A DNA stretch of 64,000 nucleotides from an uncultured Gammaproteobacteria bacterium (lineage in GTDB: Bacteria; Patescibacteriota; Microgenomatia; UBA12405; CAZGPK01): positions 13,189 through 77,188 of the forward strand of contig CAZGPK010000003.1 of assembly GCA_964527115.1 (NCBI GenBank). Reading direction: 5' to 3'. The position numbers were made by a program, and so were the translations under genes. Position 1 is the first letter of the stretch; every line of letters begins with the position of its first letter. Under the pieces are notes generated by a model, which was not told the DNA's origin, did not search any database, and saw nothing but the letters and a program-made list of their open reading frames with translations. Positions 1 through 64,000 of this stretch are shown one piece after another.

Positions 1-525
1 AAGCCATTTTTTCATTTTAAAGATTTTGACGGAGTTTCTGGTTTGGGATTGGGGATCGGGAACAAGATAGTCAACTCCCATAACGGGAAAATCGGGACGG
101 AATCCCCCGGTGATTAGCTTTTTTTCTTCTTTGATTAAATTTTCACAGGCCAGGATGCTGTCGATAAATTTAGAAGTGGGAGATCGGATAACGTCAGTTT
201 GAACAAGAATGAAAGGCTCGTCGGGATCTTCTTTAAAAAGACGGGCAGCCATAAAGCCGGTGGCGGGGCCGTGGTTTCTTAACTCCGGCTCAAGAAAAAT
301 GTTTTGAATGGGGATATCAGGAGCGTTTTGTTTGACCAGGCCAGCTTGATCAACAGTAGTCTGAACATAGATTTGGTCGGGACGGAAAGCAGTAAGAAGG
401 GCCTGGTAATTTAGCTCAAAAAGAGATTGGCCTTTGACAAGGGGAAGAAAGTGCTTGGGGAGGGAGGAGCGGCTCATGGGCCACATTTTGCTACCGACTC
501 CTCCACAAATCATCACTGGCTTCAT
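1..525 (-). CDS. Sugar-phosphate nucleotidyltransferase, mannose-1-phosphate guanylyltransferase-like (N-terminal part only; gene runs off the window start)
   Basis: Absent from the ORF track because it is edge-truncated. My reverse-strand translation from the ATG at 525 reads MKPVMICGGVGSKMWPMSRSSLPKHFLPLVKGQSLFE..., matching the GGxGxR(L/M)WP.SR..PKxF nucleotidyltransferase N-terminus. Confidence 0.65.
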   Translation of the reverse strand, partial: MKPVMICGGVGSKMWPMSRSSLPKHFLPLVKGQSLFELNYQALLTAFRPDQIYVQTTVDQAGLVKQNAPDIPIQNIFLEPELRNHGPATGFMAARLFKEDPDEPFILVQTDVIRSPTSKFIDSILACENLIKEEKKLITGGFRPDFPVMGVDYLVPDPQSQTRNSVKIFKMKKWL

Positions 526-569
526 ATTTATAAGATTACAGATAAAAATAGCGGGGTGCCAGGGGAAGT

Positions 570-2402
570 TTAGGTTTTAGGACGGAAAGCCTGGCCAATT
601 TTATTTAGCAGCTTAGGAGATAAAACGTGGATCTGATCATAATCTTCCCCTATCCCCAGCTCAAAGGCAGAACAGAGCATGCCATGGGAATCTTCGCCTC
701 TGATTTTTACTTTTTTAACTTTGATTTTACCTCCTTCAAGAGAGTTAACCTGACCCCCGGGCAAAACCCAGACAACGAGTTGTCCTTTGGCAAGATTATC
801 GGCTCCGCAAACCACTTGCTGAGGTTCCCCCATGCCTTCCATTTGAAGCAGCCAGAGACGGTCAGCAAGGGGATGTTTTTTAAGACTTAAAACGCGACCA
901 ATAATGGTTTTTTGGATTTGGTCGACAGTTTGGTTAGTTTTTTTCTCTAGAGATTGGATTTTAGTTTTTTTAGGCTTGGCTTGCTCGAGGCGGGCAAAAA
1001 GTGGGGTTTTAACTGGCTTTACTTCCCCCAAAAAAATCTCTTCTATCTTTTTGACAGTGGCGGGAAGAAATGGTTTCAGGCTGGGGAGAGAGTGAAGCAG
1101 GGAAAGACAGAGATTTTGTAAAAGGAGCCGAGCTTTGTCGGAAGACATAGTCCAGGGCTTTTTTTCATTTAGTTCTTGGTTTATAGGATCAAGTTTTTTC
1201 TGCCAGATAAAGCTTAGAGCAGAGGGAAAATCTAGATTATCAAGAGCCTTGGCCACTTCCGGGAAAACTGAAGTTTGGGTGGGTGGATTTAAACTTAAAT
1301 TATTTTGAGAGGCCAGGGCGGCAAGGCGAGAGACAAGGTTACCTAAGTTATTGGCCAGATCAGCGTGGTAGCGCTGGTCAAACTTCTCCAAAGAAATAGA
1401 GACGTCATTCTCCACTGGGAAAAAGGCAGATAAGAGATAGCGGGTGGCATCAACTCCATAACGGTCAGTTAGCTCTTTGGGGGAAATGAGGCGACCTTTG
1501 GATTTGGAGATTTTTTGGTTGTCAAGCAAAGCGTAACTGTGGACAAAAATCTTTTTTGGTAAGGGGAGACCGGCTGACAAAAGAATAGCCTGCCAAATAA
1601 CAGCATGAAACCAGAGAATGTCTTTGGCTAAAAGATGAAGATCGGCTGGCCAGAAGTCTTTTTTGCCCCTTAGAAAAACGGTAGCGGAGTAGTAATTGAT
1701 GAGAGCTTCTACCCAAACGTAGATGACCTGGTCCTTGTCCCAGGGGACAGGAATACCCCAGGAGAGATTGGCCCGGGAGAAGGATTGATCCCGATTTTTT
1801 GTTTTGGTTTCCCTTAATTTAGCGAGAATTTCTTTTCTTTTGCCTTCGGGAAAAATGTAGTTAGTTTGATCATTTTCAATGAGTTTTATGAGGCGGGGAA
1901 TGTATTTGCTTAGGCGGAAAAACCAGTTTTCTTCCTTCTGATAAACTGTTTTTTCTGGAGGATGGAGGGGGCAGTGATTATCAACCAGATCTGTTTCAGT
2001 AAGAAACTTTTCACAACCGATACAGTAGAGTCCCTCATATTTGGCTTGGTAGAGATCAGCGTTATCGTAGAGTTTTTGTAAAAGATCGGCAGCTACCTTT
2101 TCATGACGAGGATCGGTGGTACGAATGAAGAAGTCTGGGGAAAAGTTTAGGTCTTTCCAGGCTTTTTGGAAACGGGGAGCAATTTGATCACAAAATTCCT
2201 GGGGAGAAAGTTTAAGTTTTGCAGCTTCATCAGCTATTTTTTGGCCATGTTCGTCAGTACCGGTTAGAAAGAAGACGTCTTCCCCTTTTTGGCGGTGAAA
2301 ACGGGCTAAAATATCGGCCGCAAGAGTGGTATAGGTGTGACCGATGTGAGGAACGTCATTAACGTAGTAGATGGGAGTGCTGAGATAGTATTTCTGGGTC
2401 AT
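570..2402 (-). CDS. metG: Methionyl-tRNA synthetase with C-terminal EMAP/Trbp111-like tRNA-binding domain
   Basis: Class I HIGH motif (PHIGHTYTT), KMSKS-type loop (KISKSKG) and Cys knuckles (CIGCEKF...HCPLH). C-terminal ADRLWLLQMEG...VVCGADN OB-fold-like tail. Start moved to M13 (MTQKYYLSTPIYY, ATG at 2402). Confidence 0.93.
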   Translation of the reverse strand: MTQKYYLSTPIYYVNDVPHIGHTYTTLAADILARFHRQKGEDVFFLTGTDEHGQKIADEAAKLKLSPQEFCDQIAPRFQKAWKDLNFSPDFFIRTTDPRHEKVAADLLQKLYDNADLYQAKYEGLYCIGCEKFLTETDLVDNHCPLHPPEKTVYQKEENWFFRLSKYIPRLIKLIENDQTNYIFPEGKRKEILAKLRETKTKNRDQSFSRANLSWGIPVPWDKDQVIYVWVEALINYYSATVFLRGKKDFWPADLHLLAKDILWFHAVIWQAILLSAGLPLPKKIFVHSYALLDNQKISKSKGRLISPKELTDRYGVDATRYLLSAFFPVENDVSISLEKFDQRYHADLANNLGNLVSRLAALASQNNLSLNPPTQTSVFPEVAKALDNLDFPSALSFIWQKKLDPINQELNEKKPWTMSSDKARLLLQNLCLSLLHSLPSLKPFLPATVKKIEEIFLGEVKPVKTPLFARLEQAKPKKTKIQSLEKKTNQTVDQIQKTIIGRVLSLKKHPLADRLWLLQMEGMGEPQQVVCGADNLAKGQLVVWVLPGGQVNSLEGGKIKVKKVKIRGEDSHGMLCSAFELGIGEDYDQIHVLSPKLLNKIGQAFRPKT

Positions 2403-2497
2403 GAGAATAGCCTTTATAATTCTAACCCGTAAAGGCAAGGAGAGGAAGGAGGTTTGGGGACCAAAGTCTTGGCTTTCTTCGGGTAGACGAGAAAAAA

Positions 2498-2863
2498 TTA
2501 GGACATTTTAGGCTTAGACTTGGCCTTGGCAGAAGAAGAAGTTTTTTTGACGGGAGATTTCTTGGTGGAGGTTTTCTTGACAGAAGCTTTAACTGAGCTT
2601 TTAGCAGCTGGTTTCTGGGTAGATGTCCTGGCCTTTAGCTTTTGAGAAAAAGATGATTTAAGACGAGCTGTTTTATGGGAATGAAAAATATTTAATTTGA
2701 CAGCCTTATCAAGAAGGGAAAAAAGCTCACTTAAAAGTTTGGGGGAGGGCTTTTCCAGAAATTTCTTGGTGTGGGCTTTGAGGCGCAGTTTAAAACGGCG
2801 ATTTCTTAGAGCCCGAGTTTTTGACTGGCGTAAAGCTTTTTTAGCAGAGCTTGTTTGAGGCAT
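2498..2863 (-). CDS. rpsT: Ribosomal protein S20 with Lys/Ser/Thr-rich C-terminal extension
   Basis: The N-terminus MPQTSSAKKALRQSKTRALRNRRFKLRLK is the typical S20 start. The 121 aa include a ~35-aa K/S/T/A low-complexity tail. Confidence 0.85.
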   Translation of the reverse strand: MPQTSSAKKALRQSKTRALRNRRFKLRLKAHTKKFLEKPSPKLLSELFSLLDKAVKLNIFHSHKTARLKSSFSQKLKARTSTQKPAAKSSVKASVKKTSTKKSPVKKTSSSAKAKSKPKMS

Positions 2864-2937
2864 GGCGTGATTTTAACAGCTTCTTGTGAGGCTGGCAAGC
2901 AACATGATAGACTTGGCCTAAATTTGAAGAGGAAAAA

Positions 2938-4602
2938 ATGTTTAAAATTATTTTAAGAAACAGTAGAAAGATAATCTTGGGGCGGCAGAAAACGGTGATG
3001 GGAGCAACTTTTGTAATTTTTGCGGCAACTTTAACTTCAGCCTTCTTGGGGATATGGCGAAACCGGGTTTTGTCAGGAGAATTTTATGCTTGCTGTACGG
3101 CCCAGTTGGATGTTTATACTAATGCTTTCCGAATCCCAGACATGCTCTTTAGCATGTTGGTAATGGGAGCATTTTCTGCGTCTTTTATCCCGGTTTTTGC
3201 CCGGGAATGGAGCCGGGGCAAAAAAGAGGCGTTTCAAATGGCGTCGACGGTAATAACGCTGGTTTTAAGTGGGTTTTTGGGAGTGACTCTTTTAGTGATG
3301 ATTTTTGCTAAACCATTGTCCATTTTGATTGCCCCAGGGTTTTCGGGAGAGCAAATAACTCTTATGGCCAGGTTGATGCGAATCATGATGATTTCGCAGA
3401 TATTCTTTTCAGTTAGTAATTTTGTGACGGCAATTTTACAGGCCAGGCAGAGATTTTTGGTATCGGCTTTTTCACCGGTGGTCTACAACATATCGATAAT
3501 TTTGGGAGCTAAGTTTTTATCCGGAACTTGGGGAATTTATGGTCCAACACTGGGGGTAGTATTGGGAGCTTTTCTGCACTTGCTGATCCAGTTGCCGGTA
3601 CTTTGGAAACTTGGGTTTCGATATGTCCCCTCTTTTGACATTAAACGCCGAGGAGTGGGGCAAATCGGGAAACTGATGTTACCGAGAAGTTTTTCTCTGG
3701 GGCTGGGACAGCTAGAAAATCTGATTGCCGCTACCATTGCCAGTACTTTGCCAGTGGGATCGGTTTTTATTTTCAACCTGGCTCAACAGTTGATGCAGTT
3801 GCCGACTCGCCTTTTTGGAGCAACGATTGGACAGGCGGCCTTACCAACCTTTGCCAGAAATGCGGCCTCGGGAAAGGGAAAGGAGTTGGATCGGATTGTT
3901 AGGCAAGTGTTAATACAGGGCTTTTATATTAGCTTTCCAGTTTCGGCGATTTTTCTGGTACTAAGGCTACCCTTGGTCCGGGTGGCTTTCGGAGCCCGAG
4001 AATTTCCTTGGGCGGCAACTTTAAAGACGGCGGAAACCTTGGCTTGGTTTGCTCCGGCTATTTTTGCCCAAACGGGAATACAGATTTTAGTGCGAGTTTA
4101 TTACGCTTTGCAGGACACGAAGACTCCCCTTTTTATTTCACTTTCAGCTCTTTTGACGACCATTCTGGTCAGCAGTGTACTGGTATTTGGCCAAGGTTGG
4201 GGAATAGCCGGATTGTCACTGGGAATTTCTGTTGGTGCCTTAATTCAGCTTTTACAGCTTTTGCTTTTTTTGAAGGGGAAAATGCCGACGTTTTCCTGGG
4301 AAAAGCTGGTTTCACCGATGATGAAAATTATTTACGGAAGTTCTCTGGCAGCAGCAAGTAGCTGGTTGGGAATGCACTACCTGGATCGATTTATCCTGAA
4401 CACAACACGGGCATTGCCCACAATTTCCTTAACTGCCCTGGCTGGAGCATTGGGTGGGGGAATTTATCTTTTAACTACTTCTTGGCTTGGAATGAGGATA
4501 TTGCCGCAAATTTTGGAAGTTGCTAAAAAACCTTTTTTAAATGGCAAAAGTAGAAAAAAGACCGAGGTGATGGGAATAGGTTCGGTGCCAATGGAAAACT
4601 AA
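2938..4602 (+). CDS. murJ: Lipid II flippase MurJ/MviN
   Basis: 554-aa polytopic protein. MviN-like N-terminus (GATFVIFAATLTSAFLGIWRNRVLSGEF), about 14 hydrophobic segments and a basic C-terminal tail. Confidence 0.85.
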   Translation: MFKIILRNSRKIILGRQKTVMGATFVIFAATLTSAFLGIWRNRVLSGEFYACCTAQLDVYTNAFRIPDMLFSMLVMGAFSASFIPVFAREWSRGKKEAFQMASTVITLVLSGFLGVTLLVMIFAKPLSILIAPGFSGEQITLMARLMRIMMISQIFFSVSNFVTAILQARQRFLVSAFSPVVYNISIILGAKFLSGTWGIYGPTLGVVLGAFLHLLIQLPVLWKLGFRYVPSFDIKRRGVGQIGKLMLPRSFSLGLGQLENLIAATIASTLPVGSVFIFNLAQQLMQLPTRLFGATIGQAALPTFARNAASGKGKELDRIVRQVLIQGFYISFPVSAIFLVLRLPLVRVAFGAREFPWAATLKTAETLAWFAPAIFAQTGIQILVRVYYALQDTKTPLFISLSALLTTILVSSVLVFGQGWGIAGLSLGISVGALIQLLQLLLFLKGKMPTFSWEKLVSPMMKIIYGSSLAAASSWLGMHYLDRFILNTTRALPTISLTALAGALGGGIYLLTTSWLGMRILPQILEVAKKPFLNGKSRKKTEVMGIGSVPMEN

Positions 4603-4650
4603 AGAAAAGACGGGTTGTTTTAGTAAAGCTTTTTGACTTATACTGAAAGG

Positions 4651-5241
4651 ATGACTGAGCCCAAGAGGAGAGTTTCGCTTTTACCGGGAGAGGAATTTCG
4701 AAGATCGGGTCTGGGGAAAATTATCTATTGGACGACAAGTACCGGACGTTATGTGGTGGTACTGGTGGAATTTATAGTGATTTTGGCTTTTTTGTCTCGG
4801 TTTTGGTTGGACCGGAAAAATGCTGATCTTTCTGAGGAGATAAGGCAAGAAAAGGCAATCATTGAAAGCGTGGGAGAGTTTGAGGAAGATTTTGCGGCGC
4901 TTCAAAAACAGCTAGGGCAGATAAAGCAAATGTTGGAGACTGAAGGGGCAGGAAAGGAAGCGCTGGAAACAGTGGTAAATTTGAGCTCGGGTGACGTTGT
5001 TTTTGAGTCAATTTCCCAGAGCTTGGGTGAGGATGGGTTGGGAATGGTATCGCTTGAGGCAACGGTTTATTCTGAAAGGGGGTTGGTTTCCTTTATCAAG
5101 GCTTTGTCAGAAAGCCCAAAAGTTTCAACTGTGAAAATTGACAATATTGGAAAAGACGCAAAAATAAGTGGATATCGTTTGGGTTTGCAGGTAGGAATAA
5201 ACAAAACGGTGAAGGAAAAGGAGGTAGCGGATGGTCAATAA
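4651..5241 (+). CDS. PilN-like type IV pilus assembly protein (single-pass membrane, coiled coil)
   Basis: N-terminal VSLLPGEE resembles the PilN INLLP motif. It is followed by one TM (YVVVLVEFIVILAFL) and a coiled-coil region. Start moved to the ATG at 4651, preceded by GAAAGG. Confidence 0.5.
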   Translation: MTEPKRRVSLLPGEEFRRSGLGKIIYWTTSTGRYVVVLVEFIVILAFLSRFWLDRKNADLSEEIRQEKAIIESVGEFEEDFAALQKQLGQIKQMLETEGAGKEALETVVNLSSGDVVFESISQSLGEDGLGMVSLEATVYSERGLVSFIKALSESPKVSTVKIDNIGKDAKISGYRLGLQVGINKTVKEKEVADGQ

Positions 5242-5944
5242 AACAAAAGTAAAGATCAAGGGGGCAATGGCGGGAATGATGCCAAAGTCGCTTAAAGGGA
5301 AAGGGCCGGGGGAAAAGAAGGCGAAGGTGGACTTGCACGAGCAATTTGGCAACCTCCAAGGGTATTTGCGTAAAAAAAGGGAAGACGAGCAATTTTGGTC
5401 TTATATTGAATTTACGGCAACTGTTTCTTTGGTGCTTGTTTTTTTGGTAGCGGCGATTCGGCCAACTGCTTTTACCATTGCCAAGCTCTTGGGAGATATA
5501 AGAAGCAAAGAGGAGGTAAGCGCTAAGATGAAGGGGAAAATTGGAGATCTTTTGGAAGCCCAGTCTCTTTTTATTGAGGCCCAAGACTCCTACGAAACAA
5601 TTGCTTCTTTTTTGCCGGAGAGAAAAAACATCAGCCAGGTAGTGGAGCAGGCGGTAGGCTCGGGGCAGAGAGCGGGGGTTAGAGTGAATAAAGTGAGTAT
5701 CAGCAAAGAAGGAAAGGAATCAGGAGAGAGCAAGGGAAATAAAGAGTTAAAACAAGCCTCTTTTGAAACTGGTACCGAGGCTGATTGGCGACAATTTTTA
5801 GCTTGGTTGGGATATTTAGAAAAAGCGAGAAGATATGTAACAATAGATCGAGTAGCGATTTACCAAAGCAGAGAAAAAAGGGATGAGGGAGGAAAGGCAA
5901 GAATGTCAGTATCCGGTCGTTTTTATTGGTGGGAGAAATTATGA
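5231..5944 (+). CDS. PilO-like pilus assembly protein (single-pass membrane, coiled coil)
   Basis: Basic N-terminus, one TM (ATVSLVLVFLVAAI), a coiled coil, then an IASFLPERKNISQVVEQ segment like the PilO LP.. motif. Overlaps the upstream gene by 11 nt. Exact start uncertain. Confidence 0.4.
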   Translation: MVNKTKVKIKGAMAGMMPKSLKGKGPGEKKAKVDLHEQFGNLQGYLRKKREDEQFWSYIEFTATVSLVLVFLVAAIRPTAFTIAKLLGDIRSKEEVSAKMKGKIGDLLEAQSLFIEAQDSYETIASFLPERKNISQVVEQAVGSGQRAGVRVNKVSISKEGKESGESKGNKELKQASFETGTEADWRQFLAWLGYLEKARRYVTIDRVAIYQSREKRDEGGKARMSVSGRFYWWEKL

Positions 5945-6360
5945 TACAAAAAACAGATAACTTGGAAATAGATGATCAGGCGATTCAAGAAAAAAAGGAG
6001 GGGGGAATGAGGGGACTGGCAAAAATAAGCAAGGTGCAGGTGTCTCAATATTTGCTTTTTTTGGGTATTTTTAGTTTAGTGACAGTTTTTATCTGGATCA
6101 GCTTGCAAAGCTACGGAGCGTTAATAAATCAAAAGGTAGATTCGGTAAAAAACATATCACTTAAACCGATTAATCCGCGCCTGGAGATTGAAGTTTTAGA
6201 GGAAATTTTAAAAAGAGAAAAATATGAGGCGGATTTAGATAGTCTGATACTGGTTTTACCAATAGAGGAGACGGCGACAGGGGCGGCACAGATAGTTGCC
6301 CTGGAAGAGCCAGAACCGACAGCAAGTGCGGCTGCCTTAGCAGGGGAAGGAGAAGAGTAA
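5941..6360 (+). CDS. Hypothetical single-pass membrane protein with acidic C-terminus
   Basis: The ATG at 5941 overlaps the upstream TGA (ATGA) and is preceded by GGGAG. One TM (YLLFLGIFSLVTVFIWI). Confidence 0.4.
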   Translation: MIQKTDNLEIDDQAIQEKKEGGMRGLAKISKVQVSQYLLFLGIFSLVTVFIWISLQSYGALINQKVDSVKNISLKPINPRLEIEVLEEILKREKYEADLDSLILVLPIEETATGAAQIVALEEPEPTASAAALAGEGEE

Positions 6361-6364
6361 AAAA

Positions 6365-7702
6365 ATGAAGGTAATGGCGACAAGACTAAAAAAGGAAGGA
6401 AAAATACCAACTTGGGTGGGATTGATTTTTTTAGTTGTTCTTCTGGGATTGACGGTTTGGGGTGTGGGGACAAAAGGAGACATGAGAAGCAGAGCAGGAG
6501 CTGATTGTGAGCCTAAATCCTTGCTGATAAGCAACGTCAATGAAAAGTCGTTCGCTGTTTCCTGGCTAAGTGACGGAGAATGTGAGGCGGCGATAACTTT
6601 AAAGCAGGATAGCCGACTTTTTTTTGACAAAAGAGGACAGGAATGGAAAGGAAAAAGCCATTTTGTGATAGTGGATAATTTGAAAGCAGAGACTCTCTAT
6701 GAGTTTTTAATAAACAGTAACGGAGAAAGTATGGAAACGGCGCAAATGAGGACAAGAACAGCCGGAATACCAAAAACAGGCATACCCGAGGCAGACTTAG
6801 CTTGGGGAAAAGTTTTAGTAAGTGAGGGGGTGCCGGCGGAAGGAGCAATTGTGTCAGTTGCCATTGCCGGGGCGGCGCCACTTTCTGCCCTGGTCTCATC
6901 AAACGGAAATTTTGCCATACCGCTTTCAGTGAGCTTTAACGAGAGCTTGACTGACTGGTTTGAAACTCCAAAGACGGCAGAAAGAGAAAGGATTTTAGTG
7001 ACGGATACGGAGGGAGAAAGATGGGAGTTTGAGGGTAGTACAGATGATAATACGCCCGTGCCAGACATTGTTTTGTCCCGGGGATCAGGTAGTCTGGTGA
7101 GGAAAGGGGCAGAGCCAACAACGGGAAGCCAAGATTCTTTTTTACAGGGCATGAACGAAGGCGGAGAAAAGACGACAGATAAGATAACATTGGAAAATCC
7201 AAAAGACGGGGAGATTATACATACAGATTTACCGGAATTTTTTGGCGAAGCACCAGCGGGAGTAACTTTGGAAATCAAAGTAGAGTCGCCTAGTCCCTAC
7301 GAAGGAGAGGTAGTATCGTCCGGGGACGGAAAATGGAGTTGGTCACCACCTGCAGGATTGGAACCTGGTGAACATAAAATAACAATAAGGGCAATCAATC
7401 CGACAAGCGGTGTCTTGGAAACTATTGTGAGAACTTTTGTGGTATCCGCAAAGGCAGCAGAGAGTGATCCTGCTTTTGTTTCTACTCCTTCAGCCAGTCT
7501 GTCCCCGAGTGAAATTCCAACTTTGGCTCCATCAGCAACAACTGCTCCAACTAAAGTCTTGGCAAGTCCAACAGATATCTACCGAGCGGCTCAGGTGGCA
7601 ACAGATACGGCAGTACCGGAATCGGGAATTGTTTTGCCAACAATTTTGACAGCAGTGGGTGGAATTATACTGGTGGTAATGGCGGGAATACTACTTTTTT
7701 AA
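6365..7702 (+). CDS. Secreted/anchored multidomain surface protein (FN3-like, CarboxypepD_reg-like, Ig-like; S/T/P linker; C-terminal TM)
   Basis: N-terminal TM. FN3-like segment (SLLISNVNEKSFAVSWLSD...LKAETLYEF) and beta-sandwich-like segments. The S/T/P-rich linker is followed by VPESG plus a hydrophobic C-terminus. Confidence 0.5.
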   Translation: MKVMATRLKKEGKIPTWVGLIFLVVLLGLTVWGVGTKGDMRSRAGADCEPKSLLISNVNEKSFAVSWLSDGECEAAITLKQDSRLFFDKRGQEWKGKSHFVIVDNLKAETLYEFLINSNGESMETAQMRTRTAGIPKTGIPEADLAWGKVLVSEGVPAEGAIVSVAIAGAAPLSALVSSNGNFAIPLSVSFNESLTDWFETPKTAERERILVTDTEGERWEFEGSTDDNTPVPDIVLSRGSGSLVRKGAEPTTGSQDSFLQGMNEGGEKTTDKITLENPKDGEIIHTDLPEFFGEAPAGVTLEIKVESPSPYEGEVVSSGDGKWSWSPPAGLEPGEHKITIRAINPTSGVLETIVRTFVVSAKAAESDPAFVSTPSASLSPSEIPTLAPSATTAPTKVLASPTDIYRAAQVATDTAVPESGIVLPTILTAVGGIILVVMAGILLF

Positions 7703-9157
7703 TAGTTTTTCCAAGATATCGCGAGCAAGTCCGGGGTTGGCTGAGCCAGCAGAGAGGCGCATAAGCTGCCCAACTAAAAAACCTATACTGTTGGGATTTT
7801 TAGCGTAATCTTTGAGCGCCTTGGGATTTTCAAGAAGAACTTTTTGGGCAAGTTCTTGGAGTTTGCCTTGGTCGGAAATTTGAGACAGGCCTTCTTTTTC
7901 AATAATCTCCTGAGGGGGGGTTTTTCTTTGATAGCTTTTTTGGGCAACGTCATAGGCAACGGTTGAAGAAATGGCTCCAGCTTCCATCGCCTGATAGAGA
8001 TAGGTGTAATGGTCGGGATTGATCCGATCCGCTCGGATAGCTTGCCAATTAGTGCCCAGGCTGCTGATAAGTTTCCCGGCAAAGAAATTGGCAATAAATT
8101 TGGCTTGCTTTGGTGAGGAACTGTGAGCAACTGCTTTTTCAAAAGCAAGAGCAGCGGAATGCTCTTGGGTAAGAAGGGTAGCGTCGTAGAGGGAAAGACC
8201 AAAAATTTTCATAAATTTTTCTTTTTTCTGGTCGGGGAGCTCGGGGAGATCTTTTTTGATTTCAGCAATTGTTTTTTTATCAAGATTTAAAGGAGGAATA
8301 TCTGGCTCAGGAAAATAGCGGTAATCGGCAGAGCCTTCTTTTTCCCGCTGGAGAAAGGTTTCACCCTTATCAGCGTCCCAACCACGAGTGCTTTTGTTGG
8401 TGGAGCTTTTGACTTCCCCCGTTTCTTGCCAAAGGGCGGCTTGGCGAGCAACTTCAAAGTCAATTGCTTGTTCAACTGCTTTTAAGGAGGCGATGTTTTT
8501 AATCTCGGCTAGAGGTGTATAAAAGGTTTTTCCATTTTCTTCGATTTTGACGTTAACAGTGGGCTCACAGCGCATGGAACCTTCTTCAATATTAGCGTCG
8601 GAAACGGCTAGATAGCGGATAAGTTGCTGGACTTTTTGGGCATAAATATGGGCTTCTTGACCACTTTGCATATCGGGATAAGAAACTATTTCTAAAAGAG
8701 GGACAGCGGCTTTGTTGAAATCTACTAAGGTGCAATCTTTTTCATGGAGGCTTTTGGCGGCATCCTCTTCCAGGTGGGCTTCGGCAATACGAATTATTTT
8801 TTCTTTCCCGTTTAGGTCTATTTTTACTTCCCCCCCCTTGATAAGGGGTTTGTAGAATTGGCTGATTTGGTAGCCCTTGGGAAGGTCGGGGTAAAAGTAG
8901 TTTTTGCGATCAAAGTGATTTTTGAAATTAATGTTTTTGCCGGTATGAGTGGGGTCAAGGGCAAGGCCAACCAGAATGGCCCGACGAACAAATTCTTCAT
9001 TTAAGGTGGGGAGGGCACCAGGGAGGCCCAAACAAACAGGACAGGTATGAGTATTAGGAGGATCAGCAAAATAGTCGGCAGAGCAGGGACAAAAAGCTTT
9101 AGTTTTTGTTTTTATCTGGATGTGAATTTCCAGGCCAATAATAGGGGTTATTTTCAT
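7691..9157 (-). CDS. gatB: Asp/Glu-tRNA amidotransferase subunit B
   Basis: The N-terminus IGLEIHIQIKTKTKAFCPC is the typical GatB start. 488 aa with a YqeY-like tail. Overlaps the gatA stop by 1 nt (TAATG). Confidence 0.93.
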   Translation of the reverse strand: MKITPIIGLEIHIQIKTKTKAFCPCSADYFADPPNTHTCPVCLGLPGALPTLNEEFVRRAILVGLALDPTHTGKNINFKNHFDRKNYFYPDLPKGYQISQFYKPLIKGGEVKIDLNGKEKIIRIAEAHLEEDAAKSLHEKDCTLVDFNKAAVPLLEIVSYPDMQSGQEAHIYAQKVQQLIRYLAVSDANIEEGSMRCEPTVNVKIEENGKTFYTPLAEIKNIASLKAVEQAIDFEVARQAALWQETGEVKSSTNKSTRGWDADKGETFLQREKEGSADYRYFPEPDIPPLNLDKKTIAEIKKDLPELPDQKKEKFMKIFGLSLYDATLLTQEHSAALAFEKAVAHSSSPKQAKFIANFFAGKLISSLGTNWQAIRADRINPDHYTYLYQAMEAGAISSTVAYDVAQKSYQRKTPPQEIIEKEGLSQISDQGKLQELAQKVLLENPKALKDYAKNPNSIGFLVGQLMRLSAGSANPGLARDILEKLLKK

Positions 9158-10617
9158 TAAAGTGGGGCATTTTTCAAATGATAATCAGTTTCTTGTTGGT
9201 ATTGGTGGCCAAGAGAGAATAGTTTGGCCTCTTCAAAGTAGTTGCCAATAAGCTGAAAGCCAATAGGGAGATCGTTAAATTGACAGGGCAAGGCAAGAGA
9301 GGGAAGACCAGTGATATTAACGGAGTTGGTGTAAATATCCATTAAGTACATTTTTAGAGGATCATTGACCTTCTCCCCTATCTTCCAGGCAGTAATCGGA
9401 GAAACTGGGGCCAAGAGGACATCAAACTCTTTTAAGAGTTTTTGATAGTCTTGTTTGAAGAGAGTGCGAGCCTTGGAGGCTTTTATGTAGTAAGCATCAA
9501 AATAGCCGGCAGAGAGAGCGTAAGTGCCAATCATAATGCGACGCTTCATTTCCGGCTCCATAAAAGCGCCGCGGGTCTCCAGATAATAGGAGAGCAGATC
9601 TTGATGGTCTTTTTTAGTTTGACCAAAGCGCAGGCCGTCGTAGCGGGCCATATTGGCAGAAATTTCACAGGGGACGAGAATGTAGTAGATGGCAATAGCA
9701 AGACGGGGGTCAGGAACAGAGACTTCTTTTAAAATGGCGCCATGGCTTTTAAACCAATGGGCGGCGCCTTGAACAGATTGTAATACTTTTTTGTCGGCAG
9801 AGGAGTCAAAAAATTCCTTAGGCAAACCAATTTTTAAGCCCTTAAGATTGGTTTTTTGAAGAAGGTCAAAATAGTCGGGAACAGAGACGGGGCTGGTAGT
9901 GGAATCGTTGGGGTCTTGGCCGGCGCTGATACTGGTAAGAAGAGCCAGATCAGCCACAGTTCTGGCGAAAGGACCAGGGCAGTCAAAAGAGCTGGCCATG
10001 GCAGTAATGCCATAACGAGAGTTTCTACCGTAGGTAGGCTTTAGACCGGAAATCCCACAAAGAGAAGCTGGTTGGCGAATAGATCCACCAGTATCGGTTC
10101 CCAGAGCAACAGGGACAAGGTCGGCGGCAACAGCAGCAGCGGAACCACCACTTGAGCCACCGGGAACGCGACTTTGGTCCCAGGGGTTATGAGTTGGACC
10201 AAAACCGGAGTTTTCAGTACTAACACCAAAGGCAAAGCAGTCAGTATTGGTTTTCCCAAGAAGGACAGCGTCTTCGTCCATCAGGCGCTGATAGACGGTG
10301 GAGCTGTACTGGGGAAGATAGCCTTTTAAGACCTTAGAGCCGGCAGTAGTTTCAATGCCTTCTGTTAGATAAATGTCTTTAACGGCTAAGGGGACAGCAG
10401 CTAAACGACCAAGTTTTTTGCCTGATTTTACTTTTTGGTCAATTTGTTTGGCTTTAGTAAGAGCTTCTTTTTCGGTAATTTTAAGAAAAGCGTTTAGATT
10501 GGGGTTTAGCTTTTTGACACGGGCTAGAAAAGCTTGGGTAATTTCCAGAGCAGAATATTTTTTTTGGGTGATAGCTTTGACAATTTCAAGAGCGGAAAGG
10601 TGGGTAAGGTCGGTCAT
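9157..10617 (-). CDS. gatA: Asp/Glu-tRNA amidotransferase subunit A
   Basis: Amidase signature [13 protein letters not shown] and [12 protein letters not shown]. 486 aa. 4-nt overlap with gatC. Confidence 0.93.
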
Positions 10618-10913
10618 TTTTTGAATATTTTCGGTACTTTTAAATAGCCGGAACGGGTAGAATTAGCGGTAGAAAGAGCTTGTTTTGAGTTAAGAGAGGG
10701 CCGGGGTTGGTCGGAACGAAAAACATTTTCCAAGTCAGTGACTTGATAGGTAGGATTAAGCTTATTAGTATTAACCTTTTTTAAAATCTCAAAGTAGTCA
10801 AGGACGGAGGAGAGCTGGGAGAGGAAAAGCTTTTCTTCTTGGGGGGTGAGGCTCAGGCGAGCTAGACGGGCAACGTGACGGAGAGTTTTTAAATCAAGAG
10901 AACCTTTAAGCAT
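10614..10913 (-). CDS. gatC: Asp/Glu-tRNA amidotransferase subunit C
   Basis: 99 aa. VARLARLSLTPQEEKLF...LSSVLDYFEIL is typical of GatC. Sits first in a gatC-gatA-gatB operon. Confidence 0.85.
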   Translation of the reverse strand: MLKGSLDLKTLRHVARLARLSLTPQEEKLFLSQLSSVLDYFEILKKVNTNKLNPTYQVTDLENVFRSDQPRPSLNSKQALSTANSTRSGYLKVPKIFKK

Positions 10914-10930
10914 GAGAGTATTTTAGCAAG

Positions 10931-11974
10931 TTAAACAAGATGAAGTTTTTTACGTAGATTTAAGAGGTGCCAACGGGAAGAATCAACTAAAGAATAGAGG
11001 CGGTAGAGAGAAGGCTTAAGAACCAAGTCCCAGGTACCAGTAAATTGAACCAGTTGTCCAGCATAGCCCATTTTGAAGCGGTGAAAACCGATCCAGGAAT
11101 TTTTGGGATCGGAATTGGGGCCTAAAGTGCCCCACATGTCAAAAGTTTTAAAGCCGAGGCGGCGACCCAAAAGAATGGCTTCCCACATGAGAAGGTTGCT
11201 GGCCATAACTTTTTTGTGAGCAGAGGAGCTGGCGCCGTAGGGGTAATACCAGGTATCAGACAGGCCGAAAAGGAGATAAGCAGCCAGAGTTTCATTTTGG
11301 TAGCGGGCCTGAAGAAGGTGAAGCATGCCGCTTGGCTTTAAAGTTTCCCAGAGAAGTTCGTGGTAGGCGCGAGTATGGAGATAAAAACCCTTGCGGCGGG
11401 TAAGATTGAAGGTGAGATCAAGGTAGGCCTTGAAACCCTGATCAGTAGTTTCCTCTACCACTTTCACCCCGTGGCGGGAGGCAAGGCTGATGTTGTAGCG
11501 GGTTTTGGGATGAAGAGCAGCTAAAAGCTCTTCCTCGGTTTGAGTGAGATCAATCAGGGCGGTATATGGAGAAAAAGCGTGGCGAGAAGAAGGGTAAAGA
11601 TCGGGAAAATTGGGAAGAGGGGTATCTTCTTTAAACGAAGTTTGATCGGGAGAAAAGCGACGATGGATACTGTTAGGCTCAAGTCTTATGAAAATGGCTT
11701 TCTGGTCGCGAGCAACAGAGCGAAGACTTTTTAACATTTCTTCGTCTGGTTGGGGACCACGAGGGAGGTAGCCGGCAAAATACGAAGTGTGGGGAATGGG
11801 ACTGAAGATGACTGAATAGGCAGAGAGCATTTTTTCATTTTCAAAAACTCCGAGGCGGACAACTTTTTTTCCTTGTTTTTCAGCAAACTCACCCCAGGCC
11901 CAAGTTTGTAAAGGATGATGAACGAGAGAGTCATAAATTGATCTTTCTTTTTCATAGAGAAGACGGGTAATCAT
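10931..11974 (-). CDS. FemAB-family peptidoglycan bridge-forming aminoacyltransferase
   Basis: 347 aa. The N-terminus HHPLQTWAWGEF is typical of FemX/FemAB (lipid II:aminoacyl-tRNA transferase family). Confidence 0.8.
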   Translation of the reverse strand: MITRLLYEKERSIYDSLVHHPLQTWAWGEFAEKQGKKVVRLGVFENEKMLSAYSVIFSPIPHTSYFAGYLPRGPQPDEEMLKSLRSVARDQKAIFIRLEPNSIHRRFSPDQTSFKEDTPLPNFPDLYPSSRHAFSPYTALIDLTQTEEELLAALHPKTRYNISLASRHGVKVVEETTDQGFKAYLDLTFNLTRRKGFYLHTRAYHELLWETLKPSGMLHLLQARYQNETLAAYLLFGLSDTWYYPYGASSSAHKKVMASNLLMWEAILLGRRLGFKTFDMWGTLGPNSDPKNSWIGFHRFKMGYAGQLVQFTGTWDLVLKPSLYRLYSLVDSSRWHLLNLRKKLHLV

Positions 11975-11987
11975 CGATATATTTTAA

Positions 11988-13310
11988 TTAATTTAGATAA
12001 TTCTTGTACCAGGCAAGATAATCTTCCAGATCAAGACTAATGGTTTTAGAAGAAGAAGTACAAGTAAAGTCTAGAGCCGTCATAAGACCGAGATCAGGAG
12101 GAGAAGAGCTGGTTTTAAGCTGCTGGTAAGTTGATTGCCAAGCAGAGAAGTCTGAAAGGTCAATTTTACTATCACAATTGGCATTGCCTTGAGACTTTAA
12201 GGGACGACCAGAAGAACAGAGGAAACAAAGGGTGGTGGGTTTGGTAGTGGGAATGGCCGTGGGTTTGACAGTGGGCTTGGCAGTGGGTTTGACAGTGGGC
12301 TTGGCAGTGGGTTTGACAGTGGGCTTGGCAGTGGGTTTGACAGTGGGCTTGGCAGTGGGCTGTAAGGTGTTGTGATTTTTTAATTGTTGGATAACAGAGT
12401 CAAAAATAATCGAACAATTTTCCATGTCAACTTTAAAGTCTGGTTTGCTATTTGGCCAAAAGGCGAAATAGCCAAAATTTTGGAAATTTTGATAGGCATC
12501 AACTGCCTTGGCGGCTTCTTCTTTATGTTTTAGAAATATTTCCACTTCAGGGTTTCGACATTTATCGTCTGCCCAAAAAGCCCGGACAATTCCCCAGAAA
12601 GGTTTTTTGAGTAGATTATTGCGACTTAGAGCTTTAAAATATTTCTTTTGTAATTCTAAATCGGTTGTATATTGGTCGATGAAGATAATATCCTGAGCAT
12701 TGGGGCTCATGTATCGTTGAATTTCAAGATCGGAAAGGGGGTCGGTGGGAGATTTTGGATTGTAAGCGGAATGAGCAATAACTACTGGACGATTAATTGA
12801 ATCAGGGTCTTTACTGCGAAGATAATTGTAAACATTTTCCTGGTATTTTTTACTGATTTGTTGATAGGCTGGTTCGTCAAAAGGGTAATAACCCACAAAA
12901 AGATCGGAGTTATTTTTGACAAGGTTAATTACGATGTCTAAAAAGCCTGTCGGAACAAAAGTTTGAAGGTCGCATTTGGGATTTTCCTGACATTGCTTGA
13001 AATAGTATTTAGTAGGAGCAATAAATGCGTAAAGGTAAGTAAACTTTGAAAGTACCGGATTTTCTCTGATAAATTTAATTTCAGGAGAGGCGTATCCGAG
13101 ATGGCCGTCAGCGTAGTCATTATGGAAAAATAGGGTACCAATACCAGCCTGGTAAAGTTTATTTAATTTATCAAGGTCTTGCTGGCTGTAGTTTTGAAAA
13201 AGAGGTCCCGTATAAACCATTCTGGGTGTGTTTTGGATTGCATGGGCTGGAGAAGGAAGGTGAAGAAAAAAGAGAGAGAAGAAAAGGAAAATTAAAAAAA
13301 AGCGTTTCAT
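11988..13310 (-). CDS. Secreted protein: TIM-barrel-like N-domain, (PTAKPTVK)n linker, Cys-containing dockerin-like C-terminal domain
   Basis: Signal peptide MKRFFLIFLFFSLFFLHLPSPAHA. Tandem PTAKPTVK repeats. C-terminal NCDSKIDLSDFSAW motif. Confidence 0.5.
   Translation of the reverse strand: MKRFFLIFLFFSLFFLHLPSPAHAIQNTPRMVYTGPLFQNYSQQDLDKLNKLYQAGIGTLFFHNDYADGHLGYASPEIKFIRENPVLSKFTYLYAFIAPTKYYFKQCQENPKCDLQTFVPTGFLDIVINLVKNNSDLFVGYYPFDEPAYQQISKKYQENVYNYLRSKDPDSINRPVVIAHSAYNPKSPTDPLSDLEIQRYMSPNAQDIIFIDQYTTDLELQKKYFKALSRNNLLKKPFWGIVRAFWADDKCRNPEVEIFLKHKEEAAKAVDAYQNFQNFGYFAFWPNSKPDFKVDMENCSIIFDSVIQQLKNHNTLQPTAKPTVKPTAKPTVKPTAKPTVKPTAKPTVKPTAIPTTKPTTLCFLCSSGRPLKSQGNANCDSKIDLSDFSAWQSTYQQLKTSSSPPDLGLMTALDFTCTSSSKTISLDLEDYLAWYKNYLN
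12232..12362. repeat. In-frame 24-bp tandem repeat (4 perfect units plus degenerate flanks)
   Basis: The unit gtgggtttgacagtgggcttggca occurs at 12259, 12283, 12307 and 12331. It encodes the PTAKPTVK repeats of the 11988..13310 protein. Confidence 0.9.
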
Positions 13311-13360
13311 CTTTTTTAAGTTTAACCTTAGAGGAGAGGTAGGGCAAGGAAGGAGGGAAT

Positions 13361-15274
13361 TTAAAGGTCGGAATCATCATAAATGAGGTCATCTCGAGAA
13401 CGGGCAAAGAGGCGTTTTAAGTCGGGATCACTTAAAAGAGAGTTGGAAAGAGGAGAGGAGGAAGAAAGGAAAGGGCGGGAAGAGGGGGTCAAATCTTCTC
13501 TTTTTTCCAAGAGGGACAGAGGGATATCAGAGAGGAAGCGAGAAGGCTGGGATTGGGAGCGATGACCAAAAAGGAGGCGGTGAATGGCAAAGCTTAAGAA
13601 AAGTTTTTCTTTAGTGCGGGTGATAGCAACATAAGCCAAGCGGCGCTCTTCTTCAAGGTTCATGCGGTCAAGGAGGCTGCGAGAGTGGGGTAAAATCCCC
13701 TCTTCCAGACCTGGCAGGAAAACAACCGGAAATTCCAGGCCCTTGGCAGAGTGAATAGTCATCAGGGAAATTGAGGGCTGGGAAGAGTCTTTTTGTTTTT
13801 CCTGTTGGGAATATTCTTGCTGAACTAGGGCGATGTTTTCTAGAAAATCAACAAGAGCTGGAAAAGAGCGGGCGACAGATTTTAGCTCTTCGATGTTTTC
13901 TAGGCGAGACTGGTCCTCTGGTTTTTTGTTATCAAATTTTTCTAAATAGCGGGAGTGGGTGATGATTTTTTCCAAGAGAATTAAGGTTTTAGGGATATTT
14001 TTAAGATTTTTTAAAAAATCATCAAAGGCTTGAAGACGGCGCTTGCCTAGAGCTTTTTGAGCTCTTTGGCGGGAAAGCTGATCAGAGGGAGAAAGACAGA
14101 GACGGAGAAGGGCGATGATGTCCTTTATTTCCGTCCGTTCGTAAAACTTGGTACCGCCTACTAAGATATAGGGCAAAGAGGCTCGGAGAAAGGCTTCTTC
14201 AATAACACGTGATTGGGCATTAGTGCGACAAAGGACAGCAAAATCAGACCAGGGGCGACCAGCTTCTAGAGCTAAGGCATGAATTTGGTCGGCAATAAAA
14301 GCGGCTTCCGATCTTTCGTTTTGAGCCTCATAAAGAGTGATTGGGGGACCGTTTTTTTCTTTGGTAAAAAGAGAGAGAATGGGGTGGTCAGTAGCTTGAG
14401 AAATAACGGCATTGGCAGCACTTAAAATATTTTGAGTGGAACGATAGTTTTGCTCAAGATTAATAACTTTTAAACGAGGGAAATTTTGATAATCGGCCCC
14501 GCGCCAGCTGTAAATGGACTGTGAGGCATCACCAACAACAGTTAAATGATCATGGGGGCCAGTGAGAAGCCGGGTAAGGAGGTATTGAACTTGATTGGTA
14601 TCCTGGTACTCATCAACAAGGATGTGAGCAAAGAGATTTTGGTAGCTTAAGAGAGTGGGAGGGTGTTTTTCAAAAAGGTTTAAGGCCTGTAAAAGAAGAT
14701 CGTCGAAATCTAGGGCTTGGTAACGGGCCATCTCCTGCTCGTAGCGGCGCCAAAGGCGAAGAGCCATTTCCTGCCAGTGACCGGAAGCAGAGCCAGCAAA
14801 AGAGATGGGGGTGAGGCCTTGGTTCTTGGCGTAGCTTATGGTGGACAAGAGACTTGAGGGACGGTAGATTTGGGGATCAAGGTCAAGCTCTTTCATAATA
14901 TTTTTGGCCAAAGAAAGCTGATCCTGGCTGTCAAAAATGGAAAAGCTGGGAGGAATACCGAGAATTTGGCCTTTTTTTCTTAAAATCCGGGCACAGAGAG
15001 AGTGGAAGGTACCAGCAAAGGGAGTGGCAGCAAGAGAGGTGGAAGAGAGAAGGTCTAAAAGGCGGGAGCGCATTTCTTCAGCGGCTTTGTTGGTAAAAGT
15101 AAGAAGAAGAAGCTGGTCAGGATTAATTTTTTGTTCCTTGACTAGCCAGGCGGCCCGATGGGTAAGAACGCGGGTCTTGCCGGAGCCGGCGCCGGCTAAG
15201 ATCATCAGGGGGCTACCCTCATGAGTAACAGCTTTTTTTTGGTTTGGGTTGAGACCGGTTAAAAGAGAGGACAT
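13361..15274 (-). CDS. uvrD: UvrD/PcrA-family ATP-dependent DNA helicase
   Basis: Walker A AGAGSGKTRVLTHR, motif II LVDEYQDTNQVQY, and the TIHSAKGLEF and VAITRTKEKL motifs. Confidence 0.88.
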   Translation of the reverse strand: MSSLLTGLNPNQKKAVTHEGSPLMILAGAGSGKTRVLTHRAAWLVKEQKINPDQLLLLTFTNKAAEEMRSRLLDLLSSTSLAATPFAGTFHSLCARILRKKGQILGIPPSFSIFDSQDQLSLAKNIMKELDLDPQIYRPSSLLSTISYAKNQGLTPISFAGSASGHWQEMALRLWRRYEQEMARYQALDFDDLLLQALNLFEKHPPTLLSYQNLFAHILVDEYQDTNQVQYLLTRLLTGPHDHLTVVGDASQSIYSWRGADYQNFPRLKVINLEQNYRSTQNILSAANAVISQATDHPILSLFTKEKNGPPITLYEAQNERSEAAFIADQIHALALEAGRPWSDFAVLCRTNAQSRVIEEAFLRASLPYILVGGTKFYERTEIKDIIALLRLCLSPSDQLSRQRAQKALGKRRLQAFDDFLKNLKNIPKTLILLEKIITHSRYLEKFDNKKPEDQSRLENIEELKSVARSFPALVDFLENIALVQQEYSQQEKQKDSSQPSISLMTIHSAKGLEFPVVFLPGLEEGILPHSRSLLDRMNLEEERRLAYVAITRTKEKLFLSFAIHRLLFGHRSQSQPSRFLSDIPLSLLEKREDLTPSSRPFLSSSSPLSNSLLSDPDLKRLFARSRDDLIYDDSDL

Positions 15275-15300
15275 AAAGAATTAAAAAAACTTAAACGAGC

Positions 15301-17442
15301 TTAAAATACCTGGTAGACGTTAGTGTCGCCGAAAGAAAGCAGAGGGGCGGCAAATTGTTCAATAACTTCTTCGTTAATATTCTCATATTTTTCGCGTTCT
15401 TTGGGGCCCAAAATGAGGTACTTCACTTGGTATTTTTGCAAGATAGAGCGAGCTTCCTCGGGAGCCTTGGCCTCATATATCTGGCGAACTTCTTCAGAGC
15501 GGGCACCTGGCTCATCCCAGCCACCGCGCCAGAGCCATTCGTGAACCAGCCAACCTTCAATAGTAGGAAGACCGGTGGCGGCAGAAATATGGTTGAAATC
15601 AGTGTAGCTATCCCCTGCCGCCTCAAGAATGACCGGTTGGCCTTTGATATTTTTCTGAAACCAATTAACTAGTTCATAGTTATCAGGGTAGCGTTGTTTG
15701 AGAAAGTTTAAGCCGTAGAGGCCTTGGTAATTTTTAAGGTTGCCATAGTAGGATTTGATGGCAAAGAAGGGATAGATAAGCTGGCCTATGAAGACAAGGA
15801 GAAAGACAGAAGAGACAAGGAGGCGAAGAGGAAGAAATTTCCTTTCTTTTTTAAGGGCTTGATTTAGACGGACAACGAGATAGCCAGAGATAAGAGCGTA
15901 GATGAGGAAAGACTGGTAGACAAGCTTAAACATAGTATTGGCGCGGCGATGTTCAAAGATGTAGATGTCTTTTAAATAGACAAGCTCGGGAATAATGATA
16001 AGAAGAGTGGCCAGGACAATTGAAGAAAGGACAAAATAGTCAGAAAGAGCAAGGGGCGGAGAAGCTTTTTTTTGGCGGCGTAGGAAAAGAAAGAGAGGGA
16101 AGTTTAAACAGAGAAGCCAGAAGCCGCCGTGAAGAACGAATAGCTGATAAAAGGGAGTGTGAGTGTCGGAAAGCTTAACTCCTTCGCCCAAGGGGGTAAA
16201 ATTTAGGGAGAAAGGGGTAACAAAAACAAGCCAGAAAAAGAGAGTGGTTAGGCCGGGAAGGATAACTTGGCGAAAAAGCTTAGAAAAGGAGAAAGGGAGG
16301 GGGCAGCGAAGAAAAAGAAAGAAAAGAAAAATGGCAAAGAAGAGGCCGTAGATAGCAAAATCCCAGGCATTGGTCATATACATAATGGCCAAGATAAAAC
16401 CAAAAAGAAGGGAAAAGGAGAGAGGAGGGTTTTTGGGTTTATCTGGTTTTTTGGGATCAAGGAAGAGAGAAAGAAGGGAAAAAAGAGAGGCTAAAAAGAA
16501 GATAACGACGGGAATATCGTTCATATGGCCATGAAGATCAGCGACAACAAAAGAGTAGAGGGGAAATTCGTGGATGGTTTTGTCAGTTGTTTCCGGGTCA
16601 AAGCCAATGAAGCGGGTGGCATCCGGATACCAATAGCGACTGGCGGCAGCAGGAAGAGAGCCGGTTTCCCGGTAGAGCAGGGAAAGTTTGTAGAGCGGGT
16701 GGAGATTGCCACCGAGAGAGAGAAAGAGGGCGGAGATAACTCCGGCGGCCAGGGCAAATTTGAGGGAGTTTTTTTGAATAAGGAGGTCTTTGGTCTTTTT
16801 AAAAAGAGAGTGAGCTAGTGCCGTGGAAAAGGAAAGGCCAAGGGTAAAGGTGAAGGCAAGGGCGGTGGCGATGGCAAGGTTGTAGGTAATGGCGGAGTCA
16901 AGACCAGTAAGGCGGGTAAGAACAGCGGTGAAAAGATGGCCGAAATAGTAGTAGTTGATGAAACCCCCGGCAAACCACATATCGCGAGGTGGCATCCAAG
17001 TGGTACGTAAAAGGGAGTTGACAAAGCCCCAGTCCATAAACTTTTCCAGGCCCTCAATGTCCGGAGCATGGGCGCGGATAAAGGACCAAAAAAGAAGAGC
17101 CAAAAAAAAGATGGATTCTAAAAGCAGAAAGCGGCGCCAAGACTTTTTAAAAATTTCAAACAGGTGTTTTCTTCTTTCTGGGAAACGGGAAAAAAAATAC
17201 CAGTTGGCAGCAAGAATTAAAAGAAGGAGGAGGAAAAGGGATTCTTGGAAAAAGGGTAAAACATGGAGAAAAGAGAAGAAGAAGGCCAGATAGGAGAGAA
17301 CAATAAGTCCCAGGATTTTGGCGAAAGGATAGCCGTGGTCCCAAAAGCGAGGGAAAAGAAAGCTGGTTAAAGGGAAAAAGAGAAGGCCCAAGGTAAAAAG
17401 AGAAAGCCACCAATAAAAGACGAAGAGAAAGTCGGAAAACAT
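15301..17442 (-). CDS. DUF2298/YYY-motif polytopic membrane protein (GT-C-like glycosyltransferase candidate)
   Basis: 713 aa with more than 15 TM segments. Diagnostic GGFINYYYFGH motif and a soluble C-terminal domain. Confidence 0.7.
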   Translation of the reverse strand: MFSDFLFVFYWWLSLFTLGLLFFPLTSFLFPRFWDHGYPFAKILGLIVLSYLAFFFSFLHVLPFFQESLFLLLLLILAANWYFFSRFPERRKHLFEIFKKSWRRFLLLESIFFLALLFWSFIRAHAPDIEGLEKFMDWGFVNSLLRTTWMPPRDMWFAGGFINYYYFGHLFTAVLTRLTGLDSAITYNLAIATALAFTFTLGLSFSTALAHSLFKKTKDLLIQKNSLKFALAAGVISALFLSLGGNLHPLYKLSLLYRETGSLPAAASRYWYPDATRFIGFDPETTDKTIHEFPLYSFVVADLHGHMNDIPVVIFFLASLFSLLSLFLDPKKPDKPKNPPLSFSLLFGFILAIMYMTNAWDFAIYGLFFAIFLFFLFLRCPLPFSFSKLFRQVILPGLTTLFFWLVFVTPFSLNFTPLGEGVKLSDTHTPFYQLFVLHGGFWLLCLNFPLFLFLRRQKKASPPLALSDYFVLSSIVLATLLIIIPELVYLKDIYIFEHRRANTMFKLVYQSFLIYALISGYLVVRLNQALKKERKFLPLRLLVSSVFLLVFIGQLIYPFFAIKSYYGNLKNYQGLYGLNFLKQRYPDNYELVNWFQKNIKGQPVILEAAGDSYTDFNHISAATGLPTIEGWLVHEWLWRGGWDEPGARSEEVRQIYEAKAPEEARSILQKYQVKYLILGPKEREKYENINEEVIEQFAAPLLSFGDTNVYQVF

Positions 17443-17448
17443 GTGGGT

Positions 17449-17976
17449 TTATTTTTTAGAAAGGCGGGAAATAATAAAGCGATAAAGGATAAGGCCAATA
17501 TAGCCAAAAAGAAGGCCCAGGGCAAGACCAGCCAAGATATCAACGGGATAGTGAAGGCCGGTGATGACACGAAAGAAGAGAAAGGGGAAAAGAAGGAAGA
17601 AAAGGAGGAAACGGAGTGGGCGAGAGGGACGGAAAAGAGCCAAGAGAAAGATAAAAAGAAGAGTTAGCTTTAGGGCATGACCAGAGGGGAAAGAGCCACC
17701 TGAATAGTGAGAAGAGAGAAGCGCAGGTGGAGTAGGCAGGGCCTGGTCAAGAAAGGGGCGGCGCCAGGGAGAAAGGGTGGCTTTTAAAAAGTTTTCAAAA
17801 AGCTCAGCTAGAGCTAAAGAAAAGAGAAAAAAGAAAGCTGAGAGGCGACTCTTTTGAAAAAAAAGAAGGAGGAAACCAAGGATTAGAAAAATCCAGGGAA
17901 GATAGTTAAAAAAGATCCAAATAAAAGGGGAAGGGGTGGGATAAACAGTTGGTTGCCAAAAAAGTATTTTATCCAT
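17449..17976 (-). CDS. PAP2-family (polyprenyl-)phosphate phosphatase
   Basis: PAP2 motifs K..SPWRRP, PSGH (SFPSGHAL) and R.....H...D (FRVITGLHYPVD). Confidence 0.65.
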   Translation of the reverse strand: MDKILFWQPTVYPTPSPFIWIFFNYLPWIFLILGFLLLFFQKSRLSAFFFLFSLALAELFENFLKATLSPWRRPFLDQALPTPPALLSSHYSGGSFPSGHALKLTLLFIFLLALFRPSRPLRFLLFFLLFPFLFFRVITGLHYPVDILAGLALGLLFGYIGLILYRFIISRLSKK

Positions 17977-18964
17977 TTGAGGAAAGAGATTGATTTTTAC
18001 ATTTTAGGAAAAAAAAGATGGCAAGGAGACCAATGCTGGTGCCAAACCAAAGGGTAGTGGCGCGAGAAAGGAGAGCAATGGTAATGGCTTGATCCCGAGA
18101 GAGGGTGAAGAGGAGAATAAGAAGACCGATGGTGGTGGGCTCGGCAACACCAATACCACCGGGCATGGGAACGGTAAAGCCGATGGCAGCTGAAAAAGTG
18201 AAAATGAAAGTAATGGTAAAGAGACCAGCAAGGCCGGCAAATTGAGGGTTAACCTGGGTAAGGATGAAATAGCCCCCGGAAATCTGGGCAAACCAGGCAA
18301 GGATAGCAAGAAGGGAACCAGCAAGGAGAGTGCTGGGATGGGTGAGACTGGAGGCGGAGCGAAAGAAATTGTCAGCCTTGGTAATGTATTTTTTGACCAG
18401 TGGCAAGCGGGAGAGAACTTTGAAAAACCAAGGCCAGAGTTGTTTCTTTTGAAAGAGGGTGACAAAGGCAAGGCAAACCAGGAAAGCGGAGCCAAAAACC
18501 CACCAACCTAAGCGAAAGGACATCACTCCCCAGAACATAAGGAAAAGCATGGCAAAGGCATCGGTCAGGCGCTCGATAAAGAAAAGGGGGGCGGTAGTGG
18601 AGAAGGAGATGCCGTGGCGGTCTTTTAAGAAGTAGGACTTGATAAGCTCCCCTCCCCGCATGGGGGTGATAGCCATACCAAGACCGGTAAGAAAGATAAG
18701 AAAAGAAGAAGAAAGGGAAACATTGCTGGCGACTTTTAAACGGGTCAAAAAAAACTGCCAGCGAAGGAAACGGAGACCGTAGTTTAAGAGACTTAAGGAA
18801 AGGGCGGTAAAGATGACAAGAGGACGGACATTTTTTATCTCGGCAAAAATTTGCTTTTGGTCCCCCCAGTGAAGAAGAAATAAAACCAGGATCAAGAAAA
18901 GAGCCAGGGGGGGGATAAGGCGAGAAAGAGAGGTGAAAGAATATTTTTTCTTTTGATTGGACAT
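17969..18964 (-). CDS. Flippase-like / LPG-synthase-TM (UPF0104) family membrane protein
   Basis: 331 aa, 8 TM. LNYGLRFLRWQFFL and MRGGELIKSYFL segments are typical of this family. 8-nt overlap with the PAP2 gene. Confidence 0.6.
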   Translation of the reverse strand: MSNQKKKYSFTSLSRLIPPLALFLILVLFLLHWGDQKQIFAEIKNVRPLVIFTALSLSLLNYGLRFLRWQFFLTRLKVASNVSLSSSFLIFLTGLGMAITPMRGGELIKSYFLKDRHGISFSTTAPLFFIERLTDAFAMLFLMFWGVMSFRLGWWVFGSAFLVCLAFVTLFQKKQLWPWFFKVLSRLPLVKKYITKADNFFRSASSLTHPSTLLAGSLLAILAWFAQISGGYFILTQVNPQFAGLAGLFTITFIFTFSAAIGFTVPMPGGIGVAEPTTIGLLILLFTLSRDQAITIALLSRATTLWFGTSIGLLAIFFFLKCKNQSLSSNG

Positions 18965-18985
18965 GATCTTTATGTATGATAGCCT

Positions 18986-20158
18986 ATGCTTATGGAAAAA
19001 GGGAAGATAAAAGAGAAGAAGGAGAAGCCCAGGGTTTTAGTTTCTTTGACGTATTTTTCCCCGAACGTTTCCGGAGTAACGATATATGCGGATATTCTGG
19101 CCCGGGAATTGGTAAAAAGAGGGTACGAGGTAGGGGTGATTTGCAGTCAAAACAAAAAAGATCTACCCAAACAAGAGACAATTGAAGGGGTAAAAATTTT
19201 TAGGGTAAGGGTCAATTTTGCCTTGGGAAAAGGGGTGTTGATGCTTGGCTTCCCAAAAGAGGCCTGGAAACAGGTAAAAATGGCAGATGTAGTTAATTGT
19301 CAGCTACCCCAGATAGAAAGCTTTGTCTTGGCCTTTTGGGCAAAGATCTTAAAAAAGAAACTAGTAATCACCCATCATTGTGAATTTGGGATAGACGGGC
19401 CATGGACAAATATAGTTACTGGAATTTTAAGCTATCCTTTTCACTTAATTTCTTATCTTTTGGCAGACAGAATTGTCTCCTATACAGAAGACTATGCAAA
19501 GCATTCCATTTTTTTAAGGCATTTTAAGAAAAAGACAGTTTTTGTTTTACCGCCGGTGCTGGTGGAGAAAACAGCCAAAGAGAAAGAGGTAGAGATTGGA
19601 GAAAAGATAGGCAGAGATAAGGATAGCAAGATAATTGGTTACGTAGGACGGGTCGCCTGGGAGAAAGGATTAAATTTTTTACTGGAGGCTTTGGAAAAAG
19701 TAAACCAAAAAATACCGGCAAAATTAGTGCTGGTTGGTCCGTATGAAGAAGTGCTGGGAGATAACTCTTACCAGAAACTTAAACCTCTTTTAGAAAAACA
19801 GAAAGATAAAGTAAAGCTTTTAGGTCCCCTGCCCCACAAAGAAATTGGGGCTTTTTTGAAAAATTGTGATTTGTTGGTTTTACCAAGCACTAATAACTTA
19901 GAAACGTTTGGAATTGTACAAGCTGAGGCAATGATTATGGGAGTACCAGTGGTAGCCAGCAATTTACCGGGAGTACGAGTGCCGCTGCAATTAACGGGAA
20001 TGGGAGAAATAGCTAAAGTTGGTGACAGTAATGATCTGGCAGAGAAAATTGTCAAGGTTTTAAAAACTTCTTACTCTCCACTATTTTCAAAAAAAGCTCG
20101 ATCTATCTTTTGCCTGGAGAGGTTTGTAGAAAATTACGAAGAAATACTAAGATCTTAG
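18986..20158 (+). CDS. GT4-family glycosyltransferase
   Basis: GT-B fold hallmarks: SGVTIYADILARELVKRGYEV at the N-terminus and the EX7E region ETFGIVQAEAMIMGVPVVAS. Confidence 0.8.
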   Translation: MLMEKGKIKEKKEKPRVLVSLTYFSPNVSGVTIYADILARELVKRGYEVGVICSQNKKDLPKQETIEGVKIFRVRVNFALGKGVLMLGFPKEAWKQVKMADVVNCQLPQIESFVLAFWAKILKKKLVITHHCEFGIDGPWTNIVTGILSYPFHLISYLLADRIVSYTEDYAKHSIFLRHFKKKTVFVLPPVLVEKTAKEKEVEIGEKIGRDKDSKIIGYVGRVAWEKGLNFLLEALEKVNQKIPAKLVLVGPYEEVLGDNSYQKLKPLLEKQKDKVKLLGPLPHKEIGAFLKNCDLLVLPSTNNLETFGIVQAEAMIMGVPVVASNLPGVRVPLQLTGMGEIAKVGDSNDLAEKIVKVLKTSYSPLFSKKARSIFCLERFVENYEEILRS

Positions 20159-20162
20159 CTTC

Positions 20163-20188
20163 CTAGTTCGAGTCCAGTGCGGGGAGCC
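20163..20188 (+). repeat. Island repeat copy 0 (tRNA T-arm-like, short variant)
   Basis: ctagttcgagtccagtgcggggagcc starts 5 nt after the GT4 stop codon. It aligns to copies 1 and 2 with a 5-nt gap. Confidence 0.6.
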
Positions 20189-20412
20189 CATAAAACATCC
20201 CGACTTTCTGGTTTACCGAAGACCCAAACTTTGACGAAATCATTAAAACGGACTCATAATACCATTTCTGTCCAAATCGCAATATTTATTCAAATTTTAG
20301 GTTGGGAAAATATATAAGGATGTTCACAGAAGAATACTTAGAGAAACCTAAAGTAAAATTAAGATTCAATGTGATAGTATGTAATGTGTTTAGCTGAAAA
20401 TACCCATAATAT

Positions 20413-20640
20413 ATGGTAAAATGCCTAATGCCAGCGAATTGTCCGGAATGCAAATTTGGTGAGTCGAATTATTGCTTGATAAAAAGAGTTTTTATTGATC
20501 GAAGAGGAGAAACAGTTAAAGAAGAATCTTTTGGAAGTCAGTCTCTCATAGTTTGTCGGCCTCCAGGAACTCGCTCTGGATTTCCATATCGTAATCGGAT
20601 TGCACCCCTTGGGTACTGTGAAAGTGGCGAAAAAAAGTAG
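20413..20640 (+). CDS. Small Cys-rich protein (possible Zn-binding; 75 aa)
   Basis: C4, C10-x2-C13 (CPEC) and C21, plus C48 and C69. Lies 12 nt upstream of the AlaRS-like gene on the same strand. No clear SD, so coding status is uncertain. Confidence 0.35.
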   Translation: MVKCLMPANCPECKFGESNYCLIKRVFIDRRGETVKEESFGSQSLIVCRPPGTRSGFPYRNRIAPLGYCESGEKK

Positions 20641-20652
20641 GAACTTAAGACT

Positions 20653-21837
20653 ATGCCAAGAAACGAGTTAGATCCCTTAACCAAATTTGTTGAAAATAAC
20701 AGCCTATGTCTTAATGGTGAATTTATTTATCCCAGAACAGTATCAAATCCAGACTTCTCCTTCAGGGAACCAATCACTCACGATGGGAGACATTTTAGGT
20801 TTCTCGAATCTCCTATAGATCAAAAAGGGGCAGAGTTACTATCAACACCCGACTTCTTTAATCAATTTTTTACTAAAAACGGTTTTGATGTAATATCACC
20901 AATTCCATTGGTTAATAAAAACGGTACAACCTTATTTATTTGTGCTGGAGTTCAAATTCTTGACTCTGTAATTCATCAAGAAGCTCCAATTCCCCAAAAA
21001 CCGTCATTTGTGGCTCAACCTGTTCTAAGAACTCAGTTTATAGACTATATCGGAGAAGGGACATCGACTAGCTTTATTAACGTATCAACCTGTCAACTAA
21101 ACCTCAGCCGTCAAGAACATTTTCAGCATTTACAAACTTGGGTAGATCTATTTTTACAACTAGGACTTAAGGAGACAGATTTATATTTCAAAATCAAACC
21201 CTATGAACAGCGATGGGGGGACAAAGTTGTAAAAAGCGAAAAAATCTTTATCATTTATGACGGATTAGAAATAGGAGATTCTTCCTATGTTGAGAATCTT
21301 CCTCAAAAAGGCAGACGCAATTTATCCTTAAGTGATATTGGTTTCGGGTTAGAAAGAATTAAATGGATTATGCAGGGAGGGTCATATTTTGACGTATTAG
21401 GCAATGGCAGAGTATCGGATAATATTGACAGAGTATCAGCTGTTTGCACCCACACCCTATCTCTATTAGCTGGTGAAGGTCTAAAACCATCCAACAAGGA
21501 ACAGGGTTATCGATTTAGGTTATTCTCCAAAAAATTAGTTTCAGATATTTTAGGCAACCACTTAGAAACCAATGAACAAGTTAGAAGCTATTATGATTAT
21601 TGGAAAATATGGACCAATTTATCACTTTCGGTAGATCAAGCATTACATGCAGTTACTCAAGAAAATACCAGAAATTTCAATCGAAATTTATTGGACAAAC
21701 TCTGTGAAAAATATCCAGATGTTGGGTTAGATATAAATCTGCCGACTACCGTTATTTTAAAACGATTAAAAGGTACTAGTGTAAAACCAGATTATTTATC
21801 ACAGGTGCTTTATGAATTAAAATACCAGAATGGATAG
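20653..21837 (+). CDS. Stand-alone class IIc aminoacyl-tRNA-synthetase catalytic core, AlaRS-like paralogue (no tRNA-recognition, editing or C-Ala domains)
   Basis: Colinear with the AlaRS N-domain. TTLFICAGVQ matches TLLFTNAGMNQF and QPVLRTQ matches QRCVRAGG. SDIGFGLERIKWIMQGG matches VDTGMGLERIAAVLQ and KPSNKEQGYRFR matches MPSNEGRGYVLRR. Only 394 aa. Confidence 0.75.
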   Translation: MPRNELDPLTKFVENNSLCLNGEFIYPRTVSNPDFSFREPITHDGRHFRFLESPIDQKGAELLSTPDFFNQFFTKNGFDVISPIPLVNKNGTTLFICAGVQILDSVIHQEAPIPQKPSFVAQPVLRTQFIDYIGEGTSTSFINVSTCQLNLSRQEHFQHLQTWVDLFLQLGLKETDLYFKIKPYEQRWGDKVVKSEKIFIIYDGLEIGDSSYVENLPQKGRRNLSLSDIGFGLERIKWIMQGGSYFDVLGNGRVSDNIDRVSAVCTHTLSLLAGEGLKPSNKEQGYRFRLFSKKLVSDILGNHLETNEQVRSYYDYWKIWTNLSLSVDQALHAVTQENTRNFNRNLLDKLCEKYPDVGLDINLPTTVILKRLKGTSVKPDYLSQVLYELKYQNG

Positions 21838-22534
21838 TGATATAAATACATCAATTGGTCAAATATTTCTTGGCGGTGGTGGTGGAGCGGAAGATAGTGT
21901 TTTGCTCGATAAAAGATTTCTTAATGCTCTAAAAAACAAAAAAATTGTATATATTCCAATTGCTTTAACACCAAAGTTAGGTGGTTATGAAAGTTGTTTT
22001 GATTGGATAACCTCCACTTTAACTAACGCATCGGATGATTTTATTGAAATTTCCATGTGGATAGATCTTAATAAAAAAAGCATAACTGATTTGGAAAACT
22101 ATGGCGGAATTTATATCGGAGGTGGTAATACTTACAAACTATTAAATCATGTATATAAGTCTGGATTTAGTGAAGTCCTAATTGAATTTTATAACCGGGG
22201 TGGGCTAATTTATGGTGGAAGTGCCGGAGCAGTTATTCTAGGCAAATCAATTTCAATAGTTTCCGAAGAAAATGACGCGAACTATAAATATGAGAATGGT
22301 CTCAATTTGTTGAATGATAAATCCGTACTATGTCATTTTGATAAAGACATTAAGATTACAGTTGAGCACTTCATAGAGAATAAAAGAGGGGATGTAATCG
22401 CGCTTACTGAGAAGTCAGGACTAATAATATCAAATAATAATTCGGTTGAATCGGTTGGTTTTGAACCAGTAACTATTTATACCCTTTCGGGTAAAGACGA
22501 ACAGTTAAACCCTGGAGAAAAGTCAAAAATTTAG
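21830..22534 (+). CDS. S51-family serine peptidase (peptidase E / cyanophycinase-like)
   Basis: GIYIGGGNTYKLLNHV...GGLIYGGSAGAVILGKSI matches PepE IVIVGGGNTFQLL...ALYIGWSAGANL. VLCHFD matches INPHF. 8-nt overlap with the upstream gene. Confidence 0.8.
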   Translation: MDSDINTSIGQIFLGGGGGAEDSVLLDKRFLNALKNKKIVYIPIALTPKLGGYESCFDWITSTLTNASDDFIEISMWIDLNKKSITDLENYGGIYIGGGNTYKLLNHVYKSGFSEVLIEFYNRGGLIYGGSAGAVILGKSISIVSEENDANYKYENGLNLLNDKSVLCHFDKDIKITVEHFIENKRGDVIALTEKSGLIISNNNSVESVGFEPVTIYTLSGKDEQLNPGEKSKI

Positions 22535-22556
22535 ATGTGGTGTTATAATATTACCC

Positions 22557-23513
22557 ATGGTATCGCTAAAAGAAATCGGCCTTGTTGACACAATTGATTG
22601 TCATACTCATTCTGGTGGTGTAGACCTTTACAATCTATATACTGGTGATTTACCTATGGCTCAGTCTGTTGACGATTTAGTTCTTAAAGCCAGATCTTCA
22701 GGCATTTCTAAAGTAGTAACCTTTCCTTTTCCAACTACCGGCTATTACAATGTTCACGAGCTGGTCACACGTAACGTAAGAATTCCCTCGGGGCAACAAG
22801 ATTTCCCCTATCAAGTTGAAAATATGGCTTTAATAAAAGGTTGTGAGAACTCCGACCTTCCACTCTTACCTTTTATGGCCATCGATCCATCAAATCATAT
22901 TCAGGAACAAGTAGATAGCCTCCGCCAAAATTATAAAAAAAGAAAATTCTATGGTTTAAAATTACATACTCTGGCAACAGGTTCTACTGCTGATAAACTA
23001 ATTGGTTCAGAAATTGTAGAATTTGCTCAGGAAAAAAATATACCAATAATAATTCACTCAGGTTTGGGTGACGAGCATTCACACCCTCAAAACATAGTTA
23101 AATTAGCCAAACAGTCTCCAAACCTGCGTGTTTGTGTGGCTCACCTTGCTTGGTTAGACGAAGATACAATTAAAAATGTGGCTAAAACGAACAACGTGTT
23201 TATTGACACTTGTCCGTTTCTCCAAATATGTAACCGTGTCAGAAAAGGAAGTAAAATGGTATTTTCACCAAATTTAATAGATCCCAACAAACCAGCCGAA
23301 TCTTTGTTTAATTATTATAAATTATTAAAAAATAATTTAATTTGGGGTACAGATGAACCTTGGACAAAATGCATAAGTGCGAGAGGAAATGTCTCCAGTA
23401 ATCATACTTATGGTGACGAAGCCCAGGTTATTTCGGATCTATTTCAAATCTCCCCTCAAGCTGCGCTGGACATTACTTCTCGGAACACTGAAAGATTTAT
23501 CTTTGGTTCATAA
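22557..23513 (+). CDS. Metal-dependent TIM-barrel amidohydrolase (amidohydrolase_2-like)
   Basis: N-terminal HxH (IDCHTHSGG), internal IIIHSG and CVAHLAW His residues, and the C-terminal WGTDEPW Asp motif. Confidence 0.7.
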   Translation: MVSLKEIGLVDTIDCHTHSGGVDLYNLYTGDLPMAQSVDDLVLKARSSGISKVVTFPFPTTGYYNVHELVTRNVRIPSGQQDFPYQVENMALIKGCENSDLPLLPFMAIDPSNHIQEQVDSLRQNYKKRKFYGLKLHTLATGSTADKLIGSEIVEFAQEKNIPIIIHSGLGDEHSHPQNIVKLAKQSPNLRVCVAHLAWLDEDTIKNVAKTNNVFIDTCPFLQICNRVRKGSKMVFSPNLIDPNKPAESLFNYYKLLKNNLIWGTDEPWTKCISARGNVSSNHTYGDEAQVISDLFQISPQAALDITSRNTERFIFGS

Positions 23514-24769
23514 ATCTTAATCTGTCCACTAACTATTTTATTAGTTATTTCACTGTGTTTTATAAGATTTTCTTCAACTATATTACTTATACTCATCCTT
23601 AATTCCTCGTCAATATCTTTCTGATATCCATCTAGTGCGATAGCGGCTTGCCAGGGATCATTCATATCTCTGCCCATTTGTGAAGTTAAGTAAACAGTGC
23701 TTTCAATACCTAACGTTTTAAATATTTCTTCGGCAATAATGTCGCCAATTACAGTAAATATTTTTCCAGTATGATAAACAGGATTTTTTCCGCAAGGTGC
23801 CTCTGAGCTCATGTTCCTTGTAAAAGGGATTATTCCATTCGACCTGTTCCCTCTACCTACCGCTCCTTCGTCTCCGCTCTCAACTGCGCTCCCAATGGCG
23901 GTTAGATATATATCTTGATTATCAAAATTATCACGGGTATTTAATATAATATCTATCGAATATGTCGGAAATTCCCTCTTTAGCATATTGATAAGCAATT
24001 CTTTTAGTTCGTTTAGTTTTTGAATATAGAAACCCTGGTCAGGTGTAAATTCTGCAATAAATGGGATACATAAGGTTAACTCAATATTCTTACTAACTCT
24101 TTTTCCCATTACTTTAATATCAGTCCCAACATATTGATGAGATTTTTTAAATTTAGCGTTGTCTAGTAATCCCTCGGAAATAATCACCATGTTCTCCAAA
24201 TCCGATAAAGGAAAATAGCTTACCGTAGTGGAAGTATCATTCGACCTAAATCCATTGCTATGATGTTTTATATACTTTTCATCAGACACTGAAAAGAATT
24301 GACTTCTTTCATTCTTAGTCGTGCCATCCTTATTGTAAACCACTCCCGGTCCTTGGGAAAAATGTGTATTATCGATAATTTTTAACCATTTATCTGTATC
24401 TAATAACGGAAAGATATTTTTAAAGTGATCTTTTACAACATTATTGACGATTTTCATATAGTCAATTTCTTCATCTAAAAAAATATGAGTAAATCTTCCA
24501 TTTAGCAATATTCTTATTGGAGAAGTCATTTCTCCCTGACCAAAACTTACCTTTGAAGAACCTCCAAGGACGGCAACCTTATCCACCATATGACGTAAAA
24601 TTACCCCATACTTATCAAGACAATAAGTTGAGTATGCCACCGAAATTTTCTCCGCTACCGCATCACATAAATTGTCTGGGTGGCCAATCCCTTTCCTTTC
24701 GACAACTTCATACTCTGTATCATTGATATTTGGCTTACCTGTCTTGAAAACGACAAAATTATTTAACAT
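23456..24769 (-). CDS. Archaeal-type S-adenosylmethionine synthetase (MAT)-like protein
   Basis: VVERKGIGHPDNLCD, SNDTSTTVSYFPLS, GTDIKVMG and YLTAIGSAVESGDEGAVGRGNRSNG...GKNPVYHTGKIF are colinear with M. jannaschii-type MAT motifs. The 3' end overlaps the amidohydrolase gene by 58 nt. Confidence 0.85.
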   Translation of the reverse strand: MLNNFVVFKTGKPNINDTEYEVVERKGIGHPDNLCDAVAEKISVAYSTYCLDKYGVILRHMVDKVAVLGGSSKVSFGQGEMTSPIRILLNGRFTHIFLDEEIDYMKIVNNVVKDHFKNIFPLLDTDKWLKIIDNTHFSQGPGVVYNKDGTTKNERSQFFSVSDEKYIKHHSNGFRSNDTSTTVSYFPLSDLENMVIISEGLLDNAKFKKSHQYVGTDIKVMGKRVSKNIELTLCIPFIAEFTPDQGFYIQKLNELKELLINMLKREFPTYSIDIILNTRDNFDNQDIYLTAIGSAVESGDEGAVGRGNRSNGIIPFTRNMSSEAPCGKNPVYHTGKIFTVIGDIIAEEIFKTLGIESTVYLTSQMGRDMNDPWQAAIALDGYQKDIDEELRMSISNIVEENLIKHSEITNKIVSGQIKIYEPKINLSVFREVMSSAA

Positions 24770-24870
24770 ATGTTTCTGATTATATCTCTACTATCAGCGT
24801 CAGTAAACAAAAACCCATATTATTTTTATAATCTAGGAACCCCCTTCTCATTTTTTGATAAAATTAACTG

Positions 24871-25395
24871 ATGAAAACATATATTCTCCCCGGATACTCT
24901 GACAAAAATAAGTTTTGGGTTGATGAAACCGTCGCTTTTTTAAAACCAGCAATTCCGGCAATTGGTCTTTACTGGAATCATTGGGATGGCAGTTCCACAG
25001 AAGATGGCTGGATTGAAGAAGAAGCTCGAAGAATTATAAATGACTCAAATAATGAGAAAATAAATATTGTCGCTAAATCTGTCGGGGCAATGGTTTGTAT
25101 GGCTGTACTAAAATTAAAGCCAGAATTAGTAAATAAAGTAATTTTGTGTGGAATCCCATTTAAAGACTTTCTTCCAGGTGATGAAAAGAGATATGAGTCT
25201 TTAAAATCTGTTATGCCAAATAATATTCTGCGTATCCAAAATGAGGAAGATAATTATGGATCATTTGAGAAGACGGAATCCTTTGTTCGTTCAATTAATC
25301 CCAACATTAAAGTAGTCTCAAAACCACGAAACGATCACTACTATCCCTACTCGGAAGATTTCAAGAATTTCTTAATCGAGAACAATAATCAATAA
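24871..25395 (+). CDS. Small alpha/beta serine hydrolase (YdeN/RBBP9-like)
   Basis: 174 aa. Nucleophile elbow IVAKSVGAMV, acidic NEEDNYGS and C-terminal NDHYYP His. Divergent from the MAT-like gene across a 101-bp spacer. Confidence 0.6.
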   Translation: MKTYILPGYSDKNKFWVDETVAFLKPAIPAIGLYWNHWDGSSTEDGWIEEEARRIINDSNNEKINIVAKSVGAMVCMAVLKLKPELVNKVILCGIPFKDFLPGDEKRYESLKSVMPNNILRIQNEEDNYGSFEKTESFVRSINPNIKVVSKPRNDHYYPYSEDFKNFLIENNNQ

Positions 25396-25679
25396 AGCTA
25401 ACTTATACAATCGAAGTTTGTAATCTCTTAATTTCTCTTAATCTATTCTCCATCACCTCCATATCCATCGCGTTGTTAAACGCCTTATTAATCCTATCTA
25501 ACGCTACTATAATATCTTTAGAGCTGGGGAGCTCTACAGTGTAGGCGGGATGGGGTAAATTAGATTTGAATCAGATTTAGAAGATACTGCCCTACTCTCT
25601 TTGATAAGTTTATGTTGTTTTTCTTAGGGGAATAATTGATTAAAGATTGTGAGAGCGTGATGTTTGATAGAATTGGTGG

Positions 25680-26333
25680 ATGACTACAGAAGAGCCTCTT
25701 GAGATTCAGAGTGGTGCAATCGAAGAGAGGTTTGCAGCAAACAGGGAATTGCCACATATACGGGTAGATGATTTAAAACCGTTTTGGGTAAGGGGAATTA
25801 TTGATCCAGAAGATCCCTGGAGCATCCAAACAGTTGAAGAAGTACCAGTTAGGCTGATAGCGGCAAGTTCTGTTTTGAGAGATTGGGGCGATATTCAAAG
25901 ACAGAGTGGAGAAAAATTAAAAAGAATAGTTGATGGTCTTCGTTCTGGAGAGCTTGTGCCCGACAGGGAGCCAGTTATTCTTTTTGAATATGGGGGAATT
26001 TACGGCATATATGATGGGCAAAAGCGAATGATGGCGGCAAAGGCGCTGGGGATGGAAACTTGGCCAGCAAGAATACAGAGAACTATGCCAACCACTTTGG
26101 AATTTTCAAGAGATACGGCTGCCTATCACGAGATAATGGGAGGAAGAATGGAAGGTGGGCTGTGGGAAGGGAAGCTTGAAGAGGTTGCGCTTGACGAGCA
26201 AGGAGGCTTAGTTTCTTCTAGATGGTCAATAGAAAGATATGATGGTTTATGGGTTTTTGCAAAGAAAATGGATCTGGCTCGAAGTGTGTATGAAAAACTT
26301 GGAGCAAATGGACAGGCTCCAAGCCTAATATGA
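25680..26333 (+). CDS. ParB/Srx-fold (ParB-like nuclease domain) protein
   Basis: IYDGQKRMMAAKALGMETWPARI matches the ParB N-domain core (DG..R..Aa..lG...ip). 217 aa with no recognisable HTH. Confidence 0.55.
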   Translation: MTTEEPLEIQSGAIEERFAANRELPHIRVDDLKPFWVRGIIDPEDPWSIQTVEEVPVRLIAASSVLRDWGDIQRQSGEKLKRIVDGLRSGELVPDREPVILFEYGGIYGIYDGQKRMMAAKALGMETWPARIQRTMPTTLEFSRDTAAYHEIMGGRMEGGLWEGKLEEVALDEQGGLVSSRWSIERYDGLWVFAKKMDLARSVYEKLGANGQAPSLI

Positions 26334-26364
26334 TCGACAGGGTGGCGTAAAGTTAGCCTCAAAA

Positions 26365-26395
26365 CTAGTTCGAACATAGTCCAATTGAGGGAGCC
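26365..26395 (+). repeat. Island repeat copy 1
   Basis: ctagttcgaacatagtccaattgagggagcc. A 23-nt stretch (aaaactagttcgaacatagtcca) is identical to copy 2. Contains the 8-bp palindrome GTTCGAAC. Confidence 0.85.
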
Positions 26396-26470
26396 AATGA
26401 TATATCTTACCTAAGGATAGGGTTATTATCGTTTGATGCGGTTTGGGACTATAATGAGGTAAAATTAGCT

Positions 26471-26776
26471 ATGGAGAGTGATACGTGGTTAGTTAGTCCA
26501 AAAGAGCTTCGTGTCTCTGGATCTGTTCCCGCCGATGAAAGTGTCGTCAAAGAATACGAAAGATTACCAGCAGACACGATTCCTCCCGTCCAGGTTGTCA
26601 GACATCCCGAAGATGGTTTTCTTTATGTGGTTGATGGACACCATACATTGGAATCAGCTCTTAAGAGAAAAGATGAGCAGATACCAGTACAACGCTTTAC
26701 TGAAAACAGAGAGTTAAACGACCAAGAAGCAGAAAAGAGACGATTAAGATGGATAAAAAGCCAAAAGGGTGATTAA
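26471..26776 (+). CDS. Small ParB/Srx-fold (ParB-like nuclease domain) protein
   Basis: PPVQVVRHPEDGFLYVVDGHHTLESALKRKDEQIPVQRF carries the DGHH(R/T) ParB-like core. 101 aa. Confidence 0.6.
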   Translation: MESDTWLVSPKELRVSGSVPADESVVKEYERLPADTIPPVQVVRHPEDGFLYVVDGHHTLESALKRKDEQIPVQRFTENRELNDQEAEKRRLRWIKSQKGD

Positions 26777-26788
26777 GTGATCTTAAAA

Positions 26789-26820
26789 CTAGTTCGAACA
26801 TAGTCCAGCCGGGGGAGGCC
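26789..26820 (+). repeat. Island repeat copy 2
   Basis: ctagttcgaacatagtccagccgggggaggcc lies 13 nt after the stop codon of ParB-like gene 2. Confidence 0.85.
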
Positions 26821-26914
26821 AGCCAAGTTGGCATTTGATTAAGATTAAACACGTGTACTTGTTATACTTTGAATATGGATGAGTATATAGTAAAGCAATA
26901 AAGATAGAAGAAAA

Positions 26915-28039
26915 ATGAAAAGAATATTTTCCATTATTTTATTCTCGTTGATTGCCTTTTTCGCTTTTAATACTTCTGTTTTAGCCCAGACAGAAATGGT
27001 TGATGAACCACTCAAAGAAGAAACCCTTGAGGCAGTTGTGGAAAAGATATTGGAGGAGAAGCAAATAAAGCCAATGGGTTCAGAGGAGCTCCAACTCTAC
27101 CAGAAATTAGAACTTTTGGTAACAAAGGGTTCTTTAAAAGATAAAAAGATTACTGTTGAGAACGGAGATGTTGCTGTTGCTAATAATTTGAAATACAAAG
27201 TAAATGATAAAGTGATAGTCATTTTTAGTAAAAATTTTGAGGGTGATGATTACTTTTACATTACTGATTACATCAGACGCGATTCTTTGGTTTGGCTGTT
27301 TATTATTTTTGTTGTATCAGCTGTAGTTATTGCCAAATGGCGGGGAATATTGTCACTGGTAGGAATGGGTATTTCTTTTCTGGTTATTTTTTCTTTTATC
27401 CTGCCAAAAATATTAGCAGGTTCAAACCCAGTTGAAATTGCCATTTTGGGTTCGCTGATAATAATTCCAGTTTCATTTTTTCTTTCCCATGGGTTTAACA
27501 AAAAAACAATAGTGGCCATAGCGGGAACACTTATCGCCTTGATAATTACAGGGGTACTGGCAAATGTCTTTGTTGAAGCGGCTAAACTAACAGGCTTTGC
27601 CTCAGAAGAAGCAGGGTTTTTACAGGTCGCCAGACAAGGAACAGTCAACATAAAGGGATTGCTTTTGGCAGGGATTATTATTGGTGTTTTGGGAGTATTA
27701 GACGATATTACAATTTCCCAATCAGCAATAGTATTTCAACTTAAGAAGGCAAACGAAAAATTGAAATTTAACGAACTTTATAAAAGAGCCATGAATATTG
27801 GGCGAGATCATATCTCTTCAATGATCAATACACTTGTCTTAGTTTATACAGGTGCCGCCCTACCGCTTCTTCTTCTTTTCATCGATAACCCTCACCCTTT
27901 TTCAGAAATTGCTAACTATGAAATTATTGCTGATGAGATAGTTAGAACTCTGGTTGGTAGTATTGGACTTATTTTGGCAGTTCCGATTACGACAGTAATT
28001 GCCTCATTAGTAGCGGAACAAAGCAAAACTGGTCACTGA
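26915..28039 (+). CDS. YibE/F-family membrane protein
   Basis: Signal/anchor, a ~100-aa extracytoplasmic domain, then multiple TMs. The GFASEEAGFLQ and DDITISQSA segments are typical of YibE/F. Confidence 0.65.
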   Translation: MKRIFSIILFSLIAFFAFNTSVLAQTEMVDEPLKEETLEAVVEKILEEKQIKPMGSEELQLYQKLELLVTKGSLKDKKITVENGDVAVANNLKYKVNDKVIVIFSKNFEGDDYFYITDYIRRDSLVWLFIIFVVSAVVIAKWRGILSLVGMGISFLVIFSFILPKILAGSNPVEIAILGSLIIIPVSFFLSHGFNKKTIVAIAGTLIALIITGVLANVFVEAAKLTGFASEEAGFLQVARQGTVNIKGLLLAGIIIGVLGVLDDITISQSAIVFQLKKANEKLKFNELYKRAMNIGRDHISSMINTLVLVYTGAALPLLLLFIDNPHPFSEIANYEIIADEIVRTLVGSIGLILAVPITTVIASLVAEQSKTGH

Positions 28040-28322
28040 CAATTCCGGGTGAGCAAAAGTAAGGGAAGGTTTTACTTTTTCTATCTCTTCCCTTGTCTGC
28101 TGAATGAATTTAAAATCTTTAAATGTCTTGAAGATACAAGCTAATTGAGTGGTTATATTAAGGTTATGATTCTCGAGCTCGTGAAACTTTATGATTTTTA
28201 TAAACTTGGGAAATTGATTTTATTTTGTTTCCAGTCTTGGTGCTAATCTATTTCTTTAAGTAGTTTGTAAAGGAAAGTTATACTGTATAGGATACAAGTA
28301 TATTATTTGATTAAATATAACA

Positions 28323-29729
28323 ATGAATTCTGAATACGACCCTGGCAATGAAGAATATCAGCATAAAGAAAAGACTGCTGAAAGATATCAAGTAGTAATT
28401 GTTGGTGGTGGTTTAAGTGGTATTGCTCTAGCAAGACATCTCGAGAGAGCAGGGGTAGACTACTGTATTCTTGACAGCGAGCCTCTTGCAAAATCCCAAA
28501 GTGTTCATTACTTAACAACAAAACAAGCAGCTCAGTCACTTGGTTTACAAAGTGAATACGAGAATCAAGTTCATACGAGAATCCCCATCACTGGTTATAC
28601 CAGATTTGATGCAAGAGAAGATGGTTTGCAGGTTCTCGAAGCCCTGAGCCCTGATAGTAGTCGAAGTGGTGGTTTTGTAACAGTTTCTAAGCAACAAATT
28701 AAAGATAGAGCTGCTTCTGATGGAATATCATTACTTGGAAGTAACCCGGTAATAGCAGCTACACAACGTCCCGATACCGTGGATTGGGAATTAACACTTC
28801 GAAATGGAAAAACTACTTCGGCAGAAATTATAATTGATGCAACCGGAGTAAGAACAAGGGTCGCTAGACTTGCGGGGTTGGTAGACAGAGAAATGTTAGA
28901 TAATCGTAAGGTTAGATATTGTTATGGGGCAGTTCTAGAATATTTAGGACCGGAGGATAGATTATTTTTTGCAGATAGATTTCCAGAACAAGCAGATCTT
29001 GGTATTAGAGAAGGCGCTGGCTGGATTATGCCATTGGGAAACAAAACTGCAGAGGTAGTTGTTGGATGGGAAGATCGCCTAGGGGAAGTTGGCAAATGGC
29101 AAATTGGCCACCCACGTACACTATTGCGACGTTATTGCGATTGGTTTGCTGAAAGAGGAATTATGGTGAATTTCAATCAAAGACTAGAAGTGGTTTCGGG
29201 AATTTTTAGTCAACAGCCACTTGATTACAGAGCTCTTGAACATAACTCAAATTTAATACTTTTTGGAGAGTCTTTAGGGTTGAATCAGCCTCTCAACGGA
29301 TATCTAATAGGTGACATAGATGGATATGCGAGGATCTTATGCGAAGAAATTGTAAATAGATTAAACGGACGAACATGGAGACCTTATGAGGCAATTTACG
29401 CTGATCATACGTTGTTTGGTCCCCAAGTAGTCCTTAGTGAGAGAAAAACGCGGAGTGTTCTTTCTGGTGTTGGCAGATCTGCTGCCACTGCAGATCTTCA
29501 AAAATTATTGGTTGCGTGTCTGTCTCCGGATGGATTATGGAGGGCAATTGATAGCGGGGTACCAATAAAGCAAATACTTATTGGAGTAGTTTCCAATCCG
29601 AAATACTTACCTGTGATCGCAAGAATGGGGGTAGAATATTTATCTTTAATGCTGAGAGATGATCTATATCAGCGTGAAGTATGGTTAAAAATAAAAAAAA
29701 GATTAGCAAACAAAAATAAAGATAAATAA
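28323..29729 (+). CDS. FAD-dependent oxidoreductase (geranylgeranyl-reductase / lycopene-cyclase-like Rossmann protein)
   Basis: Dinucleotide fold YQVVIVGGGLSGIALARHLERAGVDYCILD. Second motif AEIIIDATGVRTRVARLAG. Confidence 0.6.
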   Translation: MNSEYDPGNEEYQHKEKTAERYQVVIVGGGLSGIALARHLERAGVDYCILDSEPLAKSQSVHYLTTKQAAQSLGLQSEYENQVHTRIPITGYTRFDAREDGLQVLEALSPDSSRSGGFVTVSKQQIKDRAASDGISLLGSNPVIAATQRPDTVDWELTLRNGKTTSAEIIIDATGVRTRVARLAGLVDREMLDNRKVRYCYGAVLEYLGPEDRLFFADRFPEQADLGIREGAGWIMPLGNKTAEVVVGWEDRLGEVGKWQIGHPRTLLRRYCDWFAERGIMVNFNQRLEVVSGIFSQQPLDYRALEHNSNLILFGESLGLNQPLNGYLIGDIDGYARILCEEIVNRLNGRTWRPYEAIYADHTLFGPQVVLSERKTRSVLSGVGRSAATADLQKLLVACLSPDGLWRAIDSGVPIKQILIGVVSNPKYLPVIARMGVEYLSLMLRDDLYQREVWLKIKKRLANKNKDK

Positions 29730-29746
29730 GCTAATTTTTTAAAGCA

Positions 29747-29777
29747 GGGGTTCAAGTCTCGTCCGACACGGGGAGTC
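29747..29777 (+). repeat. Island repeat copy 3 (divergent)
   Basis: ggggttcaagtctcgtccgacacggggagtc lies 18 nt after the stop of the FAD protein gene. About 18/32 ungapped matches to copy 2, sharing the GTTC.A...GTCC...CGGGGAG skeleton. Confidence 0.4.
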
Positions 29778-29834
29778 AGTAATATTCTTATTCCAGAGAA
29801 GTGACTAATAATCACCGGTAATTTGAGAGTTAAT

Positions 29835-31421
29835 TTAATTTCTTGGGCTAGCCTGGTACCCCTGTAAAAGAATCTCATTGTGATTGTCTTTTATTAAAAA
29901 AACTTCCTGAAGAGAATGGTCAGATATTTGGTCAGGAGAGATAGATAGATTATCCCCCACTATTACCTGATCTGGGGATATATCATATTTCCAGTCGATA
30001 GGTTTCACTTTGACATTGGCAAAGTTGACGTTGGGATTAAAGGCTCTATCGGTGTAGTATTGGTCACTGTTTTGAGGATTTTCCTCTTGGAAACTGGCTG
30101 GTGGGTATTTTAAATAATAAAGGAGAAGAATGTATGGAACAGTCCGACTATTGTCGATGATAAATTCTTTTTGGGGATTTTCACTTATATAGCTGGACAA
30201 TTGTTTGTATCCATAATTCCAGGCCTTTGCCCTTTGTACTGGAAAAAGGAGGTAGTATGAGCGAAAGAGGAGAAGTAAAGAAAATAGTGAAAGCCCAATC
30301 AGTGCTGGGTATTTTATTGGCTTTTTTATTTTGTATAAAATCCGATCCATCCCAATGGTAATAATTAACGTGTAGGGCAAAAGTAATGGCAGGGCTCTCT
30401 GGGTAGAATAATTGGTATTGGCTAAGGCAGCGGGAACTGGGGCAAGTAGGATGAGACCAAATAGGTAACGATATATTTTATTTTTTCGGTTTGTATAAAG
30501 AGTATATAGACCAGTAATCCAGGGAATAAACATCCACGAATAAAATACAGCTAGCTTGGGAATTGATCTTTGCAAATCATAGTCCTGATTATTGAATAAA
30601 TTATTCGGGGAAAAATAGGACAGATATTGGCTAATAAATGAGGTGCTAAGACTATCACTTTTTACCCAAAACGCAGGCTTGGTCAACATCCATAGATTGG
30701 GAAGCTGAATGAGCAAGGCAATGACTATTGGCCAGGTCAAAGTTTTTTGGGGACGGCGTTTGGTGTGAAAAAGAACGAGGATTAGAGCGATCAGAAGTGG
30801 AGCCAGATAGCGTTGGGTATGAGCGGCATGGGTGGAAAGAGAGAGGAGGGGCAAGGATAGGTATGGCTTTCTGTATAGCAGAATTCCAAAAGATATTAGG
30901 GCAAAGGCAAAAGTAGTTTCGTATCCCAAGCGGGCATTAAAAACTGTCCAGGGACTAATTAAAAATATAAATACTCCGATAAGTTTTGAGCTTTTTGACT
31001 TTAGCAGATTCTCTTTGGTGAAAAAATAATATATTGCCAGGGCAACTGCTAACATTGAGACTGAGGATAAGAGTCTCAATGAAAAGTCGTTTAGACCAAG
31101 AAGGCGAATGATGATAGCTTGCAGATAGACATATAGACCGGGGGTATAGGAGCCGAAAAATTTAAAGTTTAATGGTAATAGTTGGCCATAATGGTCCCTT
31201 AATGTTTGGGAAATTGAGTAGGCATCATAAGCGGCAACTGCCTCATCAACATAAACTGCTGGAGGAATAGAGTCGAGGCGGTAAAGATAAAGAAAGAGAG
31301 CAAACGTTAGAACCAATAATAGGCAGATTTTACTTTTTAATAAGCGAAGCAAGACCATAGATGGAAGATAAAAATATAAAAGGGTAAAGGCTATAATTGT
31401 TGGAAATATTTTCTGGTCCAA
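29835..31421 (-). CDS. GT-C-type (GT39/GT83-like) polytopic glycosyltransferase
   Basis: The first extracytoplasmic loop has YVDEAVAAYDAYSI (the DE motif of PMT/ArnT-like enzymes). About 12 TM. The start is probably M22 (31358), and the N-terminus overlaps the upstream ORF. Confidence 0.6.
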   Translation of the reverse strand: MDQKIFPTIIAFTLLYFYLPSMVLLRLLKSKICLLLVLTFALFLYLYRLDSIPPAVYVDEAVAAYDAYSISQTLRDHYGQLLPLNFKFFGSYTPGLYVYLQAIIIRLLGLNDFSLRLLSSVSMLAVALAIYYFFTKENLLKSKSSKLIGVFIFLISPWTVFNARLGYETTFAFALISFGILLYRKPYLSLPLLSLSTHAAHTQRYLAPLLIALILVLFHTKRRPQKTLTWPIVIALLIQLPNLWMLTKPAFWVKSDSLSTSFISQYLSYFSPNNLFNNQDYDLQRSIPKLAVFYSWMFIPWITGLYTLYTNRKNKIYRYLFGLILLAPVPAALANTNYSTQRALPLLLPYTLIITIGMDRILYKIKKPIKYPALIGLSLFSLLLLFRSYYLLFPVQRAKAWNYGYKQLSSYISENPQKEFIIDNSRTVPYILLLYYLKYPPASFQEENPQNSDQYYTDRAFNPNVNFANVKVKPIDWKYDISPDQVIVGDNLSISPDQISDHSLQEVFLIKDNHNEILLQGYQASPRN

Positions 31422-31812
31422 AAAGGAGTGAAAACACTATTGGAATCAATAAAGTAATGGCAAGAAAAGCATGGTGTTTATCTTCAATAATTTTAAATAA
31501 ACCTAAAATAACAAGCGGGGTGATAAAAAAGGGAAGAGACTTCAAATCAATGACATTGAAAAACTTGCTCTGCAGTTTAAAAAAAATGCGGCTTTCAGGC
31601 CGTTCTTCGATGATATGGGCCAAGCGGTAATATCTGGGGGGGTAATCAATCATTCTTTGTCTCATTTCAACAAGTTCAATTTCTGATTGATATGTCAATG
31701 AATGATAGTTTGATCGGAAAATTTGGCGGACACTTAGAAATATTACTAAAAACAATAAAAAAGAGAGAAAAGATTTCTTTTTAAACATTGTGTATTGGTA
31801 GAATATTAGCAT
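31330..31812 (-). CDS. Hypothetical 4-TM membrane protein
   Basis: A 160-aa ORF with hydrophobic segments. Co-oriented with, and overlapping, the GT-C gene start. No recognisable motif. Confidence 0.35.
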   Translation of the reverse strand: MLIFYQYTMFKKKSFLSFLLFLVIFLSVRQIFRSNYHSLTYQSEIELVEMRQRMIDYPPRYYRLAHIIEERPESRIFFKLQSKFFNVIDLKSLPFFITPLVILGLFKIIEDKHHAFLAITLLIPIVFSLLFGPENISNNYSLYPFIFLSSIYGLASLIKK

Positions 31813-31816
31813 ATGA

Positions 31817-31847
31817 CTAGCTCGAACATATTTCAGTCGAGAGAGCT
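31817..31847 (+). repeat. Island repeat copy 4
   Basis: ctagctcgaacatatttcagtcgagagagct has 24/31 matches to copy 1. It sits directly upstream of the minus-strand gene start at 31812. Confidence 0.65.
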
Positions 31848-32064
31848 GGGGAAACTTAGTATTTATCTAGCCTGGGCTTTTACTTTTTCTTTGGGATTTT
31901 GGCTTGGCTGATAGAAGATACTACCCTACCCTTTTTTGTTTGACTTATGCTGTTTCTCTTGGAGAAGCAAAGTGAAGGGGTACCGGTCAAGAAAGATAAA
32001 TTGATTGGCCGTCTACAGCACTTAATTTTTAATATATACTGATAAATTGAAGGAGGTGATGAAT

Positions 32065-32469
32065 ATGAAAAAAATTATAACGTTGCTTTTTGTTCTGGCT
32101 GGTATTTTAGGTTTCACTTTTGTAAAAGGCACAATTGCACAAGCTGACATGTTGGTGTCTCCTGGTGTATGGGTGAAAGGTACAAGCGCAGTTGAGGAAA
32201 TTACCATCCATCTCGCTTATCCCCTTTCTGAAGCGACAGAAGGTGTTGACCTAAATATTTTAGACAAAAACTATGAACTATTTGAACCAATAGAGGAAGG
32301 GAGCTTTACAATGAGTGCAGACTCCAGGGGAGATCTGGTTATTAAGTTTGTCCCAGAGATTGGCAAATATACTATTGGTGATTCTTATATTGTAAGAGTG
32401 ACTATAGGTGAAAAGTCATGGGATTTTACGGTGACAATTAAGGAAGCAGGGGTTGTTGATTCTGAGTAG
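32065..32469 (+). CDS. Small secreted beta-rich protein
   Basis: AGGAGG at 32051-32056, 8 nt before the ATG at 32065. Signal peptide MKKIITLLFVLAGILGFTFVKGTIAQA. A strong terminator follows. Confidence 0.55.
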   Translation: MKKIITLLFVLAGILGFTFVKGTIAQADMLVSPGVWVKGTSAVEEITIHLAYPLSEATEGVDLNILDKNYELFEPIEEGSFTMSADSRGDLVIKFVPEIGKYTIGDSYIVRVTIGEKSWDFTVTIKEAGVVDSE

Positions 32470-32482
32470 TAGTCAGGGAACA

Positions 32483-32525
32483 AAAAATGCAGGGATGGGC
32501 CAGAAGGCTCCCTGCATTTTTTTTG
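32483..32525. terminator. Bidirectional intrinsic terminator
   Basis: The stem aaaaatgcaggga / tccctgcattttt has a 13-nt loop and is flanked by A- and T-runs. It lies between convergent genes. Confidence 0.8.
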
Positions 32526-32540
32526 TGGACTGTTTGTTTT

Positions 32541-33581
32541 TTAGCGGTAGATATTAAAACTTGAGACTATTTCGTTTATGTTTGCTGACATGTCTTGGTA
32601 TCGATCCCCTTCGCTCCCACTTAGGGGGTTATCAAGAGACTGGGTAAAGTAAAAAACTTTATCAGCGTCTCTTTCCAATTCTTTTCCATAAAAGATGGTA
32701 TTTTCTTCACTTTTTAAGGTTTCCCATTCTGACAAGCTTACTTTGTGGATAGTAAAAAGTTGATAGCTTATGCCGGCAGTTTGAAAATTAAAAATTGCCG
32801 TTTTCGGGGATAGCTCAACTTTGTAAAAATTAGACCATGAACTGGGGATTTTTAGACTAAAACCGAGCTGGCTGTTGAGGTAGTTATTTTCGTTTGGATT
32901 TGGGCGGTTGGTAAATTTAAAAGTTGAGAGTATCTGGTTTTTTATTTGCTCAAAACCTTGGTTCCCCGGGTCTGAAATTGAAAAGGTGATGTGAATAAAA
33001 GCTGAGTCTGATCCTTTTTCTAAGATAATGTGCTGGAAGGTCCCCAAACCTTCTTCTGTAAAAGTTAAGCCCTGGTAATTGTTGAGGGAAATACTTTTGG
33101 GATCTTCTGTGATCTCCACCATCCCCTGGTCTTCTATTCCCTTAATCAAGGAATTGGTGAAATTAGTTAAAGTGGTTGAGATTTCTCTGGGTTCAAAGCT
33201 TAGGGAAATTCCATCGTATAGCTCGGTACCCTCTTTCTGGGTTGGTCCCCACTTTTGCAAGATAGCGGTACTGGCTTCAGCTAAATGGAAAGTAAAGTCG
33301 GTTGGGTACTTAATTTCATAAGTTGAAGAGCTATGCGTTTTCCAGTCGGCGCTGGGGTCAACAGTGGGAAGCAAAGAAGGAGAGCTTGATGGAGGAGAGA
33401 GAGTGGGAATGGGAACTGAAGTTTCCTTTGTCTGAGTCTTTTTAAGGTTTAAATTCTGGTAAAGCAGAAAAGAAGTTACTCCCAGAAGAAGAAGAGGTAG
33501 AACTGCCAGGGTAATGGGCAAGAGTGGTTTTGATTTCTTTTTGAGGATAACTGGAGCTGTCTTAGCAGAAGAGATTGTCAC
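32541..33581 (-). CDS. Membrane-anchored extracytoplasmic protein, unknown function
   Basis: N-terminal TM (LLPITLAVLPLLLLGVTSFLLY), then an S/P-rich linker, then a soluble domain. Confidence 0.45.
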   Translation of the reverse strand: MTISSAKTAPVILKKKSKPLLPITLAVLPLLLLGVTSFLLYQNLNLKKTQTKETSVPIPTLSPPSSSPSLLPTVDPSADWKTHSSSTYEIKYPTDFTFHLAEASTAILQKWGPTQKEGTELYDGISLSFEPREISTTLTNFTNSLIKGIEDQGMVEITEDPKSISLNNYQGLTFTEEGLGTFQHIILEKGSDSAFIHITFSISDPGNQGFEQIKNQILSTFKFTNRPNPNENNYLNSQLGFSLKIPSSWSNFYKVELSPKTAIFNFQTAGISYQLFTIHKVSLSEWETLKSEENTIFYGKELERDADKVFYFTQSLDNPLSGSEGDRYQDMSANINEIVSSFNIYR

Positions 33582-33677
33582 AGGAAATTTATCGGATTGA
33601 TTTTTAATTTAATAGTTTTTAAGTTTAGCACAAAGGTTTGAGGCGTGATTTATCAGAACAAAACTTAGTTTTGGTTT

Positions 33678-34967
33678 TTAGGCAATTTTGTCTTTTAAGG
33701 CGTAGTAGAATTTTTCTAGATAGTCGCCGGCTAGAGCCCAATGCTCTTCACCCATGCCGGACTCAGCCATGCCCCTTTCCCTGTCAGCTAAGATTCTTAA
33801 CTGGGCCAATTTAATTGCTTGAAAATTGGAAATATTGTAGGTGTCGGCAAAAAGTTCCCTTGTTTCTTCCTCGGTGTTTTCCAGGTTTTTTTTGTTTTTC
33901 TTGTTTTCTGTTTCCTGCATTAATTTTATGCTGAAAAAGGCGACTATTTTGGGCTCAAGAGCCAAGCCCAATTCGTCTTTGACAAGGCGGCAAAATTTCC
34001 CTACTTTAGCTTTTGCTTTTTTCCAGTTTTTTCCATTGTTTCTTTCACTTAGTGCTTCCAGTAAATAATGGGCGGCTTCTTTGGCTAATTTTTTTGACAA
34101 ACCGAGCTGTTCTTTCAAGTGGTCAGCCGCATAGTCCAGGAAACGAACTCCTTCGGGAATATTGGCTAAACGCCACCAGGCAAGCTCTATCTTGGCCATT
34201 AATTCTGGTTTAAAGGTGAGATGTTTGACGGTGTCGTTGGCGCCAAATCTTCTCCTTCGGTGAGAATAGTCTAGAATTGCTTGCTTGAATTTGGCAGGAG
34301 TAAAATCGGGCAAGTGTGATTGTTCAAAGTAGTATTCGCTGTAGGTCATCTGCCAGGGTAAAAGACCACTGGTGCGCTGTTCTCCGGAGGTTCTGATAAA
34401 TAGGTCAGGGTAGGGATGGGGTTGGTTACCGGTATCTAAAAACGAGGCAAAAAGGTTTTCGTCAATTTTATCGACTGAAATACCCTGGTCAATAATCTTT
34501 TTTACTGTTCGCAGTATTTCGTCTCTGCCTCCATAATCAAGCGCTAAATTAAGGACATTGTTTTGGTACATTGAAGTGGATTCTTCAAGCTTGGCGATAG
34601 TTTTGGTAACCCGAGAAGGAAAACGGTCTTTTCTTCCCAGGTGGATAAGTCTTACTTTTTCTTTGTGGATTTCTCTGCCAATTTCACGAAGTCCGTCGTC
34701 AAGAAGTTTCATAACCTCATCGATTTCCTTTTTTGGCCTGTTCCAGTTTTCAGTAGAAAAGGCCCAAATGGTGAAAGTGTGTATTCCCAAATCCCTTGAG
34801 GCTTTGGCTAGCTTTAGTACCGCTTGGTAGCCGGCCCGATGGCCTTCCCAAGGCTTTAGGCCTCTGACCCTGGCCCAGCGGCGATTGCCGTCAAGGATAA
34901 GGGCGACATGGTCTGGCAACTTGGTTCCTTTGGGGAGAGTAAGTTTATTTTTATTTTTTTGATTCAT
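33678..34967 (-). CDS. uppS: Undecaprenyl-diphosphate synthase (cis-prenyltransferase) fused to a ~185-aa helical C-terminal extension
   Basis: HVALILDGNRRWA, FSTENWNRP and RTSGEQRTSGLLPWQ UPPS motifs lie in aa 1-245. The remaining residues are Lys/Glu-rich and helical, with no motif I recognise. Confidence 0.85.
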   Translation of the reverse strand: MNQKNKNKLTLPKGTKLPDHVALILDGNRRWARVRGLKPWEGHRAGYQAVLKLAKASRDLGIHTFTIWAFSTENWNRPKKEIDEVMKLLDDGLREIGREIHKEKVRLIHLGRKDRFPSRVTKTIAKLEESTSMYQNNVLNLALDYGGRDEILRTVKKIIDQGISVDKIDENLFASFLDTGNQPHPYPDLFIRTSGEQRTSGLLPWQMTYSEYYFEQSHLPDFTPAKFKQAILDYSHRRRRFGANDTVKHLTFKPELMAKIELAWWRLANIPEGVRFLDYAADHLKEQLGLSKKLAKEAAHYLLEALSERNNGKNWKKAKAKVGKFCRLVKDELGLALEPKIVAFFSIKLMQETENKKNKKNLENTEEETRELFADTYNISNFQAIKLAQLRILADRERGMAESGMGEEHWALAGDYLEKFYYALKDKIA

Positions 34968-35127
34968 GGGTTTTGGGACTGGCTTGATTCTTTTCTTAAT
35001 TATAGCCTTAATTTTGGCAAGAGACTTTTCTTGTTTGATATTTTTGATATTCTTTTTTGCTTGGTAGAAATAATTGGTAGAAATAAGATGAGTTGGCTGA
35101 GCTGGTTGGAAATACTTCTTTTGGAAA

Positions 35128-36222
35128 ATGTTATTGTATAATTTCTGGATGGAAGAATCATCTGGTGAGGCTGTGGCAATTTTAGCAGAATATAGAAAGA
35201 TTGTCTGGAAAGAGCTGAGTAAATATCTTAAAGAACCACGCTTTCCTCGGCAGTTTTCTCTCCCTTTAAAATTTTCGGATTCAAGTAAATTTCATTGGGA
35301 AATGGTGAGAGATTATCCGACAAGAAAGGGTAAGTACCTGAGGCCGACTCTGCTTTTGCTGGTTACAGAAGCCTTGGGATGTGAATACCAAAAGGCGCTA
35401 AAGACGGCGGTGGCAATGCAGCTTTCCGAGGAGTGGCTTCTCATTCACGATGACCTGGAGGATAATTCCTGTTCCAGAAGAGGAAAGCCGACTCTAAACA
35501 AGCTTCATGGGTTTGAATTGGCTACAAACGCCGGGGATACGCTTCATGTGATTATGTGGAAGGCGATTGCTGATATTGAAAAGCTGTTGCCGATTAAAAT
35601 TGCCCGCGAAGTAAGAGAAGAGTTTTTAAGAATATTATTTCGCACAACTGTAGGGCAAACAGCGGAACTGTTGTGGACCAAAAAAAACATATTAGATTTT
35701 AGCGACGAAGACTGGTTTTATATTGCTGACGGTAAAACCTCCTACTACACAATTGCCGGACCAATGAGATTGGGGGCAATTGTTGCCGGAGCTTCTAAAA
35801 AAGAGCTTGATAAGATAGCGGATTTTGGGCTTTTGGTAGGTAGATCATTTCAAATAACGGATGATATATTGGATCTTACCAGTGATTTTTGTGGCCTTAA
35901 GAAACAACAGTACAATGATCTTTATGAGGGGAAAAGAACAATAATTACGGGGCATTTATATCGGAAAGCGAAAAAGGGGGAAAGGGAGAAGATTAAAAAA
36001 ATATTTGCTAAAAAAAGAGAGGGGAAAAGTGAGAAGGAAATAAATTGGATAGTCCAAAAAATTAAGGAGTATGGCAGTATTCAATATGCGAAAAAGATTG
36101 CGCTTGAGCAGAAAAAAGAGGCAATGAAAATTTTTGAAAATGAGCTTAAGTTTTTAAAAGAGAGAAAGGCAAGGACAAAATTGCTCCTGCTTCTTAATTT
36201 CATAATTGAAAGAAAATACTAG
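35128..36222 (+). CDS. trans-Polyprenyl diphosphate synthase (GGPP/FPP synthase family)
   Basis: FARM LIHDDLED and SARM ITDDILD. The start may be M8 (35149). Divergent from uppS. Confidence 0.8.
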   Translation: MLLYNFWMEESSGEAVAILAEYRKIVWKELSKYLKEPRFPRQFSLPLKFSDSSKFHWEMVRDYPTRKGKYLRPTLLLLVTEALGCEYQKALKTAVAMQLSEEWLLIHDDLEDNSCSRRGKPTLNKLHGFELATNAGDTLHVIMWKAIADIEKLLPIKIAREVREEFLRILFRTTVGQTAELLWTKKNILDFSDEDWFYIADGKTSYYTIAGPMRLGAIVAGASKKELDKIADFGLLVGRSFQITDDILDLTSDFCGLKKQQYNDLYEGKRTIITGHLYRKAKKGEREKIKKIFAKKREGKSEKEINWIVQKIKEYGSIQYAKKIALEQKKEAMKIFENELKFLKERKARTKLLLLLNFIIERKY

Positions 36223-36277
36223 AATTTAGTCTTGCGGGAAAGGATGGGGAAAAAATGGATTGGGATTGGTCAAGCTA

Positions 36278-37996
36278 TTATTTTTTTTGGAAAACTAAAA
36301 CTTGGGGATGATCATAGACGCTAAAGGCTTCTTCGGCGGTATCATCACGAAAGTAAATTCCAGGAGAAGAACAGATTTGTTTGGCAAACCAGCTGTTTTT
36401 CTTCTCTTGGTAGGGGTAGTTGGTAGGGCCAAAATAGAAACAGTGGTGTAAAAAAGGCAAAGGAAAGCCGGGATAGGAATTTATTTCCACAATTTTTTTA
36501 AAACCGAGTTTTTCATCAAAAAGATCCTGGTAATAGCGGCTGGTAAGGGGGTAGCGATCGGGGACACGGGGAATGGAGGCCCAAAGACGATTGGAGCTTA
36601 GAAAGAGGTAGTCAAGAGAGCCTAACTGGGACCAAATAATTTGCCATTTTTGGGAGTTATCAGGTCCATACAATTCCAGAGCAGGGCCCTGATAGAAAGC
36701 GGCATTGTGGCCAGGTAAATGAAGAGGTAAAGGATCGTCCCAGTGTTCGTTGGCTAAAGAGGAGGCAGGGGGGATATTTTGATAGATCCAAAAAGAGGCA
36801 GTGACGCGGGAGTGAGGGCGAAGATAAAGAGTAAAAAAAGCCAAAGAATAAAGGAAAAGGGCGAAAAATAGTCCCAGACGAAGAGGGTGATTTTTGAGAC
36901 GGATAAGAGTGAAAAGCGCAGGGGCAGAGAGAAGGGCAAGAAAAGGGTAGAGGGGGAGAAAATAGCGCATAGTGGTAACCGGCTGTAGACCTTGAATCAA
37001 AAAAAGCGAGAGGGGGAAGAAAAAAGATAAAAAGAGAAGGGGGGAGTGATATTTTTTATTTTTGATAAGATGGAAAAAAGAGTAGAAAAGAAGAAGAGAA
37101 AGAGGAAGACCCAAGCCCCAGAGAATCAGGTTTTTAAGGGGAAAAAGAAGAGGAATACGGTTTAGCCACTGGACGCCTGGAGGAAACCAGGCGTTAGGAT
37201 TGTTAAAGGATTGAAGAGTTTGGAGATTTTCTAAAAATTTAGGATTGGGGGTAAAAAGAGTAGTGAAAGCGTAGGGCTGGAAAAAGCGAAAGGTGAAAAA
37301 AGAAAAGAAGGAGAAGAGGGAGACGGCCAGAAGAATGGCTTTGAAAGAAGGATGCTGTTTAAAAAGAAAAAACAGGAAAAAAAGGGCAAGGGTGGGGGCA
37401 AAATAGATGGCAGAAACCTTGCAGGACATGGCAAGGCCAAAGGAGAGGGAGGCGAGAAAGAGAGAGGAGGGGGATTTTTTTAAAAACCAGGAAGAGAGAG
37501 AAAAGAAGGTGGCAGTGAGGAAAAAGGTAAGAAAGGTGTCAACGACAAAGAAATGGGAGTGCTGGATAGGAAGAACAAAAAGGGTGTAAAGAAGGGGGGC
37601 AAGAAAGAATAGTTTCTTGGCTTGAGGAAAGAGAAGTTTGGCTAAGTGATATAGCAAAATGACGGTACCAAAATCAAAAAGGGCAGAGAGGGCACGGCCC
37701 AGAAGAGTAAGAGTAGAATAACTGTCCATTCCCAAAAGAACGGCGAGGGTTTTAGTAAGAAAAAGAGGGAAGGTGCCGTAAACGAAAAATTGGTACTGTG
37801 GGTAATTGTAGGGATTAAGAGGAGAGGTATCGCTGTTGAGATAATCCCCTACTGAAAGAGGGAGAGAAATGTCATTGGCAACCATGGTAAGGAAACGCTC
37901 GTCAGGATGAAGGTGTTGACCCTGGTCCCAATTTAGGCCAAAAAGACGAAGGAAAAGAGCTAAAAAAAGAATAAGGAAAAGAGGTTTGAATTTCAT
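36278..37996 (-). CDS. GT-C-type polytopic glycosyltransferase
   Basis: 572 aa. The first loop has HLHPDERFL. More than 12 TM and a C-terminal soluble domain. 4-nt overlap with the upstream paralogue. Confidence 0.65.
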   Translation of the reverse strand: MKFKPLFLILFLALFLRLFGLNWDQGQHLHPDERFLTMVANDISLPLSVGDYLNSDTSPLNPYNYPQYQFFVYGTFPLFLTKTLAVLLGMDSYSTLTLLGRALSALFDFGTVILLYHLAKLLFPQAKKLFFLAPLLYTLFVLPIQHSHFFVVDTFLTFFLTATFFSLSSWFLKKSPSSLFLASLSFGLAMSCKVSAIYFAPTLALFFLFFLFKQHPSFKAILLAVSLFSFFSFFTFRFFQPYAFTTLFTPNPKFLENLQTLQSFNNPNAWFPPGVQWLNRIPLLFPLKNLILWGLGLPLSLLLFYSFFHLIKNKKYHSPLLFLSFFFPLSLFLIQGLQPVTTMRYFLPLYPFLALLSAPALFTLIRLKNHPLRLGLFFALFLYSLAFFTLYLRPHSRVTASFWIYQNIPPASSLANEHWDDPLPLHLPGHNAAFYQGPALELYGPDNSQKWQIIWSQLGSLDYLFLSSNRLWASIPRVPDRYPLTSRYYQDLFDEKLGFKKIVEINSYPGFPLPFLHHCFYFGPTNYPYQEKKNSWFAKQICSSPGIYFRDDTAEEAFSVYDHPQVLVFQKK

Positions 37997-39681
37997 AAGT
38001 TTTGAGGGGAAAAGAGAATATTCTCATAAAATTCCAGGGGTTGATATTGGGTTTTTTGAAAAAGACGAACGACAGGGTGGTCAAAGACGGTCCAGGTCTC
38101 CTCTGCTTCTTCGTCGGGCGTTTCCCAAAGGACTTTTCCGGCTATTTTCAAACGAGGAAAGCTTTGAAAACGAGCCAGGGGAGTAAAACCAAGGCGACCT
38201 GAAAAAAGGGCGTCATAGTAGGCCGTAGAAAAAGGAAAATCGGGGCCTGTTTGATTCATAAACATGCGGCGGGAAGGAACAAGAAGGTAATCGGCTTCAA
38301 AAAGAAGAAGAGCGAGGTCTTGGGCAAGAACAGGGTCTTGATCAAGGCCGTAAAAGTCAAAGTTGTCAACTTCAAGGCTATGGGGTGGGAAGGGAAGGTT
38401 AATAACATTGCCAGCCTCAGAGAGAAGGCGGGTGCCTTCGGGAAGTGATTCTTTGAGCCAATCAGAGGCGACAAGGCGGGAATCAGGAGAGGCATAAATT
38501 TGAAAAAAGGAAAGAGCGGAGAAAAAGATAGGAAGAGAGAAAAAGATAAAAAGGGGAAGGCGAAAACGACTTGGGGAAAAATGAGAGAGGGCGCGAAAGA
38601 AAAAGAGGGAGAAGAAAAGGAGAAGAGGAAGAAGGGGGGTGTAAAACCTAATCCAGCGGGTAAAAAGATGATTTTGAGAGAGAAAATAGAGGAAGGAGAA
38701 GGAGAGGAAGATAAGAATAAAGGAACGGTGAATAATTTTCTTTTGAGAAAGTTGGCGACCGACAAGCAAGAGACCTAAAAAAGAAGTAAAGAGGGCCGGC
38801 CGACCAAGAGAATAGGGGAAAATTTTCTGGAAGGGGAAAAGAAGGTTTTTGCTTTGGAGAAATTGGCGAGTGTAAAAAACGGGTAAAGCAGCGGTGGCAA
38901 CAGATATTTCATAGCGCATACTGGAGATAAACTCGGAGTAAGAAAGGAAAGAGTGAGGTGTAAAAAGGAGAGTGAAAAGGAGGGAAAAAAAGGAAAAGAA
39001 AAAGAGAAGGGAAAGAAGTTTTTTAAAACTTAGGCGGCGGGAAAAGAAAAGGACAAGGAGAGAGAAAAGCGGGGGGAGGGCGCTAAAAAGACCAGTGAGT
39101 TTAGAGCCCAGGGCAAGACCAAAGGAAAGAGAAGAGAAAAGGACAAGGAGGCGAGTGGGGCGCTTGAGAAGGAGGAAGGAAAGATAAAGGGAAAAGAGGA
39201 AGGAAAAAACAAGAAGAGACTCGGTAGTACCAAAATGAGCAGCTTGAATAAGTCCGGGGCTTGAGGCTAAAAGAAAGGCAAAAAAAAGACCCCAAAAAGA
39301 GGAGGAAAAGAAGCGGCGAGCCAGGTTGTAGGCAATAAGAACGGTGAGAGAAGAAAAGCTGGCAGAAAGGAACCTTAGGGCAAAAACAGCTTGAGAAAAG
39401 GAGAGAGAGACAAAGAAATCTCCACGAAAGAGAAAAGAGAGAAGTTGAGAGAAAAAGAAGGAAAAGTAGAGAGGAAATTGGCCATAGGCAAAAAAGTGAG
39501 GATGGAGACTGGAAAAAGAGAGCTGGGAAAGGCTGCGGGCAAGGTTCGACTCATCCGGATGAAAAAAATAGCCCGCTCCCCAGTCAAGATAAGCAAAGCG
39601 GGTAAAAATAGTAAAGGCAAGAATAAAAAAGGCAAGAGAGAGAAAAACAGGACGGGAGAGAGGGGAGGCTTTAGAAAACAT
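37993..39681 (-). CDS. GT-C-type polytopic glycosyltransferase (paralogue of 36278..37996)
   Basis: 562 aa. The first loop has FFHPDESNL. Extremely F/L/S-rich TMs. The C-terminal domain resembles its neighbour's (...VFDHPVVRLFQK versus ...VYDHPQVLVFQK). Confidence 0.65.
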   Translation of the reverse strand: MFSKASPLSRPVFLSLAFFILAFTIFTRFAYLDWGAGYFFHPDESNLARSLSQLSFSSLHPHFFAYGQFPLYFSFFFSQLLSFLFRGDFFVSLSFSQAVFALRFLSASFSSLTVLIAYNLARRFFSSSFWGLFFAFLLASSPGLIQAAHFGTTESLLVFSFLFSLYLSFLLLKRPTRLLVLFSSLSFGLALGSKLTGLFSALPPLFSLLVLFFSRRLSFKKLLSLLFFFSFFSLLFTLLFTPHSFLSYSEFISSMRYEISVATAALPVFYTRQFLQSKNLLFPFQKIFPYSLGRPALFTSFLGLLLVGRQLSQKKIIHRSFILIFLSFSFLYFLSQNHLFTRWIRFYTPLLPLLLFFSLFFFRALSHFSPSRFRLPLFIFFSLPIFFSALSFFQIYASPDSRLVASDWLKESLPEGTRLLSEAGNVINLPFPPHSLEVDNFDFYGLDQDPVLAQDLALLLFEADYLLVPSRRMFMNQTGPDFPFSTAYYDALFSGRLGFTPLARFQSFPRLKIAGKVLWETPDEEAEETWTVFDHPVVRLFQKTQYQPLEFYENILFSPQNL

Positions 39682-40612
39682 AGATAAAGGCGATCGTCAT
39701 GGCCCCCCAAAGAAACACAGAAAGGGCCAGAGGAATATCTGAGGCAATCATTCTTTCTGGACGTTCGCCCTCAGTGGTTTCGAAAATGATCTGGCCGTAA
39801 CGCATGATGCCAAAGATAACGGGGCCGAGGGTAATCATCATTAGTTTGCGATTCATAAGATCAGGAAAGTTTTGGAGGATAAAGGAGCGGAAATAGCCCT
39901 GGAAAGAGACAGGTTGGCTGGAAAAGGTAAAAAGAGCGTAGGCAATGATGGTAGAGACGGCGAAGATGGAAGTATAGAAGTTAAGAAGGGATTTTTGGTA
40001 ACGGCGCAGAGCAGGGCGAGCAGTGGCTTTGGTAGGGCCAACAAGTTCACTTCTTCTTTTACCGGTGGCAATAAAAAGAGCGAGGAAAATTAGGGAAAAA
40101 AGGAGCCAGACCGGCATGTGGAAACCGGTGGCCGTTTCCCCTGCCAGAGCACGAATAATAAAGGAGGCAGCAATACCAAGAATATCGTAGATTGCTTTCT
40201 TTTTTAAAATGAAGGAATAGGCATAGTGAGTGAAAATAAAAAGCAAACAGGTGAAAACAAAGCCAAAACCCAGAGAAAAGGCCAAGGTTAAGGAAAAAAG
40301 AGCTAAGATCAGGGAGAGAAAAATAGCCAAGGGTATGGGTAACTCACCTTTGGCAATGGGGCGGTTTTTTTTGACCGGATGGAGACGGTCCAGAGGAGCA
40401 TCAATGGTGTCATTGATGAGGTAGGAAGAAGAAGAGAGAAGACAGAAGATAAAGAAAGCCAGGAGGCTATGCTGAAAATGAAGGGGGTGGAAAAGTTCAC
40501 CAGTAAAAATAATGGCGGCAAAAACGGAAAGATTTTTGATCCACTGGCTGGGCCGAAAAGAGATTAAAATTGCGATAGGGAGAGATCTTTCCCGAGGTTT
40601 TTTTTGTTTCAT
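39671..40612 (-). CDS. UbiA-family prenyltransferase, decaprenyl-phosphate phosphoribosyltransferase (DPPR synthase)-like
   Basis: NDTIDAPLDRLHPVKKNRPIAKGEL matches the ND..D...DR.HP.K..RPIA.G signature of the Rv3806c-type UbiA subgroup. 8-9 TM. Confidence 0.75.
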   Translation of the reverse strand: MKQKKPRERSLPIAILISFRPSQWIKNLSVFAAIIFTGELFHPLHFQHSLLAFFIFCLLSSSSYLINDTIDAPLDRLHPVKKNRPIAKGELPIPLAIFLSLILALFSLTLAFSLGFGFVFTCLLFIFTHYAYSFILKKKAIYDILGIAASFIIRALAGETATGFHMPVWLLFSLIFLALFIATGKRRSELVGPTKATARPALRRYQKSLLNFYTSIFAVSTIIAYALFTFSSQPVSFQGYFRSFILQNFPDLMNRKLMMITLGPVIFGIMRYGQIIFETTEGERPERMIASDIPLALSVFLWGAMTIAFIYVF

Positions 40613-41913
40613 GAGAGTTTTAAATCTTCTCTTATGATTTTAACAGTTTTTAGAGCTTGAAGAACGGAGTAGTTAAGACCGCGATCCCAGGGGAAAATAT
40701 GGGACATATTGGCCCAGTAAATAAAGGGGCGAGAGGTACGAGGAGTGGGAACTTGAGGGCGATGGTTGACGGCAGTTAGGGGCTGGGCATAAGGAGCAGT
40801 AAAAAGATGGGTTTGGCAAATATCGGTGCGTTTCAGCTGGGGAGAGATTTTTTGTAAGTATGGCCAAAATTTTTCAAGGATTTGAGAGGAATTAAGGCGG
40901 TAATAGGGGTGGGAGGCAGGATAATAGCCTCCTAAATAAAGCAGGTGACGCTTGCTTGGGAGAGGTGAATTTGAAGAGGAAAAAAGATTGTTTTGCTCAA
41001 CGGCAACCAAGAAGGGGGCAGAGGAGTCGTGAATGTTTAACCAGTAAATATTGTCCGGCAAGGCGGGGCGGGAAAGCTCGAGGATAAGGGTAAGAGCACC
41101 CAGATATTTTAGAGGGGGATAAATTTGAGGAGAAAGAAGCTCAAGAGACTTGGGGTAGGGGGTGCTAAGTAAAACGGCGTCATAGGGACCAAAGGTTTTA
41201 TCTTTAACTTTGAGAAAATGCTTCTGTCCTTGAGAGATAATTTTTTCAACCGGAGAGGATGGATAAAGATTGGCTTTTTGTTTTTTAATGTTTTTCAAAA
41301 GTGAATTAGTCAAAAGAGAAAAACCGCCGGAAGGATAGCCAAGAACAGCAGTTCTAGACTTAAGACGAGCCCAGAGCCAGGAAAAGGAAACCTGTGAAAA
41401 ATCTTTGGCAAACTTGCCCTTTAAAAGAGGCTGCCAAATGATTTTGGTTGCCTGAGAGCCAAAGATAAGATTTGAAGCTTTAATGGCCGAGACGGAGTCG
41501 AAAAGGGAAAAGTAGGGCAAGAATTTAACTAGGGCAATCCCCGCTCCCAAGCGCAGACGTGAGAAAAAACTAAGAGGAGTAAAGCGCAAAACAGAAAGAG
41601 GAGAATCAAGCTGGTGAAAACGGGAATTGTAGAAACTTGAGGTTTTGGGCCGGTAAAATTTGAGACGGGAAGAAATTTTAAGATCTTGAAAAAGGGCAAG
41701 AAGAGCCCGGTCGGAGTGGAAAAAATGATGGTAAAAGATCTCCAGCGGCCAGGGCCAGGAAGAGGGGCGAAAGGTCCGGAGAAAACCGCCAAAGCCGGGT
41801 GTTGACTCAAAAAGATCAATTTGGACCTGAGACGAAAGCTGATAGGCGGAAACGAGACCGGTAAGACCAGCTCCGACCACAGCTATTTTCAAGTTTTTTG
41901 GGTTATCTTTCAC
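40609..41913 (-). CDS. FAD/NAD(P)-dependent oxidoreductase (amine-oxidase / protoporphyrinogen-oxidase-like fold)
   Basis: N-terminal KIAVVGAGLTGLVSAY...LFES..GFGG dinucleotide motif. First gene of a 4-gene overlapping operon. Confidence 0.7.
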   Translation of the reverse strand: MKDNPKNLKIAVVGAGLTGLVSAYQLSSQVQIDLFESTPGFGGFLRTFRPSSWPWPLEIFYHHFFHSDRALLALFQDLKISSRLKFYRPKTSSFYNSRFHQLDSPLSVLRFTPLSFFSRLRLGAGIALVKFLPYFSLFDSVSAIKASNLIFGSQATKIIWQPLLKGKFAKDFSQVSFSWLWARLKSRTAVLGYPSGGFSLLTNSLLKNIKKQKANLYPSSPVEKIISQGQKHFLKVKDKTFGPYDAVLLSTPYPKSLELLSPQIYPPLKYLGALTLILELSRPALPDNIYWLNIHDSSAPFLVAVEQNNLFSSSNSPLPSKRHLLYLGGYYPASHPYYRLNSSQILEKFWPYLQKISPQLKRTDICQTHLFTAPYAQPLTAVNHRPQVPTPRTSRPFIYWANMSHIFPWDRGLNYSVLQALKTVKIIREDLKLS

Positions 41914-41933
41914 TAAAACAATCCTTTGGGGAA

Positions 41934-42941
41934 TTATAGCAGGAGGAAAAGACCAAGAAGAGTGAGGATAGCTCCAGAAATAGTGATCAGTTGGGTCGGT
42001 ATCTCAAAACCAGCTGCCGGTAATTCCTCTCTGGTGGGAGCAGCGGTGGGAGGTGGAGAGGTGGGAGCAGGACAGCGACATTGACTATCTTGGTCCGCCG
42101 GTGGACAAGAATCAGAAAGACAATAATTCTGATCCTGATAGCGTTGACAGGTTAAGCCGTTAGTACAGGTACTATCATCTGACTGACAGGTACCCCAACA
42201 ACCAGGAATGGGAGTGGGGGTATTGGTCGGAGTATTGGTCGGGGTGGGAGTGGGGGTATTGGTCGGAGTATTGGTCGGGGTGAGGGTACCAGTAGGAGTA
42301 GGTGAAGGAGTGAGAGTATTAGTCGGGGTGGGAGTGAGAGTATTGGTAGGAGTTGGAGAGAGGGTGCCAGTAGGAGTAGGTGAAGGAGTGAGAGTATTAG
42401 TCGGGGTGGGAGTGAAAGTAGGAGTAGGGGTAGTCTCCTCGGAGCAGGGGCCGGTGCAATTGGAAACTTTTGTGCCAAAAATAATAGTACCGGGACTATC
42501 AGGTTCGTACTTTTTGTTTAAACAATCAAGCTGACCAATCGAACAGGGAGGGAGAGTAGCGGTAAAAGAACAACTTCCTGAAGCATCAACCCGACAAGAA
42601 CCGAGATCAATACATTCAGCCGTTTTACCACAGGTGACCAGGTCGCCAACCTGTCGCGAAATACATTCATCGTTGTTACAGTCTTGGCACTGATCAACAG
42701 TTGGATATTTGTGAAGCATAAGGAGTCCGTAGTAAATATCTCCTTTTTCTCCAAAACAAATGACTGTTTTTTCTTTGGGGACCGCTTGTCTTCTAGTTTC
42801 CTGACTTTGTTTAACGAGAATATAGGCAACAGAAAGAGAGAGACCCAGAAAAATTAAAACAAGGAAAGGAATTATCTTTTTGAAGGGAAAACCTGTTTTA
42901 GGGTTGCCTGTTTCGACGTGAGCGGGAATGAATTTTACCAT
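41934..42941 (-). CDS. Anchored Cys-rich surface protein with Thr/Pro repeat linker
   Basis: N-terminal TM, about 20 Cys in two modules and a ([18 protein letters not shown])n linker. The C-terminus has LPAAG plus a hydrophobic tail. Confidence 0.5.
42205..42425. repeat. Nested in-frame tandem repeats encoding the T/P-rich linker
   Basis: gggagtgggggtattggtcggagtattggtcgggg occurs twice, and gtaggtgaaggagtgagagtattagtcggggtgggagtga occurs twice (about 42298 and 42376). Confidence 0.8.
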
Positions 42942-42956
42942 GGTGCTAACTTAAAG

Positions 42957-44057
42957 CTAAACAGTTCTAGCTCTTTTGTCAACCTTTTTGGAAGAAATAG
43001 GGAGGCTTACAAAATTGGTTTCCCGAGATAAAAGATGATGGTCTTCTTTTTGACTGCTGGTTAGGAAAAGCTGGGAAGAGCGGAAAAGAGTGAGGATAAG
43101 ATTTTGGTTTTCTGGATCAAGTTCTGAAAAAATATCGTCCAAAAGAATTAGGGGATGGCTTTTGGTTTTAAGAAAAAAAAGATGGGCTTCGGCAGTTTTA
43201 AAAGCTAAAACCGCCAAGCGTTGCTGACCCCGACTCCCCCAATGGGCAAGGTTTGGGTCAGGAGAGGAAAGATCTTTTTTGGTAAAGACAAAATCATCTC
43301 GGTGGGGACCGTAATGAGTAGCGGCAAAATTTATATCTCTGGCAAGAGAGCGGGCTAAAATGGATGAGTTTAGATTGCTTGGTTGATAAACAAAAGCGTA
43401 GGGACGGAGAAATTTAGCCGGGTGAGAGGATAAGTATTGAGTCAGTTCGGCAAAAAATGATTGACGTTGCTCTTGGATAATTTGACCATTTTTTAAAAGA
43501 GATTGGTCCCAGAAATAGAGCTCTTGGGAAGAGGCCTGCTGAGCACGAATTTGCAAAAGAAGGCGGTTTCTTTGGAGGAGGGAACGCTGATAACGGTAGA
43601 GACTTCTTTGATACTCGGGGTTAAGTTTTCCTAAAACCTGATCGAGAAATTGGCGGCGGCGGGAGGGAGAGCCAGCAACAAGATTTAGATCCGAGGGACG
43701 AAAGAGGACGGCGGCGATAGTGGAAAGATAGTCGGAGCGAAGACGGGGAGCTTTGTTGATGAAAAAGCTTTTTTTAACCCTTGTTTGGGGAGGAAGAGGG
43801 TCTTTAATAAGTTGAACCTGCCAAGAAGTAGTTGTAGAAGAGCCAGAGACAAAAGCTTGGTTTTCCCCCCAGGTAAAAAGCTGATCGAGACGGGTGGCAC
43901 GGAAACTTTGAGCGGTGGCGAGAAAATAGAGGGCTTCAATAAGATTGGTTTTACCACTGGCGTTGGGACCTAAAATGAGGTTTAGGCCGGGAGTAAAACG
44001 AAAGCTTTGCTTTTTGAAGTTACGGAATTGGTAGAGGGTGAGGGAGTTAAGGCGCAT
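42957..44057 (-). CDS. recF: DNA replication/repair protein RecF
   Basis: The N-terminus LTLYQFRNF....F.PGLNLILGPNASGKTNLIEALYFLA carries Walker A. The C-terminal LLDDIFSELD carries Walker B. Confidence 0.88.
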   Translation of the reverse strand: MRLNSLTLYQFRNFKKQSFRFTPGLNLILGPNASGKTNLIEALYFLATAQSFRATRLDQLFTWGENQAFVSGSSTTTSWQVQLIKDPLPPQTRVKKSFFINKAPRLRSDYLSTIAAVLFRPSDLNLVAGSPSRRRQFLDQVLGKLNPEYQRSLYRYQRSLLQRNRLLLQIRAQQASSQELYFWDQSLLKNGQIIQEQRQSFFAELTQYLSSHPAKFLRPYAFVYQPSNLNSSILARSLARDINFAATHYGPHRDDFVFTKKDLSSPDPNLAHWGSRGQQRLAVLAFKTAEAHLFFLKTKSHPLILLDDIFSELDPENQNLILTLFRSSQLFLTSSQKEDHHLLSRETNFVSLPISSKKVDKRARTV

Positions 44058-44076
44058 GGATAAAGAGAATATACGA

Positions 44077-44116
44077 CGAAAAACCCCGATAGTTTAAACG
44101 GGATTTTTCGTTTTTT
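44077..44116. terminator. Hairpin/terminator between the small basic protein gene and recF
   Basis: cgaaaaaccccg / cgggatttttcg forms a 12-bp stem with 1 mismatch and a 10-nt loop, followed by T6 on the plus strand. Confidence 0.45.
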
Positions 44117-44131
44117 GGACAAGACAAAAAG

Positions 44132-44317
44132 TTACACTTCCTGGACAGAAGCAGAACGGTAGTCTGCTTCGGAAACGAACTTGGTGAGGTTTCGACCATC
44201 AGAGGTCTTACCTTTCAGGGCGTAACGAGTACGACCCTTAACTGTGTATTGGGTTTTACCAACTACTTCTGCGTCGACTTTTTGACGAAGTTTAACGTCG
44301 TAAAATGTTGATTTCAT
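44132..44317 (-). CDS. Small basic protein (61 aa), unknown function
   Basis: A perfect SD AGGAGGTG lies 8 nt upstream of the ATG at 44317. MKSTFYDVKLRQKVDAEVVGKTQYTVKGRTRYALKGKTSDGRNLTKFVS is beta-rich and basic. The longer track ORF start was rejected. Confidence 0.55.
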   Translation of the reverse strand: MKSTFYDVKLRQKVDAEVVGKTQYTVKGRTRYALKGKTSDGRNLTKFVSEADYRSASVQEV

Positions 44318-44424
44318 TCTAAGCTCACCTCCTTCGTGGTTTATAAATCTTAAACGCAAGCCATAAGAGCAGTTTTTTGTTTTTAGGCTAGCTAAGCTAA
44401 AAATATAGGTAAAGCTGAAGCTTG

Positions 44425-45318
44425 TCAAGGAAGCTTGGGTAATGGCTGACAGAAGGGGCAATAAAAGGTAGAGCGTCCTCCCAGCTTATAATTTTTGATT
44501 TTGGCCGAACATTTCTTACATTTTTTGCCTTCCCGATGATAAACATAGGCTTTTTTCTGATAAGTCCCCTTTTCCCCATTTGGAAGAATATAGGCTTCGT
44601 CGGCGGCAGAAGTGCCTTGAGCTAAGATTGCAGCTTGTACGACGTCTTTAAGTGAGTGATGAAGTTTTTTTACTTGTAAAAGGCTTAGAGTGTTGGCAGG
44701 AGTGCTGGGATGAATATCGGCCAGGAAAAGGGCTTCGGAAACATAGATGTTGCCAATACCGGCGACTTTAGTTTGATCAAGGAGAAGAATTTTAATGGGA
44801 CGCTTGGAGGCGGCGAGGATAAGAAATAAGGCTTGAACAGTGAGGCTGTCCCCCGCCCAGTCAGGCCCTAAAGAGGAAATGAGCTTTTCATGGGTTTTAG
44901 AAGAAATGATTTTTGCCCAGCCAAACTTGCGAAGATCGTTAAAAAATAAAGTATCAGCACTTGAAAAGCGAAAAATGATCCGGGTGTAGCGGTTGGGAAG
45001 GAAAGAGACATCCCAAACAGGGTGAGGAGAAGAAAGGTCGGGCGGAGTCTTGGATTTTTGCTGATTAAGGGAAGCGGCCGATTTAAAAAGAAGCTGACCG
45101 GTCATTTTTAGGTGAAAGTGCAGGAGGGATCCGCCAGATAGGTGGAGAAAGAGATTTTTGCCGTGACGGGAAGTGGAGACTATTTTCTGACCAAGGACTT
45201 TAGCCGGTGAATTGGGAAATTGTTTTTTTGATAAAACTTCTACCTCTTTAAAAGTCTGGCCTTCTAAAAGAGGAGCAAGATAGGAGCGAATAGTTTCGAC
45301 TTCAGGAAGTTCTGGCAT
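44425..45318 (-). CDS. mutM: Formamidopyrimidine-DNA glycosylase (Fpg/Nei family)
   Basis: The MPELPEVETIR N-terminus carries the catalytic Pro2/Glu3. C-terminal zinc finger CKKC...CPFCQ. Confidence 0.88.
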   Translation of the reverse strand: MPELPEVETIRSYLAPLLEGQTFKEVEVLSKKQFPNSPAKVLGQKIVSTSRHGKNLFLHLSGGSLLHFHLKMTGQLLFKSAASLNQQKSKTPPDLSSPHPVWDVSFLPNRYTRIIFRFSSADTLFFNDLRKFGWAKIISSKTHEKLISSLGPDWAGDSLTVQALFLILAASKRPIKILLLDQTKVAGIGNIYVSEALFLADIHPSTPANTLSLLQVKKLHHSLKDVVQAAILAQGTSAADEAYILPNGEKGTYQKKAYVYHREGKKCKKCSAKIKNYKLGGRSTFYCPFCQPLPKLP

Positions 45319-45345
45319 GGGCTAATTATATGACATTCCAATTGG

Positions 45346-46719
45346 TCAAAATTTTTCCGGATTCCACTTGATCCTCCACTGGTTGCCCTCTTTGATTGTT
45401 TCTACTTGATTAATGAGATTTTCTTTTTGAAAATTGAGATTGGTTAAACTAGATTGCCATTGGTCCTCAGTAATTTCTTTTTTGTCAGACTGGCTTAAGA
45501 TTTGGTAGGCGTCGCGATAGCGCCCTGATAAAAGCAATTGGGAAAAATTTTCGATAGTTGGTTTAGGGTCAGGGGAAAAAATAGGGAGCAAAAAAGGGAG
45601 ATAGCTTAAAAGAAGGAGGTAGAGAAGCCAGCTTTTGTTTTTAAAAAGATGGGTGGTAGTTAAAATTAAAAGTGGTACAAGGGGAACTAGATAACGAGGC
45701 CAGACATCAACTAAAGAATTGGAGAAAAGGTAAACCAGAGAGAGAAAAGCTAGATAAAGCCAAGATAAATTTTTCTTTGGTTTTGATTTTTTAAAAAGAA
45801 TGAAAAGAGACGAAATGGTTCCCAAGGGAAAAACGGCCGACCATTCAGTCATTTTCATTTTGACAAAACTTGCCTTTAACAAGCCTTTAAATTGGCCCAA
45901 GAAAATCATAGTAAAAATATTTAGAGGATAGTGACTGCCAGCGTGACCTTTTTGAAAATCAATTATTTTTTGGTGAAGTCTTAGCCAGGGAATGGGATTG
46001 GGGTGGCGAAAAAAATAGCAAAAGTAAGAGGCTAAGTAACCGCCAATAATAGTCGGTAAAAAGAGAAAACAGGAAGTGAGGCCTTTAATTCGCCAGATGA
46101 ACCAGAGATCAACTAAGGCAATAAAAGGGATATAGAAGGGTGGCTTGATACCAGCCATCAATCCCAAAAAGAAACCAGAAAGGAGAAGATCTTGGCTTTT
46201 CTTGTTTTTTCCAAATTGCAAAGTAAAGAGGAGGTGGGCCAGAAAGGCGATAAGGAGAGGTAAGTCCAGCATGGTTTGGGAGATTTGGACTACTATTAAA
46301 GGATTTAAGACAAAAAGATACAAAGATGGGTAGCTGATTTTTTTGTCCGGGAAAAGCAGGCGGGCAAGAGAGTTAAAAAGAAGAATAGCCAAGAGATAGA
46401 GAGTGAAGCTAGTGAGATAGGGATTAGTAAGATATTTGGCTCCTAGTCCGTATAGATATTTGCCGAAAGGAGGAACCCAATAATCAACATTAAAGGGATT
46501 TTCTCCGTTAACCAGGCGGTAACCGATATAGCGATAAACGCCCTCGTCTGAAATTTCCCTTTGGCTATTGGGGACATTCCACTGTGATTCGTAATAGTAA
46601 TTTTCCCAATAATCAGGTTCAAATTTAAACAGAAAAATATGGCGGTTAAAATAGGCAACAAAGGCAACGAAAATCAAAAGAAGAATTGGAAAAAATTTAT
46701 TGGTCGTTGGGCGGATCAT
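45346..46719 (-). CDS. Polytopic membrane protein, GT-C-like candidate
   Basis: The first loop has SDEGVYRYIGYRLVNGENPF...VPPFGKYLYG (a DE-type motif). About 11 TM and a small soluble C-terminal domain. Confidence 0.45.
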   Translation of the reverse strand: MIRPTTNKFFPILLLIFVAFVAYFNRHIFLFKFEPDYWENYYYESQWNVPNSQREISDEGVYRYIGYRLVNGENPFNVDYWVPPFGKYLYGLGAKYLTNPYLTSFTLYLLAILLFNSLARLLFPDKKISYPSLYLFVLNPLIVVQISQTMLDLPLLIAFLAHLLFTLQFGKNKKSQDLLLSGFFLGLMAGIKPPFYIPFIALVDLWFIWRIKGLTSCFLFLPTIIGGYLASYFCYFFRHPNPIPWLRLHQKIIDFQKGHAGSHYPLNIFTMIFLGQFKGLLKASFVKMKMTEWSAVFPLGTISSLFILFKKSKPKKNLSWLYLAFLSLVYLFSNSLVDVWPRYLVPLVPLLILTTTHLFKNKSWLLYLLLLSYLPFLLPIFSPDPKPTIENFSQLLLSGRYRDAYQILSQSDKKEITEDQWQSSLTNLNFQKENLINQVETIKEGNQWRIKWNPEKF

Positions 46720-46957
46720 TCTTGTTTTTTGCTTTGGAAATTTGGGGAAAAATTAGATCTAATAGAACAGAATAGTGGGAATAATGATTATGTTTAGTAT
46801 ATTAGTATTAGTATTAGTATAAGTTAAATAAGGGAAAAGATTTTGTTGATTTAATTTTTATTAAATTGCTTGATCGAAGTATAAAGCTGAAGTAGATAGA
46901 ATGAATTTACAGAAGAGTGGGGAGGATGAATTCTCTGGGTGGTGGTAAAATGAGAAA

Positions 46958-47896
46958 ATGGAAAGATTTGATTTGGTAGTAGTGGGAAGCGGACCAGCAG
47001 GATATACAGCAGGGATTTATGCGGCCCGGGCAGAGAGAAAGACAGCTATTGTGACGGGAATAAGTCTGGGGGGGCAATTAACGGAAACTAGCTTTGTAGA
47101 AAATTATCCGGGCTTCCCTCAAAAAATTTTGGGGCAGGAATTGATGGCAGCGATGAGAAAGCAGGCGGAGAACTTAGGCGCAAAGCTTTTCTTGGGAAAA
47201 GTAAAGGGAATTGAAAAAGACGGAGAGGGTTTTAAACTTGTTTTGGAGGAAGGAGAGGGGCTTTTGACCAGAGCGGTGATTGTAGCGGTGGGGGCGGCGG
47301 CCAGATGGCTTCAAGTGCCAGGAGAAGAGGAATTTAAGGGAAAGGGAGTGTCGGGGTGTGCCGTTTGTGATGGAGCTTTTTTCCGAGACCGGATAGTGGC
47401 AGTGGTGGGAGGAGGAGACTCAGCTGTAGAAGACGCCAGTTATGCGGCTAAATTTGCTAAAAAAGTGTATCTTATTCACCGAAGAGATGAACTTAGAGCA
47501 GGGGCGGCAGAGCAAAAAAGAGTGAAAGAGAATCCGAAAATTGAGATCTTGTGGAACAGCCAGGTGAAGGAGATAAAAGGGAAGGAGCGGGTAGAGGGTG
47601 TGGTTTTAGATATTTTGGGAGAAGAGAAAGAATTGGCATTGGACGGGGTATTTGTGGCGATTGGCCGGATACCGGCAACTGACTTTTTGAGAGGATTTTT
47701 AGAGCTTGGGGAGGCGGGACATATTGTAACTGGCAAAGGGAAGCTTTTAACAATGAGCAGTGTAGCGGGGGTATTTGCGGCCGGAGACTGTGTGGACCGA
47801 ATTTTCAGACAGGCAGTGGTGGCAGCCGGAGAGGGATGCAAGGCAGCAATGGAGGTAGAAAAGTGGCTGGACGAAAAAAAAGATAGAAGTGCTTAA
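46958..47896 (+). CDS. trxB: Thioredoxin reductase
   Basis: FAD motif VVGSGPAGYTAGIYAARA, redox centre CAVCDG and NADPH motif VVGGGDSAVEDA. Confidence 0.9.
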   Translation: MERFDLVVVGSGPAGYTAGIYAARAERKTAIVTGISLGGQLTETSFVENYPGFPQKILGQELMAAMRKQAENLGAKLFLGKVKGIEKDGEGFKLVLEEGEGLLTRAVIVAVGAAARWLQVPGEEEFKGKGVSGCAVCDGAFFRDRIVAVVGGGDSAVEDASYAAKFAKKVYLIHRRDELRAGAAEQKRVKENPKIEILWNSQVKEIKGKERVEGVVLDILGEEKELALDGVFVAIGRIPATDFLRGFLELGEAGHIVTGKGKLLTMSSVAGVFAAGDCVDRIFRQAVVAAGEGCKAAMEVEKWLDEKKDRSA

Positions 47897-49041
47897 GAAT
47901 AGACGGAGAGGATAAAGTTTTTAATTTTTTCTTGGAAGGCTTGAGGAGTGTAGTTGCGGGCGTGAGCACGGCAGGCAGAGGAGGAAATTTTTAAGCCTTG
48001 GAGACGGCGCAGAGCAGAGGCAACAGAGGAGGCAGTCATCTTAGGAAAGAGAACACCTGTTTGAGCATCCAGGACCGTCTCCCCTCCTCCACCTATGGCA
48101 GAGGCGACAACAGGAGCGCCACAAGCCTGGGCTTCTAGAGAGACAATACCAAAGTCTTCATTGTCAGAAGTAAAAAGATAGGCTTTACAGGTAGAAAAAA
48201 GTTCTTTTTTCTTTTGGTTTGAGATTTCGCCTAAGAATTCTACTTGAGGGCCGGCTAGGCTTTCCAGTTCTTTTTGGTAGCCGGCAAAGTCACGTCCAAA
48301 GATTTTTAAGGGTAGATTAAGCTTAGAACAGGCTTTTATGGCCAGATCATAACGCTTGGCACGAGCAAGGCGGCCGCCAGCCAAGTAAAAGGATTCCCTT
48401 TTAAGGTTTAGAGGCTTGGTGCTGGCCAAGGGAACGGGGGGGTTAATAATAACTGCTTTTTTCCCGTAGAAACGGTGAATGCGATCGGCAACTGTTTGAG
48501 AGTTGGCGATAAAATAATCAACCTTTTGGGCGGAGAGGTAGTCAAGACGGCGCAGGAAAAAGTTGATAAAAGTAGCCAAAGAATTTAAGAGAGGGTATTT
48601 TTTTAAGCTTCTGGCAGTAGGGAGACCGTAAAGATAACGGGGGGGGGTGTGACAGTAACAGAGATGAAGAGGTTTTTTAGCGGGGCCACGGCTTCTTATC
48701 AGGTTGGGGAAGTAGGCACCGGTAGCAGAGGTAATAAGCAGGTCATAGGCGGAAAAATCCCAGAGAAGGAAAGCCAGAGGAGAAAGAAGACGAAGAGGAG
48801 AAATAAGTTTGCGGGCAAGGGGGATTTTTTGAAAGAAACTAGTTTGGATGCGGCCCTGCCATTTTTTCTGAAGGCGAGCAGCATGAGGGCCTAAAAAGGA
48901 AGGAAGGTAAAGGGTAGTATAGATTTTTGAGGAAGGGAAAAGGTCGGAGAGATTTTCTAAAACAAGCTCGGCCCCACCCCACTCTTTTAAGTAATCGTGA
49001 ACTAGGGCAACTTTGAGGCTAGTAAGGCTTTTTTTAGGCAC
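47893..49041 (-). CDS. GT4-family glycosyltransferase
   Basis: EX7E region EDFGIVSLEAQACGAPVVAS. N-terminal VALVHDYLKEWGGAE. Confidence 0.8.
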   Translation of the reverse strand: MPKKSLTSLKVALVHDYLKEWGGAELVLENLSDLFPSSKIYTTLYLPSFLGPHAARLQKKWQGRIQTSFFQKIPLARKLISPLRLLSPLAFLLWDFSAYDLLITSATGAYFPNLIRSRGPAKKPLHLCYCHTPPRYLYGLPTARSLKKYPLLNSLATFINFFLRRLDYLSAQKVDYFIANSQTVADRIHRFYGKKAVIINPPVPLASTKPLNLKRESFYLAGGRLARAKRYDLAIKACSKLNLPLKIFGRDFAGYQKELESLAGPQVEFLGEISNQKKKELFSTCKAYLFTSDNEDFGIVSLEAQACGAPVVASAIGGGGETVLDAQTGVLFPKMTASSVASALRRLQGLKISSSACRAHARNYTPQAFQEKIKNFILSVYS

Positions 49042-49196
49042 TGGGAATTAATTTTCTTTTTTAAAAAGTAAGGTGCTTTATTATAACCTAAGCAACTTTT
49101 AGGGAGATGGCAACTTGCACTGAGCTTTTAGATACTTTTTTGGATCTTTCCTCCAAGCTTTCTTTTTTGAGAAAATCTGGTAAGAGGTGGAAAAAC

Positions 49197-49225
49197 TTGA
49201 CAAATTTGGATAATTTTGATATATT
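49197..49225 (+). promoter_or_regulatory. Near-consensus sigma70-type promoter
   Basis: TTGACA (49197-49202), a 17-nt spacer, then TATATT (49220-49225). Confidence 0.6.
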
Positions 49226-49232
49226 ATGGGCC

Positions 49233-49294
49233 AGGAATATGGTTTAATCCATATTCTTTTTATGGTTCTCCGCTAAGGGCGGAGAATTTTTTTT
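49233..49294 (+). promoter_or_regulatory. Leader with two consecutive terminator-like hairpins (attenuator or short sRNA)
   Basis: Hairpin 1 is gaatatgg/ccatattc (49235-49256) followed by T5. Hairpin 2 is ttctccgc/gcggagaa (49266-49286) with a 5-nt loop, followed by T8. Confidence 0.55.
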
Positions 49295-49323
49295 GGAGAC
49301 TTAGAAAGATAAAAGAATTAAAA

Positions 49324-50040
49324 ATGAAATTGAAAATAAAAATGAAAATGAAAATGAAAAAATTAGAGTCGAAGAAAATAAGGAAATGGCTTCTGAAAAC
49401 CCAGAGGCAGGTCGGGGTTTGGGGTAAAAAATCTTTAATGGTTTTGAAAAAAACTGAGATTTTGGGAAAGACACTGCGCTGTCGTGAAGGAAGCAAGGTA
49501 AGTCGTTTCTTCAGAGTTTTGCTGGAGGGACAAGCTTTGGGTAAACAGAAGGCGAGAATTTGGCTCATGGTAGCTGGATTGTGGCTGGCGGGAGTGCCAC
49601 TGTCACGAAATGCTAGTATTGCTAAAATTGAGCCTAATTTGGCGATTGAAGCGGTGACAGTAACGGAAAGCAGCTTCCAAAATCCTTTGGGGTTAGCCCA
49701 GTACCAAAAAAGCCAACATTTTGGCTTTTTGCACCCGGGGGTGGACATGGCCGCCGATAAGGGAACAGCTGTTTGGGCAGTGGCCCAAGGAGAGGTGGTG
49801 GAGGTGAAAACCGGAGGTTGGAGTGGATATGGGAATGTGGTTTGGGTGGAACACTATCCTGGACAGGTTTCACTGTACGCCCACTTGGACAAAGTGCTGG
49901 TAAAAGAAGGACAGGAAGTGGATAAGGGAAGTGTCCTGGGGACTGTGGGAGACACGGGTTGGTCAACAGGAAACCACTTGCACTTTCAGATTTCAGAAAA
50001 CGGGGTATGGATGAATCCGGAAAGACTGATAAGTCTTTAA
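49324..50040 (+). CDS. M23-family peptidoglycan metalloendopeptidase
   Basis: HPGVDMAA (H...D) and GWSTGNHLHFQI (HxH). Start moved to M37 (ATG 49324) because the track start lies inside the promoter. The N-terminus is MKLKIKMKMKMKK. Confidence 0.8.
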   Translation: MKLKIKMKMKMKKLESKKIRKWLLKTQRQVGVWGKKSLMVLKKTEILGKTLRCREGSKVSRFFRVLLEGQALGKQKARIWLMVAGLWLAGVPLSRNASIAKIEPNLAIEAVTVTESSFQNPLGLAQYQKSQHFGFLHPGVDMAADKGTAVWAVAQGEVVEVKTGGWSGYGNVVWVEHYPGQVSLYAHLDKVLVKEGQEVDKGSVLGTVGDTGWSTGNHLHFQISENGVWMNPERLISL

Positions 50041-50053
50041 GGGGCTTTCAAAT

Positions 50054-50080
50054 AAAACCCCCGGGAAACCGGGGGTTTTT
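50054..50080. terminator. Bidirectional intrinsic terminator
   Basis: In aaaa-cccccgg-gaaa-ccggggg-ttttt the 7-bp GC stem has a GAAA loop. It lies between the convergent M23 and groEL genes. Confidence 0.85.
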
Positions 50081-50115
50081 GATGACTCTTAAATGTATGT
50101 AAATAAACGAAAGAT

Positions 50116-51753
50116 TTAGTAACCCATACCGCCAGACATAGGAGCGGTTTGTTTTTCCTCTTTTTCGGGAATCTCGGTGACGAGAACGTCGGTGGTAAGA
50201 ATCATGGCACCGATAGAGGTAGCATTTTCCAAAGCGGAACGGGTAACTTTGGCGGGGTCAAGAATGCCAGCCTTGGCCATGGACTCAAGCTCACCCGTGA
50301 GGGCATTGTAGCCAATATCGGTCTGAGGGCTTTCCTTTAGGGCAGCTTGGACCTGGCGAAGAATCGCGCCGGCATCTTCGTCACAGTTGCTGGCAATTTG
50401 GCGAAGCGGTTGCTCCAAAGCGTAGCGCATAATATCAACACCGACTTGCTGATCTTGGTTTTCCATCTTGAGATTGTCCAAGACTTTGGCGGCCTTAAGA
50501 AGAGCAACTCCTCCGCCTGGCAAAACACCTTCGGCAGCGGCAGCTTGAGTGGCTCCAACAGCGTCTTTTACTCGTTCTTGGCGCTCTTTTAGCTCGACTT
50601 CGGTGGCAGCACCAACTTCAATGACAGCCACACCGCCGGCAAGCTTAGCGAGGCGCTCTTGAAGTTTTTCCTTGTCGTAGTCAGAAGTGCAACGATCAAT
50701 TTCCTTTTTAATCTGGGCTACGCGAGAGGCAATCAGATCGGCACGACCAACACCACCTATAATTTGACAGCTGTCTTTGTCGGCAATAACACGAGCAGCT
50801 CGACCACAGTCTTCTAAAGTAACGGATTTTAGCTCACGACCAGCATCTTCGGAGATAACGGTACCGCCGGTGAGAATGGCGATATCAGCGAGCATGTCTT
50901 GGCGACGATCACCAAAGCCCGGGGCCTTAACAGCTAGGACATTGAAGGCACCACGCATTTTGTTGACAACAAGAGTGGCTAAGGCTTCAGCCTCAATATC
51001 ATCGGCGATGATGACAAAATTTTTGGTTGTTTTAACGGCGTTTTCCAGAAAGGGAACAATTTCCTGGACGGAGGAAATTTTCTTGTCAGTGATAAGAATG
51101 AAAGGATCTTCTATTTCCGCTTCCATCCGGTCGGGATTGGTAACGAAGTAGGCAGAAACGTAACCTTGATCAAATTCCATCCCTTGGGTGTATTTGATAT
51201 CAAGTTCCAGTCCTCGGCCTTCTTCAACGGTAATAACGCCATTTTTACCAACTTTTTTCATAGCTTCGGCAATTTTTTTACCAATTTCCTCGTCAGAGGC
51301 AGAAATGGTGGCTACTTGAGCAAATTCTTCTTGGTCTTTAATAGGCTTGGCCATTTTCTTAAGTTCAGCAAGGACAGCAGAGAGAGCTTTTTCCAGGCCT
51401 TTTTTAATTTGCATGGGATTGGCTCCAGCGGTGATATTTTTGATACCACGGGTAACAATTGCCTGGGCTAAAAGGGTAGCAGTAGTAGTACCGTCGCCAA
51501 CTTTATCATTGGTTTGAGAGGCGGCCTCTTTAACAAGTTGGGCACCCATATTGGCAAAGGGCTCTTCCAGATCAATTTCTTTGGCAACGGAGACACCGTC
51601 ATGAAGAATACTGGGAGCACCCCATTTCTTGTCAATACCAACGTTTCTGCCTTTGGGGCCCATGGTAGTGACCACCGCTTTAGCTAAAATATCAACACCT
51701 TTAAGCAGGGCTTGGCGAACTTCATCGCCGAAAATTATTTGTTTGGCGGTCAT
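50116..51753 (-). CDS. groL: Chaperonin GroEL
   Basis: 545 aa with GPKGRNV and [10 protein letters not shown] motifs and a C-terminal GGM-type tail (SGGMGY). Confidence 0.97.
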
Positions 51754-51832
51754 TTTTTTGTCCTTTTAAAAAATATTATTTAAATTTTAATTTTTGATCC
51801 TTGTTTGATCTTTGGTAAAGCAAAAATAAAGC

Positions 51833-52135
51833 TTATCCAATAACGGCAACGATATCTTCAAACTTAACAAAGAGAAGGTCTTCCTGGCCAATACCTTGGG
51901 AAAACTCGGTACCGCCCCATTTTTTATAGATAACTTTTTGGCCTTTGGCGGCCGGGCTTTTTACTTCTTGGCCATCATCGTAAATGGCGGCACCGGTGAC
52001 TAAAACTTCACCAATTTGAGATTTGTTCTCGTGGGAGTCGGGTAGATAGATACCGGACTGGGTTTTTTTGGCTTCGTCGCTTGGCTTTATTAAAAGATAG
52101 CCAGGGGCGGGCTTTATTTTTTTAAGATCGATCAT
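51833..52135 (-). CDS. groS: Co-chaperonin GroES
   Basis: 100 aa. IKPAPGYLLIKP...GEVLVTG...KVIYKKWGGTEF is typical of Cpn10. Sits upstream of groEL. Confidence 0.95.
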   Translation of the reverse strand: MIDLKKIKPAPGYLLIKPSDEAKKTQSGIYLPDSHENKSQIGEVLVTGAAIYDDGQEVKSPAAKGQKVIYKKWGGTEFSQGIGQEDLLFVKFEDIVAVIG

Positions 52136-52191
52136 GGGTTGCTTCCTTTTTGATATTTTTAAAAAGAATAATAATTTTTAAGGCTAAAACT

Positions 52192-52218
52192 TTAGCAGTC
52201 TAATGTTTAGTCTGATAA
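52192..52218 (-). promoter_or_regulatory. CIRCE-like inverted repeat (putative HrcA operator)
   Basis: The minus strand reads TTATCAGAC-N9-GACTGCTAA, against the consensus TTAGCACTC-N9-GAGTGCTAA (6/9 and 8/9 matches). It lies immediately downstream of the promoter. Confidence 0.5.
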
Positions 52219-52219
52219 A

Positions 52220-52247
52220 AATATATCACAGGCGTCAAGAGTGTCAA
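52220..52247 (-). promoter_or_regulatory. groES-groEL promoter
   Basis: The minus strand reads TTGACA (52247-52242), a 16-nt spacer, then TATATT (52225-52220). Confidence 0.55.
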
Positions 52248-53119
52248 GGCGCTAGGTTGAAAAAGGCAAAATGATGAGCAACTTCCTCCCCTGCTCTTTT
52301 TTTGGGGAAAAGATAAAGATATTGGAGAATAAAAGCAAAAAAATTTACAAATGAGAGGAAAAAATTTATGGAGAAATGTCTGGTAGTTGCTGAGAAGTGG
52401 GCCATAAAATGGGAGTAAAACTCAGGGTAAAAGGTAGACAACCAGGGGTTAGCTTTTAAGAAAAGGGGCCAGATTTTCTGGGGATCGTAGATAATTTTTG
52501 CCAAAACAATGTCAGTGGCAACAGAGAGGCTTTGACGAGAGGGGGGAAGAGAAAGAGAGGCTGTTTCCAGAAAAAGATTGGGGCAGAGATCATTGGGCCG
52601 AGGGGAATGGCGCGCGCGACGAAGAGGGATTTTGTGAAGAGAGGCACTAAAGCGAAGAAAAAGGCGAGTAAGCCAGAGAGAGTGGGGGCGGGAGATAAAG
52701 AAAAGATCAATGTCATCGGCCGGGTGGGCAAGGCCGGTAGCAACAGAACCACTGACACCAACCAAAAGAAGACCCGGGAGAGTGGGCCAAAGAGATTTAA
52801 AATTGATAAGAGATTTTAGTTTTTTTTGGGCAGTTTGTTGGCGAGCTTTCCAGATGGCGGGGCGAAGAGCAAGTGAAGGCGGATAAAGATAGGGGCCTTT
52901 TTGACAGAGAAGATTTTGGGATTTTAATTTAAGAATGAGAGAGTGAGGTTTAAACGGGGGAGGGAAAAAGAGGGAAAGGGTAGAGAGAAAAAGAGGTGAG
53001 CGATGACGAGCAAACAAGGCAAGAAGATTAAGGAAAGGTTCTGGTTTGGAATTTGTACTGGGAGACATAAAGATTTCGGGTATAATACCTGATAAGTATT
53101 TTAACCTCTTTGTTTTCAA
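52244..53119 (-). CDS. Pol-beta-superfamily nucleotidyltransferase-domain protein
   Basis: VGVSGSVATGLAHPADDIDLFFI matches the GS.a.G.....SDIDL minimal NTase motif. The start may be M18 (53068). Confidence 0.5.
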   Translation of the reverse strand: MKTKRLKYLSGIIPEIFMSPSTNSKPEPFLNLLALFARHRSPLFLSTLSLFFPPPFKPHSLILKLKSQNLLCQKGPYLYPPSLALRPAIWKARQQTAQKKLKSLINFKSLWPTLPGLLLVGVSGSVATGLAHPADDIDLFFISRPHSLWLTRLFLRFSASLHKIPLRRARHSPRPNDLCPNLFLETASLSLPPSRQSLSVATDIVLAKIIYDPQKIWPLFLKANPWLSTFYPEFYSHFMAHFSATTRHFSINFFLSFVNFFAFILQYLYLFPKKRAGEEVAHHFAFFNLAP

Positions 53120-53122
53120 GAA

Positions 53123-54643
53123 GTGATGATAAAAAAAATTTGGAGTAATCCAGAAAAACGAAAAAGGCTTTGGGAGATTTTACCTGGGGTTTTGACTTGG
53201 AACGTAATTTTGTTTCCTCTGTGGGGGGCGTTTGTAGTACCCCGGGCAGTTGCCTATTTCATGATCGCTTTTTTGGTTTACTGGATGTATCGCTCTTTTA
53301 AGTCGGCTCTTTTGGCGGTTTTAGGTTACTATAAAATCCGGGCGGCAGAAAAAACGAACTGGAGAAAAAAGTTTGCCAGAGACTACAGAAAGGGGTGGCT
53401 GAAGTGGAAAGAGGTGGGGCATGTCATTATTATTGCCTCCTATAAGGAACCAATTTTGGTAATTGAGGAGCTGGTGGAAAGCTTGGCAAAACAAAAACAG
53501 ATTGATTTAAAGAGTTTGTCGGTGATTCTGGCCCAGGAAAAAAGAGCAGGAGAAGAGAATAACCGAAAAACAGAGGCTTATTTTAAAAAGAAATACGAGG
53601 GGATATTTGGAAGACTGATGTTTACCGAGCATCCCCCGGACTTGCCGGGAGAGATAAAGGGGAAAGCGTCTAATGAGACTTGGGCGGCTAAAGAATTTAC
53701 CAAGGAAGTGATAAAGAAAATTGGTTTGGATATGAAAAAGCTTACCTTAACGACAACTGACGTCGACACAGTATTTCACCCTTTATATTTTGCCGCATTG
53801 ACATATCATTTTTGCCGGGATGAGGATCGCTATATCCGCTTTTGGCAGGCTCCCCTTCTCTGGCATACCAATATTAGACGGGTACCGGCTCCAATTAGAG
53901 TAGTGGGAGTGATGGGCAACATGATGCACGTCGGAGACGTTCAGGAGCCGGATGGATTAATTTTTAATTATTCCTGCTACTCGAGCAGTTACCGATTAAT
54001 CGACTCGGTGGGTTACTGGGATACAAATATTATCCCCGAAGACTGGCATATATTTTTACAGACTTTTTTTGGAACAGGGGGACAGGTAGAGGTGAAAGCA
54101 TTATTTTTGCCCAATCGAGTAGGAGCACCTGACGGGGAAAGTTATGTGGCGGCTTTGAAAAATAGGTATAGCCAGACAGTGCGACACGCTTGGGGAGCAA
54201 CGGATATAAGCTACATGATCGAAAACTCAATAGAGCATAAAGAGATCCCCTGGCTCAGAAAACTACCCAGAATTTATCGTCTTTTTAAAACTCATTTAAT
54301 TTGGTCTAGTAACTGGTTTATCTTGACACTGGGGGCCAGCTTACCGGTGACTTTAAACCGAGAATTTTTTCAGACAACAATCGGGTTTAACCTGCCGAGA
54401 TTTTCTCAGACGATTTTGACTATCTGTCTTTTACCGCTTTTTGTTTTGATTGTCTTGGATTGGAAGCTTAGACCTGAAGAGGTAAGACCAAAAGGGATAA
54501 AGGAGATATTTTTTAATATTGCCCAGTGGCCTTTAATGCCATTGGCAACGCTTTTTATGGCGGCATTGCCGGGATTGGATTCTCATACTAAACTAATGAT
54601 GGGAAAAAGAATTGACTATGTCACAACTAAGAAAAAAGCTTAA
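53123..54643 (+). CDS. Membrane-embedded GT2-like glycosyltransferase (synthase-type)
   Basis: N-terminal TMs. VIIIASYKEP, TTTDVDTVF and IIPEDWHIF segments and a Q..RW-like YSQTVRHAWG. C-terminal TMs. Confidence 0.55.
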   Translation: MMIKKIWSNPEKRKRLWEILPGVLTWNVILFPLWGAFVVPRAVAYFMIAFLVYWMYRSFKSALLAVLGYYKIRAAEKTNWRKKFARDYRKGWLKWKEVGHVIIIASYKEPILVIEELVESLAKQKQIDLKSLSVILAQEKRAGEENNRKTEAYFKKKYEGIFGRLMFTEHPPDLPGEIKGKASNETWAAKEFTKEVIKKIGLDMKKLTLTTTDVDTVFHPLYFAALTYHFCRDEDRYIRFWQAPLLWHTNIRRVPAPIRVVGVMGNMMHVGDVQEPDGLIFNYSCYSSSYRLIDSVGYWDTNIIPEDWHIFLQTFFGTGGQVEVKALFLPNRVGAPDGESYVAALKNRYSQTVRHAWGATDISYMIENSIEHKEIPWLRKLPRIYRLFKTHLIWSSNWFILTLGASLPVTLNREFFQTTIGFNLPRFSQTILTICLLPLFVLIVLDWKLRPEEVRPKGIKEIFFNIAQWPLMPLATLFMAALPGLDSHTKLMMGKRIDYVTTKKKA

Positions 54644-56108
54644 GGAAAAAAGGGGCTGGTGGCTGTGGGGGTTGTGGCTCGTTTCTTTTTTTCTGTTGCG
54701 CTTGCCAAGTTTGTTTGAGCCTTACTGGTATGGAGATGAGGGGATATATTTAACACTGGGAGCGGGAATTAGGAAGGGCGTGGCTTTGTATCAAGAAATA
54801 CATGACAATAAACCGCCGCTTCTTTATATTTTGGCGGCTATGGGGAAAACTGTTTTCGGGTTTAGACTCTTGCTTTCGGTTTGGATGCTCACAAGTTATG
54901 CAATCGCCTACCAATTGTTTTTGAAAGTTTTTGGTAAAAGAGCGGTGGCAGTTGTTTTAACTTGGCTTTTTTTGGCAGTAAGCTCAGTGCCTTTTCTGGA
55001 GGGAAATATTGCCAATAGCGAAATTTTTATGTTGGGGCCAAGCTTGGCGGCAGCTTGGCTTTTGTGGCCAATAGAAAAACTTAAAGAAAAACAAAGCTTC
55101 CGGGCAGGAATTTTTTTGGGAATAGCTCTTATTTTAAAAATGCCAGCTCTTTTTAGTTTGGCGGCTTTGGCCTTTTGGGTAGCAAGTGAAGAGAATCTTT
55201 CTTTAAAAAAGAGGGTTAGTCTTTTGTTTTGGCTGGGGGTGGGGGTGTTTATTCCTTTATTTTTGACAATTATTTGGTTTTTACTAAGTGGAGGTTTAGG
55301 AGCCTATTTGGCGGCGGCCTGGGGACAGAACATAGGGTACCTTTCCTCTTGGAGTACGGGGAGTCATGGTGGGGGGATGGGAAACGGGGTGAAGTTTCGG
55401 GCAATTGCTCTAGTCCTTTTTTGGATTGGGGCGTGGATTTTTAAAAAAAGATGGGGGAAGGGACTGTGGGCAGGAATGATATGGCTTTCGGCAGAGATGT
55501 TTGGAGCGGCTTTGTCGGGGCGGCCCTATCCGCATTACCTGATTGGGTCGCTACTGCCTAGTTTTTGGATACTGGGATGGCTTTGGGTGGGAAAAGACTC
55601 GGGGAAAGAAAAATTGGCAATTTTAGCCTTGTCTCTGGGACTTTGGATTGGAGTAATTAAAGCTTTTGATTTTTATTTTTACCCGGTAGAGAGTTATTAT
55701 CAAAATTTTTATGGTTGGATGGGGGGTAAAAAAAGCAGAGAGGAATACAGGAAGTATTTTGGGGAGCAAATCTTGGAAAATGACAGAATTGTGGAGATTA
55801 TTAAAAAGGAAACAGAAGAAGAAGAGAGAATATTTGTCTGGGCAGACCGGCCCTATCTTTATGCTGAAAGCGGGCGCTTGCCGGCTTCGCGTTTCACGGT
55901 GGCCTATCACATAGTGGATTTTGGGGGCCAAGAGGAGCTTTTGCGGGCATTGAGAGAAGAATGGCCAAAGTTGGTGGTATGGGAGGAAAAAGAAAACAGA
56001 AAGTTTGAGGAGCTGAAAAAGATTCTTGATAATTATTATTCACCTATATATGGTGCGGGGAAGATAATAATCTATAAATTAAACGAGGGGGAAGTGGGAA
56101 TAATTTAA
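54612..56108 (+). CDS. GT-C-type (ArnT/PMT-like) polytopic glycosyltransferase
   Basis: The first loop has YWYGDEGIYLTLGAG...DNKPPLLYIL. About 12 TM and a C-terminal soluble domain. The likely start is the ATG at 54618. Confidence 0.6.
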   Translation: MTMSQLRKKLKEKRGWWLWGLWLVSFFLLRLPSLFEPYWYGDEGIYLTLGAGIRKGVALYQEIHDNKPPLLYILAAMGKTVFGFRLLLSVWMLTSYAIAYQLFLKVFGKRAVAVVLTWLFLAVSSVPFLEGNIANSEIFMLGPSLAAAWLLWPIEKLKEKQSFRAGIFLGIALILKMPALFSLAALAFWVASEENLSLKKRVSLLFWLGVGVFIPLFLTIIWFLLSGGLGAYLAAAWGQNIGYLSSWSTGSHGGGMGNGVKFRAIALVLFWIGAWIFKKRWGKGLWAGMIWLSAEMFGAALSGRPYPHYLIGSLLPSFWILGWLWVGKDSGKEKLAILALSLGLWIGVIKAFDFYFYPVESYYQNFYGWMGGKKSREEYRKYFGEQILENDRIVEIIKKETEEEERIFVWADRPYLYAESGRLPASRFTVAYHIVDFGGQEELLRALREEWPKLVVWEEKENRKFEELKKILDNYYSPIYGAGKIIIYKLNEGEVGII

Positions 56109-56483
56109 ATGTCAACAAAGTTAGCGCGCTTTTTGGGAAGATTGGGAGTGGTTTGGGAAGACAAATGGCTTATCTCCTGGTGGGTAATGTCAACGGTCCT
56201 GATTGTGCTGCAGTTTGCCTTAATTGCTTATTTTTACCAAGGCCTGCCGGGCAAGGTGCCTCTATTTTATAGCTTAAGATGGGGAGAGGGGCAATTAGTA
56301 TCACCGCTTAGTCTTTTTTTAGTACCAAGTTTTGCTTTTTTAGTGCTTTTTTTGAACATTTTTCTTTTGGCTCCGGTGGTGAAAAATAAGAAGTTTTTGG
56401 TAATGCTTTTGGGTATTTTTTGTTTTTTGGTTTCTTTTTTAGGGACAATTGCGGTGGCAAAAATTATTTCTCTGGTAGTTTAA
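56109..56483 (+). CDS. Small 4-TM membrane protein, unknown function
   Basis: 124 aa. Its start abuts the upstream stop codon (TAAATG). Hydrophobic segments only. Confidence 0.4.
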   Translation: MSTKLARFLGRLGVVWEDKWLISWWVMSTVLIVLQFALIAYFYQGLPGKVPLFYSLRWGEGQLVSPLSLFLVPSFAFLVLFLNIFLLAPVVKNKKFLVMLLGIFCFLVSFLGTIAVAKIISLVV

Positions 56484-56486
56484 AAA

Positions 56487-57548
56487 ATGCTGGCTGTTTT
56501 TTGGAAACCGTTTTTAATTGCCGGAATAGTGAGTTTGGGAGTACAGCCTGCAGTAATTTGGTTTTTCAGAAAAAAGGGGTGGATGGAGAATATAAAAGAA
56601 AAGCAGAGAAAGCTGGGGAATGTGACAGCAATAAAACCGGTACCAAGAGGAGCGGGATTGGGGATATTTCTGGGGGTAACGCTGGCCCTGACAGTAAGCC
56701 TGAAACTTGATAAACACATGGCAGGGGTGATATGGGGGGCTTTACTGCTTTTGATAGTGGGTTTAAGAGATGATGTACGTGACGTTAGTCCAAAAATTAG
56801 ATTGTTAGCTAATTTCCTGGCTGCAGGATTGGTAGTAGCCAGTGGAATCGGGATTGCGCTGGTGAGCAATCCCCTGGGTGGGGTGATTGATCTTTCCTGG
56901 CCCAGATGGCAATTTTTTTTGGCCGGGCGGGGGCATGAGGTGTGGTTTTTGGCTGATTTTCTGGCAGTAGTTTGGATAGTTTACTGCACTAATGCCGTGG
57001 GCTGGGCTACCGGGGTCCAAGGACAGCTGCCAGGATTTGCCATTATTTCAGCACTGGTGATTGGGATTTTAGGGCTTAAATTTTCACAGGACATTACCCA
57101 ATGGCCGGTAATTATCCTGGCCGGGGCGGTAGCGGGGGCTTATACCGGTTTTCTGCCTTATAATTTCTTCCCACAAAAAATGCAGCCGGGTTATTCTGGG
57201 AAAAGTTTGGCCGGATATTTTTTGGCGGTTTTGGCAATACTATCGGGGGCAAAGCTGGCAACGGTAATTTTGGTGCTGGGAATTCCTGTTTTGGACGCAG
57301 CTTACGTGGGGCTGGGGCGACTTAAAAAAAGAAAGGTTCCCTGGAAAGGAGGGGCAGAGCATTTCCATCACCTGCTTTTAAAAACAGGATGGAGCCAGAA
57401 GAAAGTAACGCTTTTTTATTGGGCGGTTTCGGCGGGACTGGGAGCGGTGGCGCTTTGCTTAAACAGTCGGCAAAAATTCTATACTTTAATTGGCCTGGGG
57501 TTGGTATTGGGATACGGAATTGATCGGCTCAATAGAGTAAAAACTTAA
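56487..57548 (+). CDS. Polyprenyl-phosphate N-acetylhexosamine-1-phosphate transferase (MraY/WecA family)
   Basis: LLIVGLRDDVRDVSPKIRLLANF (DD motif), 10-11 TM and a C-terminal HFHH motif (AEHFHHLLLKTG). Confidence 0.75.
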   Translation: MLAVFWKPFLIAGIVSLGVQPAVIWFFRKKGWMENIKEKQRKLGNVTAIKPVPRGAGLGIFLGVTLALTVSLKLDKHMAGVIWGALLLLIVGLRDDVRDVSPKIRLLANFLAAGLVVASGIGIALVSNPLGGVIDLSWPRWQFFLAGRGHEVWFLADFLAVVWIVYCTNAVGWATGVQGQLPGFAIISALVIGILGLKFSQDITQWPVIILAGAVAGAYTGFLPYNFFPQKMQPGYSGKSLAGYFLAVLAILSGAKLATVILVLGIPVLDAAYVGLGRLKKRKVPWKGGAEHFHHLLLKTGWSQKKVTLFYWAVSAGLGAVALCLNSRQKFYTLIGLGLVLGYGIDRLNRVKT

Positions 57549-57584
57549 TCAGAGTAAAAACTTAATCAGAGTAAAAACTTAATC
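57534..57584. repeat. Perfect 17-bp x3 tandem repeat overlapping the stop codon of the WecA-like gene
   Basis: agagtaaaaacttaatc occurs at 57534, 57551 and 57568. Unit 1 encodes ...RVKT-stop. Confidence 0.95.
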
Positions 57585-57601
57585 GCATTAGTTGGGGAAA
57601 G

Positions 57602-58432
57602 CTATTCGGTGGGGGTGGGGGTGATTTTTTTGGCGTATCGACCAGAGATCCAGCCTTTGCTGCCGTCTTCTAGCTCAATTTGATACCAGTCATTTTCTTC
57701 TCCTAAAAAAGGAAAGATGTCGCCAGGGTCAATTTTGGCAGTTTCTGAGGCGGTGGTGGCAGGACCGGAGCGGACACGAAGCCAACCGGTAGGAGTATCA
57801 AGAATTTCAACCTGTTCTGAGGTGGTGGTGGCAGAGGCTGAGGCCGAGTCCTGTCCAGAAAGATCGGAGGCAGGAAGATCGTCGTGGGCGAGCTTAACTT
57901 CAGCTACCAGGCGAAATGATTTGATGGGGCGGGCGAGAATTTCTTCAGTTTGATAGCCGGGGAAGGAGAGCATTATTTGGGTGTCTTGCTCGGGGAGATT
58001 TTCTAAGGGAAGCGGAGTAATCCCCTTCATCTGGCCGTCAATGGAAATACTGGCGCCGTCAGGACGGGAAGTGATAATGAGGCTGGCTTCGTCTTTTTTA
58101 CTAGATTTTTCAAAATAGAGGAGTTGACTACTGTCTTTATCTAAAACTGCAGAAAATTCATAGGAGACGATAGTGGTAGTACCTCGATTCAAAATGAGCT
58201 TACGGGACCATTCAGTGAGAGAGGGATCTTGGGGAACCAGGCGAAGAGTAAGTTCTCCTGGCTTAAGATCGGTTTTTTTAAAGGGGGTAGTGCCTAAATC
58301 CTCGTCATCTAAGAAAACTTTAGCTTGGGGATAAGAGCTTATTTCAAGACCAGCCTTTTGACCAGAAAGGGAACAGCCTCCCAAAAGGAGGGGAATGGAG
58401 ATAAGAGCGGTGAAAAAAGAAAGCTTCTTCAT
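57602..58432 (-). CDS. Lipoprotein with two PEGA domains and a C-terminal SH3b domain
   Basis: Lipobox LLLGGC after MKKLSFFTALISIP (start at M80 of the track ORF). PEGA-like ISSYPQAKVFLDDEDLGTTP and ITSRPDGASISIDGQMKGITP. SH3b-like GWLRVRSGP...WYQIEL. Confidence 0.65.
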   Translation of the reverse strand: MKKLSFFTALISIPLLLGGCSLSGQKAGLEISSYPQAKVFLDDEDLGTTPFKKTDLKPGELTLRLVPQDPSLTEWSRKLILNRGTTTIVSYEFSAVLDKDSSQLLYFEKSSKKDEASLIITSRPDGASISIDGQMKGITPLPLENLPEQDTQIMLSFPGYQTEEILARPIKSFRLVAEVKLAHDDLPASDLSGQDSASASATTTSEQVEILDTPTGWLRVRSGPATTASETAKIDPGDIFPFLGEENDWYQIELEDGSKGWISGRYAKKITPTPTE

Positions 58433-58493
58433 GTGTTCATAGTTTACAAAGTAAAGAACTCTTTGGCAAGGTTGGCGATTTACGTTTATACTA

Positions 58494-58874
58494 ATGAGAA
58501 TGATAGCTGGTTCCCCAGAAAGACTAGGAGAGAAAGAGAGAGAGAAACAAGCCCCACAGGAAGGGGTGGTGGATTTAATTTTACGGCAGGAGGCGGAAGA
58601 AGTAGAAATACCAAAAGAGGTAGAGAGTTGGCTTGAGAAAATAGAGAAAAAGGAGGCAAAGGTGCCCAAAGTGACAGATGATCAGGGGCAAATGATAATC
58701 AAAGCGGCAGAAGAGGAGGAGATAAAAGTAGTTTTACCCATGAGCAAAAAACAGTTTGCAATGGGGCTTAAGGAGAAAACCGGAAAGGCAACAAGGTGGC
58801 TGGCAGAGCAGTGCTTCAGATTAATAAAGATATATAAGGGAAAGGTGCGCTTTAAAAAAGGAGAGACAGAATGA
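58494..58874 (+). CDS. Hypothetical charged protein, translationally coupled to the downstream ATPase
   Basis: 126 aa, Glu/Lys-rich. ATGA overlap with the 58871 start. No motif recognised. Confidence 0.35.
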   Translation: MRMIAGSPERLGEKEREKQAPQEGVVDLILRQEAEEVEIPKEVESWLEKIEKKEAKVPKVTDDQGQMIIKAAEEEEIKVVLPMSKKQFAMGLKEKTGKATRWLAEQCFRLIKIYKGKVRFKKGETE

Positions 58875-61198
58875 ATAGTTTGGGAAATTTAATCAGCAGT
58901 ATTTTGATTGCTGCTATCCTGCTTTTGGCGGCAGCAGCATTGTTGGGGATACTTGGATATTTGGCAGTTTTATGGCTTAGATGGAAAGACCGGGAAAAGA
59001 AATCGTTGGAATTTTTACTTTTACAAATTTCAGTACCTCACGAGAACGAAGTGAAGATTGACGCAATGGAACAGATTCTGGGATCTTTGACCTCTCTTTA
59101 TTCGGGACCAAAATTTAAATTCTTAAAAATTTTTCATATACAAAGCTATCTTTCACTGGAGATTGTGGCAACTTGTGAGGATATTCGCTTCTATGTTGCC
59201 TGCCACAGGAAAAACAAGGAATTAGTGGAAAGGCTGGTGCATGGAGTCTATAACGGAGCGGAGGTACAGGAAGTGGAGGAACATAATATATTCAGCTCGG
59301 GTGGAGCAGTGGCTTATGCCTGGTTGGGACTTAAAAAAGAGAATCACTATCCCTTGAAGACGTATAAGGAGATGGCAACTGACCCATTGGCGGCATTGGC
59401 GGCCGCGATGGGAAAGGTGCAAGAGGGAGAAGGGGTGGCAATACAGTTTTTAATTCAGCCGGCGGGGGACAAGTGGAAAAAGCAAGGAAGGGGTTTCGTG
59501 TCCTCCACCAAAAAGAGTGAATCTAACCCCGAGGAGGCCAGCTTTAAAGTAGATGCCAGACAGCTTGAGGCAATAGAAAACAAACTGGGGAAAGCGGGAT
59601 TTGATACCGCAATCCGAATTGTGGTCTGCGCCAAAACACGAGAAATCGCCAAAGCCCAGCTTTCCGACATTAAAGCAGTTTTTTCACAGTTTGACTCTCC
59701 TTGGAATAGCTTAAAGGGCAGAAAAATCAGAATCCCTTATAGTTTTATGACTGACTATATTTATCGCTATCCCCCATTCTCCTGGAAACAGGGAGAGAGC
59801 GTCTTAAGCTCTGATGAGTTGGCCTCTCTTTATCACTTTCCAAATAAGACAATAGAAGCACCTAATATCCACTGGTTAAAGTCAAAGAGGGCAGTAATGC
59901 CAGTAATGGCGCCGACTTCCGGCCTTTACGTGGGAGACAATATTTATCGTGGGGCAAGCCGAAAATTTTACATGGGCGAAGATGACAGGCAAAGGCATTT
60001 CTATATTGTAGGACAGACAGGAGTGGGAAAAAGCTGGCTTTTGGCCGATATGGCCCTGCAGGACATAAAGGCGGGGAAAGGGGTTTGTTTTATTGATCCG
60101 CACGATACTTTTGAGGCAGTGTTGGCCAGAATCCCCCCAGAGAGAGCTGAGGACGTCATCTATTTTGACCCCTCACAGACAGATAGACCAATGGGTTTAA
60201 ACATTATGGAGACTGAGACAGAAGACCAAAAACACTTTGTAGCCAGCTCGATTATAAATTTGATGTACAAGCTTTATGACCCCTATAAAACAGGGATTGT
60301 GGGTCCACGTTTTGAGCATGCTATCCGCAATGCCATGCTGACGGTGATGACAGAGCCGGGGAGTACTTTTGTGGAGGTGGTACGCTGTCTGACTGACCCC
60401 AAGTATGTGCAAGAGCTCTTGCCCAAGGTAGATGACCCAATGGTGCGGCGCTATTGGACAGACCAGATAGCGCAGACTGCTGATTTTCATAAATCAGAGA
60501 CCTTGGACTATATCGTATCTAAATTTGGGCGCTTTGTGACCAATAAAATGATGCGAAACATTATCGGGCAATCAAAAAGTGCCTTTGATTTTAGAAAAGT
60601 GATGGACGAGGGAAAGATTTTGGTTATTAATTTGGCCAAGGGGAGTATTGGAGAGGAAAATTCAAGCTTTCTGGGGCTTCTGCTTATCCCTAAAATTTTA
60701 ATGGCGGCGATGAGCCGGCAAAATGTACCGGAAGAGCAGAGACGTGATTTTTACCTTTACGTAGATGAGTTTCAAAACTTTGCCACTCAAGACTTTGCCC
60801 AAATTTTGTCGGAGGCAAGAAAATTTCACCTTAATCTGACAGTAGCTAACCAGTTTATCTCGCAGATGGAAGATGAGGTAAAAAATGCTGTTTTTGGAAA
60901 TGTGGGAACAATCTGTACTTTTAGAGTGGGAATTTCCGATGCAAACTTTTTAATAAGGCAGTACCAGCCAACCTTTAGTGAGCATGACCTTTTAAATTTG
61001 GAAATGGCCAATGCCTACATGAAGACGATTATAAACGGGACACCGGTTGACCCTTTTTCGGTAAAAATTGCCGCCGAAGAAAGAAAGGTTCCCGGAAATC
61101 CAAAAGTGGCAGAAATGGTGAAAAAGCTAAGCTCACTTAAATATGGACAGCCAAGAATTGTGGTTGAGGCAGAGATTGCCAGAAGAGCAAGACTTTAG
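58871..61198 (+). CDS. Membrane-anchored VirD4/TraD/TraG-like (type IV coupling-protein-like) P-loop ATPase
   Basis: N-terminal TM pair. Walker A IVGQTGVGKSW and Walker B FYLYVDEFQNF. The HLNLTVANQ arrangement is typical of T4SS-DNA-transfer ATPases. Confidence 0.7.
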   Translation: MNSLGNLISSILIAAILLLAAAALLGILGYLAVLWLRWKDREKKSLEFLLLQISVPHENEVKIDAMEQILGSLTSLYSGPKFKFLKIFHIQSYLSLEIVATCEDIRFYVACHRKNKELVERLVHGVYNGAEVQEVEEHNIFSSGGAVAYAWLGLKKENHYPLKTYKEMATDPLAALAAAMGKVQEGEGVAIQFLIQPAGDKWKKQGRGFVSSTKKSESNPEEASFKVDARQLEAIENKLGKAGFDTAIRIVVCAKTREIAKAQLSDIKAVFSQFDSPWNSLKGRKIRIPYSFMTDYIYRYPPFSWKQGESVLSSDELASLYHFPNKTIEAPNIHWLKSKRAVMPVMAPTSGLYVGDNIYRGASRKFYMGEDDRQRHFYIVGQTGVGKSWLLADMALQDIKAGKGVCFIDPHDTFEAVLARIPPERAEDVIYFDPSQTDRPMGLNIMETETEDQKHFVASSIINLMYKLYDPYKTGIVGPRFEHAIRNAMLTVMTEPGSTFVEVVRCLTDPKYVQELLPKVDDPMVRRYWTDQIAQTADFHKSETLDYIVSKFGRFVTNKMMRNIIGQSKSAFDFRKVMDEGKILVINLAKGSIGEENSSFLGLLLIPKILMAAMSRQNVPEEQRRDFYLYVDEFQNFATQDFAQILSEARKFHLNLTVANQFISQMEDEVKNAVFGNVGTICTFRVGISDANFLIRQYQPTFSEHDLLNLEMANAYMKTIINGTPVDPFSVKIAAEERKVPGNPKVAEMVKKLSSLKYGQPRIVVEAEIARRARL

Positions 61199-62079
61199 AG
61201 TTCTTTAAGTTTAATACCCAGGGCCTGACTGGTACCGCTGGTAAGGGAAAGATATTTTTCAGTGGTGGAGATACGCTTGTGGCCGACGACGCGGGAGACA
61301 ATGTCAATGGGAACACCTGATTCAAGCTGAAAAACGATGAAGGTGTTGCGCAGGTCGTTGACCTTAACATCTTTAATATCAGCTCGGGAAAAATAGCGAT
61401 TCAAGAGGCTTCTTATGTTTCTCACCAAAAGAGGGCGGCCGGTTTTGGTAACAAAGACGCTTTTATTTTTGGAGTCTTGGCGCTCTTCCTGAATATAGCG
61501 GCGGAGAGCGGCGCGGGCTGATTGATTTAAGGGGACGCCTCGCTCAAAATGGGATTCGTAGGCTTTGATGAAAAGTTCGTTGTCTTTGATATCTTCCAAG
61601 TGTAAATCGGCAATTTCACTGATGCGCAGACCGCATTGAAGCATAAGCTCAACTAAGGCGGTCGCACGCAGATCATGGCGACAGGCGTCGCGAAGAGCCC
61701 GGTATTCCATGGGTTTTAAAATATTGGGAATACTAGTTTTGTACTGGGGGTGTTTAATTTCACGAGAAGGGTCATCAGTAACGACGCCTTCTTTTTGGAG
61801 AAAGGAGAAGAAGTTTTTAATGGAATTTAGTTTACGAGAGACCGACTTGGCAGTATAGTTGTTTTTGGAGAGATTTTTCTTAAAATCTTCAATTTGCTGT
61901 TGGGTTATTTCAGGAATGCTTTTGATGCCGACCGATTGAAGATATTTAACTAGTTGGGAAATATCTCCCTTGTAGGCGATAATGGTATTGGAAGAACGGC
62001 CAATACTTTCCAGATGTGAAGTAAAAAGGGCTAAAGATTTGTCAAGATCAAGCATGTTTAAGGAGTTTTGGTCGCTCAT
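61195..62079 (-). CDS. Tyrosine recombinase (XerC/XerD-like integrase)
   Basis: SAM-like N-domain. Catalytic region with GLRISEI (Arg) and VVGHKRISTTEKYLSL (H..R...Y). Confidence 0.85.
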   Translation of the reverse strand: MSDQNSLNMLDLDKSLALFTSHLESIGRSSNTIIAYKGDISQLVKYLQSVGIKSIPEITQQQIEDFKKNLSKNNYTAKSVSRKLNSIKNFFSFLQKEGVVTDDPSREIKHPQYKTSIPNILKPMEYRALRDACRHDLRATALVELMLQCGLRISEIADLHLEDIKDNELFIKAYESHFERGVPLNQSARAALRRYIQEERQDSKNKSVFVTKTGRPLLVRNIRSLLNRYFSRADIKDVKVNDLRNTFIVFQLESGVPIDIVSRVVGHKRISTTEKYLSLTSGTSQALGIKLKEL

Positions 62080-62165
62080 TTGAATGAACTTATAATATCA
62101 CGGGTAAGGATAAAAAGCAATTTGAGGTAAAATGAATTATTTGATAAATTTTACAAAAGAAAATC

Positions 62166-62519
62166 ATGATTTTTAAGGGAGGATTAAGGCGCTGGTGGTG
62201 GGTTTTGTTGGCAGTACTTTTGCTGCAATCGGCAGGGAAGCTACAAAAAACTTGGCAAGTAAAAAGATATGTGCAAAAGCAGGAGGAAAAAGTGCTTTTG
62301 CTAGAAGAAGAATTGGCTCAGCAAAGAGAAAAGCAAATGTTTATCGGCGAAGAAGGCTACTGGGACAGGGAAGCAAAGAGTAAGCTGGGACTGGGAAGGG
62401 AAGAAGATAGGCTGTTGATCCTGCCGGAGGAGGTAAAGGTGGAAAAGGAATTTTGGAAGGAAAGCGGGGAAGGAGAAGCAGAAAATTGGGAGAAGTGGGT
62501 GAAGGTTTTTGTTTATTAA
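62166..62519 (+). CDS. FtsB/DivIC-like septum formation initiator candidate
   Basis: One N-terminal TM (WWWVLLAVLLL), a coiled coil, then REAKSKLGLGREEDRLLILP, resembling the conserved ar..Lgl..pgE tail. Confidence 0.45.
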   Translation: MIFKGGLRRWWWVLLAVLLLQSAGKLQKTWQVKRYVQKQEEKVLLLEEELAQQREKQMFIGEEGYWDREAKSKLGLGREEDRLLILPEEVKVEKEFWKESGEGEAENWEKWVKVFVY

Positions 62520-62528
62520 AATAAAAAG

Positions 62529-62602
62529 TAGCAGGGGACGGAATCGAACCGTCGACCTCGGGGTTATGACTCCCGTGCTCTAACCAACTGAGCTACCCTG
62601 CC
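62529..62602 (-). tRNA. tRNA with anticodon CAU (Met, fMet or Ile2 not distinguishable)
   Basis: Hand-folded 74-nt cloverleaf: acceptor GGCAGGG/CCCTGCT (G1-U72), D arm GCTC-AGTTGGTTA-GAGC, T arm GACGG-TTCGATT-CCGTC. The anticodon loop is GTCATAA with an A31-C39 mismatch. Confidence 0.85.
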
Positions 62603-62626
62603 AAGGGAAGTTGATAGGTAGATTTT

Positions 62627-62650
62627 AACAAAAATCCCGCTGGGGCGGGA
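62627..62650 (-). terminator. Small hairpin plus U-run between the two minus-strand tRNAs
   Basis: tcccgc-tggg-gcggga is followed on the minus strand by TTTTTGTT. Confidence 0.4.
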
Positions 62651-62660
62651 CTTTAAAATT

Positions 62661-62733
62661 TGGTTGCGGGGCCGGGAGTTGAACCCGGTCTGTGAGATTA
62701 TGAGCCTCACGTGCAGCCGTACACTACCCCGCA
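62661..62733 (-). tRNA. tRNA with anticodon CAU, CCA encoded (initiator-like acceptor end)
   Basis: Acceptor TGCGGGG/CCCCGCA followed by A and CCA. Short D arm GTGT-ACGGCT-GCAC. Anticodon arm TGAGG-CTCATAA-TCTCA. T arm CCGGG-TTCAACT-CCCGG. Confidence 0.8.
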
Positions 62734-62829
62734 CGCTTTGAAAACTTTAAGGAACAGGCTATTCTACCAAGCCTGCCTCAAGAAGACAAGGAAGCGGAAG
62801 GGAGTATTTTGGGGTAAAATATCGCCAGG

Positions 62830-62903
62830 GGGCGTGTAGCTCAGTTGGTCAGAGCGCCGATCTTATACATCGGTGGTCGATGGTTCAAATCCATCCACGC
62901 CCA
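62830..62903 (+). tRNA. tRNA-Ile with anticodon UAU
   Basis: Perfect cloverleaf: acceptor GGGCGTG/CACGCCC, D arm GCTC-AGTTGGTCA-GAGC, T arm GATGG-TTCAAAT-CCATC. The anticodon arm is CCGAT-CTTATAC-ATCGG. Confidence 0.85.
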
Positions 62904-62948
62904 CAAAATATGCATTTTAAAAGGTGGTAAAGAAAGACAAGAAACGGT

Positions 62949-63635
62949 TTAGGAGCTAAGGCTTAGACAATGGACTTGATGGGCACCTGCTTTTTTTAAG
63001 GCACGGGCGGCTTCAAGAAGAGTAGTGCCGGTAGTAGAAACATCATCAAAGACGAGAAGGTTCTGGTTTTTTAGAGGATAGAGGGGATTGGCCAGAAGGG
63101 CTAAGTGAAGGTTTTTAAGACGGGAGGAAGAAGAAAGTTTGGCTTGGGATTTGGTATAGCGACGGCGCAGGAGAAGGTCTGGTAAAAGTTTGAGTTTAAG
63201 ACTAACAGCCAGTTCTTCCGCCAAAAGAGCAGACTGGTTGAAACCACGCCAAGAGGTACGAAGAGGATGGAGAGGAATGGGAGCAAGAATAAAGTCGTGG
63301 CGCCAATTTTTCAAAAGCTCGGGGAATTTTAAAGAAATTTCCTGGGTGGCCAAAGAAGCCAGAGCCTGTGCTAGAGAGGAGACAAAGCGGTATTTGAGAC
63401 GCCAAATGGCTTTTTTTATGGGACCGGTATATGGAAAGAGAGAGATGAAAACTTCAGGAACAAGAGGAGAGAGACAGGGGCGATGGGTAAAACCTAGGGA
63501 GCTTGGACGGTGACAGATAGGGCAATACTGAACGGAGTGAGGAGGAAAGGCATGACGGCAATCGGGGCAGAGAAGGCTTCCTGGGCGCTGGCAGGCAAAG
63601 CAGGAGGGGGGAAACAAAAGGTCAGCCAGACTCAT
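62949..63635 (-). CDS. comFC: ComF-family phosphoribosyltransferase-domain protein (ComFC)
   Basis: N-terminal double Cys knuckles CFAC...CPDC...CPIC. C-terminal PRTase motif LLVFDDVSTTGTTL. Confidence 0.8.
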   Translation of the reverse strand: MSLADLLFPPSCFACQRPGSLLCPDCRHAFPPHSVQYCPICHRPSSLGFTHRPCLSPLVPEVFISLFPYTGPIKKAIWRLKYRFVSSLAQALASLATQEISLKFPELLKNWRHDFILAPIPLHPLRTSWRGFNQSALLAEELAVSLKLKLLPDLLLRRRYTKSQAKLSSSSRLKNLHLALLANPLYPLKNQNLLVFDDVSTTGTTLLEAARALKKAGAHQVHCLSLSS

Positions 63636-63899
63636 GTGGCGGAGATGCTCGGGAATGATCCGAGGTCCGAACTTAAAACGAAAACAAACGTCGACAAGCT
63701 TGGTTAGTTTAGCTTAATCCCCTACTTTTAAACTAACAAAAGAAGAAGGGAGGTTGGCTTTTTGTCCCAAAGGACTCTTTTCCCCTGCCCAAACCAAGAA
63801 AGCAGAAGAGCAGTTCAGATAAAGTTGACACCCGTGGCGGTTTCCCTGAACGGAAGCCGAACGGATGGTGTTTAAGCTAAAGCGAAAACCGGACTTGGG

Positions 63900-63918
63900 T
63901 TGACAGAAAAACTGTCAA
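63900..63918. promoter_or_regulatory. Perfect 7-bp inverted repeat (operator-like)
   Basis: TTGACAG-aaaaa-CTGTCAA. Further TTGACA/TGTCAA hexamers occur at 63825, 63946 and 63960. Confidence 0.4.
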
Positions 63919-63959
63919 CATCAAGGGCTACGTTCGCAAAAACACTGTCAAATTTTTGT

Positions 63960-63988
63960 TTGACATTATTTTTCAACTGCGATATATT
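63960..63988 (+). promoter_or_regulatory. Near-consensus sigma70-type promoter firing toward the window end
   Basis: TTGACA (63960-63965), a 17-nt spacer, then TATATT (63983-63988). Same architecture as the promoter at 49197. Confidence 0.5.
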
Positions 63989-64000
63989 TTATCCGCTGGA

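Follow-up and report, generated by a model that had tools for sequence, protein, structure and literature searches.

AlaL, a stand-alone archaeal-type AlaRS-core paralogue in a conserved gene module, and its possible role as a small-molecule aminoacyl ligase

The window (the whole 64,000-nucleotide stretch of DNA that we analysed) encodes a 394-aa AlaRS-core-like protein, called AlaL here, on an ORF with an ATG start (20653..21837, + strand). The next gene, for a 234-aa Peptidase_S51-family serine hydrolase (21830..22534, +), starts 8 nt inside the end of the AlaL gene. The hydrolase carries a GxSAG nucleophile and a His motif, scores 81 bits against Pfam PF03575 (threshold 23.9) and aligns through GGSAGA and CHFD with the corresponding motifs of Lmo0363 and cyanophycinase; its scores lie under the PepE and cyanophycinase equivalog cut-offs. 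It is followed by a 318-aa Amidohydro_2 metal-dependent hydrolase (22557..23513, +), an accessory component of the cassette in its Microgenomates-type form, which is also found at four other loci (L001, L011, L012 and L066) and, in degraded form, at L065. Convergent with this operon lies the gene for a 437-aa archaeal-type S-adenosylmethionine synthetase (MAT, PF01941; 23456..24769, - strand), which scores 340 bits against PF01941 (above threshold), matches PDB 6s81 with an E of 6e-68 and keeps the signature motifs ERKGIGHPD, NDTS, DIKVMG, GDEGAVGRGNR and GKNPV.H.GK, while remaining under the NCBIfam equivalog cut-offs (311 vs 481). The archaeal MAT literature offered no active-site residue list by which to judge the methionine preference of the module MAT.

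The cassette is carried on a low-GC island (20100..25600) with a GC of 0.31-0.39 versus 0.40-0.47 in the flanks, and close relatives have the same cassette between other flanking genes; horizontal mobility of the AlaL module is the best explanation, as part of the tentative model developed below. A small alpha/beta-hydrolase-like ORF of 174 aa inside the island (24871..25395, +) was found beside AlaL at none of 45 other loci. Upstream of AlaL, at a distance of 12 nt, lies a 75-aa Cys-rich ORF (20413..20640, +) with a dN/dS of 0.29, which is probably a real, lineage-specific gene. The first-pass annotation had suggested its product as an acceptor; the ORF is confined to the closest relative (L065) and missing from L066 and L010-L012, and we therefore reject it as a part of the module; a role as acceptor or precursor is not supported. 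We saw no SerRS within the window, and among partners of scaffold-type or de-acylating function only the hydrolases are present. Nearby in the window are also genes for an enzyme of the FemAB family and for an LPG_synthase_TM protein; neither gene is a conserved neighbour of AlaL. A search of the window and of 10 Bacilli loci for riboswitches and T-boxes gave no hit, and promoter-like sites at the operon do not exceed chance frequency. PADLOC matched none of 7 genes to an anti-phage defence system and no AlaL relatives were found on viral contigs; we reject a known system of this kind.

To place AlaL among known proteins, we compared it with domain profiles and structures. Pfam tRNA-synt_2c (PF01411) gives 23.8 bits, under its cut-off of 30.3, and the NCBIfam model of archaeal AlaRS (TIGR03683) matches residues 47-242 with an E of 2.6e-11; AlaL is far under the cut-offs of the two AlaRS equivalog models, TIGR00344 and TIGR03683 (42.5 vs 744.7 bits and 29.9 vs 457.05 bits). 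A. fulgidus AlaRS (PDB 2ztg/3wqy) is matched by the AlaL sequence alone at E 1.7e-9 and by the family profile at 3.4e-14, and hhalign pairs AlaL with residues 1-461 of E. coli AlaS at a probability of 96.9. An AF2 model of AlaL (pLDDT 93, pTM 0.92) retrieved AlaRS structures first in Foldseek (2ztg, E 5.9e-18, TM 0.66), with GlyRS-alpha as runner-up (E 1e-8 to 1e-9, TM 0.33-0.39). The first-pass annotation had allowed that a profile search might assign the protein to another fold; the archaeal AlaRS profile and Foldseek both return AlaRS, and the top rank of AlaRS structures rules the other folds out. The nearest relative is archaeal AlaRS, at an identity of ~16%, and the homology of AlaL to the AlaRS aminoacylation domain is thus real and distant.

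AlaL consists of an N-terminal extension (~1-65) typical of archaeal AlaRS, a class-II catalytic core (~66-250) and a basic helical C-terminal domain (~251-394). The alignment runs to about E. coli AlaRS residue 421 and includes the helical half of the tRNA-recognition region with its PSN..GYRxR motif, while the editing domain (tRNA_SAD) and the C-Ala domain are absent and no Pfam match extends beyond the core. The initial view that everything past the helical subdomain is missing was therefore right for the editing and C-Ala domains and wrong for the helical half of the tRNA-recognition region.

The conservation of residues was counted over 96 unique family members. In the motif 2 segment QPVLRTQ (residues 122-128; 21016..21036, +), Q122, P123 and R126 are invariant, R126 corresponding to E. 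coli R69, the motif-2 Arg. The motif 3 region SDIGFGLER (residues 227-235; 21331..21357, +) holds the likewise invariant D228, G230 and R235, equivalent to E. coli D235 (which binds the alpha-amino group), G237 and the motif-3 Arg, and the adenine-stacking Phe (F141) is invariant as well, so that the motif-2 Arg and the alpha-amino Asp are kept, as the annotation had proposed. The strand LEIGDSSY (residues 205-212; 21265..21288, +) is equivalent to IEIWNIVF of E. coli and LEVATLVF of A. fulgidus; G208 is invariant, D209 occurs in 92 of the 96 members, and position 211 (E. coli V214) varies among small residues. SFINVS pairs with E. coli FFEMLG (archaeal LFEMMA), and the motif-2 loop has no GGKHND segment. 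Both pairings had been picked out before as strongly divergent and both hold; the significance then attached to Trp and Asn does not, because archaeal AlaRS carries Ala/Thr at these E. coli positions (GLEVATLVFM) and the Trp/Asn of IEIWN are thus not universal features of AlaRS. Judged from the alignment, only Asp209 is truly family-specific among these pocket changes, the position being Asn in bacterial and Thr in archaeal AlaRS. The G3:U70 pair is read by Asn359 and Asp450 in A. fulgidus and by Asn303 and Asp400 in E. coli (PMC8583063). The equivalent of the Asn is N281, in the segment KPSNKEQGYRFR (residues 278-289; 21484..21519, +), and is kept in 78 of the 96 members, whereas the position of Asp450/Asp400 is a non-conserved G/Y/S/N in a weakly aligned part, and one of the two readers thus appears to be lost in the AlaL family.

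The family comprises at least 284 clusters at 50% identity, nearly all of them stand-alone proteins of 320-430 aa, and its carriers are CPR bacteria, DPANN archaea and reduced gut (Mollicute-like) Bacilli, that is, hundreds of organisms with tiny genomes. AlaL has a dN/dS of 0.11. This value, the large and length-uniform family, the intact ORF and the invariant catalytic residues, including the motif-2 and motif-3 Arg, dispose of the alternative, entertained at the outset, of an alaS pseudogene or fragment with disrupted motif 2/3 geometry. Together with the fold match they bear out the earlier description of AlaL as a stand-alone AlaRS catalytic-core paralogue, and it is an intact one under purifying selection. 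A literature search found no paper describing the family, which is undescribed so far and known here from its sequences, predicted fold and gene context.

Linkage was counted over 45 well-flanked unique loci with neighbours labelled by HMM. The archaeal-type MAT is linked to AlaL (within 5 kb) in 43 of the 45 (96%) and co-diverges with it (rho 0.60), although MAT adjacency is missing in some clusters, such as L124. Peptidase_S51 is linked in 39/45 and directly adjoins AlaL in 82 of 98 loci with at least 900 nt of flank downstream of the gene. The host's own SerRS, a full-length enzyme, accompanies AlaL in 20-21 of 45-48 loci (~44%), in at least five gene orders spread over CPR, Bacilli and archaea. 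The linked copies being full-length and of the host's own type, and that of Bacilli being an ordinary housekeeping-type SerRS, a travelling resistance copy of the albomycin kind is disfavoured. No tRNA gene was found to travel with the module. The commonest arrangement is SerRS, AlaL, S51 and MAT, in which neither a scaffold-building gene nor another SAM-using gene is visible.

Around this nucleus, accessory genes differ by lineage. In 12 loci, from CPR, Bulleidia and DPANN alike, an immediate neighbour is a module-specific GT-B glycosyltransferase, closest to small-molecule enzymes such as tetrahydrobiopterin glucosyltransferase and AviGT4; myo-inositol-1-phosphate synthase (MIPS) occurs in 5 loci, and Cof-HAD, His-phosphatase and NT5C phosphatases and a carbamoyltransferase are found as well. 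Glycosyltransferases (8-10) and radical SAM enzymes (9-11 of 45-48 loci) are minority partners. In Type-C clusters, a DegT aminotransferase, a radical SAM-SPASM protein, a GFO/IDH/MocA protein and a glycosyltransferase are present, the DegT and radical-SAM genes taking the place of S51. S51 and DegT are mutually exclusive (42 loci with S51 only, none with both, 3 with DegT only and 3 with neither; p = 0.001), an exclusivity that rests on only 3-4 DegT loci. Moreover, AlaL is fused to S51 in one protein (P0301) and to a TRM5/TYW2-like SAM-methyltransferase in another (P0320), and S51 is fused to Glycos_transf_1 in L017/L018.

We favour, at a probability of about 0.45, the reading that AlaL descends from archaeal-type AlaRS, is still catalytically competent and works outside translation, as the ligase of a conserved, mobile module for tailoring small molecules or glycoconjugates. 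Its acceptor is best read, by analogy, as an amine on a sugar, cyclitol or nucleoside; a change of acceptor had been suggested from the start, and the conserved gene context and the fusions make a non-tRNA acceptor plausible. We infer the chemistry, the class of acceptor and the order of the steps as follows. The class-II core would bind an adenosine nucleotide between F141 and R235, and a small amino acid, held by D228, G230 and W188, would be converted to an aminoacyl-adenylate, from which the aminoacyl group would pass not to A76 of a tRNA but to a scaffold (sugar, cyclitol or nucleoside), at its amine (or hydroxyl). By one route, the translationally coupled S51 hydrolase would expose the nucleophile by de-N-acylation, in some cases once a dedicated GT-B enzyme had built the scaffold on inositol phosphate; by another, in clusters without S51, an oxidoreductase or radical-SAM enzyme and the DegT aminotransferase would install it. 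The dedicated archaeal-type MAT would provide SAM, and some clusters do contain a radical-SAM enzyme or a methyltransferase as partner. The overall logic would be that of mycothiol synthesis (Ino1, MshA, a phosphatase, MshB and then MshC), with a class-II core in the last place. Paralogues of aaRSs that act on small molecules have precedents in AcmF (PMC12945691), whose logic the module likewise recalls, and MshC (PMC9736012).

Several observations sit uneasily with the ligase reading. Genes that could build the scaffold (glycosyltransferase, MIPS, DegT) are present at a minority of loci, and the commonest arrangement shows none. It leaves the tightest partner, MAT, unexplained, as most clusters show no SAM-using enzyme, and it does not account for the host's full-length SerRS. 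S51 enzymes are known as Asp-specific peptidases rather than deacetylases, and the basic C-terminal domain and the kept PSN Asn may be compatible with RNA binding. Moreover, the conserved residues would fit equally well an adenylate, SAM, an ADP/NDP-sugar or an AcmF-like, aminoacyl-tRNA-dependent reverse reaction.

Two alternatives start from MAT. AlaL might itself use SAM, placed in the adenylate site, either to transfer a 3-amino-3-carboxypropyl group to an acceptor or to have the SAM ribose aminoacylated; in the proposed geometry F141 and R235 would sandwich the adenine, D209/D228 would lie beside the sulfonium and alpha-amine, and R126 would take the carboxylate. Such an enzyme would account for the dedicated MAT, the steadiest and a co-diverging neighbour, and for this speak also the near-invariant acidic D209 in place of Asn/Thr near the phosphate/carbonyl position of AlaRS, the methyltransferase fusion, the commonest cluster type with no other SAM-using gene and the closeness of SAM to an aminoacyl-adenylate in size and shape. 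We consider it quite unlikely nonetheless: we know of no class-II aaRS fold that uses SAM, the invariant motif-2 and motif-3 Arg are a classic ATP signature, and MAT already has a conventional role where clusters include radical-SAM enzymes or methyltransferases, as some do. Unlikely as well, if slightly less so, is an extended version in which AlaL, re-tooled for SAM as an adenylate look-alike, would make with S51 and SerRS a new nucleoside or glycoside of ultra-small symbionts, modified with an aminoacyl or 3-amino-3-carboxypropyl (ACP) group; AlaL would either transfer the ACP group of SAM, produced locally by the dedicated MAT, or aminoacylate SAM or an adenosine scaffold. If true, the product might be something like an effector aimed at the host or a surface decoration that CPR, DPANN and Mollicute-like Bacilli require for episymbiosis. 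Alternatively, AlaL might be a non-catalytic regulatory subunit that controls MAT or S51 in response to an amino acid or ATP, as HisZ does for HisG. The very tight MAT linkage would suit this role, and there is a precedent in HisZ, a HisRS paralogue reported to regulate ATP-PRT (PMC9734150). The catalytic residues of AlaL (motif-2/3 Arg and amino-group Asp) are invariant rather than degraded, its fusions join enzymes of consecutive chemistry (S51, methyltransferase) and not MAT, and some clusters lack MAT adjacency, all of which makes a regulator highly improbable.

The other alternatives retain tRNA. AlaL could be a minimal synthetase that loads Ala, Ser or Gly onto tRNA(Ala) or a different tRNA, feeding for example envelope transferases, or the catalytic subunit of a split AlaRS such as that known in Nanoarchaeum. 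Every catalytic-core residue is kept, as are a basic C-terminal domain and the PSN Asn, a reader of G3:U70 in AlaRS; the protein extends past adenylation-only fragments, for whose length E. coli AlaRS 368N/461N are the reference, and the FemAB-family and LPG_synthase_TM genes lie nearby in the window. We give this little credence, given the ~16% identity, the scores far under the AlaRS equivalog cut-offs (42 bits vs 745 and 30 vs 457), the non-conserved Asp400 reader, the absence of most of Mid2 and of the editing and C-Ala domains, and the motif-2 loop without GGKHND. Furthermore, AlaL has a hydrolase, MAT and sugar/cyclitol enzymes as its conserved partners, to which the FemAB and LPG genes do not belong, the AlaL gene sits in a mobile low-GC island, and no second AlaRS piece occurs in any AlaL neighbourhood (the flanks are short), which speaks against a split AlaRS. 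A more serious, yet still doubtful, proposal makes use of SerRS: Ser-tRNA(Ser) would be supplied by SerRS, and AlaL would move the seryl group, with no activation step, to the amine of an adenosine or NDP acceptor lodged in the former ATP pocket. The recurrence of host-type, full-length SerRS in varied gene orders across CPR, Bacilli and archaea, with an ordinary housekeeping-type copy in Bacilli, argues for this, as do the retained Mid1 helical domain, PSN Asn and basic C-terminal domain and the 'ATP' residues, which would also hold an adenosine-type acceptor. A precedent exists in ascamycin synthesis, where AcmD (an AlaRS) works with the truncated AlaRS-like AcmF (PMC12945691). AcmF, however, uses Ala-tRNA(Ala) and is reported to have lost most ATP-binding and alanine-activation residues, with N219Q and D232E (PMC12945691; Zheng et al. 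2024 ACS Catal 14:3533), whereas the Asp and both Arg are invariant in AlaL. Moreover, tRNA(Ser) lacks G3:U70 and is normally read via its long variable arm, for which AlaL has no domain, SerRS was not seen near AlaL in over half of the well-flanked loci and no tRNA gene accompanies the module.

Among the synthetases, AlaRS counts as the one with the best-conserved architecture, and to our knowledge AcmF is the only characterised truncated catalytic-core paralogue of it, AlaX-type editing-domain paralogues being a separate class. AlaL adds a large, cross-domain AlaRS-derived family with intact catalytic residues and fixed partners, S51 and an archaeal-type MAT, often joined by SerRS. If the ligase chemistry is true, AlaL would be a class-II counterpart of MshC and would point to an unrecognised modification of metabolites or surfaces, spread by horizontal transfer, in organisms thought to be nearly without biosynthetic capacity. 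For episymbiotic ultra-small microbes, whose physiology is poorly understood, the three-gene cassette offers a testable point of access.

Of the known systems, archaeal AlaRS (A. fulgidus 2ztg/3wqy; P. horikoshii 2zze) is the best match in sequence and fold, and AlaL is colinear with it over the N-terminal extension, the class-II core and the first helical subdomain for tRNA recognition. AlaL keeps equivalents of the motif-2 Arg, the adenine-stacking Phe, Trp170, Asp235, Gly237, the motif-3 Arg and PSN..GYxxR and differs in having no Mid2 beta-region, a remodelled motif-2 loop, F(V/I)N for FEM and Asp209 for Thr/Asn. The GlyRS alpha-subunit (GlyQ), a compact class-IId core with a helical bundle, needs a partner protein to handle tRNA, whereas AlaL has no GlyS-like partner gene and matches this fold clearly less well than that of AlaRS. 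Stand-alone class-II cores recruited beyond tRNA charging include AsnA, EpmA/PoxA, SerRS-like amino acid:carrier-protein ligases and HisZ, which form amide or ester bonds on metabolites or proteins or act in regulation. Unlike AlaL, these proteins have their origin in AspRS, LysRS, SerRS or HisRS, and S51 or MAT is associated with none of them; no carrier-protein gene is conserved at AlaL loci.

MshC, the mycothiol Cys:GlcN-Ins ligase, is a class-I CysRS paralogue in the pathway Ino1/MshA/MshA2/MshB/MshC, and what it shares with the proposal for AlaL is that an aaRS paralogue would join an amino acid, activated as the adenylate, to a sugar-inositol scaffold at its free amine. AlaL keeps the core residues of an adenylate-forming aaRS. 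The accessory set of AlaL (MIPS, a GT4-like glycosyltransferase, a phosphatase and a putative de-N-acylating hydrolase) mirrors this pathway, with scaffold genes in a minority of loci; the likeness is one of analogy only, as AlaL has a class-II fold and no homology to MshC, its module hydrolase is S51 and not an LmbE-type MshB, and the dedicated MAT and frequent SerRS are without mycothiol counterpart. AcmF, like AlaL, is truncated, AlaRS-derived and devoid of editing and C-Ala domains; it N-aminoacylates a nucleoside small molecule outside translation, and its gene lies next to those for a full-length aaRS and for a hydrolase able to remove the aminoacyl group. As judged from its description, AcmF keeps the full tRNA-recognition domain, whereas AlaL is shorter and of archaeal type, with D228 not replaced by Glu (D232E in AcmF) and the Asn position changed to Asp rather than Gln (N219Q). 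The neighbouring aaRS is AlaRS for AcmF and SerRS for AlaL, whose constant partners are S51 and MAT.

Sequence searches tie the 394-aa product of the ORF at 20653-21837 (+), AlaL (AlaRS-core-like), to AlaRS only distantly, with Pfam tRNA-synt_2c scoring 23.8 bits (below its threshold of 30.3), the NCBIfam archaeal AlaRS model reaching E 2.6e-11 yet only 42 of the 745 bits that its cut-off demands, and A. fulgidus AlaRS (PDB 2ztg) matching at E 1.7e-9 (3.4e-14 with the family profile). The fold is AlaRS-derived: hhalign against E. coli AlaS residues 1-461 (NC_000913) gave a probability of 96.9, and a confident AlphaFold2 model built on 46 relatives (pLDDT 93.2, pTM 0.92) retrieved AlaRS structures first in Foldseek, led by archaeal 2ztg (E 5.9e-18, TM 0.66) and followed by bacterial and human catalytic fragments, then GlyRS-alpha. 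Profile, hhalign and Foldseek results confirm the colinearity with the AlaRS aminoacylation domain claimed in the first-pass annotation, whose residue pairings (R126 with E. coli R69, D228 with D235, R235 with the motif-3 Arg; AlaL numbering) and segment pairings (LEIGDSSY with IEIWNIVF, SFINVS with FFEMLG) were also right. Its statement that nothing follows the helical subdomain holds for the editing and C-Ala domains, lost along with most of Mid2, but not for the tRNA-recognition helical half, which is retained (including PSN..GYRxR); AlaL reaches ~E. coli residue 421 in the global profile alignment, and an archaeal-type N-terminal extension further corrects that description. In the Ala pocket, the E. 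coli Trp/Asn positions are occupied by Ala/Thr in archaeal AlaRS, the nearest relative of AlaL, and Asp209 is the sole true family novelty. Overall, the observation stands and its interpretation is supported in part.

A word-indexed search returned 68 stand-alone relatives of 326-417 aa, every one annotated as hypothetical, and an exhaustive profile search 284 representative clusters at E <= 1e-30 and 493 at <= 1e-10, nearly all of 320-430 aa. Neither Pfam nor NCBIfam holds a dedicated model for this family, and nothing in reviews of aaRS paralogues resembles it except AcmF, the AlaRS-like transferase of ascamycin synthesis. Its hosts include CPR bacteria (Microgenomates/Shapirobacteria, Paceibacteria, Saccharibacteria, others), DPANN archaea (Woese-, Nano- and Micrarchaeota) and reduced gut Bacilli (Ca. 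Aphodocola, Mycoplasma sp. CAG:776, Bulleidia). Among 96 unique sequences Q101, Q122, P123, R126, F141, N143, G208, D228, G230, F231, G232 and R235 are invariant, W188 (= E. coli W170), D209 and E206 occur in 94, 92 and 89, respectively, and the V214-equivalent position varies (S/T/A/V/G/N). The nucleotide-binding and alpha-amino-binding residues are intact, and the pocket is remodelled, yet still small. AlaL dN/dS versus the closest relative is 0.107.

AlaL defines a new family descended from AlaRS, and the module of three genes to which it belongs is conserved and mobile among ultra-small prokaryotes. The trio of AlaL, archaeal-type AdoMet synthetase (MAT; window gene 23456-24769 (-)) and Peptidase_S51-family hydrolase (S51; 21830-22534 (+)) was present in 6/6 neighbourhoods first examined. 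We assembled 55 genome and 80 metagenome loci (124 unique); in the 45 flanked by 3 kb or more on each side, MAT lies within 5 kb of AlaL in 43, S51 in at least 39 (an undercount), SerRS in 20, radical SAM in 9 and a module-specific glycosyltransferase (GT) in 8. S51 directly adjoins AlaL in 82 of the 98 loci with at least 900 nt of downstream flank, its start overlapping the AlaL stop by 8 nt in the window, and the two are fused in P0301; other fusions join AlaL to a class-I SAM methyltransferase (P0320) and S51 to Glycos_transf_1 (L017/L018). AlaL co-diverges with S51 (rho 0.80) and MAT (rho 0.60; Mantel p = 0.002), shared species history contributing, and both partners are under purifying selection (dN/dS 0.09 for S51, 0.075 for MAT); the Ser and His motifs are retained in S51, as are the archaeal MAT signature motifs in MAT. 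The partnership with S51 and MAT is fixed. Relative to the window MAT, module MATs (loci L010-L064) form two similarity classes, the window type of Bacilli and Paceibacteria (E ~1e-145 to 1e-229) and that of co-directional CPR and DPANN clusters (E ~1e-77 to 1e-96), all below the NCBIfam MAT equivalog cut-offs.

Several cluster types were apparent. Type A (Paceibacteria and others) reads SerRS< AlaL> S51> MAT<, the window carrying the variant AlaL> S51> Amidohydro_2> MAT<; in reduced gut Bacilli, MAT> AlaL> S51> precedes SerRS or a Cof-type HAD phosphatase; and type B (CPR and DPANN) reads (radical SAM>) MAT> AlaL> S51> GT>, sometimes with myo-inositol-1-phosphate synthase (MIPS), its GT being a module-specific GT-B enzyme closest to GTs that act on small molecules (tetrahydrobiopterin glucosyltransferase and AviGT4, for example). 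Type C (L067, L124, L144, L148) is without S51 and combines AlaL with MAT, SerRS, a DegT-family aminotransferase, radical SAM-SPASM enzymes and a GT, plus a GFO/IDH/MocA oxidoreductase in L124. S51 and DegT exclude each other (42 loci S51-only, 0 both, 3 DegT-only, 3 neither; Fisher p = 0.001, small numbers). The accessory genes include sugar/cyclitol-tailoring ones. Recurrent near the module are histidine kinases (12 loci), serine recombinases (7), carbamoyltransferases (5) and NT5C-like nucleotidases (5); the large serine recombinase (Resolvase and Recombinase domains) less than 7 kb away in L058 (5689-6756) and six other loci is consistent with cassette mobility. L068 and L069 hold extra genes downstream of an AlaL::S51 fusion (L068 11497-16977): three truncated class-II aaRS-like genes, namely two overlapping tRNA-synt_2b+HGTP_anticodon genes (409 and 389 aa) and a tRNA-synt_2 core (373 aa), a UbiE-like methyltransferase and, directly after the core, a Peptidase_S66 (MccF/LdcA family); this core and peptidase may be another pairing of a class-II aaRS core with a serine peptidase. 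The AlaRS-like gene is in two pieces in a Nanoarchaeota MAG (L064 7598-8889), the GT is frameshifted in L013 (4124-5175), and Amidohydro_2 is fragmented in L065, the closest relative of the window locus (4622-5473; AlaL, S51 and MAT intact); these breaks could be sequencing errors or gene loss under way.

Linked SerRS copies are all full length with the tRNA-binding N-domain and of host type (methanogen-type in L124; in Bacilli a commonplace Firmicute SerRS that shares 59-65% identity with thousands of others). Across phyla, at least five gene orders place SerRS beside the module, so the module came to adjoin the host's own serS repeatedly. We found no riboswitch or T-box in the window and 10 Bacilli loci, and no dedicated tRNA travelling with the module. 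A Bacillota MAG (L051 1-6921) carries two SerRS ORFs less than 9 kb apart, one cut at the contig end, alongside MIPS, MAT and the AlaRS-like gene, and some lineages may therefore have a module-dedicated SerRS paralogue.

The window cassette lies inside a low-GC island (~20.1-25.6 kb; GC 0.31-0.39 versus 0.40-0.47 in the flanks), and close relatives share the four genes amid unrelated flanking genes. Almost exactly at both GC transitions sits an imperfect 17-nt direct repeat (20117-20133, GAGAGGTTTGTAGAAAA; 25725-25741, GAGAGGTTTGCAGCAAA; 15/17 matches) that may be the trace of an insertion or a coincidence. At the right edge, where GC is back to 0.44, a 217-aa ORF (25680-26333 (+)) has no Pfam or NCBIfam match and no homologue near AlaL in other loci; a 36-nt direct repeat (26358-26393 and 26782-26817, 86% identical) occupies the intergenic region between it and a YibE/F-like gene. 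A homologue of the 75-aa Cys-rich ORF occurs in L065 only (76% identity, dN/dS 0.29); L066 and L010-L012 lack it. The window locus yielded no PADLOC match and no viral relatives. Upstream of the cassette, less than 10 kb away, lie a FemAB-family gene (10931-11974 (-); aa-tRNA-dependent peptidoglycan bridge) and one for an LPG_synthase_TM-only protein (17969-18964 (-); MprF flippase-type domain), neither conserved as an AlaL neighbour at other loci; the genes around them encode large membrane proteins rich in Phe/Leu and a GT4 glycosyltransferase (18986-20158). GC skew is positive in almost all 2-kb bins of the 64-kb window and rises monotonically when cumulated, which probably places the whole window on one replichore. 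Minus-strand genes for Phe/Leu-rich membrane proteins coincide with the AT skew maxima (0.33-0.45) at 16-18 kb and at 36-40 kb. A tRNA cluster (62528-62904) encodes two tRNA-Met(CAT) and one tRNA-Ile whose anticodon is TAT; bacteria seldom have a tRNA-Ile with a UAU anticodon and usually read AUA with a modified CAU tRNA.

We infer that AlaL performs acyl transfer onto a small-molecule amine. This amine would be freed by GT action and then S51 de-N-acylation, following MshA-MshB-MshC logic, with the fusions marking steps next to each other in the pathway; in the other route, oxidation and then DegT transamination would yield it. Because such a ligase leaves unexplained both why MAT dominates in cluster types without a visible SAM user and why SerRS is linked, we keep two rivals alive: AlaL may be an AcmF-like Ser-tRNA-dependent transferase, or it may bind SAM, F141 and R235 sandwiching the adenine and D209 and D228 facing the cationic groups. 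We consider it less probable that AlaL is a genuine minimal synthetase, since of the pair of residues that read G3:U70 it keeps the Asn (N281 = A. fulgidus Asn359) but has no conserved equivalent of the Asp (A. fulgidus Asp450, E. coli Asp400), and the motif-2 loop is remodelled, although the C-terminal domain is basic (median pI 8.6) and AlaL may thus still bind RNA.

The predicted acyl transfer resembles the logic of the mycothiol pathway (MshA-MshB-MshC), in which a GT and a de-N-acylating hydrolase are followed by an aaRS-derived ligase, the place that AlaL would take. We assign the AlaL family to a kind already known, that of aaRS paralogues put to work as ligases outside translation, with the chemistry of AlaL itself predicted.

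What the first reader, a model, noticed from the sequence alone, without database searches (positions are those of the whole stretch)
23456..24769. Archaeal-type SAM synthetase-like gene in a bacterial island, with an internal insertion and a C-terminal read-through
Its motifs (ERKGIGHPD, NDTS..V.Y.PLS, DIKVMG, GDEGAVGRGNR.NG, GKNPV.H.GKI) are those of the archaeal MAT class, not bacterial MetK. The flexible-loop region is replaced by a longer, different segment (FSQGPGVVYNKDGTTKNERSQFFSVSDEKYIKHHSNGFRS) than I recall for the M. jannaschii enzyme. The protein also continues about 17 aa past the usual ...G.V..F/Y end, into the 3' end of the convergent amidohydrolase gene. It is either a horizontally acquired housekeeping MAT or a neofunctionalised adenosyltransferase serving the cluster.
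Basis: partly seen in the sequence, partly recalled or inferred. Interest (0 to 1): 0.6.

Follow-up and report, generated by a model that had tools for sequence, protein, structure and literature searches.

The report
Archaeal-type SAM synthetase in a conserved cassette
This is a real, strongly conserved archaeal-class SAM synthetase gene in a candidate-phyla-radiation bacterium, and it almost always travels with a truncated alanyl-tRNA-synthetase-like gene and an S51 peptidase gene, which suggests an undescribed SAM-linked aminoacyl-transfer pathway and not plain housekeeping.

Summary
A 437-aa ORF at 23456-24769(-) is an archaeal-class methionine adenosyltransferase (PF01941, 340 bits; TM 0.91-0.93 to Pyrococcus, Methanocaldococcus and Sulfolobus MATs).

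- **Loop insertion.** It is not private to this gene. It marks a whole bacterial "long-loop" subfamily, found in CPR bacteria, reduced gut Bacilli and actinomycetes.
- **C-terminal tail.** The 17-aa tail is a lineage-specific read-through into the antisense of the amidohydrolase 3' end. Its pLDDT is about 42 and its length varies between close relatives.

The new result concerns the neighbours. In 35 of 40 assessable species genomes of the CPR/Bacilli clade, the MAT sits next to a truncated AlaRS-like protein (window 20653-21837) and an S51 peptidase (21830-22534). A seryl-tRNA synthetase is also adjacent in 18 of the 40. The pairing persists through gene-order changes, 4-nt gene overlaps and a natural AlaRS-like/S51 fusion.

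The closest known analogue is the ascamycin AcmF/AcmD/AcmE system. My best reading is that this is an active SAM synthetase feeding a dedicated aminoacyl-transfer/hydrolysis cassette. I could not test whether it is also the cell's only MAT.

The parts
23456..24769 (-). Archaeal-class methionine adenosyltransferase (MAT, SAM synthetase), 437 aa, of the bacterial 'long-loop' subfamily of PF01941
   Evidence: The ORF is. It matches PF01941 at 340 bits. It scores below the NCBIfam archaeal equivalog cut-offs, 311 against 481. PDB sequence matches are 6s81 and 7p83. The AF2 model has pLDDT 85 and Foldseek TM 0.91-0.93 to archaeal MATs. dN/dS is about 0.05.
24242..24361 (-). Gating-loop region (residues 137-176) carrying the ~17-18-residue insertion; conserved motifs QGPGVVY, NER, FF, H170, N172, R175
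   Evidence: Alignments with Pfu and Mja MAT are. Invariant columns are listed. Model pLDDT is 73-83 with a short helix at 164-169. The flexible loop corresponds to TkMAT residues 145-155 (PMC3853416).
23456..23509 (-). C-terminal 17-aa tail (residues 421-437, EPKINLSVFREVMSSAA) plus stop; read-through lying antisense to the 3' end of the amidohydrolase gene
   Evidence: The tail occurs only in P0001-P0004; P0005 (81% id) ends at KIY. It is the antisense of the conserved amidohydrolase C-terminus ...DITSRNTERFIFGS*. The relative L017 has only a 5-aa tail, EPNLS, and L012 has a stop directly after Y. pLDDT is about 42.
20653..21837 (+). 'X': stand-alone truncated AlaRS-like protein (aminoacylation domain plus start of the tRNA-recognition helical domain), 394 aa; constant partner of the MAT
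   Evidence: The AF2 model has pLDDT 92.9. Foldseek top hits are A. fulgidus AlaRS 2ztg and 3wqy at E 8e-17, followed by bacterial and human AlaRS catalytic fragments. The family profile matches AlaRS in the PDB at E 2.6e-13. hhalign to E. coli AlaRS residues 1-441 gives 96.8% probability. X is adjacent to the MAT in 38 of 40 assessable genomes.
21830..22534 (+). Peptidase_S51-family hydrolase (PepE/cyanophycinase family), 234 aa; overlaps X by 8 nt; constant partner
   Evidence: It matches PF03575 at E 1.3e-22. The Ser131 (GGSAGA) and His169 motifs align with Lmo0363 and cyanophycinase. It is adjacent in 35 of 40 assessable genomes. It is fused to X in P0303.
22557..23513 (+). Amidohydro_2-family metal hydrolase, 318 aa; optional cassette member, convergent with the MAT and overlapping it by 58 nt
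   Evidence: It matches PF04909 at E 2.6e-9. It is present only in the window lineage and in Shapirobacteria-type loci L007, L009, L014, L018 and L019. No solved relative was found by sequence.
24871..25395 (+). Small alpha/beta-hydrolase-fold protein, 174 aa, divergent from the MAT; found only in this genome's version, so membership of the cassette is doubtful
   Evidence: Hits to Abhydrolase_1 and Abhydrolase_11 are weak, E about 1.5e-5. It is absent from all related loci.

Best explanation
The gene encodes a catalytically competent archaeal-class methionine adenosyltransferase. It makes S-adenosylmethionine, or a very close S-adenosyl amino acid, from ATP and methionine.

It belongs to a bacterial 'long-loop' subfamily in which the active-site gating loop is rebuilt and about 17 residues longer.

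In CPR bacteria and reduced gut Bacilli this MAT is the first component of a small, horizontally mobile cassette. The second component, X, is a truncated AlaRS-like enzyme with the same architecture as AcmF of ascamycin biosynthesis. The third is an S51 serine hydrolase. A seryl-tRNA synthetase often sits next door.

Inferred mechanism, not shown:
1. The MAT supplies an adenosyl compound bearing a free amine.
2. X aminoacylates it, either from an aminoacyl-tRNA (Ser-tRNA where SerRS is linked) or from its own aminoacyl-adenylate.
3. The S51 enzyme hydrolyses that bond again, for maturation, recycling or self-protection.

The 17-aa C-terminal tail is a neutral read-through caused by loss of the ancestral stop codon where the amidohydrolase gene abuts. 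It has no function of its own.
For: Shown for the MAT:
- Family, fold and purifying selection.
- Conservation of the catalytic His30 and the TkMAT-equivalent substrate ligands N177, D217, Y288, D300 and V144.
- The insertion is shared by all long-loop members.

Shown for the linkage to X and S51:
- The cassette MAT+X+S51 occurs in 35 of 40 assessable GTDB species loci.
- It is conserved through a change of gene order: MAT> <S51<X in CPR, and MAT>X>S51 in Bacilli.
- Genes overlap by 4 nt (MAT/X in L102) and 8 nt (X/S51 in the window).
- There is a natural X-S51 fusion and an X-SAM-methyltransferase fusion.
- Three of the four divergent X representatives sampled lie within about 2.6 kb of a PF01941 MAT (adjacent in L100/L101 and L102/L103, three genes away in L099). 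The fourth follows SerRS with a 4-nt overlap.
- SerRS is adjacent in 18 of 40 loci.

Shown for distribution and mobility:
- The clade is rare, with 50 species among 185,579 genomes. The search patterns recover 92 of 92 independent clade members.
- Flanks differ between close relatives, with serine recombinases adjacent in L007 and L012.
- The sister clade is in Streptomyces and other actinomycetes, beside radical-SAM, methyltransferase and glycosyltransferase genes.

Shown for X and the analogy:
- X has the truncated AlaRS architecture.
- AcmF, AcmD and AcmE provide the precedent (PMC12945691).

Shown for the tail.
Against: - No biochemical data exist for any member.
- The window itself has no SerRS.
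- X keeps the class II activation residues R126, E206, D228, G230 and R235. AcmF has lost most of these, so X may not be aa-tRNA-dependent.
- The S51 fold differs from the AcmE alpha/beta-hydrolase.
- Tiny CPR and Bacilli genomes seldom keep two MATs, so this gene may simply be their only SAM synthetase.
- No bacterial MetK was found in the 64-kb window or in 1.13 Mb of related loci. That sample is too small to decide.
- Two clade members, L056 and L061, have the MAT without X or S51.
- Two Met-carboxylate ligands are replaced throughout the clade, His62 to R59 and Asn64 to M61. The true substrate may therefore not be plain methionine.
Confidence: 0.5

Rival explanations
1. Plain housekeeping. 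The archaeal-class MAT was acquired horizontally and is the only SAM synthetase of these reduced genomes. X, S51 and SerRS are merely neighbouring translation and peptide-metabolism genes that were co-transferred or kept together by chance synteny.
For: - The active-site core is conserved and purifying selection is strong.
- NCBI names relatives 'methionine adenosyltransferase'.
- The hosts are reduced genomes, and the window is an ordinary CPR chromosome with MetRS, GatA/B, MurJ and GroEL.
- No MetK was seen in the DNA available.
- The adjacent SerRS genes look like the vertical housekeeping copies, at 30-37% identity between phyla.
- L056 and L061 keep the MAT alone.
Against: - The clade is present in only about 50 of 185,579 species genomes, while Patescibacteria alone number thousands of species (my own knowledge). 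It is therefore not the general CPR MAT.
- Linkage to X and S51 survives gene-order inversion, transfer between phyla, gene overlaps and gene fusion.
- Flanks are not syntenic among close relatives.
- The sister clade sits in actinomycetes, which possess MetK (established knowledge), in biosynthetic-looking contexts.
Confidence: 0.28
2. Neofunctionalised adenosyltransferase. The rebuilt gating loop and the altered carboxylate site mean the enzyme no longer makes SAM. Instead it adenosylates another thioether or nucleophile, or uses another NTP, to make a non-SAM sulfonium nucleoside for the cassette.
For: - His62 to Arg59 and Asn64 to Met61, the Met-carboxylate ligands, are changed in all 49 CPR/Bacilli members.
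- The loop Asp144 that reads the adenine N6 is absent in all long-loop forms.
- The flexible loop is reported to gate nucleotide specificity in EcMAT (bioRxiv 10.64898/2026.07.10.737877).
- The protein scores below all NCBIfam MAT equivalog cut-offs.
Against: - The hydrophobic residue for the Met side chain (V144), the Met-amino and ribose ligand D300, N177, the adenine-stacking Y288 and the catalytic His are all retained.
- Arg59 can plausibly still bind a carboxylate.
- Actinomycete long-loop members and L092 keep His and Asn.
Confidence: 0.12
3. Amidoligase reading of the partners. X is an adenylate-forming ligase like AsnA, and the S51 protein, which has a class I glutamine-amidotransferase-like fold, delivers ammonia. 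Together they amidate a carboxylate, possibly that of Met or SAM. The MAT is coupled for that reason, not for aminoacyl transfer.
For: - S51 also hits GATase_3 at 27.3 bits (cut-off 27) and SNO.
- The fusion order, synthetase then GATase-like domain, in P0303 resembles known amidotransferases.
- X retains the activation residues.
- The MAT carboxylate site is altered in the same clade.
Against: - The nucleophile is Ser in a GGSAGA S51 motif, not the Cys of GATases.
- X keeps the AlaRS tRNA-recognition helical domain with the PSN motif.
- Repeated SerRS linkage, including a 4-nt overlap, is not explained.
- L092 and L102-type loci have X and S51 with an unaltered His/Asn site.
Confidence: 0.1

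Closest known systems
Archaeal methionine adenosyltransferases (PF01941; P. furiosus 6S81, M. jannaschii 7P83, S. solfataricus 4K0B, T. kodakarensis 4L4Q)
   Same: The fold is the same (TM 0.91-0.93, 31-34% identity). The ERKGxGHPD catalytic His, the GD(D/E)GxVGRGNR phosphate motif, and the ribose, adenine-stacking and Met-amino ligands are all shared.
   Different: The gating loop is about 17-18 residues longer and rebuilt. The Met-carboxylate ligands His62 and Asn64 are replaced by Arg59 and Met61, and Asp144 is lost. The host is bacterial. The protein scores below the NCBIfam equivalog cut-offs. The gene is embedded in a fixed cassette.
Ascamycin AcmF / AcmD / AcmE system (Streptomyces sp. 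80H647; Zheng et al. ACS Catal 2024, reviewed in PMC12945691)
   Same: Both have a truncated AlaRS-like protein with only the aminoacylation and tRNA-recognition domains. Both pair it with a full-length aaRS gene, a hydrolase that can remove the aminoacyl group, and an adenosine-derived small molecule.
   Different: The companion aaRS is SerRS, not AlaRS, and it is missing from the window. The hydrolase is S51, not an alpha/beta-hydrolase. X retains the activation residues that AcmF lost. The adenosyl compound would come from a MAT, not from a sulfamate pathway. The hosts are CPR bacteria and reduced Bacilli. Nothing has been tested biochemically.
Extra SAM synthetase copies inside biosynthetic gene clusters (dedicated SAM supply)
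   Same: Long-loop MATs in actinomycetes, L099 and L100 sit beside radical-SAM enzymes and methyltransferases, which are SAM consumers.
   Different: The extra SAM synthetase copies I know of in clusters are bacterial MetK-type (my own knowledge). The minimal CPR cassette contains no recognisable SAM-consuming enzyme.
Peptide-nucleotide / aminoacyl-nucleoside antibiotic systems with hydrolase self-immunity (microcin C MccF S66 peptidase, MccH HIT; albomycin with resistant SerRS)
   Same: Divergent cassette relatives are next to a Peptidase_S66 (L100) and a HIT protein (L104), extra aaRS paralogues, and SerRS.
   Different: No MccB-like adenylyltransferase or siderophore part is present. The roles of S51, S66 and HIT here are inferred from my own memory of those systems and were not tested.

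Membership tests
Archaeal-class MAT (PF01941, EC 2.5.1.6) | Sequence match to PF01941 above the gathering score | tested here: met
   The match is 340.1 bits against a cut-off of 27, covering 4-415 of 437 residues.
Archaeal-class MAT (PF01941, EC 2.5.1.6) | Match to the NCBIfam archaeal MAT equivalogs above their curated cut-offs | tested here: not met
   The best match, NF003362, scores 311 bits against a cut-off of 481. All five models are below cut-off.
Archaeal-class MAT (PF01941, EC 2.5.1.6) | Three-domain MAT fold superposable on solved archaeal MATs | tested here: met
   Foldseek gives E 6e-43, TM 0.93 and rmsd 2.2 to 6s81, with similar values for 7p8m, 4k0b and 4l4q. The model pLDDT is 85.
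Archaeal-class MAT (PF01941, EC 2.5.1.6) | Catalytic His and ligands for ribose, adenine stacking and Met amino group (TkMAT Asp201, Tyr271, Asp283, Asn161, Leu145) | tested here: met
   H30, D217, Y288, D300, N177 and V144 are invariant or nearly so across the clade.
Archaeal-class MAT (PF01941, EC 2.5.1.6) | Met-carboxylate ligands His62 and Asn64, and loop Asp144 reading adenine N6 (TkMAT numbering) | tested here: not met
   These positions are R59 and M61 in all 49 CPR/Bacilli members. The Asp144 column holds P or V, depending on the alignment. Actinomycete members keep His and Asn.
Archaeal-class MAT (PF01941, EC 2.5.1.6) | Formation of SAM from ATP and L-methionine | not testable with these tools
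   This needs an enzyme assay.
Housekeeping (sole) SAM synthetase of the genome | No other MAT (bacterial MetK) in the same genome | tested here: inconclusive
   E. coli MetK tblastn found nothing in the 64-kb window or in 1.13 Mb of related loci. Whole genomes could not be read.
Housekeeping (sole) SAM synthetase of the genome | Broad, vertical distribution and core synteny in the host lineage | tested here: not met
   The clade comprises 50 species of 185,579, and the search patterns are 92/92 sensitive. Flanks differ among relatives at 74-86% identity, with recombinases adjacent. The Bacilli branch nests beside the Microgenomates branch in the tree.
Bacterial/eukaryotic MetK (PF00438/PF02772/PF02773) | Sequence or close structural match to MetK | tested here: not met
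   There is no Pfam MetK hit. Foldseek to MetK structures gives only E about 1e-13 to 1e-14, TM about 0.5-0.6 and 11-14% identity.
AcmF-type aa-tRNA-dependent aminoacyltransferase system | Truncated AlaRS-like protein with only the aminoacylation and tRNA-recognition domains | tested here: met
   The X model matches AlaRS catalytic fragments. hhalign covers E. coli AlaRS residues 10-319, including the PSN..GY..R helical motif. X is 326-417 aa long and has no editing or C-Ala domain.
AcmF-type aa-tRNA-dependent aminoacyltransferase system | Loss of ATP/amino-acid activation residues (AcmF: N219Q, D232E, most ATP ligands gone) | tested here: not met
   X keeps the equivalents of R69, E209, D235, G237, W170 and the motif-3 Arg. 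Only N212 to D, W211 to G and V214 to S/A are changed, and the motif-2 loop is shortened.
AcmF-type aa-tRNA-dependent aminoacyltransferase system | Full-length aaRS encoded alongside to supply aa-tRNA and/or resistance | tested here: inconclusive
   SerRS is adjacent in 18 of 40 loci and overlaps X by 4 nt in L104. It is absent from the window, and it looks like the ordinary vertical copy.
AcmF-type aa-tRNA-dependent aminoacyltransferase system | Aminoacyl transfer onto an adenosine-derived amine, and hydrolase reversal | not testable with these tools
   This needs reconstitution with LC-MS.
Peptidase family S51 | Pfam match plus Ser nucleophile and His of the triad | tested here: met
   PF03575 matches at 81 bits. 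Ser131 in GGSAGA and His169 align with Lmo0363 and cyanophycinase. The third triad residue was not checked.
Integrative genomic island | Composition shift plus integrase and flanking repeats or a tRNA target | tested here: inconclusive
   There is a GC dip to 35%. The window has no recombinase, att-like repeat or tRNA at the edges. Large serine recombinases flank the cassette in L007 and L012.

The most novel reading that the evidence does not exclude
The MAT/AlaRS-like/S51 cassette, with SerRS where linked, makes and unmakes a previously unknown aminoacylated S-adenosyl compound, for example N-seryl- or N-alanyl-SAM. This would be a sulfonium aminoacyl-nucleoside. Ultra-small CPR bacteria and reduced gut Bacilli might use it as an aaRS-directed toxin against hosts or competitors, or as a protected or storage form of SAM. 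It would be the first SAM-derived member of the aminoacyl-nucleoside class and a second, independent use of the AcmF-type truncated AlaRS scaffold.
Probability: 0.2. Interest if true: 0.85.

Novelty: new variant of a known kind. Interest (0 to 1): 0.64.

Why it matters
MAT is one of the few universal enzymes with two deeply split classes, and the archaeal class is usually treated as archaea-only.

This work defines a bacterial long-loop subfamily of that class. It has a rebuilt gating loop, the element known to control substrate access and nucleotide choice.

In CPR bacteria and reduced gut Bacilli the subfamily is locked to a truncated AlaRS-like enzyme and an S51 hydrolase. That gives a concrete, testable three-protein system that could reveal:
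- a new fate of SAM;
- a second natural example of the AcmF-type aminoacyl-transfer chemistry;
- a rare small-molecule pathway in organisms thought to have almost no secondary metabolism.

The subfamily also offers new MAT scaffolds for making SAM analogues.

Tried and rejected
- **Genome contigs with the single protein.** This found nothing. It had to be repeated with alignment A1.
- **Viral origin or auxiliary metabolic gene.** There are no relatives in IMG/VR.
- **Anti-phage defence system.** No PADLOC model hits any cassette protein.
- **Island inserted into rarA/mgsA in L007.** The two MgsA_C fragments are only 21% identical and no flanking direct repeats exist, so I rejected this.
- **att-like repeats or a tRNA at the window cassette edges.** None were found.
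- **Co-transfer of SerRS with the cassette between phyla.** I rejected this, because SerRS is 30-37% identical between phyla against 46-52% for the MAT.
- **Archaeal identity of the 'Nanoarchaeota' contig L092.** The neighbours (FtsZ, nucleotidyltransferases) do not decide it.
- **Promoter and terminator scan.** Matches were no more frequent than in shuffled sequence.
- **Bacterial MetK.** It was sought by tblastn only in the window and the fetched loci, which is uninformative for whole genomes.
- **Streptomyces ORF clustering.** It was noisy because of high-GC spurious ORFs, so I replaced it with GC3-filtered ORFs plus Pfam.
- **afdb50 fold library.** It was unavailable.
- **Literature searches** for PF01941, archaeal-type MAT in CPR, and metK in CPR found nothing relevant.
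Full report
**1. The observation**

The window has a 437-aa ORF at 23456..24769 on the minus strand. It matches Pfam PF01941, the archaeal AdoMet synthetase family, at 340 bits and E 2e-101 over residues 4-415. It has no match to the bacterial MetK domains. By sequence the closest solved proteins are the MATs of P. furiosus (6s81, E 6e-68), M. jannaschii (7p83), S. solfataricus and T. kodakarensis. An AlphaFold2 model built on 26 homologues (pLDDT 85.1) superposes on these at TM 0.91-0.93 and 31-34% identity. Bacterial and eukaryotic MetK structures reach only TM about 0.5-0.6.

The gene is under strong purifying selection. Against relatives at 74-86% identity, dN is 0.085-0.16 and dS is saturated, giving dN/dS of about 0.05. 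The identical protein occurs on seven independently assembled groundwater-metagenome contigs of project PRJNA268031.

**2. The host**

The window carries MetRS, MurJ, GatA/GatB, a FemAB-family gene, UvrD, DUF2298, UppS, several PMT_2 glycosyltransferases, RecF and GroEL. Homologues of the MAT are named Candidatus Shapirobacteria or Patescibacteria. This is an ordinary chromosome segment of a candidate-phyla-radiation (CPR, Patescibacteria) bacterium. The cassette lies in a GC dip, 35% at 20-26 kb against about 44% in the flanks. The window shows no recombinase, tRNA or att-like repeat at the edges.

**3. The loop insertion**

Compared with Pfu and Mja MAT, residues 137-176 contain about 17-18 extra residues exactly where archaeal MATs have the flexible gating loop. 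That loop is TkMAT residues 145-155 (PMC3853416).

The insertion is not special to this gene:
- All close homologues, 52-100% identical and 417-437 aa long, have it, with invariant G140-P-G-V-V-Y145, N153, R155, F158-F159, H170, N172 and R175.
- 116 of 118 full-length top hits carry the GPGVVY-like motif.
- A second clade at 37-43% identity, in Streptomyces and other actinomycetes, has an insertion of the same length with its own consensus, SPGAV...R..WF.PR..DDL.E.

The insertion therefore defines a bacterial long-loop subfamily of PF01941. In the model it is moderately ordered, with pLDDT 73-83 and a short helix at 164-169.

**4. The active site**

I used the residues named for TkMAT, transferred through the Pfu alignment.

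Retained throughout the subfamily:
- the catalytic His (H30);
- Asn161 (N177);
- Asp201 (D217);
- Tyr271 (Y288);
- Asp283 (D300);
- the hydrophobic Leu145 (V144).

Changed:
- Two ligands of the methionine carboxylate are replaced in all 49 CPR/Bacilli members, His62 to Arg59 and Asn64 to Met61. The actinomycete clade and L092 keep His and Asn.
- The loop Asp144 that reads adenine N6 has no counterpart in any long-loop form.

The protein also falls below all NCBIfam MAT equivalog cut-offs, 311 against 481 bits. I read this as a functional adenosyltransferase that most likely still makes SAM, since an Arg can hold a carboxylate. A shift in substrate detail cannot be excluded.

**5. The C-terminal tail**

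The tail EPKINLSVFREVMSSAA occurs only in the four closest relatives at 82% identity or more. A relative at 81% ends at ...KIY like all others. The tail is the antisense reading of the conserved C-terminus of the convergent amidohydrolase...DITSRNTERFIFGS*. That C-terminus is homologous to the one found in loci where the two genes do not overlap.

In L012 a stop follows the Tyr directly. In L017 the stop has become GAA and the tail is 5 aa long. In the window lineage it is 17 aa long. The model gives the tail a pLDDT of about 42. The tail is therefore a read-through after stop-codon loss. Its apparent conservation is imposed by the gene on the other strand.

**6. The neighbourhood, which is the main finding**

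Relatives of the MAT were looked up on their contigs and in one genome per species of GTDB (289 relatives, 80 loci kept). The clade at 48% identity or more comprises 50 species:
- Patescibacteria of several classes, labelled Shapiro-, Paceibacterota, Parcu-, Nomura-, Giovannoni-, Kaiser-, Yanofsky-, Adler- and Taylorbacteria;
- reduced gut Bacilli or 'Mollicutes' MAGs, such as Mycoplasma sp. CAG:776 and Candidatus Aphodocola.

The two search patterns recover 92 of 92 independent clade members, so the count is reliable. The clade is rare for a lineage that comprises thousands of species (my own knowledge).

Of the 40 loci with at least 2.5 kb downstream of the MAT:
- 35 have both a homologue of window ORF 20653..21837 ('X') and a homologue of the S51 peptidase 21830..22534 within 6 kb;
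- 3 have X only;
- 2 have neither.

The order is MAT> <S51<X in CPR and MAT>X>S51 in Bacilli. The linkage has therefore survived an inversion and a transfer between phyla. In the NJ tree the Bacilli branch sits beside the Microgenomates branch that contains the window.

Further signs of coupling:
- X and S51 overlap by 8 nt in the window.
- MAT and X overlap by 4 nt in L102.

The alpha/beta-hydrolase is present only in this genome.

Flanks outside the cassette differ among relatives at 74-86% identity. Large serine recombinases adjoin the cassette in L007 and L012. There are no relatives in viral contigs and no PADLOC hits.

**7. What the partners are**

X folds with pLDDT 92.9. Its best structural matches are alanyl-tRNA synthetases: A. 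fulgidus 2ztg and 3wqy at E 8e-17, then the catalytic fragments of the E. coli, A. aeolicus and human enzymes, then GlyRS alpha. The family profile finds AlaRS in the PDB at E 2.6e-13. hhalign aligns X with E. coli AlaRS residues 10-319 at 96.8% probability.

X consists of the aminoacylation domain plus the start of the tRNA-recognition helical domain, with the motif PSNK..GYRFR against PSNENRGYVLRR in E. coli. It has no editing or C-Ala domain.

- Retained: the equivalents of R69, W170, E209, D235, G237 and the motif-3 Arg (R126, W188, E206, D228, G230, R235).
- Changed: N212 to D209, W211 to G208 and V214 to S/A, and a shortened motif-2 loop.

The S51 protein matches PF03575. It keeps the GGSAGA serine and the downstream His, aligned with Lmo0363 and cyanophycinase.

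**8. Fusions and wider contexts**

A profile search of X against 1.84 billion representatives gave 285 members at E 1e-30 or better. Two long members are fusions:
- P0303 is X plus Peptidase_S51.
- P0326 is X plus a class I SAM-dependent methyltransferase domain (MTS / TRM5-TYW2-like).

Their contigs again carry a long-loop PF01941 MAT.
- In L100 and L101 the order is radical-SAM > MAT > X-S51 > a 38-aa Cys-rich ORF > two class II aaRS paralogues > methyltransferase > a class IIb aaRS core > Peptidase_S66 (the MccF/LdcA family).
- In L099 the neighbours are glycosyltransferases, methyltransferases, two radical-SAM genes and a DegT-type aminotransferase.

Another divergent X (L102) sits in MAT>X <S51. 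In L104, X follows a seryl-tRNA synthetase with a 4-nt overlap, near HIT and APH-like genes.

SerRS is also adjacent to the cassette in 18 of the 40 assessable species loci, in CPR and in two Bacilli. These SerRS genes diverge like ordinary vertical copies, at 30-37% identity between phyla.

The actinomycete long-loop MATs lack X and S51. They sit beside GT2, methyltransferase, radical-SAM/SPASM, carbamoyltransferase and UDP-GlcNAc 2-epimerase genes.

**9. Interpretation**

The long-loop MATs are repeatedly embedded in pathway-like gene sets. In the CPR/Bacilli clade they are locked to an AlaRS-like enzyme and an S51 hydrolase.

The closest described precedent is ascamycin biosynthesis (PMC12945691):
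- AcmF is a truncated AlaRS-like protein with only the aminoacylation and tRNA-recognition domains. It transfers Ala from Ala-tRNA onto the amine of an adenosine sulfamate.
- AcmD is an extra full-length AlaRS. It supplies the Ala-tRNA and confers resistance.
- AcmE is a hydrolase that removes the alanyl group again.

By analogy I propose the following. The MAT supplies an S-adenosyl amino acid. X aminoacylates it, from aa-tRNA or from its own adenylate, since unlike AcmF it keeps the activation residues. S51 reverses or matures the product.

What is shown: the family and fold assignments, residue conservation, gene linkage, fusions and distribution. What is inferred: the chemistry.

The main rival is that this is simply the horizontally acquired, sole MAT of these reduced genomes. 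No MetK was found in the window or in 1.13 Mb of related loci, but whole genomes could not be examined. The two readings are not exclusive.

**10. Literature**

Full-text searches found nothing describing bacterial members of the family. The searches covered PF01941, archaeal-type MAT in CPR or Patescibacteria, metK in CPR, and AlaRS-like proteins with SAM. Databases already name the protein 'methionine adenosyltransferase'. The gene itself is thus a new member of a known family. The long-loop subfamily and its fixed cassette appear to be a new variant.

Noticed in passing
window 26358-26393 and 26782-26817: A 36-nt direct repeat (86% identical) follows each of two consecutive small ORFs, 25680-26333 and 26471-26776. 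The second ORF is weakly ParB-like nuclease (PF08857). The repeat looks like a repeated intergenic element or terminator of a duplicated unit.
   Followed up: no
window 62528-62904: There is a cluster of two tRNA-Met (CAT) genes and a divergent tRNA-Ile with anticodon TAT (UAU), which is an uncommon way for bacteria to read AUA.
   Followed up: no
window 20413-20640 (+): A 75-aa ORF lies directly upstream of the AlaRS-like gene and is called as a gene on all contigs of this genome. It has no family match, and its conservation outside this genome was not checked.
   Followed up: no
L100 5456-16977 (also L101): This is a biosynthetic-looking cluster. It holds radical SAM, a long-loop MAT, an X-S51 fusion, a 38-aa Cys-rich ORF (MIGQDIDINTKKPIGELRSVEKKTCKCEECGRECDCKA), two HisRS/ProRS-class aaRS paralogues, a UbiE-like methyltransferase, a class IIb aaRS core and a Peptidase_S66 (MccF family). 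It may be a RiPP or peptide-nucleotide pathway.
   Followed up: partly
L099 5721-7490: An AlaRS-like X domain is fused to a class I SAM methyltransferase domain (MTS/TRM5-TYW2-like). It lies in a cluster with GT1, GT2, two radical-SAM genes, a long-loop MAT and a DegT/EryC1 aminotransferase.
   Followed up: partly
L104 1-2162: A seryl-tRNA synthetase gene overlaps the start of an X-family gene by 4 nt (translational coupling). HIT-family and APH-like genes and an ABC exporter lie nearby, and no MAT is seen on the part of the contig read.
   Followed up: partly
L067-L096 (Streptomyces and other actinomycetes): Long-loop PF01941 homologues at 37-43% identity occur in many Streptomyces genomes. 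They usually have a GT2 gene directly upstream and methyltransferase, radical-SAM/SPASM, carbamoyltransferase or UDP-GlcNAc 2-epimerase genes nearby. In at least two loci examined (L068, L074) their GC3 is below the 0.85 filter that the neighbouring genes pass. I know of no characterised function.
   Followed up: partly
L007 14126-15826 and L012 6322-7938: Large serine recombinases (Resolvase+Recombinase+Zn_ribbon) lie immediately beside the MAT/X/S51 cassette in two relatives. This suggests the cassette can ride on integrative elements. No att repeats were found in L007.
   Followed up: partly
window 1-64000: GC skew is positive in almost every 2-kb bin, with a monotonic cumulative rise to 7.8, although many genes are on the minus strand. 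AT skew peaks at 16-18 kb and 36-40 kb over large membrane-protein genes.
   Followed up: no
window 10931-11974 (-): A FemAB-family (aminoacyl-tRNA-dependent peptidoglycan bridge) gene lies next to gatA/gatB. It is another aa-tRNA-using enzyme in this small genome.
   Followed up: no
L092 5953-9271: A contig labelled Nanoarchaeota carries a long-loop MAT (40% id), an X gene apparently split into two ORFs, and an S51 gene. The neighbours (FtsZ, nucleotidyltransferases) do not settle whether the contig is archaeal.
   Followed up: partly
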